A DNA stretch of 42,293 bases, taken from contig NKIB01014596.1 of assembly GCA_002256025.1 (NCBI GenBank), forward strand, positions 1-42,293, read 5' to 3'. Positions 1 to 42,293 of this stretch are shown piece after piece (positions within the stretch are counted from its first letter, which is position 1; every line of letters begins with the position of its first letter). The notes under the pieces are model-generated. The model made no database searches, had not been told where the DNA came from, and was given only the letters and a program-made list of their open reading frames with translations. The translations under genes and the position numbers were made by a program. This stretch comes from Asterionella formosa. Its lineage: Eukaryota.

Positions 1-254
1 AAACAACTGGAATCTTTGCAATTGTGAACTCATGTAAGGATCCAAGTGAGAGTTTATTTAATAGCCGTCGTTCTAAAATGTTTGAGATAGCTCACCTGAT
101 GGGTTATGAATCAGGAAAGAGAAAACAGCTCATGTTTGTTACAGTCGATTGTATTTCTGCTCCTGCTGTTGTTGTCCCTAATAATGGAGTAATACCTGGG
201 TCGGTATTACCAGTTAAACCTCAGCATACTTGGCAATCTTTTTTCTCATTTTGA
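1..254 (+). mobile_element. 3' end of a Plavaka/CACTA(CMC)-like transposase ORF (5' part outside the window)
   Basis: The C-terminal peptide LMFVTVDCISAPAVVVPN...VLPVKPQHTWQSFF resembles the typical ending of these transposases as I recall it (L..VD.I..P..VVP....L.VKP...W...F). It lies about 1 kb inside a repeat terminus at 1288. Confidence 0.5.
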
Positions 255-659
255 GATTCGAAATATGCATGCACACAACACAGCAGTACTAGTTATTTCT
301 ATTAATATATATATATTAGCTACCGGTAGCTATATATATGAACGTCATAACGTCAATCCCCACATTAAATTTGTAGACTGTAATTTCTTCTGGATTCGTG
401 CACCTTATTCAATCATGAGTGCCTCCCGAACCCCAACGCGTTGTCTGCTCGGAATGAAGATGAAGACCTTTCTCTGGAGACGAGTGATCTCGTTTCCGTA
501 TTGCAGGGTAATTATTCTGGCGAAATTGGCCAGTTTGTATGCTACACGAAGGCCAAAGCGTTGGTCAATGTGTACGACAGGGTCTCCAATAAATCAGTTC
601 TCGACCATGCCCGGAAGCCTTCCGAAATCAAGAAAATCGTTCCTTGCGTCTGCAAATAA

Positions 660-1288
660 AAAGTCGGTGTCCGTGTCATCCTCATCAATAGAGAGCCAAG
701 TTCTTTCGTTGGAAAAATTGGTACCGTATCATCATTCGCTCGTTCGAACCACTGTCCGTTGCCTCAAACCTGATTAGCGTTTGAGTACCGGTACCCGGTA
801 TGTGCACTGTCGACTTTAGTACATTACAGGCGGAGTGACTTCGCTACTAAATTGCGTGATATAATAATATACCCTGTAGCACGATGCAGAATACAGTTGC
901 TTCCCAATCATCTCATCATGATTGATAAGATGATACTGTGATATCATCATAAGGTTACATCGATGCATACATCACCGAAGTATGATACGTAATATTGAAT
1001 AATGTACATCACAGAGCTATGATAAACTGATCCTAAAATTATGATGATTTTATTATATGTTTATGATATAATTTTGATCAAAATATGATCATGTAAAAAT
1101 AGTACAATGACAATAAAATACGATAAAATATGTACGCAAGTGTTACCAAGACATCATAGAAAATAAATCAAGCAATCATAAAGTATGTTAATTAATATTT
1201 ATGTTTGTCCTTTAATGTATACAGTTAAAGTCAACAGTTAATATGATAGTATTATACAGTGGATAGGATCTAAGTATACGGATGCGTT
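660..1288 (+). repeat. Right-end segment of a dispersed element, copy A (direct repeat of 12259-12886)
   Basis: Colinear with 12259-12886 over about 630 bp, with identical blocks such as GGTTACATCGATGCATACATCACC and TACAATGACAATAAAATACGATAAAATATGTA. Similarity stops sharply after GGATGCGTT in both copies. Confidence 0.9.
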
Positions 1289-4200
1289 AACAAATTCATG
1301 CGAAGAATGAAAATATCGGCGGAAACGTGGCTGACAACACTTCAGAAGTAGAAATGGTTGAAAAGTTGCAAAACCAAGAAACATACTTCCATGCCTATCT
1401 CGGTTAAAAAAAAATCAATGGTGATCTCGAACAGCCTACGTGCATCCCGACTTAGAAGAATGATCCCCATTCTTCCAGTTCCACTTCCTGAGAACACATA
1501 TCGGGTTGTGGTTAAATGGAGACTTCGAGTACTGCTTGATCAGCATCGTGACCACACTCACCGTATTGTTGCTAGTAGCAACAAGTTTTAACCTTCAGAC
1601 TGAAAATTTGTATACTAATCTATCTCTCGTCCCAACTTGGCTGCTCCGAGAAATTAGGGGTATCGTTTTTTGGTGCAGCGGACTGAGATCTCGCTCAAAC
1701 CAACAACAACTTCTTCCTGGAAACACTTTCAGAGTCATGCCTTGTTAATCCAATATCAAAAAAGACGCACAGGAAACGCTTAACCAGCAAGTCGTTAGAT
1801 TGAGAGAGTTCATAAATCGGCTGCACTGAGCAGTCGAATTGCATATGTCACAATTGAAAAATAGGCAATAGTGAAATCCTATGTAAATTAACAAAACCGT
1901 GATGAAATATTTTTTTATCTTAAATAGAAATGGTGAATATTTGTAATCATCATCATGACAGAGCAATGAAGCAACAACAATCCACCATGGCAGATACAAA
2001 TGGCGACCATTTCAGGGAAGAAGTGGGGAAATTCTACTGTTTACTGTACCAGAGGCATATGCGAAGTGCCATGCATGGCATCTAGGCCTACTCTTGTGCT
2101 TAATGTGATATTTTTAGACTTAATTTAGCTTCTAAACCAGATAGCAAAAACGACAAGATTAATGTGGAAGGAGATTTCGTTGCCATTCACGCAATTTGGA
2201 TGCTGATGATGGGGATCAAACAAGAAGGCCAATCTCTATTTATGTTCCCTATTCATCCGAAAATCTAACAACTGCTCCTTCTGGTTTGTTCTTGTTGAGT
2301 AATATACATATTCATCCTCCAACTCCTGCATCAAGAAACCAAGGAAACCAATCAACAACTGAATTAATAACCACCACGCATTCACCACCCATTCTCCTCA
2401 GCAGCCATAAGAAACACAAAAGACCATTCTCTACAATCGACCAACAAGAAGACGAAGAGTTGCACCAGTTCACTCCCCAGTTTGCATTTGACAAATCCAA
2501 GACAAGAAATGATTTATTGTTGAGTACTTCGCCCAACAACTCCACCTACTCTGGTTCCCGAAAATATGCAAGAAAACACTATGCAATCAAGCAACAGGAA
2601 TCAACTCTAAGTATTCACTCTTACTACATGTTTCCATACCCGACATACTGGAGGAAAAAATCTGTTTTTACATGTCAAGTGCTCAATGTGATACTCCTTT
2701 TCTTATTTACATTCTTCTTAAAACTGAGTTTTTCTTAAAAATGAGCAATGCTCCTTTGTAAAACATACTGGTTTACACAGAAACTGTGCTTTATTTTACT
2801 CGATTGTTACCACAAAACTATTTCATATACCGATATATATTGAAACAATTATAATTACTGGTAACACTTTCCCTGTTACCTGGATTTTACATGTTGCTTG
2901 ATACTGCTATGATATCGCCAGGATTATATTCTTCAAGAAATCGTTCAGACCTCTCATATCAATGATCACTTTAAGTTTTCATCTTTCCTCCTGTCTTCCC
3001 TCTTTTGTTTTAACTCATTTCACTAGTGATTTTGATGTTTTACATTGTAATATTTCAAGTTGCTTAGTTGGGGCGCGCATGCCAGGAATTCACAGTTGAC
3101 GTTCTACATTTTGGATGTCATCGAATTATTATGGTGCACAGGAACAAGCAATATGAAGTCATTGCCTACTATGTTCTGACAAAAAAGTAAAATTCTGACA
3201 TTAAATTAATTTTCCAACTAAAACATATTATCATACTTATATTTGTACATAAAAGCAGGTGATGCCAGCTGCATGGAGCAATAAAATAAAATAGCTTGTT
3301 CACTGCATTTCTTGTTGACTCCAAAAGTTGGGCAAACATTTGTACTATGGAAAATAGGCTAGTGGATGAGTTCAAAGTACAACCAATTTTGATAAGTGCA
3401 TAAATCACTATACCATGATTGCTTGAGTCATCATGATTATATCTAGAATGCATATTTTGTCCAAAACGTGAATTTACTCAAATTACCATAAGCTTGTAGT
3501 GCAAAATCTTCAAAATGATGGCTCTCAAATTTTCTGTGGTGGCAGGTACCCTACCAGCTAGGTAACATGATGGAGTGCTGTGACTGATGATAAAACCCCT
3601 GTACAATATCAGCAAAAACAAGTTGCAGTCATTTTGCTGAAACGGACAATGTGATGCCAGACATGCGCTTCTTTCATCTTATGTAGCTAGTCATCAAATT
3701 ATCTGTGTCACGGCTTACTAGTGACACGGCAATTATATTCTTCCAAACGAAAAAACGACGTCAAATCAGGGGCAAATAGCAAAGTAGCACATGACAATGT
3801 CTGGTAAGAAAAATAAGAAGCAGGTTTTATTGGTATGCTTTAGTAGCTGATAGAGCATGTTGCCTTTGATCTGAAGTTGTGTGGTTCTATTCCTGCCTGC
3901 AGTTCTTTTAGAGGCAATTGTTGGGTTCGACTCTCACACTCCTCATCATCCCCATCCAACGCATTGCTGCCTGGTCACGTCATGCATGAAAGAAAGGTTT
4001 GCCCCCCTCCCCTAGTACAAGTAGCTTATGCCGCCTTCCTAGTGGTGACAGTCTCCCCTATTAGCACTGTTGCTAAGATGATCACTTTACTTTTCAAGAA
4101 AGATTTTTGGGGGCTCACCAACTATGGTAAAGTTAAGGGAAGCGCAGGTCTTGTCTGAAGGCCATACTATTAACTACTATGTGTAACTCTCCAGCAAGGT

Positions 4201-4836
4201 ATTAGTATTAAGCACAATAAAAATGATCTTCAATATTGTAACTAATTGCTAAATGAAGATAATAGCTATGATATACTACACATGGGTAAGTTAGCTTTAG
4301 ATTAGGCTGGGTTGCTTCCAGGAACTAGACTCCCTGCGGAAGGGTGCCAAGAAAGGAAATTCATTTTTGCAATCAAGTTTGATTGGCTAGAACAAGTATT
4401 GAAAAGTCACAAAAAATCAGAAAACTCTACAGTTTTTTATTGACTTCTACCCGTCATTACAGGAGATAGAATGAGTTAAGGCATGATTGATATTACTTTA
4501 CAACTCATGAAGAACAGCCAGGCTGAATATTGCAGCAAAATGTAGTACTAACTTATTTGTTTGAAGTCGTCAAATGATTATATTGTAGAGCATCAAGCAG
4601 CACCATAATGTTTTTCCAGTTTTTAAAAAGTCTGCATTTGGATCAGAAGGTTTGAGAAAGATCTATGCACATGACGCTAGAAGCCAAGGAAGCAATTATA
4701 TCTAAACAATGAATGTTTGCATTTCCAATAACATGCTTGCCAACTACCAAAAGTCAATTAACATTTTGGAGATTTGGAGATCAAACTGCCACAGGACGAA
4801 TGAACACACATACTTCCTTCGTTACCCTTCCTTGAC

Positions 4837-6412
4837 TTATTCAACCAAGGCCATCAAGCGTCGATGTGTGGGAGATTCGTGTTGCTGACTGAGCCACAAG
4901 ATTCCTGCCACTGCCGCCAAGGCCGAGATGAACCATTTCATAATAATATTGCCACCCTTGATTTCACCGTAATAAAAGATACCCCATAGTCCACTCACTA
5001 ACAGCTGGCCTTGGCACATGGACATTCCAATACCTTGACCCAAGTGTGTGACCGACAGAATAGCAGACAAATTTCCCACGGAATACAAACATCCAGAAAG
5101 GAGACCAGGCAGCCAAAGGGTCTTGATGTGAAATTTCGGAAAAGACTCGATCGCGTCGTCTATTGATCCTCGTTTTTGATAAAGTGTGTTCAAAAATATT
5201 ATTATCCATATGACGACATTAACAATCATCGAGCCAGTTGCATAAGAAATTAGGTATGATGCACCCTTGAACCCTTGATTCGAGGCAATGTGCATCGGAA
5301 TCAAATTCAATCCACCCCAAGCTCCATTAATGGCAGCTCCCAAAATGCCCAACTGGCGACGGGTTAGCGATAAGCGGCCACCGAAAAAGACGACATTATC
5401 TTTCTCATATCCATCTTTGGCATCTAGCCGTGGCTTGTCGATGCAAAGCGATTCAACTTCGAACAAATTTCTCATTGAATTGATACTTCCTGCATCTTTT
5501 CGTTTAAAGGGGGATTCAGGGTCAAACAAAGGTTGCATTGAAGCGGGACTTCCTGCATCCTTTCGTTTGAAAGTAGATTGAAGATCGAACAAATTTCTAG
5601 TTGAAGTGGGACTTCCTGTGTCCTTTCTTTTTGTTATGCCGTGCAATAGTTTTTCATCTTCAGAGTCGGAATCACTGACAAAAGACTCCGCGTTGACAAG
5701 ATTTCCTTTCAACGACAGAGTTGCAGGCTCTGGTTGGGAATATATACTCATGCCAACAAGGCCAGCCATTAGGAGCAAGAATGCCAGTGCAGTGTGGGCC
5801 AAGTTCTTGACGCGCTCTTCGAAAATGACAATACCCCAGACAAAGCTCGAAATGACGACAATGCTCGACCAAGTACCGACCGCTACAGCTAATCCAGCGT
5901 GTCGTATCCCGTAAACGCCACATGCTGCCCCTGGGACCCAAAACATGCCTGATCGATTCAATGGGTAGATCGGAGTCAGGAGAAATGTAGATGAAAACTT
6001 GTAAGGTATCCCAGATATCAATTAAACGTACCTGATACAATACCCCATGGCGTCCAAGTGAATTCTTCGCCTGTGAGAAGTTTAGCAGAAGTGTCAGATT
6101 TGAATTCCTGGCAACAAAAAGATGCGTACTGATCTTTACATACCCATGAGAAGAACGAACCAGCAAGTCAAAAAGCACACGAGAGTCTTATAGGACTGTA
6201 TTGGAGTGAGAGAAAATGAATCCTATGCGTTAGTGTATGATGTTCAGAGGGATATTCTCAACCTATCGACATACCTGTAGGACTAATGGATGCGCATCGT
6301 TCGCGACAGAACATTTCAATGGAACTCCGAAGGTTCCAAAGCATATGGTTGCAACCAAGCCAGCAGTCCACCCGCAACCGTACCCGCAACCTTCAAATAT
6401 CGAGGTTGGCAT
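4837..6412 (-). CDS. TMEM144-like DMT-fold membrane transporter, 4 exons (6412-6275, 6195-6144, 6070-6032, 5948-4837)
   Basis: The spliced frame reads MPTSIFEGCGYGCGW...CFGTFGVPLK...HPLVLQ|SYKTLVCFLTCWFVLLMG|EEFTWTPWGIVSG|MFWVPG...GLAVAVGTWS...VSGLWGIFYYGEIKG. All three introns are GT-AG and keep the frame. The motifs are typical of TMEM144. Confidence 0.85.
5449..5631 (-). repeat. Three 63-bp (21-aa) in-frame tandem repeats in the central loop of the TMEM144-like protein
   Basis: KRKDTGSPTSTRNLFDLQSTF / KRKDAGSPASMQPLFDPESPF / KRKDAGSINSMRNLFEVES. Confidence 0.9.
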
Positions 6413-6689
6413 TGTCGGCTACCGATAGTGTTTTTATGCCTTTCTATCACAAATGAGAATTGCTGATCAACGCACAACCGTTTCTATGTGTGTGTGTCTT
6501 TTGAAATGCCCCCCCTGAAACATCAAATGTCCTGCCTCGAGCTATTCTACAAGGACACATGAAATTGATTTTTTTCAACGAGATCTGGCGAGGTCGAGGA
6601 GGGCACGCCACAGTCACACGTATGTAATATCAGTATGCACTGCGACATGAAGCGATATTTACGACGGCTGTTACCAGGTACTCCCTGGT

Positions 6690-7536
6690 AACTAATTCCT
6701 TCTCAGCCGCCGTAAAAATGAATAAATATGTACAAGGGACTATGAACAAATACGAGGTTTTTCTCTGGAATGTTCGAATTTTAGCGCTGGCACTGCCGGA
6801 AACGCAGTACTTCATTATGAAAGGGAGCATCTGAAGTGACTGAATTATATAAAAGATGACGAATGTCTCGTCAACTCGTTTTGTCATCGTTACCCAGAAA
6901 GATGTCAGTTCGGTTCCTGATACTGTACCAAAGTTGCAACAAGATAAATTGTACTGTGCCATGTATGAACATTAATTTATTCACGTACAACCAGTTTTAC
7001 ATAGACAACCGATATTGTAAATTTTCTCAGAGGAGACAATGTATTTAGGATTTATTGATGCATACATACATAGAGTAAATGAAATCTTCGTCACAAATCA
7101 TCACCGGTAGACTTCCCTTTATTTAGTTCGTACAGGTACTCCTGGTATGTGTCTGGTCAAAAAAGATGCGTTCCTTGACGCCGAGTACCTGGTACCTGGT
7201 ACCGGGTTACCATGGTACCCTGTTACCCTGAGACCACACCGTCTCGTTTACAACAAGTGCACACACCTGTCGCCATCCAGAAACGCATCTGATAGATCAT
7301 GATATTCCATTATTCCTTACGACCAACCTGCATAAAAATGCATTTCGAATACCGGTACTTGTTACTGCTAGGGCCTATGCACAGACACAGGAGAAGCAAA
7401 AACGAGGTTTTTCAATGGTATAACGTTCGAATTCCAGCACCGGCACTACAGCAGATACCGTACCGGTCCGTAATTACTGAGGATCTATGTAATCGGTAAA
7501 AATGTCTCTTCATCTCGTTTTGTCATTGATGTGCCT
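6690..7536 (+). repeat. Two degenerate direct copies of a non-autonomous element segment (~6690-6895 and ~7309-7536)
   Basis: Both copies share colinear blocks ACGAGGTTTTTC, GTTCGAATT, GGCACT and AATGTCTC.TCA.CTCGTTTTGTCAT. AGATGCGTT lies at 7164-7172 and AACGCATCT at 7282-7290. Confidence 0.7.
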
Positions 7537-7648
7537 GGTACCGATTTCTTTGTTTTGTGACATACCTAGCGGTAACAACAAAATCCATAAATAGCACCGC
7601 AAGGATATCTGCATTGGTGCTCCAAGTACTGGTTACCAGTACCTAGTA

Positions 7649-7842
7649 CCCTGATCCTGTAGGTTGCGGTCATGTGGATAAAGAGAGCTAACGTTTTAGT
7701 TTCAGGACAATTACAGCAACTTGCTTGTAAAATACCTTGCAAGTCGCGGTAATTTTGCTGAAAGTAAAGATTTATCTGTCTTTATCCCAGATCAAAATGT
7801 AAGTGCAAGCAAAATGACCGCAACTTGCCTCGCAGGAAGGGA
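7649..7842. mobile_element. ~194-bp fold-back MITE flanked by TA (Tc1/mariner-type)
   Basis: GTTGCGGTCAT (7663-7673) pairs with ATGACCGCAAC (7814-7824). The inner arm GGATAAAGAGAGCTAACGTTTTAGTTTCAGGACAATTACAGCAACTTGC pairs with the reverse complement GGATAAAGACAGATAAATCTTTACTTTCAGCAAAATTACCGCGACTTGC. TA is at 7647-48 and 7843-44. Confidence 0.75.
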
Positions 7843-8190
7843 TACCGGTACATTTGAATTCACCGCTAGTATGGAACGAGGTCTATCGGTATTACAGTTG
7901 AGCTCTGAGTTGAACCAAAGGAGAAACAGCAACCACACAGATGAGGTCTATGTATGGTGACGGATGCGAGATCTGTCCCACGCTTGCTCCAACCTACATC
8001 ATCATAACGGTAAAAAAAAATCTCATGGTGAAGGCAATCATTTCTCAAACATAATTACCGGCACGCTTCTATATTTATAAATATGCCGGTATTTACATTT
8101 ATTTTTTATTTTTCTGTCAACTACTGTTCATTGGTTGCTTTGTGTTGCTCTCGACTCCGCCAGAACCAGACACCATCTCCACAGTAGAAC

Positions 8191-10652
8191 ATGTCAAACC
8201 TTCCCAGACAAAGATTTGTCAGAACGGTGGAGCAACAAGCGCCGTCTTCTTCGAGCCCACCCAGGCAACGTGCATGCACGACGGGACCACTGGTTGTGCA
8301 TGAAGGCCCTCCTTTGGCGAACCTAAAGAAACGGCCAGTAAAAGTGGAACCACAAGAAGGGCAAGAAAACCCCTCATCCATTCTACTTCTGCAACGACCA
8401 TTAATCACGGGAACACTGGTTGGACAAGAAACACCGCGTTCGTCTGGATGGACGCAAAAGGAGGACCGGCGACGTCGGAAACGACAGGAGCTGTCTCCCG
8501 CCACATTGATGATTTCGTTTGGATTAATTCCAGTGCTTCTGTTTTTCTATTTATTCATGACTTCAATAATGATGATCAAACCGACATCTTACCTGTGGAA
8601 TCCCTTCGAAGGACAAAGTCGTAAGATTGTGACTGCTTTCATGGAATCTTCCGAGACTTTTCTCGACTCGATCAAACCACTACCCTCACGAGCCACCAAA
8701 GCGGATCAACTGACTTCCATACAGTTTCCACGTGTCACACGATGCTCGACACTATGGGAAACCTTTCCGATTGATGCATACCCCACGTCTGATCCATTCT
8801 TGCCATGGATCCACGACTTTTTTCCCTCCATAGACGGATCATCCGTTCAGTTTGTGGCTCAGAACAGACGGCGCTGTGATGTGGGCGACGATCGAACGGA
8901 AAGCATGAAATTTTGGGAACCTCAACTTGCACTCTTTCAACCCGTTCCGGTTGTTCAGGATAAAGATGGGAGGGTACGATTGGCAAGTACCTTCCAAGAA
9001 GCAACTGTCAATGAGACGAGGTTCATTTGTCGTTTCCATACCAATAATAATACAGAATACATCACTTTTTCGGAGTTTCCTTTCAACTATGAGTATATTT
9101 CCTGGAGGAAAGGCCATAGAAGTATGATACAGATAACAGGCAAGGACAATCAGCAGTTCTGGTTGAGTCAACTCATGTTTCATTGTCCAGTTCCAAAAGA
9201 GCTTCAAAATAGTGTGGCGAGAGGAGAACACGTTGTTCACGACATGAGCCAACTATGGCTGGATTTGATTCCTATTCGAACGCCGACTCGAAATGGAGTT
9301 CACCTTTTTACTGAAGACCACATCGGACCGGAACTTTTAAAGACAGAGAAGTTGCTAGACTTGCAGCGCGAATTTGGAAAGAAACATTACTTGCCACATA
9401 CGAATAGTAGCGGTAGATGGGCCAACCTCCCCATTTGCTTGCCCCCACCCAAAATCAAACGTCACAAGCTGACTGTGTGCACATGGACATCGGCATCCTA
9501 TACCCGTCGTGGTGATGCCGTCACTTTAGGTGATACAGAAGCTCGCCTTCGTGAATGGCTTCTATTTCAGAGACTGGTTGGCGTCAATCATGTCGTTGTC
9601 TATGATAATACGGCCCCCAGAGTGAAAGTTTCTCCATTGGCGCGCATTGCCAATGAATTTCCTGGTTTTGTCACTTATCATCGATGGCCCTGCGTCCTTT
9701 GTAGCAATAATCGACCCAACCATCGCCATCCTGGCGAACGATCTAGTCAGTACGCAGCTGAGGCTAGTTGCCGAGAGAGGTATGGACCATCTACTGACTG
9801 GATGTCTTTTATCGATACCGACGAATACTTGGTTCCCATGGGATCAGATACTTGGCAACCCATCCTAGAAAAATTTGAAGAGCGGAACTTACATATTTTG
9901 AAAATGAGATCTAGTCGAGCAAAGCCCAGAATAGAATTAATGGAGTAAGTTTTGGGCCAAAACAAGCATGTGTGGGATAGAATTTTTGCGAGTTATGCTG
10001 GTCTAATGTTCCTTTTTCATTGTACCATTTCGAAAGCGAATTAAAAGATCAATCTACATGCCCTGGCCCTGACCCTGGTTCGATATTGAATTCTTCAGAT
10101 GGGAAGGCGGCAGAACCATGTATTGGCCCACGCCACAACGAGACTTTTCTCCACGTATACAATTGTGATTTCATTCGACCCCCACGCCCTAATCGCTTTG
10201 AGAGAGCGATGAAGCAGATTTATCGGCCTGATCATGTATTAAACCATTTTGTTCATTACTCTACTGTTACTACTGATGTTGCTCGCCTATACAAAGACTT
10301 TGATCAACAAGAGAAATTCGTGAGAAACACTCACCGGATTTCTTGGAAGAAGACTTCTCCTGAAATCTTTTTGGACGACATCAATGAGGGAATGCTCATT
10401 CATACGCGATCTGTGCTCCCTCATGAGACTAAACACAAATCCTCTGAATGTGCATTGAATTCAAAACATTCCTGCAATATTGGTCATCTTTGTCCGGATG
10501 AGACTCCTTTTGTGGATGCGAAGCATAAAGCAAATACCTTCACGGATGCTGATGGAAAATATTGCAACTGCTGGAGGAATGCCAAAGTCGAAGATGTTTA
10601 CGTGCCAATTCTCGATACCCTTATCAAGAACCACATGAAAATGATCAATTAA
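8191..10652 (+). CDS. Type II membrane glycosyltransferase family 92 (DUF23)-like protein, 2 exons (8191-9944, 10037-10652)
   Basis: Single N-terminal TM segment, followed by LREWLLFQRLVGVNHVVVYDN and WMSFIDTDEYL (DxD motif), typical of GT92. A 92-nt GTAAGT...AAG intron joins the two ORFs in frame. Confidence 0.8.
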
Positions 10653-11201
10653 GCCGCCACTCAAGCTTACATCTTCTGCAGTGGAAAACTCAGTGACAAG
10701 CATTTATCAACTTGACCTTCAAGTAACAATGTTGTTTGGGGGGAATGTATCCAGCATCAAGGTGAGTATGGTGTTGTGCTTTCACTCCAGTCTACATTAC
10801 AAATGTCCTCATCCAAAGTATTTGTACTATTGTTAACTTAGACGTTAAAACCGAGGTCAACCAAGATGACCCAAATCGCAATTACCATTCTTGTCAAAAT
10901 AACTGCTCATTGCATACCTCACCACTGAAAAGTATGCATATGTTAGAAAAAAGAATCATGAAGAAAGGCAAGTTACTATTCCCACATACAAACCCATGAT
11001 AACCAGAGCTCATGTTGTGGCAGCAAATATGAACAACAAACACCCAAATGATTTGGGGGCCAAGTGCAACTTCACAACCTCCACAATTGTCGAGTTTTTT
11101 TAACAATCATAGCATACTATAAAATTCACTTAATCATTTAATTAATCATTTTTATAGCGCATTCTTACTATTATGTTTCTAGAGTGGCTGTCATTGCGCT
11201 C

Positions 11202-12886
11202 CATGCATCTGCAAATGAAAAACTATCATATTCCAATGATGCATTATAGGATTGTGATCAATCTGATCATAATTTTTCGTTATTTCATCTAATAATTTTG
11301 ATAAATGCCCTTGTAATTTAAATAGTAACCCTTTTGACTATGTATATTTAATTGTTATATGTATTGTTTCTATTTGATTCCTGTATTTGAATTTCTTGGT
11401 AGGATAATGTGGTAGGATAATGTACCAGCTACTAAAGTAATGTAATTTGGCTTGTCATTTCCACCTGTCATCACTCCGACTTTTGCAACAACAACGAAAT
11501 ACTAGCGATGACAAGTGGAATGATTGTTTGCAATCACGTCTTCAATTGTTGGTCAAGTGATCATTATATCTTTGAGTAATCGTCACGTGCAGTGAACCTC
11601 TGTTCATAATCATTCAATAAAGAGTTTACAGGAGAGAAGAAATCATTCAATTGTAAATCCGTTTTGTCGACCACCAGCATTACAATCTCGCCAATAAACC
11701 CGTAAACAAGAAACACATTCTACTTGTTCTCGTTGACATTTTGAATTCTCACATGATACTACATCTACTATTGAGATTCAGCATAGAAGGAGATACGAAA
11801 ATGTAACAGACTACTGTCCACATAGCTATAGTTATAGAATGATTCTGATTACAAATTCTTTTTCATATAGCTCGTTTCCGCATTTGGGATGCTGTACTTG
11901 TATTCACTGTTGAAATTGTCTGCGTCTTTGTTAACATAAATAGAGCGATAGCAAGTGGCTCTCTTCATTGTTGTCTGCTCATGGAAAACCCGCACAGTAT
12001 CTGTATCATCAACAATAGAGGGACAAATGTCCTTCATCATTATCATTGTGGTTTGCTGTATGAAAAACTTGATATCCATGTAGTCATTTGCTTGTTGGAA
12101 CTGTCCATGGACTCAAACCTGCTAAATGTGCGCATACACACACTCTCGACTTGTTTTCATTGATATGTTGTTCTTGTATTCACTGTTGAACTTATCCGCT
12201 TCTTTGTTACCATCAATAGAGCGACAAGTGGGTCTCTTCATTGTTGTTTGCTCCTGGAAAAGTCGGTGTCTGTGTCATCATCAATAGAGGGACAAGTGTC
12301 CTTCATCATTGTGGTTAGCCGCTGGAAAAATTGGTACCCATATCGTCATTTGCTTGTTGGAACTGTCCATTGCCTGAAACCTGCTTAGCGTGTGTGTACA
12401 TACACTGTTGACTTGTGTACATTACAGCAGTGACATAGCTAGTAAAGTGCATGTTATCATATCATACTCCATAGTAAGATGCAGAATACAGTTCCCAATC
12501 AACATTGAATGATTGATAAGATGATAATGTGATATCATGATAGGGTTACATCGATGCATACATCACCAAAATATGATACGTAATATTGAATAAAGTATAT
12601 CACATAGCTATGATGCATTGATCATAGAACTATGATGATTTCTTAAAATGTTTATGATATAATTTTGATCAAAGTATGATCATGTTAAAATAATACAATG
12701 ACAATAAAATACGATAAAATATGTATGCAAGTGTTATCGATACATCACTGAAAATGAATAAATAAAAATAATAATAAAGTATATTAGTCAATATATATGT
12801 ATTCGACTTTAAATATATACAGTAAAAGCAAATAGTTAATATGATAGTATTATATTGTGAATAGGATCTAAGTATATGGATGCGTT
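11202..12886 (+). mobile_element. Non-autonomous copy (B) of the element family ending in GGATGCGTT, about 1.7 kb
   Basis: The right 630 bp match 660-1288. The putative left end CATGCATCTG...ATCATATTCCAATGAT resembles AACGCATCTG...ATGATATTCCATTATT at 7282. The left boundary is tentative and no TSD was seen. Confidence 0.55.
11897..12416 (+). repeat. Tandem duplication with ~276-bp period (11897-12154 and 12173-12416)
   Basis: Both units start CTTGTATTCACTGTTGAA, share CTCTTCATTGTTGT, CAATAGAGGGACAA and GTCATTTGCTTGTTGGAACTGTCCAT, and end GACTTGT. Confidence 0.9.
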
Positions 12887-15773
12887 GATATGTATTTCAC
12901 CTTGCCAAAAAGTGCTGCATCATCCCTGGATGCATGAAACAATTGGAATTTTTATGCACCGATACAGGATATCTTCCACAAGAATACCATACACCTGAAG
13001 AAATTGGTTTATTGGAATCTTTCTATACTGGCACCAAAGCACCATTACAGATCATTATGGTTATAGCACATGATTCCATGTTATTTCAACCAGAAGATGA
13101 TAGTTGATGCTCATGTGGACCATTTACAATTGTGAAAGTGTTGGAAACTCTATTGCAATTAGAAAGGAATGACACAAAAAAAGCACAATTCCGTTTGGAG
13201 ACAGAGTCCTCGTAAGTTTTAAAACATCAGGAGGTAGCAACAGATCGAACAGACGATTTGTTACTATCTGTTACATCTGCCCCACCAGCCAAGTCAACAT
13301 ACTTTCATCTTGGAACAAATTGGCCTCAAGTGACAGCAACAAATTCTCGTGAGGATATGTTTCAGTTGGAAATAACTGTTCTTCAATTTTGTATCGACAA
13401 AATTTTGAGCTCCTATTTAGATTTTAAAATGTTGAACAAAGTATTTGGACGACTAACTTGCAATTCATCTTTCAAGAAGGATGATGTTGTCAACGTGAAA
13501 TCCATGATCCAACAAATGAATGACAAAGTTGCTCCCTTCAAATGGTATAATCATGCACCTCTTGGCCAAAGTTCTGGATGCATCAAAATTGACAATAAAT
13601 TGAAAAAATATTTTGTTTTGATGATAGCCCTTCTGGAATCAAATTGAAAAAGTTTACAGACTCATATTGAACTGCAGTTGAAAAGTGGAGAAGAAAAATT
13701 TCGGACGAAACGATAAGGACCATCTTAGGTTCTTTGGGAGTGAAAAAGAAACGTTCAATGGTCTGATTCATCGGAAGTAGTGCATCAGAACCATTCTTCC
13801 ATATGAAATCGGCAAGCTCTGGGTCACTTTCCACTTCTTTGCCTAACTCCATGAAGGAAACCATTTTATATACTCTACTGATTTTAATAATTTTTATCTA
13901 GAACTCACTTCGTTTTCGTTCGTCTCCTGAAAATCGGACTCCGGCAATTCATCTTTCACCATGCCGATCATCATCCATCATGACCGGTTTGAAGCGAAAT
14001 CAGGTTAGCTATGACGTCAGTAGCAATTCGTTGTCTAACGGATGTGGTTGGTTGTTGTATTGCTTGTCTTCTCGAGGGATTCATGCAGTCGCATCGTCCA
14101 TTTTTCGTCGGACAAACGATGATAACGATACATCTGATGTTGGTTTACAGTTTTTGCCCAGGTCATGCATGTGATGATGTTGCCTTAATGGATATTCTGC
14201 CGGTATTTATCTAGCCTACATATGTACGTGTACTAAAAGAACCATGCATGGTTTAAGCTAAACTTTAATGCTTACTTTGAACACGTTATAATATTATTTC
14301 TGTAGAATCAGTATTGTTTTTACGAGACCAGAATGTTCTATTATATCGTTCACATATTGATTGATTTTACATACCGTCTGCCCGATTTCGTCCTCACAAT
14401 TATAATTGTCACTCTATCCTGCCTGCCATTGCTCAATTCGGGCTTTCAAAAGGAACTTTTGACTTTCTTATGAGCCCATCGTATGCTTCGTGTTACGCTT
14501 GTTAGTGGATCGGTGAGTACAGCGAGTACATTTGTCAAACACTGAATGAGATCATAGATACAATTGTCGAATTTCCGATTTGATTGCTACCATGGTCCAT
14601 TTTGATCGCTTCCATCGTTGTTTGTCTTTCCGCACTGTCGTTTTGTTTCGATTGTATCTATCTACATAAGAACCAATGTATTTATCAATGACTACTCTTT
14701 GACGACGTATTGTTGTTGATCGTATTTGTTAATTTGTATAGTCGATGACCATGATGTCAATATTGTCGCCAAGCAATGCTTTTCTTCAACTGACGCATTT
14801 TGCTACATTTCTACTACAAGTTCGTATCACAAGCTACATAAATACTCAGCTAGAGAGAGTCAATAGTGCTGGAGCAGCGTGGCGATCACGCTCGTTCAGA
14901 ATGGAATGAATAGGGTTGCTAGTTTGCTGCTGGGCGGAGGAATGACTTTGGCGGAAATACTGCTACTGGTGTCAGGCTACTACAGCGATGTGCATGGTTG
15001 CAACAACTAGAATATTTATGCTAAATAACGATGCAGGTCAAAATTGGGTTCAGCTATTTTTCTTCTTCTTTCGGTCTTTGATTGTGTGGTGATGGAAAGT
15101 CAATGTTGCCTGTGTAAGTACTACAATGATTCACAATGCATATGTCTCCATTGAAACTCCTATTTTTACTTCATTTCTAACCCATAACAATTTTTTCTAT
15201 TTCTTATTTGATGCAACTTATTACATCGCATTTCATACTTTGGTTGCCCAAACATCATGTTCAATTTTCATTGATGTTGCATGTTGTTACAATCATTCTC
15301 GTGTGTTTTACGCTTGTTGTACCATCTCCATGCATATTATTACCCTGGTACCGTTATTCTGGTTGTTACTTTGAGCCTAAAAATTACTTAAAAGTACCCG
15401 AATGGCAAGACGATACCGGTAGATGGAGCGGGAATTGCTGTAATACAATACAATTTGTTAAGATAATACAGATGCTGGGCGGTACAGAGTAACAGGTAAG
15501 ATTAATATTATAAACAATGAATCACTTACGCGCTGGTGGATGCCGGTGCTACCTGGTACGTATTATCTGTCATCATGTCCGATCGTTATTAAAAAGAGAG
15601 GCTCAATGACGTTTCTCAACCTCAGTCAGACGGTACATATTGTGAAGACAGTATGATACTATGTATTGGACTGATTCTGGTTTCTTTACTTGGAACCAGA
15701 GTACCGGTACCGAGTATGAAGCAGTTTCCGGCCTTGACCCCCATCGACAGCAGACTGAAGCCAGACCCTCATC

Positions 15774-17243
15774 ATGGGGTCTTGCCCGCAAATACTGCTG
15801 CTCATATTAAGTGGATTATGTTCTAGCACATCTTTCAGTCCGCATGGCGCAATAAGTTCCAATAGGTTTGCTGCGGAGCTACCGTCACGACGTAATGGAC
15901 GAGAGGTTAGGAGGTCCTGGAGTCTGAATACTGCACCGGATGCGCCCGTAGGCGTATTGGAAACCGACTCTGTACCGTGTGTAACTTCTGTTCATTTGCT
16001 TTCCCTTCAATATCCAGATGATAGTAATAAGAATAACCCTCGCCTCTTTTCTAAGCGACTCAAAGAGGTTTGGAAATGGAAAGACGCCGTCCTGGGCGAT
16101 GGACGTGATTTCTTTGTTCCCAAACCAAAAACGCTGAAAAAGATTCAATCTGTCTTTATCAAGCGGAACAGTAAGGGCCTGTCTCGTAATCGGAGTCGGA
16201 GCAGCGTCCATTCTGATTCTATTTTGACCATTGACGAATGCGCCATTTTGTCCAATTGCGCAAGATTGGAAATCATGTTGGTAGTATCCACGACAATCAG
16301 AAATGATGAACGCGTCGACGCCCATCGAGATCAAGAATTGGATAATATACTGAAGGCAGTTGTTTCCAACACGCTCTTGGATCAAGTCAGATTTTACCAA
16401 TCCATGTCCTTTCCGGGAATCTTGCAAGAGCAGCTAAAGAAATTGGATCGCCCAAGTGTCATCCATGACTACGGCAGTGGTGACTATAAAAGTGATAACT
16501 CATCGTCGCCTTCGAGTGCAAGTAGTAGCGTCAATGACTTGCGAAATTATTGGGATCATGTGCAAGGCTCTGAGGACGTTTGCCGTTATTTATGCCTCGT
16601 GGCTGCCGGGATGGCGATACGGCCTAATAGACCATCAAAAGCCGTAGAATTCCGACCATTTTCATCTCGAGACGCCCATATATTGCTGCAAATCAAACGT
16701 ACCATGGAGGGTTCAACTGGAAACATTTGTCAAAAGATTCTCCAGTCCGCCCTGACAGCTGGAAAGGCATGTCGCAATATAGATAAGGTACCAGAAATCC
16801 AGGTGCTTAAACCAGGAATCATGGGTTATACCAAGAATGATGAACTACGAGCAAAAGAGGCTGCCTTGGAAAAGGCCATTGAACCTACGGTGCAAGAGTG
16901 CGTCAATAGCATTGTTGCAGCTGGGCAGTCACAGAGAATACAAGATTTACGAGTAACTGTCATGAGTTGGAGCACAAATGAGCATGAAGCAAAGTGGCTG
17001 CGAAAGCAATTGCATAAACCAACAATGGAACTAAGGAAAAATCTGCCAGTTGAGGGAGAGATTACAGAATCCTCAAGAAGTGATGGATTGGTGTTAGCAT
17101 CATTGGATCTGACAATAAAACAGCTACAAAAGGATTTTCAATCATGGCGACAGGTGCAGGAGTTTGAAACAACAAGAAGCACAATGAACATGGACATGTT
17201 ACCTATCTATCAACAAAGTAGTGATTCCAGTAAATGCTTATAG
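15774..17243 (+). CDS. Glutamyl-tRNA reductase (HemA)-like protein lacking the NADPH-binding domain, probably plastid-targeted
   Basis: 489-aa intronless ORF with a signal peptide and TSF-SP transit start. It contains ECAILSNCARLEI (cf. LSTCNRxE), RYLCLVAAG (cf. HLFxVAxG), HILLQIKR (cf. QILxQVK), ILQSALTAGKACR and C-terminal LHKPTMELR. Confidence 0.75.
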   Translation: MGSCPQILLLILSGLCSSTSFSPHGAISSNRFAAELPSRRNGREVRRSWSLNTAPDAPVGVLETDSVPCVTSVHLLSLQYPDDSNKNNPRLFSKRLKEVWKWKDAVLGDGRDFFVPKPKTLKKIQSVFIKRNSKGLSRNRSRSSVHSDSILTIDECAILSNCARLEIMLVVSTTIRNDERVDAHRDQELDNILKAVVSNTLLDQVRFYQSMSFPGILQEQLKKLDRPSVIHDYGSGDYKSDNSSSPSSASSSVNDLRNYWDHVQGSEDVCRYLCLVAAGMAIRPNRPSKAVEFRPFSSRDAHILLQIKRTMEGSTGNICQKILQSALTAGKACRNIDKVPEIQVLKPGIMGYTKNDELRAKEAALEKAIEPTVQECVNSIVAAGQSQRIQDLRVTVMSWSTNEHEAKWLRKQLHKPTMELRKNLPVEGEITESSRSDGLVLASLDLTIKQLQKDFQSWRQVQEFETTRSTMNMDMLPIYQQSSDSSKCL

Positions 17244-18388
17244 TATCCTTCTATTAAGAGTACTAATACAAGAAAAATGATTGCAAGAGCACTAGCATCC
17301 TGTAGCCACTAAATGCAAAGTAAAATGTGTGAGTGGACCCATACATAAGTAACTAAACTACCAGGATAGTTTTGAAATAGTTCTGTCATTATCATTTCTA
17401 GAAGGAATACCTAGAAATAACTTAGGCTATTGACTCATAACTTCATGGAAACTTGTTTCTCAAATTTTCCAATTTTATATTGAGTTAAACTTGCAGTCTA
17501 CCTGTAAGTGAAAATAGATTTCCCTGCTGTTTCTAATAAAAATAAAGACAAGCAAACAAAGAGACTCTAACCTTGGTACCACCAGTACCATATGGCTCAT
17601 CAATATGAGCTGTTCACATGTGTGAAGATTTACCATTGCAAGCACATTAATTGAGTCGATCTACCCAATCATGAATACAATTCCAGACTTATTTCTGTAT
17701 TGAAATGATGTACAAACTTGAATAGCAGCACCAATTGCCAAGTAGTACTATATAATTAAACCAAAGTGTGGTATATTCGAATGGAACAATTTTAAAAGAA
17801 ATCAATATTTCCCTGAAGGAAAGGAAGATATGCAATGCAGATAGGATCTCACGTTCATGTTTTCCTAAGTTGTCAATATGGAGTTTAGCTGTCCTCAGTT
17901 AAGTGATGATGATGAATGACTACTAGTAGCCTACTACCTCCCCAAGGAATACTATCTATCAGAGCTACTATACTGCCATCTTTTGAAAGACAACCTAAGA
18001 ATGGCTCTTATGAATGTTTACTACTAGATCAATCAAATAAGCTCAAGAAAAGATGGCGAAATTAGAACAAAAGGTTTTGTACTCAGAGCTTGTCGAGAAA
18101 GAGCTGCCTACCCAGTAGCAGTGCAGTTATATCAAGATGCAGAAGAATTTACTGGCAACACACACACAATACGATACACTTCTATAGTAGCCATTAGCTA
18201 TGCAATGCCCATATACCACCAGTGGTGCGGCATACGCACACACGGCCTTTCCCAAAAAGGACTAGTCCGATTGGTCCCAAAACAACCGTTGCTCCAAATT
18301 TTCCATATAGTTATTCAGATCTGTATAAGCAACTTTACCCTCTACGTATCATTTTAAATCTCACATTCCTCCTCCTATTCTGTTAACC

Positions 18389-19474
18389 ATGAGATTTCGT
18401 CCCGCTTCCTCGGGAGAGGCAATGATCTCAGCTGCTCAAGAGAATGATCGAGACTTAATTGTACCTAGAAAGTCTACTCCTAAAGCAAAGTCTCCGTTCA
18501 AAGTTCTGAATGAGAACGATTCCCTGACGACGTCAAGAACTACTGGTTGTGCCAAGAAACTTTCCCTGCAAATGGCAGAAGCTGCCACTCCAGTTCCGAA
18601 GCGCGTGAAAGAAAGCATGGAACTGAAATATCCAGATGATCAAGATGTTCCATCCCGCAAATCGATTCGAGCTCATTACGAAAGTGCCATGCAGTTGGAA
18701 AATTCCCACCAAAGTAGCCTTAGCCCTTTTGGCCTCTTGAGCCTGGAAGAAGTTCTCTTGCCAGCTGTCGTGAAAGAGGAATTGAAATCCATCAAAAATA
18801 TCCAAGCCAAAGCCCAAAGAGACGCCCCGGAACTTGTGGAGGGTATCATGAAGTTGCGTTGTACCATTTACGAAGCCACAGAGGCTGGGATTGAGGCAGG
18901 ACGTGTCGCGAGAGCTCAACGAGAAACGGAACAAGTTGAGCGTGATCGCCAGAAGGAACAGTCAAAGTTACGAGAAAAAGAAGAACGACGTATTCAGAGA
19001 GTAGAGGCCAAGCAGGCTGAACGAGAAAGACAATTCCGAGAAAGCAAGAAGAAGTTACCAAAGAATATGGAACTCTGGCGAGAAGTTGCTTTTCTCATGA
19101 CGGAGCTATCAAATTTGCAGAAGGAAGAACATTCGTGGAATGTTTGCCTAATGCAGTTGAACCAGAAAGAGCAAGAAATGGTAAATTTACAGCAAAATAA
19201 GCCTTTTGAGGCGGACGACAGTGACACCAAGATCGAACCAAATGACTTCAAGGACCGCATTGACTCTGCAGTGCAAGATATTCTCCTCTGTGCTCGACGA
19301 ATCCAAAACGCTGTAGAACTAACCTCGAAAACAATAGAAGACTCGAGTAAGGTTCGAAAGGATCTTTATCAAGAATACAGGGCTGATCATCAATTTCATG
19401 GCTACAAGGGAGTCAAAAATCCGAAGGGACTTATTCGAGCCCTTTCTCAATCACAAGATGCCTACGACAACTAG
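18389..19474 (+). CDS. Hypothetical coiled-coil protein
   Basis: 361-aa ATG-started ORF with a long E/R/K/Q-rich helical core and a disordered N-terminus. Confidence 0.8.
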   Translation: MRFRPASSGEAMISAAQENDRDLIVPRKSTPKAKSPFKVLNENDSLTTSRTTGCAKKLSLQMAEAATPVPKRVKESMELKYPDDQDVPSRKSIRAHYESAMQLENSHQSSLSPFGLLSLEEVLLPAVVKEELKSIKNIQAKAQRDAPELVEGIMKLRCTIYEATEAGIEAGRVARAQRETEQVERDRQKEQSKLREKEERRIQRVEAKQAERERQFRESKKKLPKNMELWREVAFLMTELSNLQKEEHSWNVCLMQLNQKEQEMVNLQQNKPFEADDSDTKIEPNDFKDRIDSAVQDILLCARRIQNAVELTSKTIEDSSKVRKDLYQEYRADHQFHGYKGVKNPKGLIRALSQSQDAYDN

Positions 19475-20238
19475 ACTAAGATTGTGCTGGTGGGATTTTA
19501 TCTAAAGTTTCATTGTATTTCTATGAATGTCGTTTAGTTGCTATATTTATTCTTGCGCTACATGAAAAACAACGAAAGTGTATTAAAAACGAATAGTATG
19601 CAAGTGACCGGAATTTAGCGTCGTGAAATGATGTATACTCCTCGCTGATGGAGTGGTGGTGAGATTTCGGGTTCGTTGGTCATATTACATCATATATCGG
19701 ATGTGAAAGACGAAGATAAAAAATAGACAAGCATGATGGGCATCGCAACGAATGTTTCAACCACTAGAGTCAAAAAAGTAGACCATGACACATTCCGGTA
19801 GTAGTACATACCGGTATCTGGCTTGGTTTTTGTTGCTGAAACTACCGTATATGATTTCGCATCCGCATCTTCAGTGAAATCACCATAAACTCCTTGGAAA
19901 AGAGTGTAAGCACAGTGCAAATTAAGCGTAGCACGCACTGCGCTGTTACAGTAAAGAGATAGCATGAAAGCTACCTTCCTATGACAAAATCATGATTTTG
20001 TCCGAAAAATGGCCTGCATTCCAACACATGAATGCGACGTTTCTAATCTTTGCTATAAACGATGTCGTCGCGACACTAGTTACATTTTTCTAATACCTTG
20101 GTCTCTTAACAACTTACATTTTGTTTGTTCTTTCTGTTCATTTGTTGTTTAAATGTGATATGGTCACATGCAAGGCTTTTACAACATTCGGGGATACGAG
20201 TGCCCATTCTCTCATTTTCATTTTGCTCTCATATTCGT

Positions 20239-21417
20239 TCAGGGCATCATGCGCTTATCACCTCTGGATGCATGCAATTTCGCAATGTTGGCAAACTCAT
20301 CACCCAAGCACGTCAAAATGTCACTCCAAAGATCCGATGCATTATCTTGTTCGGTTGTGGGTGCACCCGCATACCTCAACATTAAATCAGGCGAGACAGC
20401 CACGGGATACCAGACATTCTTAGCAATCTCTCGCGACAACTGTCCCGCCACCCACGCCGCGTGTCCCTTAACAAAGAGAGCATTTTTGGGGTCGAATCGA
20501 TTGATGCGCACTTCATTCATGAGTTCTTCGGATCCGCCGACAAAGACGCCAGGCGCAAGTTTGCGGGCACCGTCAACTTCGGCCCATCCGTGGAGGATGG
20601 AGTATTCTTCTGGGTTGACTGGTCCACCGTAAGTAACGGGAGATGACTTCATGGCTAGTTTGAGCGACAAGTCGAGCTTGGAGTCCGACTCGGACGCAAT
20701 TTTCATCAGGTCGCCGTTGAGGGGTCTATATTGGAACGAAACAATGATTCCGATGAGAATTATAAAAAATATCTGAATAATGCACGTTTCTTCCAGAACT
20801 CACCTGTTGATCACAATGCCGGTTGATCCCTGAGATTCCGAATGCTCAATGACCAAGACCACTGTCTGGTGAAAGACCCCTCCCAACTTTTCGTTCGCCA
20901 CCAAGACGCATCCTGCTTCGACGTGAGGAATCAAGTGCGCCCACCGGTGCTTGTCGATCGTAACCTTTCTCTGAATAAAGACGGGTAGCTCCGCTTCACT
21001 CACAAATGGATCATCCGGCATTCCCACGGAGTCTCCGTTGAAAATGGTATCCAAGTGTTTGTTGGTCACTGTTGGCGCAATCGGAGGCTTGGGCGAGAAG
21101 ATGCTGGATATGGCCCCGGCGAAAATGTCTCCCAGTTGTCCCTGTTTGGCGAGCTTTGCATCGCCTTCTGCTGTTGCTTCGGCCGCTGCTTGGTCCTCGA
21201 TGCGTTCTTGTGCCACCAGTCGTGCACGAAAGAGTCTCCAATCATTGTCCATCATGTCTTCCAACTGCTTTTCCACAAAGGCGCGATCGTTGTTCTTCAT
21301 GGACAGCGAGGAGGCAGTCGCGCGCATAAGTGCTGGAGGAGAAAAGGCAGCGGAGGGTTGCACCACCATCAGAAGCAGCGAGAGAGCTGCGCTGCAACGT
21401 GAAAACGAACAAGTCAT
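20239..21417 (-). CDS. Plastid-targeted DUF179 (AlgH/YqgE family) protein, 2 exons (21417-20804, 20725-20239)
   Basis: PSAAF-SPP bipartite signal, then [26 protein letters not shown] and [17 protein letters not shown]. The 78-nt GT-AG intron keeps the frame. Confidence 0.9.
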
Positions 21418-22272
21418 TGTGTTGTTGTGTGCAGCAGTGTAAAGAACAATGGTGAGAATTTCGACGTTTGCTGGAGCGTTCCAAGCTATCTAGCTGGCTC
21501 TTGAGGATGACGGGAGACTTGGTGAACAATAAAGAGGACAGCGGCGCAGGAAGGTATCAGGAAAATGACTTGGGGCTGGTGCTCGTGAGGTAAAGTAGTC
21601 GAAGAACAATGCGCTGTGTAGGCTGATGGCGATCACGGGGTGGTGATGGCGACAACCTGATCTTGTTTCACAGAATTTACAGAATTCCGGTCTCTACATG
21701 CATGTTTGTACTGATACGGGTGCATCACATGTTTATCATGTAGTAGCTACAAGTACCTGGTATCGGTACTGGAGTCTGTCTACTGGTATGTCTGTTTGTA
21801 GTTGGATATCATAGAATTGACATCATCAAAGAATACCGGTATGACTGAACCAAATCACACCGGTATAAGCAATCATTGATACAGACTACCGGTACATTTA
21901 GTATGTAGCGTTACATATAATCCCGGTGCCGCAAATGCCCTGGTACCTGGTACCGTCCTTCTTTTGATGGTCTACGCGTAGTGCTGTAGTACATAGGAAC
22001 GTCTGAGTTCTCATTTCTCAATCCCGTACAGCCTACCAGATGCTCAGTTCGTCCCGTACCAGTAATTGGCTGGGAGGTGCCAGCGCGTAGTGGCACCAAA
22101 ACCTAATTTCGATGCCATCATATATACCACCAGTTCAGCTGCCACTGCTAGCAGCAACCAGATTTTTTGAAACGGCCACAGCGGCAGAGCGACTTGTCCA
22201 GGGCATTTTGTTCCATCATGATGAACAAATTTTACAATTGTTGAATGCTCCGACTTGAACAACGCAACCAAG

Positions 22273-22872
22273 ATGGCGACCTCCTCCTTGCGGCCTACTA
22301 TCTCCACTTTTATTCTGACCATTCCCATCGTCATCTGGACTATTGACAACCTGTATGGGTTTTGTAAAGTATCAGGAAGCTCGATGGAGCCGACCTTCAA
22401 GTCGGGTGATATTGTCCTAGTCAGAAAATCGGATACTCCATTGGTGAAAAGACCGGACAGTCGCAATGACAAGGACCTCAACGCGGTGCGATTCAATGAA
22501 GCTAGGTTAGGTATAAGTGGGGACTTGTTGATATCCAAGCCTCCACTCGTGACTAAGGGTGATGTAGTAGTCTTTCATTCGCCGAGCGACCCGCGAGAGA
22601 CTTGTATTAAGCGAGTCATTGGGTTGGGTGGACAACACGTGCAACCTCCAGAACGATTTCGGCACACGGAAGTAATTCCCAAATATAGCTTGTGGGTAGA
22701 AGGAGATTTAGCTGCAAATTCTCAAGATAGTCGCCACTATGGACCAATATCCAAGAAACTGCTGCTGGGAAAAGCAGAGCTGATTGTGTGGCCGCCGGCG
22801 AGGTGGGGGAAGGTGGCTACCAAAGAAATATCAGAAGGAAGGGCATGGTGGTATGGCAAAGTAGAAAGATGA
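22273..22872 (+). CDS. IMP2: Mitochondrial inner membrane peptidase (S26), IMP2-like
   Basis: Catalytic Ser in GSSMEPTF and Lys in IKRVIG, plus WVEGD..NSQDSRHYGP and IVWPPARW. The IMP1 versus IMP2 call is moderately certain. Confidence 0.85.
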   Translation: MATSSLRPTISTFILTIPIVIWTIDNLYGFCKVSGSSMEPTFKSGDIVLVRKSDTPLVKRPDSRNDKDLNAVRFNEARLGISGDLLISKPPLVTKGDVVVFHSPSDPRETCIKRVIGLGGQHVQPPERFRHTEVIPKYSLWVEGDLAANSQDSRHYGPISKKLLLGKAELIVWPPARWGKVATKEISEGRAWWYGKVER

Positions 22873-23011
22873 CGGATGGGATGTAGGTGGCAGCAGTTTG
22901 GGTGGACTTTCATCTGCTACATATCATCTTACGTACGACTTGACGAAATTCTACTAAGCTACCGGTACTTAGTCTCGGTTTAGTCCGTGGAACACATCAC
23001 AACACTTGCTA

Positions 23012-23965
23012 TCAAGGGTCTTTCAGGTAGACTGTTAGCTCTGCAAAGAACAATAGAATGCGTGAGACTAAAACCAGATCTCGAGGTACAGACAGTACCA
23101 CAAGTGTCCATGTCATAAACATACCAATTCCATCGCGAAATATCTCTTTATCGATAGCCTTGCTTTCATCTGGTCCACTGTATTCAATAGATCCCTCCAC
23201 CAGTTTTGTCGCTACGACTCCCTTCTCTGCTAAAGTATTGACATAATTTCGATACGAATCAATCCGAGCAAAGACTACGTTGTCAGCTGCCACATAAGTT
23301 CCTGCTCGTACCAATCCAGAATGTTCCAACAGAGTCAAGTCCTTCAGGTACGCATCTTTGTCGTGATCCAAAAAGAGTAAATCGATCCAACGTCTCTCAC
23401 CAATCGTGCCCTTGATTAAATCCACTACAGTTTGATCATGATTGAGGTCCAGTAGGAGTACTGAGATGTGCTCTTGGAGACCAGCGAGAGAAATCAATCG
23501 GCTGGCGACTGCTGCATTCTCTCGACTTGCTTCGACAGTATAAACTATAAAAGCATTTACACCTTGCTCCATTAACAACTTAGCCCAGAGTATGGAGGAA
23601 TATCCACAATATGTTCCAAGTTCCAACAATATAAATTGATCCGTGGCCATTTCGGATTTGGATCTCAAGCAATCAAACAGAAACGCTTCGAGCACTTTCG
23701 CCTTTTCTGGACCCACATGCATCATCCAATGGCGCTCTGTGCAAAATGAATCGATCAACTCTAGTATCAACGACGGGCCAAGTTGATTTTTATTTCTTAA
23801 TTTTTCATTCTCAATGTGGACGAGAAGCGCTCGTTCGGTGCCATGATGAAACGTCAAGACTCCACACTCATCACTTCGCTCCAAGACCGCAGCATCCAAA
23901 ACGTCGTCGACTGTTGTTCCTTCCTCGTTGTCGTCAAAGCATGAAAAGGGATCACCGTCTGCCAT
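23012..23965 (-). CDS. Catechol O-methyltransferase-like enzyme, 2 exons (23965-23125, 23040-23012)
   Basis: WMMHVGPEK, SAM motif LELGTYCGYS, FLDHDKDAY and ADNV. An 84-nt GTATGT...TTTGCAG intron gives the ending DGI|ELTVYLKDP. Confidence 0.88.
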   Translation of the reverse strand: MADGDPFSCFDDNEEGTTVDDVLDAAVLERSDECGVLTFHHGTERALLVHIENEKLRNKNQLGPSLILELIDSFCTERHWMMHVGPEKAKVLEAFLFDCLRSKSEMATDQFILLELGTYCGYSSILWAKLLMEQGVNAFIVYTVEASRENAAVASRLISLAGLQEHISVLLLDLNHDQTVVDLIKGTIGERRWIDLLFLDHDKDAYLKDLTLLEHSGLVRAGTYVAADNVVFARIDSYRNYVNTLAEKGVVATKLVEGSIEYSGPDESKAIDKEIFRDGIGMFMTWTLVVLSVPRDLVLVSRILLFFAELTVYLKDP

Positions 23966-24305
23966 GACGGGGTTTTGCAAAACAACAATTGTGATTGGGA
24001 TCGAGGAGAATTCGAGCTCGCGGTAATATGTTTGTGCGACGCAATGATTGTTAGCGATTTTTTTGTTCGACGTCTATTTTACTACATACAAAAAATGTAA
24101 AATATTTTCCAATTGGGGTCAATGATGTTGATGTCTCGGTCAAATGCACCACACCAAAACACTAAAAGGTATGATAGAAATCTTAACGAGTTGACACTTA
24201 ATCAAATATCGAGTCACAAAAACTAGGACGAGATATGTTATTTTTTTTAAATAATTATTGGTTCTAACGAAAATAACAAGTTTACTACTGCTTTCAAAAC
24301 ACTGC

Positions 24306-24941
24306 CTACTCCTTCTCTGGCATAGTAGCAAGCTTGATTGCTCGTGCAAGCTTGGCGTTGGGTGCCTTGAGAACAAGGGCAACCTTCGTAGGGACCATCT
24401 TGATGGATCCAGCAATCTTGGCATAAAGCTCCAACTTGGAAGGAAGCTTTCCAATCTGTTCAATTCCAGCCCCGTCATAAACGTTGCGTTCAATTACACC
24501 TCCAATGATAGGGTGGGATTCCCTCTTTTGGAACTCCTTCAGAAAGGAGTTGTACACCTTGATAGTGCCACCAATATCATCTTTGATGAAAAACCAGTTA
24601 TTGGCTCCTTTGAGCAGAGACGAGGCAACCTCATAGTCGGTTCCTTCTATGGCACGCACCATCAAAGTATTCTTGAGCGTGGTCATGGTAGTTCCCTCTG
24701 GAAGAGAGCGACGCAACGCCTGGGCCTGCTTTACAGTGAATGAACCTCCCGGAATGGCAAAAATCAATTGAGACTCTGCTAGAAGGGTTTTGACGGTTTC
24801 CACTCTCTCCATCTTGCCCTTCAATGAAGTCGCATATTTGTCAGCTCCTCCGAACAATTCAGTTGATTGCCTGCCAGCTGGATTGCTAACAAAGGCAGCA
24901 GCCGAGCCGATGGCGGCAAGGAATAGAATGCTGCTCTTCAT
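24306..24941 (-). CDS. rpl10: Nuclear-encoded plastid 50S ribosomal protein L10 (uL10c)
   Basis: SAAAF bipartite signal, then LRRSLP...LKNTLMVRA and LPSKLELYAKIAGSI..VPTKVA. Confidence 0.93.
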   Translation of the reverse strand: MKSSILFLAAIGSAAAFVSNPAGRQSTELFGGADKYATSLKGKMERVETVKTLLAESQLIFAIPGGSFTVKQAQALRRSLPEGTTMTTLKNTLMVRAIEGTDYEVASSLLKGANNWFFIKDDIGGTIKVYNSFLKEFQKRESHPIIGGVIERNVYDGAGIEQIGKLPSKLELYAKIAGSIKMVPTKVALVLKAPNAKLARAIKLATMPEKE

Positions 24942-25369
24942 GGTCGATTACCGGTAGTCCACAGAATAGGGAGCAACAGATAGAGTAGTAGGCCGCAAAA
25001 GCTGATGGCGAGTAGAGTCGACACCTGTTAATACTTGGTGGAGTGGTAGAAAAGGAGCGGCTGTGATGTGACCATGTTCTTTGAAATGTAGGTTGCCGTA
25101 CCCCCTGGTATGTTTACAGTTTGATGGTTCCACTTACCTACGTGCGTCATCAACCGGTAAATCCTGGGCTGCGCGAGCCGCACAAAAAAGTTACTTGTGA
25201 TTGATTTACCGCATGCATGATGTTCTGGTCGTTGCACAGCAGAGGAATAAAGTGACGTTTTCCTTGTACCGGTAGTGTGTAAACCGTCTTTTATCGGACC
25301 TTGTTCGCTCGGCCTGTGATTGGTGGTGTTGGTACGGTAGTACTGGTACCTGGTACCTGGTACCAGTTA

Positions 25370-26017
25370 CCGTATACTTCATTGTCCTGGACCCCCCAAT
25401 GTACACTGCCGTGACTGAATTTGACTGATTTTACTTAAGGGGGGCCCAGGACAATGAAGAGATTTCCCTTATAATGGACCTAAGTAAATTTCTTTAGTTC
25501 TAGAGGATAGCGCAAATTTTTCTAAGATGTATTAATATGACAATTATTTCCGTCTTTTCAAAAATGAGAGAGTTCTTCACCTCGCAAGAAAAACGCGACT
25601 TCATGTTGTTATCGGCGATCTCAATTTTCGTTGTCATTATTAGTGTTATTACTTTACTTCTTTTACGATTGTATTTTCCATGTCGTTCTTAATACAGGTA
25701 GCAAGTATCAAAGCGTCGTTCTCTATTTTCGTGGAGATAATTCGTATTTTCGTCATGGTCAAGGTTGCGACAACATCATGAAGGATTCTCCAGCTGCTCA
25801 CAGCCACTACCTGTCGTCTCTTGTGTTTTGTATGTACAAAAGAATCGCAAAATGGTAGCTAAAAATTTACATACTAGTGCCTACGAGGACAAAAAGAATT
25901 ATGGCACATTACTTTGTCTATGACAAGAAAATTATTGGGTGTTTGGTTCCACCTCGAGAAAAATGTACAGGGGGGTCCAGCAACCATAGGGGGGGTCCAG
26001 GACAGTGAAGTATACGG
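25370..26017. mobile_element. 648-bp non-autonomous pogo/Tc1-mariner-type element (MITE)
   Basis: 28-bp TIR CCGTATACTTCA(T/C)TGTCCTGGACCCCCC with one mismatch, and TA target duplication at 25368-69 and 26018-19. Internal TIR sub-copies lie at ~25439-25460 and ~25970-25980. Confidence 0.93.
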
Positions 26018-26480
26018 TACTCCATTTACACTACACACTACACGAACTAGACAAAAAAATGTAGATGATTTCTCCCACAGATTTGAAATGCTGGGTTAAT
26101 GTTAGTCTAGGCAGTTGACTACCGGTAGATCCATCACATAATGCATTTGTAGACAATAAGGGCCATTCTTCACCTTAAAAGTCCATGTAAACTTATTTTC
26201 AAAAATTGATATTGTTCAGGATACAACAACTGATGTCAGCCATAATTTCTTTCTTGATGGTGCATGAAGCAGTGTTGGGTGGATTCACAATGTCAAGGCA
26301 CCCAAATGCAAACAGAAGAAGCTAAGCTAGTACTTTCACAGCGATCCAACTACTGGTAGCACTGGTAAGCACCCTCTCTCACCATCAAGGGTGATGTATA
26401 TTAACAGCTACATGAGTCCATTTCAGCAACACTGAAGCAACACAATATATAATATTCTACAAGCAGGTGAAATACTAAAC

Positions 26481-26803
26481 ACAAGAATTGACAAGAAACT
26501 CATGGAGATAGACCTAAATGACCGAAATCCAACCAACAGCATCATTAAATAGAGAAAGGCTTTTGACAATGTCCACACATCCAAATCAGATCCAAACAGA
26601 CCGTTTCTGTCCAACCTTACCTACACAGTATAAAACACGTTAAAAGCAGATGAAAAGAAACAAAAGAATTTGTCAAGCAACTCATGGAGATAGACCTTCA
26701 TGACCAAAATCCACCCAACAGCATCATTCAACTGAGTAAGGCTTTGCTGATGTCCATGCATCCAAATCAGATCCAAAAAGACGGTTTCCATCCCACCATA
26801 CCT
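26481..26803 (+). repeat. Degenerate tandem duplication with ~181-bp period in probable decayed TE sequence
   Basis: AACTCATGGAGATAGACCT, CCAACAGCATCATT and CATCCAAATCAGATCCAAA each occur twice at the same spacing. Confidence 0.85.
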
Positions 26804-27164
26804 ACTCAGGACATTCTGAACAATGGCATTCAAACAAAAGGCAAAAACAGTTTCCAGTGAAGCATACATGGCGACATGAAAAACAAAAAGGACTCCAAGA
26901 AGAGGATATTGGATCAATGCGTCCAAAATCTTTGTTAATTTGAAAACTCTCATGAGAGGGAGTGATCACCAAACCTCACCACCCCACCCTGTATGGGCCA
27001 GGGAGCGCAATGACGATGAATCTAGACAAAGACTAGTAAAAAAAGCTATTTTTTTTCTAAAAATGATTAACTAACACTGTTGGTATGGATGCAATTCATG
27101 GTGACAACAACACAAGGAGAAAGAAATCAAGAGACAAACCTACAGCACTTTAAGCCATCATTGC

Positions 27165-28672
27165 CTACTGTTCTGGTTCTACACTTGCCGTCGCTTTTAC
27201 TGCCTCATCTTGATCAATTGTATCTTTTCTCAGGAGCCCGAGGGAGTTGTATGCAGTCCAGGGAACTTCAGCAGTAACCCCCAAGCGAATCCATTGTGTC
27301 ACAATTTTCTTCTCACCTTCAACAACAGGACAGCCTGAATGTTCTGTGAATCCGCTGTCCATGATTTTCGTTTCAGGATTGATGTACGAGAAAAAAATTG
27401 CGTTCCCCTTTATAGGATGCACATGAAGTCCAGAATTTCTGAAGTTCGTTGCCCCACCCTTGGTAGGAATCGTGCAGTACATAACCATGGTTGCCATTCT
27501 ATTTCCATATTTGTGAGGATCACCGGTACATTCGCCATCGCAGTGAGGCATGTATTGATCTGGTTTAGTTTCATTTTCTCCACGTCCAAAATACTGAATG
27601 CTCATCAAGTCTTCTTGTCCAATTTCGCTGATATTCAAGTTTAAAACAAAGTTCGTGTAGTCGTAGACTCGTCGCGAAATGGCGGCAATATGATTTCCAT
27701 CTGCTTCCTTCTCCCATGGTACTTTAATTCCAGCTTGCATGGCCTTGCGGTTCTCGCTGAGTTTGTGTTCTCCTGCGCCATCTGCCACCACGGCACGATG
27801 CAACGTAGGCGCTGCCTCCTCTTCCATGGCCAGACATTCCTCTTCGGTAATGAAATTTTTCACCACGTGAATACGAGACGCGGGTCGATCATGCATGATT
27901 TCAACGTCCAATGTGATTTGTCGCTTACTGTCGAACCACGTTGTCAGTTCCTCGGGTTCAGAGGTGGGAAGGTCAAAGTCTGCACACGTGTAATTCTCGT
28001 AATACTCTCCCATTTTTTTTCGGGTTGCAGCACTAAAGGCAATTTCGTCAGCAACAAAAGAAAGTTGATAAGCGATTTCTTTTTCCATGCATCCAGCGAG
28101 TTCAGCCAGAATTGCTTCGGCAACGGCATCTGTGTTTTGAAGGTTCTGCTTAGCAAGTGCAGCGCAGTCCTCCAGTAGACTACTTGCGTCCTTTCGTGCA
28201 GTCGTCTTGTGATCCTCGTGGATAATTTTGAAGTTTTTGTTAATGGTAAGAACTGGAAGGTAAATCATATACTGTTAGCTACAGAGGCTACACTCGTAAA
28301 GCGGAACGTTGAGGAATGTATGGTATACCACAGCTTGAATTCGTAAAGCTCACCTTGATCTAAATTGTCGCTAACAATGAAATACTCGACCCTGCACTTT
28401 CCAGGAGTCACGCATTCCCCAGTACTCTTCGAAGGCAGCTCTTTCACTTCGAATTTGTGAGTGACAAACGATTTCAGATCAAAATCAGCTCCAGAAACAA
28501 TATCAGGCGTAGACATCAAGTGGAGCGATCCGTCATCAGGACTAACCCAGCTCACTGAAGCGCGTCTACCACACTCATTTCGGATGGTAATGGGTCGTGG
28601 TATTTGGACAGACGAAACTATTTTGAGGAAGAGGAGGACAAGCAGGGTCCTCAGTGCACTTGCTATCGCCAT
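27165..28672 (-). CDS. Secreted/ER prolyl 4-hydroxylase-like 2OG-Fe(II) oxygenase with N-terminal VHL-beta-like domain (paralog 1), 2 exons (28672-28354, 28252-27165)
   Basis: Signal peptide, then NFITEEEC, YMPHCD (HxD), RMATMVMY, GGATNF and EHSGCPVVEGEKKIVTQWIR (distal His and 2OG-binding Lys). The 101-nt GT-AG intron keeps the frame. Confidence 0.88.
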
Positions 28673-29570
28673 GGTGGAGCTGCTGTTGACTGCAGAAATA
28701 ATGATCGGTGTTGGTTCGGATTCGCTAATAATAAAGAAGCAATGCTGTCCCATGTATTCATACCGTAGTGGGATGGTACCTGGTACCAGGTACCAGGTAC
28801 TGCCTCTGGATGAAAATAATTGAGTTGAATCGCGGGCACCACTTGCTCACATATGAAGGATTACGTAGGCAAAATAACAACTTTCTACGTGAGGATTGGC
28901 TTACTCGAAAAATGCGTTTGTTATTAGTTTCTTAGACGTGAACATACCCCGCAATTATTTTCAACCACAGGGTATACCAGGTACGTGGTATCGTGTACAG
29001 AGCACGTACAGAATACCTGGGACAGTACGATAATCATGTAGAAATTAGCAGGAGAAAGGAGCCGGTAACAAATACGTTCTTTACCGGTACCTGATTGTAC
29101 CAGGTATACCGGTATTTAAAGTTACTACCAGGTACAACGGATCATGCAGCATGCAAAAAAATAAAGCAATATATACCTGCCAGATGCAGTCATTTTGCTT
29201 GAACAAACAATTTAATACCTGATAAAGGCAGCTAAATCCTCAGCTCAGCAAAATTACCGGAACTTGCGCGCTGGTACCCACCGGTAATATTTTTCTTCTG
29301 TCTCTACCAGTACCAGGTAGTACCAGGTAGGTACCATCCGGAAAGAAATCCTTTTATCTGTCACGCTTGTTTGGCTGGCTGTTTTACGGCGACACAATTG
29401 TGTTGTCGGCGAAGGAAACTGACTCACAAAATCGTTCGGTGCCACCAGGTAGAATGTTCGTGGTCCATCACCCCCTGTCACCTCAGTTTGTTGAGTGAAA
29501 AGGACAGTATGCACCCTCATCCGGTTACTACTCATTATTTTAAGCAATTCTCAATCTACAGACCATCATC

Positions 29571-30143
29571 ATGAAGATTTCTCTTCCTTTCTTGGCCTTT
29601 TTTTTCTCAGCGACCTCCGTGCAAGCGCTGTCGTCGCCCAGCCCAGCTGTCAAGGCAAACCCTGTCATAAAGGCCATGGCCACCGGCATGTCCCTATTGA
29701 AGCCACTCTTTGTCCTTGAGGCGAAACTACAAGCTGCTGTTTTGGGAAAATTGGGAGGAATAGACGAATCAGATGTAGAGGCCGAACTCGCTGCCATGGC
29801 ACAGCAAAACAAGGTCTTGATCTATACCTATGCTCTTTCTCCATTCTCCACAGAAGCAGTAAACTTGTTGGACCAAAGTGGCTATGAATACACCAAGAAA
29901 GAGCTTGGACTAGAGTGGTTCTTGTTGGGAGGAAAGGAATCTGTTGTGAGAGTGGCTCTTTCCAATCAAGTTGAGGGTGGTGCCACCAGTTTGCCCAAGA
30001 TTTTCATTGGTGGTAAGTGCATCGGAGGGTGCAAGGAGTTGGCTGATTTGGTCGATAGCGGCGAGCTCGATGCTAAAATGAAAAAGGCCAAGGCTAGATC
30101 CAAAGGTGCAAAGAAGTCAGCCTTTTTGTCTTGGAGAGAATAG
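29571..30143 (+). CDS. Glutaredoxin-like protein with SPFS in place of CxxC, signal/transit peptide
   Basis: NKVLIYTYALSPFSTEA, TSLPKIFIGGKCIGGC and DSGEL are glutaredoxin-fold hallmarks. Confidence 0.88.
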   Translation: MKISLPFLAFFFSATSVQALSSPSPAVKANPVIKAMATGMSLLKPLFVLEAKLQAAVLGKLGGIDESDVEAELAAMAQQNKVLIYTYALSPFSTEAVNLLDQSGYEYTKKELGLEWFLLGGKESVVRVALSNQVEGGATSLPKIFIGGKCIGGCKELADLVDSGELDAKMKKAKARSKGAKKSAFLSWRE

Positions 30144-30193
30144 GTCTAAGACTTGCTGAGAAATAGACTATAGGATCTAAGACTAAATTATTA

Positions 30194-30982
30194 TTACGAG
30201 AAGTGAGTTTCGTGACTGCGTTGTGCAGTATCACTGAAGTGGCCCATGTCGCCGTCTTCTCCAATTAATAATTCAGGGGGAACTCCGGGAGGGGGAATTT
30301 CAATTGGTGCTTCCTTCGGTAGGCCTTGTTCTGCACGGAGGTGATCTTCGTATATTCTCCTTCGATAACAGTTTTCAATAAATCCCAAAATGCCTTGAAT
30401 AAAGTCTTCATCTTTATCATTCTGATTTGCCCATAGACCTGGATCCATTCGTTGGTATTGATCGATAAAATCGCTACAGAACGTGTCAGCAAGCATCGAT
30501 TTCCCTGCTGCAAGTGGAATTTTCGACGCAGACTCACAAAGCTGGTCTTGAGGTGTCATGTAATACCATGTTGCACCCCCAATTACGCAAGCTACTGCCG
30601 CGTCGAGTATTGTCGAGAAAAAACCACCAACAATCCCCTCCTGAAACACGGACCGTCCATCAAGGCGACTAGTAATACGGGGCATCATGGATATGCTAGA
30701 TGTCGTAGAATTCTGAGGAAAGTCAAGGCCCTTGGCTTGCAAAGTTTTAATTGTATTGTTCATGTGGAATTTCGGCAATTTCCTCAAAAGAAGAAAGGTA
30801 AGCACGGAAGCTCCCATGGCATAGTATCGTCCTACTCCCAACACAACTTCCATGGTTTTCTGGTCCGACTTGGATGGCCGCTCGACGAGGTCTCCACGAA
30901 GATATTTGCGATGGCAAATGTCATAAAATGGCGTGAGCAGTGCTTGTGATCTGCTGCTCGCCTCTTCGTTTCCTTTTGACAT
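30194..30982 (-). CDS. Hypothetical two-TM protein, paralog of 31619-32296
   Basis: 262-aa ORF sharing IPL.AG.S...D..C.D.I..YQ.....LW and FIE.C..R...E..LR.E.G.....P..IP.PGVP with its neighbour. Confidence 0.85.
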   Translation of the reverse strand: MSKGNEEASSRSQALLTPFYDICHRKYLRGDLVERPSKSDQKTMEVVLGVGRYYAMGASVLTFLLLRKLPKFHMNNTIKTLQAKGLDFPQNSTTSSISMMPRITSRLDGRSVFQEGIVGGFFSTILDAAVACVIGGATWYYMTPQDQLCESASKIPLAAGKSMLADTFCSDFIDQYQRMDPGLWANQNDKDEDFIQGILGFIENCYRRRIYEDHLRAEQGLPKEAPIEIPPPGVPPELLIGEDGDMGHFSDTAQRSHETHFS

Positions 30983-31167
30983 GGTAACAATCAGAATGGA
31001 TCAAGCTCCGTGAGTTTGTAAGGAAGAGCAACCATGAAGAGAAAAGGACGACTATGGGAACAGTTGTATAAGCAATTGAGATGTGTGTCATCCATCCATC
31101 GACGCATTGACATAATATCTACGTTGGAAGGAGTAACGGTATACCGGTAGAATACTGTTGAAAATAT

Positions 31168-31369
31168 TATTCATATATGAATATAAAAACGAAAAAGATA
31201 TTTCGTCCCCCTCTATGCATATGATTTTTCGATAGATCGTCCCCCTAACCCTAACCCTAATCCTAGACTCTTCCTAGGTAGGATCTGACGATGATTACAT
31301 ATCATAGGAACGATATATCGAAATACATGAAGGGAGAAATATCTTTTTCCTACATCATATGCATGAATA
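31168..31369. repeat. Imperfect fold-back element with (CCCTAA)3 in the loop
   Basis: GAAAAAGATATTTC (31191-31204) pairs with GAAATATCTTTTTC (31336-31349). TTTCGATAGATCGT pairs with ACGATATATCGAAA, and TATTCAT with ATGAATA at the outer ends. CCCTAA x3 lies at 31243-31260. Confidence 0.75.
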
Positions 31370-31618
31370 GTCAAGACTAGAGGTATATATGTATCTGCCA
31401 ACCATTGCTTGTAGTACCCGTCATTCTTGAGACGACCGCCATGTTTGACGTTCGTGCATAGCGTTATCATATCATCATATCCATTTGCAATGTGACAATC
31501 CAGAAATTGACCAGCCGTTGACTTCAAGTCGTTACCCTTGTTTTGCGAATACCTACATACAACGACTTAGCTCCTCCAGTGGTCTCCTCAGCGTTGCGTT
31601 TTTAACAGAGCATATATC

Positions 31619-32296
31619 ATGCCTGAAATCTTCGCACAGTTCAAGAATAAAACGATCGACGATGAAAAAGCTGAAATGTTGGTCAAGCCACTGGTGGACT
31701 GGCTGACGCTCAAGTCCAAAAACGAAGAAATTACCAACAGCAATGCCAGCGAAGGAGAAAAGGATATCATTTATAAGGTTCTGAACAAGGGGATAGTATG
31801 GGGCTTTACTGGTGGAATCGCGTCCATGCTAGTCATCCGTTTTGGACCCAGATATCTTGCGAAAAGGCTTTTCCCCGTTTCCAATATCAGGGAGCAACTA
31901 CCACCACAGCCGGAAGTTGTGAAAGTGGGATTTTCATACTATCTAGGTGCCGCAGTTGATGCTGCGATGGGAATCATTTGGGGTGGTCTCATCTGGTACG
32001 GTACTACCCCAAGGAAGTATATATACGAACAAACAGCTGAAATTCCTCTCCTGGCGGGGAGATCACATATTTCTGATGCACTTTGTGCCGATTCTATTCG
32101 TTATTATCAAGAGTCGCCCAAGGAGCTGTGGATACGTTATGGAAAGCATCCAGATGTGTATGGTTGGCAAAAATTCATTGAAAGTTGTCAAAAAAGGCAA
32201 CATTTCGAACAGCAGCTCCGAGAAGAGTTGGGCTACGCCGAAGACCAACCAGTAGACATCCCAGAACCTGGAGTACCAAGAGAAACAATTGGATGA
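31619..32296 (+). CDS. Hypothetical two-TM protein, paralog of 30194-30982
   Basis: 225-aa ORF with the same conserved C-terminal blocks, transcribed divergently from its paralog. Confidence 0.85.
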   Translation: MPEIFAQFKNKTIDDEKAEMLVKPLVDWLTLKSKNEEITNSNASEGEKDIIYKVLNKGIVWGFTGGIASMLVIRFGPRYLAKRLFPVSNIREQLPPQPEVVKVGFSYYLGAAVDAAMGIIWGGLIWYGTTPRKYIYEQTAEIPLLAGRSHISDALCADSIRYYQESPKELWIRYGKHPDVYGWQKFIESCQKRQHFEQQLREELGYAEDQPVDIPEPGVPRETIG

Positions 32297-32499
32297 CGAC
32301 GCGTTTTACAATGTTTAGTTGAAATGATTGTCCTTCTTTCGACTGTATCTTTCAGAACTATCAAGTTCGTTTAATTTCCCATTCCCGCTCATGCAGACCA
32401 GGACGTACAAGATTTGTTTTCATTGAGAAAGGATATAATCATTAGTCCTAAAATACTATCCCCGTTAATATGCTACTTTTAAAGATAGTCTTCGTGCAC

Positions 32500-33834
32500 T
32501 TAATACCGAATCTTGTGAGTGACAATCGTTTTGTCACCTTCGATCACCGGACATCCCGAATGTTGCGTAAATCCGGTATCGGCCTTGAGGGTCAGCGGAT
32601 CAACGTACGAGTAGTAGATAGCTGATCCCTTTTGCGGCTTTATATGGATTCCCGCATTGTTAAAATGAGTACTTCCTCCAACCAATGGAGCTTCACAGTA
32701 CGCAATGACAGTGGCGACTCGGTCGCCCTTTTTGTGCTCTTCTCCGTTGCAAGCGCCATCGCAGTGAGGTTCGTACCGATCAAGCGACTCGGCATCCGCT
32801 CCCTTGCCACTGTACTTGAGCACAAAGAATTGTTCCGAGTTCAATGAAGTTGATGCTTCCAAGGAGATGCCATTCAATTGATCCCTTGCGTAACCATAAA
32901 ACCTACGTGCCAAAACAAGCAGAGGGGACATCGGAGTTTGTGGAATAGTTACACCTCCCTTGCTAGCCCACAACCCATTTGCACCGTCGATTCTCTCTAG
33001 CTTGACAGCCTTTTCTACTGCCGCACATTCCTTATCCGAAATGAAATCTAGAATCAAATGAATCTGAACATTAGGCCGGTCCATCATTACCTTGACTTGA
33101 TTCGACATTTTCTCCTCTGGGAATGTCCAAGTTCTGTTTTCAATTTCGGCCGTTTGTTTCATTTTTGGGTCCACACATGCATAATTGATCAACTTATTTC
33201 CCAGTCGAAGTCTAACAGTTTCTTGAAAGTCGATTTCTTCTTGCTTTTTCGCCATGGATGCGTTGACGCTTTCATTGATGCAGGTCAATAATTTGTGGAA
33301 ACTGTCTGTGCTGAGCGTGCTGTTAGTTGCAACGATTTGAGCTTTGCATTCCTTAAGGACTTCCGCTGCCTGGTCTTGAGCTTTAGATTTGCTGTCCGTA
33401 TGCACGATGGTGGTCAAGTTGGTTGTAAATCTGACCACTGTTGGTTCGATGGGTTCGGATTAGTGCAAGGCGCCTAGGTGAATCACGAGTCACAAGTGCC
33501 AGCTATCCCACTTACATTGGCCATCATATTCATTCACCTGAAAGTACCCTTTACGACACTCATTGTTTTCACCTTTGCAAAGGCCTGTTTTCTTGGCAGG
33601 AACTTCAACGACCTCAAACTCATGCGTGATAAAGGACTTGATAATCGTTTCCGATCCGTGAAAGACTCCATCAGGCGAATTCAGTTGTAGTTCATCGTTC
33701 TTCCAGCGATTGATCCAGTAGATGAGGACTTTGAAGCCTGCATTGTTGATCACTCGGACGTCCCGAGATGCACCCTTACCGGCAAGCGCTGATGGGACGA
33801 CGAACAATAGAAAATAGGTCGTTAAGCGCATCAT
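32500..33834 (-). CDS. Secreted/ER prolyl 4-hydroxylase-like oxygenase with N-terminal VHL-beta-like domain (paralog 2), 2 exons (33834 or 33858-33516, 33437-32500)
   Basis: Signal peptide, then DFISDKEC, YEPHCD, RVATVIAY, GGSTHF and QHSGCPVIEGDK. The 78-nt intron is at the same position and phase as in paralog 1. Confidence 0.87.
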
Positions 33835-34473
33835 TTGTTTTCCGCAATCAGTAATCATAAACTATTTGTTCATACATTGCGGCCGTGACTTTTTATTATT
33901 TTATGATGGCTGCATGCATATAGTGAGTACGGCTTCCGGTCGTATATTCTGAGCTAATAATATAGCAAAACATTGCATACGGTATACTCTTGAACATAGA
34001 AGTAGCTAGCCTGCCGGTAAATGTTGTTTGTACCACATTTTAGCGTACTATTTGTCTGGCTGACGTGCGTCCCATTACACAACGTACGCGCCAGCCCGTG
34101 GCTCGGCGACATCCTAGGGCGTTGATTTTTGAGTCGAGCCAGTCATGAATAGTGCAATGGTGTGTTCATTACACACCGGTATTCATATAACCTATGAATC
34201 TTTTTCGTTCAGTCTACCGGTAGACTAGTCATAAAAATATGTCTGTCTATGCCATTGAAGTCGCCCTCGTCGAGCTACAGTCTGTTGATGATAACTTTGT
34301 GTTCAATATAATGCATGATACAGGATTGCATGTTAGGCATGCAGGTGAAACCCTGGGAACTACCTGAGTTCCAAAAGATGCGCTTCGTTTACTACTGATG
34401 TACAGCAACATTATTAATACCAGTACTGTACTACTCCATGCCACATTTGTCGGGCATGCGCAAAAGGTTGCTA

Positions 34474-35594
34474 TTAGGCATCAATGTTCCTCATTTCTCC
34501 AGTTTTTGGATCTCGCACCCATGTTCCCGATGGACTCGATCTTGAGCTCCAGGGAGCAGGCCGCTTTTCTGCTACTGTCGTTTCTTCGTCCTCCCTATTA
34601 TTAGTTAATGGTAGTCGCTCTATTGTTGATATCTTGGGCATATCTTCATTCCAGGCGTCCCACATTCCATCCAACAAACAGTCTGTTCCATCATCGCAAC
34701 CAACAATCTCACTATCAATTTGCAATGAATAATCCGCATAACTTTCTGTCAAGTAGGTTAACATGCATTGTTCAACCTCATTGTCGTTTGCACCAGGTGA
34801 GGTGCACAGGTCCACCAAGGCCGTTTCGTGTTGTGCCATGACGGATGTACCACGGGCAATTCTTAGTTGGAGAGGCTCTTCCTGCGGTGTAGACGCCACT
34901 AATTTTTTACTATGCACATTAGAATAATAACAAAAAGGGGAAGGTATAAGAAAGGCAATTTGACTTGTAGTAAGCAATCAATCTAGCGAACAACGCAAAG
35001 GTGAAACTTACACTTGGTCAAGCCCAACACCAATTGTACTTGAGAGTTCGCCAAAGAATCCAGTTACCCCCACAACGACATCACCAACTTGCAATCCTGC
35101 TTGCTCGGCGAAGCCGCCTTCTACAACCTTTTGAGTGAATGTGTAATATACATTTTAAGCACACACAACAAGGAAAATAGTTTTGAGTTAGTTTGTTGCC
35201 ATTTCGCAGTTTCCCTCCTCCAACGCCTCTGTACCTTCAAGTGTCAAGATCCTGATGATGAACAAAAGTGAGTGCTTACCTTGGTTATGAAAATCGGCAT
35301 GGCGTCGGGATCAGCCAAAGATTCTTCGACCGTGCATCCCAAAGGTTTGTGTTGCAATAGCACAAAGTCTAAAGTCTCAAAAGAATCAAAGAGATTCTTG
35401 TTGTTGGCCCCTATGAGTTTTTCTGTGCGCTCCTCCGCCGCCACTCGAAGGGCTAGCAGGGACCGTCGGAATGCAATCGGTGCCAAACTACCGGTAGTGG
35501 TAGTAGAAGGTGTTGCTGAAGTGAATCCATAGGCTATTCTAAAAGTTCCGGCTACAGTGAGAGCAGCACTCATCAACGAGAGCAATGCCATCAT
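34474..35594 (-). CDS. Plastid-targeted PDZ-like domain protein, 3 exons (35594-35280, 35127-35012, 34909-34474)
   Basis: AYGF transit start. The spliced frame reads HKPLGCTVEESL...IFITK|VVEGGFAEQAGLQVGDVVVGV...LDQV|KKLVAS...LQLRIAR, a PDZ signature. The middle exon is missing from the ORF track. Confidence 0.82.
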
Positions 35595-35904
35595 CTTATT
35601 GGGTTGGATGAGCTAGTTGGAATGTTTTGCACGATCAAATATCAAATGATCTTCTTCTAACTGGCAGCTGAGGTGTCGTTGTAAAGTGAAAATGCCTTCT
35701 AAAAAGGGAGGCATGGGCGAGGATAAACACACCGTCGCTCGTAAAGAATATTAACATCCAAAATGTCGTGTGTAGATACCCGTACATTATGTCTGTTTCA
35801 GTACCACCACATACCACAGAGTACTGTAACAGTTCCTTTTCTACTAGATACAGATACGGTACATGATAGGTTCATGCTGTACAAGCATACCGGGTAGTCT
35901 AGAC

Positions 35905-36432
35905 TACCAGGTACCGGTAGTACCAGGTACCAGGTAGCTATTACTTTTGTAGAATGATGCGGGTAACAATAAAGAAAAGAAAACCATCTGCCCTCAGGTG
36001 CTCGCGTATTTCGCCTTGCGACGTCACAAGTATTCTTGTGGTGAAAGAAGCAACATGTAAAAAGCAGGAGTAGGAACAAAGTACCGGGTACCGGTACTAC
36101 CCGGTACAAGCATCAAGAATTGATTTCGAACTATCCTCATCAGTCATGAGGGTAACACATGTACCGGTATGAATACAGGTATACCGGAACTACCGGTACC
36201 GCTATGTGGATTTTATCGTTGTACCTGGTACCTGGTACCAGGTAGAGTGGTTCTTTCTTATGATCCGGTATATCGGTACATCCTTATGGCGACGCATGCT
36301 GGTATCCTCGTCACCCTGCTACCTGGTACCTGTACAGGTACAAGAAGCTTACCAGTTATCTGCCTGATCGCACCAGGTACCAGGTACCAGGTACCCACCC
36401 TGGTATGATACCTGGTACCTGGTACCAGGTAC
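35905..36432. repeat. Dense cluster of TACCTGG/CCAGGTA heptamer arrays and TACCGGTA palindromes
   Basis: Examples are ACCAGGTACCAGGTACCAGGTACC (~36372-36395) and TACCTGGTACCTGGTACCAGGTACCA (~36409-36434). Similar arrays occur at ~7186, 25344, 28775 and 29305. Confidence 0.9.
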
Positions 36433-36586
36433 CACAATACTTATCGGGTGCTTATGAAATACGGTCCAACATAAAAATAAAATATTGGCTTATTGGGAAT
36501 CAATACACATTCAAACGACCCTCATTGGTATTGTAAGTCGTTTGTAAAATGAAAAAACTATTATGGTATTTCTCGGAACTACCGCC

Positions 36587-39093
36587 TTATGCAAGGTAGT
36601 TGTAAACATTGGTATTGTCAGTGCTGCGTTCTAAATACTCCCGCTCAATCAGAGCCTCAATACGTCGTTTGATGACGCGAGGATTTGGCTTGAAAAATGC
36701 AAGCTGGGAAAGTACTTCCACGATCAACTGTTGGTGCTGTAACGTTTTTCGAGCCTTCATGATGCGAACAATTGCAGCTTCAATGGCGATCGATCGATCT
36801 TCCTCAACTCGCTTGTTGTTGTGAGAAGCATCCAGAGCAGCCATTGGAATTCGAATCTTTCGCATGTTGGAAGAGAACTTTGCATTGGAACAGAACTTGT
36901 CTGTCTTGTTAATCTTATTACTGGCAGGGACCTTCTGTATCACCTTGTACTTTCCGCAAGACAAAGAATGCATTAGCGGCTTCAGGATGGCTTCGTCTAA
37001 GTTGAGGAGTTCTGAGAGTTCATCAAAGGTTAATGTCTTGCCCCCATTGAAAGCATCCAAAGCTATAGCTTGCAACGTCGTGAGCTGCAAATCGTAGGTC
37101 TTCTTCCCAAAATGGCCCCGTACCGAGGCATTTCCGAGGGAGTGGACCCAAGTAAGTTTTCGCTTCTGGTGCTTATTGTCGTGCCAATCACGGAACAAAT
37201 CCATGCACTTGGACATGTCAGGGGTAAGTGCAACTTCAGGACTTTTGTAAGTGGGCCAGAAGCCAGTGGTCAACACCTGAACGCTGAAGTCAAGTTTAGC
37301 ATCTTGCTGCTTCATTCTGGCTTCAAATTCATTTCGTTGATCCACTCCAACAGCAAGATCCGCCAACATACCCTCCATCTTGGAAGTAAAGTGAGTGCCG
37401 CACTGAACCTTGAGTTTGGCGATCATGACCTTCTCGGAATCATCACCAGCGGACCGCTGATTGAGAAGGCGTTTGGCGAGCTGATTGCGGTAAATTTCGG
37501 CAAAAAGGTCCTTGTCGGTGAGGTAAGAAAACAGTTGAACGATCCGGTCCAAACTCTCTTCGACTTCTGTTTCGCTGAGCTTTTCACCGCCACTCTTCAA
37601 GACACGGTCGCAGAAGGTCGACATTAACTCAGCATTCGAATGAAGTCCGATGTCCTTATTGACGATCTCTACAAAGGCATCCTTGAGAGCTTTCTGAAAC
37701 AAGGAATGTCCCGAGAAGTCTGACTTTACCACAGCCAAGTACTTGTCGTGGTGTTCAATCAAATCCTTGACAAACTTTGGGTCATCAGGTTTGTCCTTTT
37801 CACCTGCGTTCAATCGAGCTTGTCGCCTGTTAATAATTTCAATCCCCATGTCGCAGATGAAATTCTCCACAATGGATGCCATCGGATTTAAGCCGTTTTC
37901 AAGGCGGGAGAATAAACGGAACATTCGCTGCAAATCTTCTGACTTGTCATTGGCCAGCAGTACCTTGCATCCAGAGCCTTCCTTCTCTAACAAGACCATT
38001 TCGACCTTCTCCAAAATTTCTTCTTCGCAAACCTTGAGCAATTTCGCTTCTGATGATTGATTCAAGTAATCTGCCACACGATTTCGCTCTTCGTTCAATG
38101 CCGCTTCTGCCTTGATCAAGTAATCCGGCGTAGAGTCTGTTGAAATCCATTCTTGCCGTTTCCTAGCATAGAATTCTCTAGCTGCCTCCAACATGGGCTG
38201 TTCCAAATCGGAATTATAAGCATCTAGCGATCCCATCCCCATGGATTCAAAAAGCTCAATAATTGACTTTACCAAAGACTTGTCAATAATTTCACCTTCT
38301 CGTTCCGAATTGACCAAAGTCAAGATAGCATCTGTCGCATCTCGCTTGGTTTCTTCGTAAATATGAGTCCGAAAGGATCGAAGGCCCGCTTGACTCAGAG
38401 TCGGCAACGTGTGATGCTTGACATAATATCTATCTAAATAGACGAAAAATTTCTTGAGCCATTTGTTCATGAGTTGATGATTGGTCCATCGCACCTTGAG
38501 CTCCTGCAACAAAATGGTCCCACCTTGTCCTGTCTTTTCGCGGAGTGCAGGTAAGACAGTCGAAGTGAGATAGGATTCAATCGTTTCTCCGTGTCTTGTG
38601 TAGAGCTCCCGAGACCAATTGTACGGAGATCGCTGTGTGCACATATCATAGCAGGTGCTATGAGGGTTTTGGGGGGAGGGGGAAGAACGGGTTCGATCAG
38701 AAACATGGTCCGGCTTCCAGGAAATCAAAACAAATCAAAACGCAGCATTGCAAGTGTCGTCGCGGCAGGACAAATCAGCTAAACTTTACTTACGTATAAA
38801 TGCTAATATATTCGTCAGAACCGAACTTGCTGTAAGATAATCCTCCATTCAGCATTTCCTCCAACTTGTCGATTGCCTGCGTGTATAATGACAAAGGGGA
38901 GGATGTGAGTGAGGCACCTCTGCAGTCATAGAGTTCCGTGGCGGCCAGTACTTGCGCTACGAGACTCGCGCTGCTGTACAAAGTCAACATCAAATCATCC
39001 CCCATCAAGCCGACAGAATTTGCGCACCTTGTTGACATCATTCCATCCGTCCTCCAACGGAATAATGCGTTGATTCTGATTGGTAGTAGTCAT
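36587..39093 (-). CDS. CUL1: Cullin (CUL1-like), 3 exons (39093-39028, 38876-38794, 38657-36587)
   Basis: Spliced start MTTTNQNQRIIPLEDGWNDVNK|AIDKLEEML...YISIYT|TCYDMCTQR, then YLDRYYV, DKDLFAEIYRNQLAKRLL, neddylation motif AAIVRIMKARK and IEALIEREYLER. Confidence 0.95.
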
Positions 39094-39645
39094 GTTCTGG
39101 TTGATGCTTGTTGGAGAAGCGGAACGTTGGATTGTCGGGTCCGAAATGATGATGGAGGCTCAATCAAACATCCATATGTAGTAAACATGCAATTCATTCA
39201 TGGGTGTTTATTTACTGCCTACACTACCGGTATGTATTATACATGTTATATCACGCAGGTCGATGTAATCTGATATGGGATTTTTAGAACGAAGCAAGCC
39301 GTGATGATGGATCTGTAAATATACCGGTAATATATTCATTCATGTGCAGTATAAATACATCTGGAGCCCATTTACCGGTATATGTAATTATGTACTCCAA
39401 GAGAATCTCCAGAAAGTCACCGGCAGTGGAAATAATTAATTTAATCCCGTATCGGAATCCTGAATTACCCGGTATTCGGTATGAATACCCAAAAATACAA
39501 AGCGGGAGCAGCAAACACCTGAATGAATTGCTGACAATTGCATGATCACTATGCAACGTTTTGAATGTTAACGAATGTTTATTTTTTTATCATCATGAAC
39601 ATCACACTTTTTGCAAAATAATATAATTCAGAAAAATTCTCGACA

Positions 39646-40230
39646 ATGCAACCTTGTCTCATGGGAGCCTTCCAAAACACGCAACCATTTCTCATGGTAG
39701 CATTCGACATCGAATATGAAAGATGTGTCGACGTCGGTTCGTCCTTTCTCTACTCTTTCTTCATGATACTTCCTAGTGTCTTGTTCTGTTTGGTTTTGTT
39801 TGCCTTCCGCCAAATTGGTCGAGAAGGCAAGAAGGATATTGCCGAAATGCCTATCGATATAGATGATGGAATCAAAAAACCAGAGCTTAACCGAGAATAC
39901 AAATCAGAGGAGACAGTTCCAAATTGGGTGTTGTTTGTTCTCTGTGGTATGGCTCCTGCGGTCTTTCTTTTCTGTTGTGCCTTTGAAAGTCTTGGCTCTT
40001 TCTTTCGTTCAACCGGTTCGACTTGGTTCGTCACCGATGTTCTAAAGGTGCGCTTTGCTCGACCCAGGCCTCACGCATACAACAAATTGCAAAAATGGGG
40101 TTTTGATATCAAGACCAAGAAATGTACCGGTAAAGATGGCAAAGGTCCACAAGAATTGTGGGATGCATTCAGATCATACCCCTCAGCCCATGCCTCCCTA
40201 TCGTTTACCACCATGGTCCATCTTTCTTAA
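39646..40230 (+). pseudogene. Truncated PAP2/lipid-phosphate phosphatase fragment
   Basis: Motif C1 KVRFARPRP and motif C2 FRSYPSAHAS are present. The frame stops at 40230 before the C3 SRxxxxxH motif, and the sequence then runs into the SNW1 remnant. Confidence 0.7.
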
Positions 40231-40298
40231 CAAACCGAGATGTACCGAATTAAAAATAGGTAAAAAGCAAAACGAAAGTTGAGCTTTCATACCCATTA

Positions 40299-41320
40299 AT
40301 TTACAATCTCGAATCAATTCGACCACCACCACCGGTCCCAGTATGAACGCCCAGGGCAATTTCTTCAGACTCATCTCACTCCTGTTCCATACGAGCCTTT
40401 TGGCTTGCATTTTATTTTCGAGCCTCACCTCCTTGACCCGCTCCTTCTTACGTTCCAACCGTAAGCGTTCCCGTTGCTTGGCTGCAACTTGCTCGTCGTT
40501 ATCGTCCTCGTCATTACTTGTATCATTGTCGGATTCATCTGATGGAATGGGCAGTTTGGTAGGGATATTATTATTATTGCTCATATTCTTGATGTTTTTA
40601 TTTGTTTCCATAACAACAACAGCACCACTACCACTTCGTTTCATCCTTGCCTGTTTGGCCAATTGTCGCAATTCTTCTTCTCATTTCTTGAGTGGCCAAT
40701 TGATTTTGTACGTGAGCTCTCAATCCTACTTCTTGTCGAGCTTGCTTTTCAGCGACATAACAACTTTCTGAAACTGTCGCAAAGTTGGCATTGATAGAAG
40801 AATGCTCCTTAAGGCCACGTCCATCAGCTGCCAATCGTTTGTCAAGTAGAATGGTATATCCACGGGAATTTTTCCATTTGGTGATACAGGCTGGAACATC
40901 CCATGCGTCTCGTTCTTCTTTGCTTAGTTTTTTCGGTGGTGCATGCATGCAAAACTGGAACTGGATCTTCGGCAGGACTAGCGGAGGCCTTGATATGCTT
41001 GTGTTTGGGTGGCATCTAATAATGTAACAAGGTGAATGTTTGTAAGCTGCCAACGACCGGGGCTGGAACAACTTCTTGTGTTGCTCTGGAGTCATACGAG
41101 ATGCCTCCGATGCGGCACGACACCGACCTTCATATGATGGCGAATGAGAAGTAGAAGTAGAAGCAGACGCTGAAGATGGGATACCGGTAGCACACAGAGC
41201 TGCTAGTTCCATTTTTGGTTCTGATTCCAGAAGAAGAAGAAGGAGCAGCGCGTCGAGGAGCCGGAAGTGACAACAAAGCCATTCCTGTGGCGAGGAGATC
41301 GAGGGAGAAGACAAGGGACA
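40299..41320 (-). pseudogene. SNW1: Degenerate SNW1/SKIP (Prp45) splicing factor copy
   Basis: SNW domain WDVPACITKWKNSRGYTILLDKRLAADGRGL is clear. Frameshifts occur at ~40685 and ~40400. The distal frame reads KARMEQE*DESEEIALGVHTGTGGGGRIDSRL*, with stops at 40376-78 and 40301-03. The 5' limit is approximate. Confidence 0.85.
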
Positions 41321-41784
41321 ATGTCAACAGAACAACAAGGCAGAGAGAGAGTCAAATGATGACAAGACGGTGAGCGCAATAGCATACCGGTAGACTACCG
41401 GTAGGTATTAAAAATATTCTGGCAATGATATGGCTCATGTTGCTTGTGCGTTCCTCGATTGCACGACATAAACAGCTGCAGCGCAAATCACGACGAACCC
41501 AATCATCGCCGAACACAGATAAAAACGTTTATTGAACAATGATTAATTCTACTACCGGTACCGGTAATGTATCGCTATATAAATTTATTTCATACAATTT
41601 CATAACCTGTTGGTTTACTGCTGGTACCTGGTAACGGTTCGCTGTCCGGTATAAATCCACAGGTTGTTCAACATACATGCCGGTATATGTAATGGTCATA
41701 CATATTGTCACCAAAATGTGGCCGTTCACTATTGAATGACTTAACCTGAGGGCCGTTCTTATCATTCTGTTATTTGTTGTCATT

Positions 41785-41975
41785 GGTGTATCATCGCCGA
41801 AATATGATACAAAAATGGCGGTTTGGTTTTTTTTTGTGTATCACCAACGGTTTTTTTGGTCTGATCACCGGTGTATCATGGGTGTATCACTGATACAGTT
41901 TTTGGACCCCTGACCAATGCTGTATCACTGATCAAGCCGTTGATCACTGTGTATCACGTCCGTTGCCACTGATAA
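41785..41975. repeat. Cluster of TGTATCA(C)/TGATACA/TGATCAC short repeats around TTTTTGGACCCCTG, a possible hAT-like terminus
   Basis: About ten motif copies in both orientations within 190 bp. The reverse complement CAGGGGTCCAAAAA (41912-41899) resembles an hAT TIR start. Confidence 0.55.
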
Positions 41976-42159
41976 AATAACTGTAAATACGCAAGCACAA
42001 CACTATTAAATATTGCGCCAACTATTTTTTGTTATATATATACTACGGTACTCTGTATACATTACCTTTCAGCTTCGTGAGTCATACAAGAATCAGTAGT
42101 CCGCTCATCTCTATACCAATCTTCCAACATCGACTATAGTATCTCGATTAATTGGCGCA

Positions 42160-42293
42160 ATGAGCAGCAAAGTAGTGGGTACGGCTGAAACTTCTGATGC
42201 TGCCTCTATTCGCATTGATTCGGAAGAGAAGCAATGCGTTGTAGCTGATGAGGACGTCGAAGATATTGTTGAGTTGTCTACTGCTGATCCAAC
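42160..42293 (+). CDS. Possible 5' start of an unidentified gene running off the window
   Basis: ATG followed by an open acidic frame MSSKVVGTAETSDAASIRIDSEEKQCVVADEDVEDIVELSTADP up to the window edge. Confidence 0.4.
   Translation, partial: MSSKVVGTAETSDAASIRIDSEEKQCVVADEDVEDIVELSTADP

What the first reader, a model, noticed from the sequence alone, without database searches (positions are those of the whole stretch)
15774..17243. HemA paralog with catalytic and dimerisation domains but no NADPH-binding domain
Seen: the HemA N-domain motifs are in order and the nucleophile Cys is kept but altered (SNCAR at ~16251 versus STCNR). The HLFxVASG His is Tyr, and GExQILxQ becomes RDAHILLQ. After AGKACR only ~25 residues precede a spinal-helix and dimerisation-like tail (..IQDLR...LHKPTMELR), and there is no GAGxM Rossmann motif. 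Known: GluTR needs that domain to reduce the thioester, and without NADPH it acts as a Glu-tRNA esterase. Inference: an intact plastid-targeted pseudo-reductase that might heterodimerise with true GluTR, hydrolyse or sequester Glu-tRNA, or transfer an aminoacyl group. It is a candidate regulator of tetrapyrrole flux.
Basis: partly seen in the sequence, partly recalled or inferred. Interest (0 to 1): 0.72.

Follow-up and report, generated by a model that had tools for sequence, protein, structure and literature searches.

The report
Algal GluTR paralogue missing NADPH domain
Diatoms and some other algae carry a conserved second copy of the enzyme that starts haem and chlorophyll synthesis, which has lost the whole NADPH-binding part but keeps the reactive cysteine, so it likely splits glutamate off charged tRNA instead of reducing it, an unstudied activity predicted to act inside the plastid.

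Summary
Confirmed. Window 15774-17243 is one intact 489-aa ORF of a diatom, matched without introns by RNA contigs from three studies. It has the glutamyl-tRNA reductase (GluTR/HemA) fold: catalytic domain, spinal helix and dimerisation domain (structure Z 17.1 to Arabidopsis GluTR), but about 160 residues holding the NADPH domain are cleanly gone, also in relatives. A complete HemA lies elsewhere in the genome. The gene belongs to a family of hundreds of proteins in pennate and centric diatoms, two dinoflagellates and the green alga Cymbomonas, under purifying selection, with an invariant Cys-x-Arg (301 of 301) and a rebuilt pocket (GExQ became RDAH). It cannot be a self-contained reductase. 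Best reading (0.40): a plastid enzyme that keeps the first half-reaction (cysteine thioester from glutamyl-tRNA) and releases glutamate by hydrolysis; rivals are a non-catalytic GluTR regulator (0.25) and an acyl transferase (0.20). No activity was tested. Ten literature searches found no description. The scan noted this same family before on other DNA (e1-9983290).

The parts
15774..17243 (+). Single-exon ORF, 489 aa (P0001), GluTR/HemA paralogue without NADPH domain; single copy found in the genome
15774..15977 (+). Predicted bipartite plastid presequence: hydrophobic signal peptide (residues 1-20), STS|F cleavage motif, Ser/Arg-rich transit-peptide-like stretch; low model confidence
   Evidence: sequence; crude heuristic; not a validated predictor
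15978..16790 (+). GluTR-type catalytic domain (residues about 69-339) with family-specific insertions
16071..16127 (+). Family-specific motif W-K/R-W-K-D-x-x-L-G-D-G-x-D-F-F-V-P, not present in canonical HemA
   Evidence: W102 282 of 284, K103 283 of 283, G108 290 of 291
16251..16265 (+). SNCAR: Cys162 (E. coli C50, nucleophile position) and Arg164 (E. coli R52)
   Evidence: Cys 301 of 301, Arg 300 of 301
16587..16610 (+). YLCLVAAG, equivalent of HLxxVAxG; Tyr here, His in most members
16620..16703 (+). Arg/Pro-rich inserted loop and FRPFSSRDAHILLQIKRT, the rebuilt pocket (S109 to Pro295, G113 to Arg299, E114 to Asp300, Q116 to His302, Q120 kept as Gln306; E. coli numbers)
16758..16775 (+). 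AGKACR, equivalent of AGKRVR at the end of the catalytic domain
16791..16832 (+). Short linker with one small helix that replaces the roughly 160-residue NADPH (Rossmann) domain
16833..17195 (+). Spinal helix and shortened dimerisation domain (IxxLR, LHxPTxxLR)

Best explanation
This is a conserved algal paralogue of glutamyl-tRNA reductase that lacks the NADPH domain and keeps the catalytic cysteine; it is predicted to be imported into the plastid, where it likely binds glutamyl-tRNA, takes the glutamate onto Cys162 as a thioester and, having no hydride donor, likely releases it by hydrolysis. Shown: fold, domain loss, invariant Cys and Arg, rebuilt pocket, purifying selection, coexistence with a complete HemA. 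Inferred: plastid location, tRNA binding, thioester formation, hydrolysis (His302 with Asp300 could activate water or the cysteine), and the purpose, which would be either to drain the glutamyl-tRNA(Glu) pool that feeds ALA synthesis or to clear mischarged glutamyl-tRNA(Gln).
For: Cys162 is kept in 301 of 301, Arg164 in 300 of 301, Asp300 in 301 of 312, His302 in 307 of 311, Gln306 in 309 of 311 aligned sequences, near-duplicates included, although members share only about 25-63% identity with the query while diatom HemAs share 81-100% over the matched part. Conservation sits in the catalytic domain (33 positions at 90% or more of 237, against 3 of 88 in spinal helix and dimer domain); 19 positions are conserved Lys/Arg against 8 Asp/Glu, which fits an RNA ligand. 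GluTR chemistry runs through a Cys thioester that NADPH then reduces (PMC7242693, PMC6399207, passages), and GluTR has an esterase activity that NADPH accommodation is proposed to prevent (PMC4726326). Recalled, not read: in E. coli GluTR, T49V, S109A and H99 changes are tolerated and Q116L loses reduction but keeps esterase activity (Luer et al. 2007, seen only as a reference); these are the positions changed here. Plastid-type presequence with Phe in 112 of 228 full N-termini against 223 of 4560 shuffles; two distant members carry a second hydrophobic segment typical of three-membrane plastid targeting (type recalled). dN/dS 0.14-0.34 in 14 non-independent pairs with dS 0.11-1.71.
Against: No activity, ligand or localisation was measured. 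Five pocket positions are changed (T49N, S109P, G113R, E114D, Q116H), so the substrate may no longer be glutamate or even a tRNA ester. An unregulated glutamyl-tRNA hydrolase would waste ATP and compete with plastid translation. His at the Q116 position is not unique: 1 of 15 canonical HemAs aligned (Azospirillum, full length) has it. I had no model coordinates, so the Cys-His-Asp geometry is untested. The presequence signal is weaker than in canonical HemA (56 of 64) and 39 of 228 show none. Invariant pocket residues are also expected for a non-catalytic binder.
Confidence: 0.4

Rival explanations
1. Non-catalytic regulator: it would bind and sequester glutamyl-tRNA, or pair with true GluTR through the retained dimerisation domain, or titrate GluTR partners, and so damp ALA synthesis.
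For: Spinal helix and dimer domain are kept with their core pattern; GlutR_dimer passes the Pfam cut-off in P0188 and P0192. Plant GluTR is controlled by proteins that bind it, FLU at the dimerisation domain (PMC4726326). The genome has three DUF2470 matches, the domain found in GBP (PMC12016751).
Against: The nucleophile never varies and new pocket residues were fixed, which a decoy would not need. The dimer domain is shortened and variable (3 of 88 positions at 90% or more), although the canonical partner is highly conserved in diatoms.
Confidence: 0.25
2. Aminoacyl transferase: the Cys162 thioester would be resolved by an amine or alcohol acceptor (a protein terminus, metabolite or lipid), making it a tRNA-dependent glutamyl transferase on the GluTR scaffold.
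For: Loss of the NADPH domain opens the face of the active site; two family-specific conserved elements (the WKDxxLGDGxDFF motif and the Arg/Pro loop before RDAH) could form an acceptor site. It avoids the futile-cycle objection.
Against: No acceptor or pathway is indicated; no conserved gene neighbours; no fused partner domain in 11 long or distant members scanned.
Confidence: 0.2
3. Still a reductase, with reducing power supplied in trans by a separate subunit or by ferredoxin/thioredoxin chemistry.
For: Catalytic Cys, Arg and the Glu/Asp166 position are kept.
Against: The genome's only Shikimate_DH-type matches are the complete HemA and an ornithine-cyclodeaminase-like ORF, so no free HemA NADPH domain was found (assembly may be incomplete). 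The Gln tied to hydride transfer (recalled) is replaced.
Confidence: 0.08
4. Cysteine enzyme or sensor with an unrelated, non-tRNA substrate that merely reuses the fold.
For: Long stem branch (1.58 substitutions per site) and rebuilt pocket.
Against: Conserved basic residues and retained V-arm architecture fit a tRNA-sized ligand.
Confidence: 0.06
5. Decaying pseudogene or gene-model artefact that hides the NADPH exon.
For: Weak Pfam score for this one sequence; many database relatives end early.
Against: Open 489-codon frame, RNA contigs without joints, hundreds of relatives, dN/dS well under 1. Early ends are read-throughs into short introns at one shared position, too small for a 150-residue domain and without similarity to it.
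Confidence: 0.01

Closest known systems
Glutamyl-tRNA reductase HemA/GluTR/GtrR (TIGR01035; Pfam PF05201 + PF01488 + PF00745; PDB 1GPJ, 4N7R, 5CHE, 5YJL)
   Same: Catalytic-domain fold, Cys-x-Arg, HLxxVAxG, ILxQ, AGKxxR, spinal helix, LHxP dimerisation motif; plastid-type presequence; best structural matches.
   Different: No NADPH domain (AGKxxR to HxP spacing median 92 residues against 249-280); GExQ replaced by RDAH; T49N, S109P, G7S; two conserved insertions; shortened dimer domain; much faster evolution outside the pocket.
GluTR regulators FLU (TPR) and GBP (DUF2470)
   Same: [quoted passage not shown]
   Different: No homology: no TPR or DUF2470 match in the query or 77 members; FLU and GBP are not derived from GluTR.
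Aminoacyl-tRNA deacylases and aminoacyl-tRNA-dependent transferases (DTD, YbaK/ProXp, L/F-transferase, cyclodipeptide synthases; recalled)
   Same: Proposed chemistry: cleavage or transfer of the aminoacyl ester; cyclodipeptide synthases also use a covalent acyl-enzyme (recalled).
   Different: Different scaffold: this protein has the GluTR fold and a cysteine nucleophile.
HemA-derived family without NADPH site and without dimerisation domain noted by this scan (e1-3036804)
   Same: HemA descent, kept cysteine, lost NADPH site.
   Different: That note describes loss of the dimer domain too; relation to this family not tested here.

Membership tests
HemA/GluTR | N-terminal catalytic domain (PF05201 fold) | tested here: met
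   Under the Pfam cut-off for the query (20.5 of 27 bits) but 71 of 77 members at E<=0.1, hhalign 96%, structure Z 17.1 and 19.5
HemA/GluTR | Nucleophile Cys and Arg of T-C-x-R | tested here: met
   Cys 301 of 301, Arg 300 of 301; preceding residue Asn 266, Thr 35
HemA/GluTR | NADPH-binding Rossmann domain with GAGxM (PF01488) | tested here: not met
   0 of 77; motif in 0 of 230; domain profile hits 0 of 230 proteins and none of 44 loci plus window; clean gap in alignment
HemA/GluTR | S-x-x-x-G-E-x-Q substrate motif | tested here: not met
   P-F-S-S-R-D-A-H in the family; GEGQILSQ in 120 of 120 diatom HemAs
HemA/GluTR | Spinal helix and dimerisation domain (PF00745) | tested here: met
   Model helices 354-397, 403-422, 433-474; structural alignment runs to residue 524 of 4N7R and 404 of 1GPJ; Pfam cut-off passed by P0188 and P0192; not by the query itself
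HemA/GluTR | Score above the TIGR01035 equivalog cut-off | tested here: not met
   9.3 bits against 209.55
HemA/GluTR | V-shaped homodimer | not tested
   No homodimer job was run
HemA/GluTR | NADPH-dependent reduction of Glu-tRNA to glutamate-1-semialdehyde | not testable with these tools
   Needs an enzyme assay; not expected without the domain
FLU / GBP type GluTR regulators | TPR domain or DUF2470/split-barrel domain | tested here: not met
   No such Pfam match in the query or 77 members
Known aminoacyl-tRNA deacylases or transferases | DTD, YbaK/INS, GNAT-like or CDPS fold | tested here: inconclusive
   Fold lists are led by GluTR and filled by helical bundles
Diatom plastid-imported proteins | Signal peptide followed by Phe and a transit peptide | tested here: inconclusive
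   Query fits (STS|F); 112 of 228 members by a crude heuristic against 223 of 4560 shuffles; no validated predictor or localisation

The most novel reading that the evidence does not exclude
A new class of aminoacyl-tRNA-using enzyme built from GluTR by deleting the reductase domain and installing a His/Asp/Arg pocket: a plastid glutamyl-tRNA editor (clearing Glu-tRNA(Gln)) or glutamyl transferase, kept across diatoms and shared with dinoflagellates and a prasinophyte, and acting at the branch point between plastid translation and chlorophyll/haem synthesis.
Probability: 0.3. Interest if true: 0.85.

Novelty: new variant of a known kind. Interest (0 to 1): 0.66.

Why it matters
GluTR is the rate-limiting, most heavily regulated step of tetrapyrrole synthesis, and glutamyl-tRNA is shared with plastid translation. 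Diatoms are described as having a single GluTR gene (PMC11914136, passages), and what controls this step in them is little studied. A conserved second, reductase-less paralogue in the dominant marine and freshwater algae is a direct, knock-out-ready candidate for that control, or a new tRNA-dependent chemistry on an old scaffold. It also shows that the reductase domain can be excised cleanly from GluTR while the active site stays under selection.

Tried and rejected
Complex prediction of the dimerisation regions of the paralogue (345-475) and canonical HemA P0303 (364-495): no verdict, score 0.00 in two runs, alignments not used, controls not folded; it counts neither way. No known deacylase or transferase fold appeared in the lists, which does not exclude one. 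phmmer against PDB with the single sequence found nothing useful. ESM Atlas: no usable hit for P0001 or P0432. No family member found in GTDB genomes (15 pattern matches, 0 confirmed), viral contigs (33 matches, 0 confirmed) or plasmids; these are pattern- or tblastn-limited, and only the best 150 of 425 hits were visible, so a bacterial branch is not excluded. A scan for bacterial HemAs by diatom words gave 1 locus. Synteny: 0 of 10 window neighbours matched any of 44 related loci, and shared neighbours among loci were limited to close relatives. Origin: the family is one clade (support 100) but its place next to cyanobacterial and diatom HemA has support 45 only (35 sequences, 248 columns). 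No RNA contig covered 17374-18300; a hole proves nothing and no DNA run was laid. The T. oceanica member THAOC_35948 was not found in 9 supplementary files of PMC3491386, one of them cut when stored. Primary GluTR papers (PubMed 17697121, PMC4498089, PMC4020052) were not held. The idea that short relatives are a natural dimer-less form was rejected: they run into introns. The idea that His-to-Tyr marks inactivation was rejected. No repeats of note upstream.

Full report
The window is eukaryotic, from a diatom: the canonical HemA of the same genome is 81-89% identical to most diatom HemAs listed. The stretch 15774-17243 is a single open frame of 489 codons.

Expression and gene model. 17 public runs hold part of the ORF, 7 of them half of its words or more. 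Four RNA runs of three studies were laid on 14800-18300: each gave one contig over the ORF (15625-17256, 15789-17245, 15538-17260, 15530-17221) with no gap or joint inside it. Contigs give neither strand nor level, and no DNA run was laid, so this supports an unspliced transcript without proving its abundance. The 24 listed variant sites inside the ORF touch 23 codons, 12 synonymous and 11 not, and none of the 11 falls on a conserved position.

Homology. The single sequence scores weakly (GlutR_N E 4.4e-4; TIGR01035 9.3 bits). A database search returned 198 relatives among 7,997 scored candidates, of which 120 were listed; a profile of 77 of them found 425 clusters at 50% identity, of which 150 were listed. 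GlutR_N matched 71 of 77 members, GlutR_dimer 8 of 77 and Shikimate_DH none. The profile's only PDB match was Arabidopsis GluTR. Profile comparison with 34 diatom HemAs gave 93% and 96% probability. AlphaFold models of the query (pLDDT 82) and of a distant member P0200 (pLDDT 85.7) both match the two solved GluTRs far above all else (Z 17.1 and 13.9, next 7.6; Z 19.5 and 17.2, next 8.3), with aligned ranges from the first strand to the dimer domain.

The missing domain. A merged alignment of 20 family members with 15 canonical HemAs shows one clean gap from just after AGKxxR to the start of the spinal helix. The spacing from AGKxxR to the HxP motif is 80-153 residues, median 92, in the 154 of 300 family proteins where both were found, and 249-280 in 66 of 120 canonical ones. 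A profile of the NADPH domain found nothing in 230 family proteins or in the six frames of the window and 44 related loci, and found the genome's HemA at E 3.9e-87. Many database relatives stop early; the loci show short introns at that point, too small to hide the domain. The genome carries a complete hemA with GAGKM on contig C503 and one copy of the paralogue. The only other Shikimate_DH match is an ornithine-cyclodeaminase-like ORF by my reading of its sequence.

Range and origin. In a tree of 35 sequences the family is one clade (support 100) on a long stem, split into a group holding the named diatoms (89, with Corethron apart) and a group with the green alga and dinoflagellates (92). 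Family profiles score diatom and Nostoc HemA highest among 15 canonical sequences, which hints at plastid descent, but the tree does not resolve it (support 45).

Selection. In 34 of the 44 loci plus the window, 567 pairs were compared; of the 30 closest shown, 14 pairs with dS 0.11-1.71 gave dN/dS 0.14-0.34, five nearly identical pairs with any change gave 0.32-0.48 on few sites (one, L009/L012, 0.48), and the rest were identical or saturated. The pairs are not independent and the window gene had no unsaturated partner.

The active site. With E. coli numbering checked on a fetched hemA, the map is: C50 to Cys162 (301 of 301), R52 to Arg164 (300 of 301), T49 to Asn161 (Thr in 35), E54 to Glu/Asp166 (293 of 302), H99 to position 272 (His 228, Tyr 42, Arg 36 of 311), S109 to Pro295 (312 of 314), G113 to Arg299 (304 of 312), E114 to Asp300 (301 of 312), Q116 to His302 (307 of 311), Q120 to Gln306 (309 of 311) (316 sequences, near-duplicates included). 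Two conserved elements are new: the W-x-W-K-D-x-x-L-G-D-G motif and an Arg/Pro-rich loop before RDAH. Thirty-three catalytic-domain positions, but only 3 in the spinal helix and dimer domain, are 90% conserved. Against over-reading His302: 1 of 15 canonical HemAs (Azospirillum) also has His there, and M. kandleri and one archaeal sequence have Glu.

Location. The query has a hydrophobic N-terminus followed by STS|F. A crude rule scored signal peptide plus Phe in 112 of 228 family N-termini, plus Trp/Tyr/Leu in 65, none in 39; canonical HemA scored 56 of 64 and shuffled N-termini 223 of 4,560 (72 of 300 family and 56 of 120 canonical proteins were dropped for short or non-Met starts or a missing anchor motif). 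P. tricornutum GluTR is plastid-localised by GFP (PMC11914136). Plastid import of the paralogue is likely, not shown.

Mechanism. GluTR's cysteine attacks the glutamyl-tRNA ester, and NADPH from the second domain reduces the thioester (PMC7242693, PMC6399207, PMC3778395, passages). An esterase side activity is mentioned in PMC4726326 (parts 1 and 2 of 3 read). From memory of Luer et al. 2007, which I could not read, the positions altered here are those tolerated for thioester formation or needed only for hydride transfer. A protein that drops the hydride-delivering domain, keeps the nucleophile without exception and fixes a new His/Asp/Arg set next to it most simply performs the first half-reaction and ends it with water (0.40) or another acceptor (0.20). 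A non-catalytic binder or GluTR partner stays possible (0.25). The futile-cycle cost argues that a hydrolase would be regulated or specific, for instance for glutamyl-tRNA(Gln), which plastids make as an intermediate (recalled). None of these steps was tested.

Literature. Ten full-text searches found no description of such a family in the held library; subscription papers are mostly missing. PMC11914136 lists GluTR as single-copy in P. tricornutum (passages). PMC6078071 reports extra GTR copies in some dinoflagellates but, in the passages seen, not a domain-less form. Passages of PMC10144233, PMC12016751, PMC13564367, PMC11528492 and PMC9992760 added background only. Supplements of these papers were not read, except those of PMC3491386, and could list members as hypothetical proteins. 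One UniRef record already labels the Cymbomonas member as a GluTR dimerisation-domain protein. This scan noted the same family on another genome (e1-9983290) and a different HemA-derived family (e1-3036804); these notes are not independent support.

Verdict. Real, conserved, apparently undescribed variant of HemA that fails membership as a reductase. Interest 0.66: surprising for tetrapyrrole and tRNA specialists and directly testable, with the function still inferred.

Noticed in passing
L026:871-2152 (+) and 2469-3714 (-): Two copies of the family gene lie tail to tail in one metagenome contig, a local duplication.
   Followed up: no
L053 (Azospirillum argentinense, NZ_CP007794.1): A full-length HemA in an alphaproteobacterium with TCDR, GEPH in place of GExQ and GLGDMG in place of GAGxM; Azospirillum gave 7 of 58 plasmid-collection matches. 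May be an atypical GluTR.
   Followed up: no
window:14800-15420: Many short, deep RNA contigs with loose ends match this upstream stretch, as for a repeat spread through the genome.
   Followed up: partly
window:30194-30982 (-) and 31619-32296 (+): Two ORFs with similar C-terminal halves (IPLxAG and GVP motifs) face away from each other, apparently a duplicated pair of unknown family.
   Followed up: no
window:27165-28753 (-) and 32500-33858 (-): Two similar genes with prolyl-4-hydroxylase-like HxD...H motifs (label from recall, not scanned), each preceded by a similar signal-peptide exon.
   Followed up: no
G000:C12180, C2887, C12778 (L061-L063): Three DUF2470 matches above the cut-off, candidates for GBP-like or haem-binding partners.
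   Followed up: no
P0188 and P0183: Long presequences with a second hydrophobic segment followed by basic residues, the pattern recalled for three-membrane plastids (euglenophytes, peridinin dinoflagellates); their organisms are unnamed.
   Followed up: partly
P0196 (Symbiodinium natans, CAE7391523.1): Family member labelled 'uidB' in the database, evidently a misannotation; it groups with the green alga and the green-plastid dinoflagellate.
   Followed up: no
P0299: An 862-aa member with a long extension that matches no further Pfam family.
   Followed up: partly
window:20239-21417 (-): Exons of a DUF179/AlgH-like protein with a plastid-type presequence (weak Pfam match).
   Followed up: no
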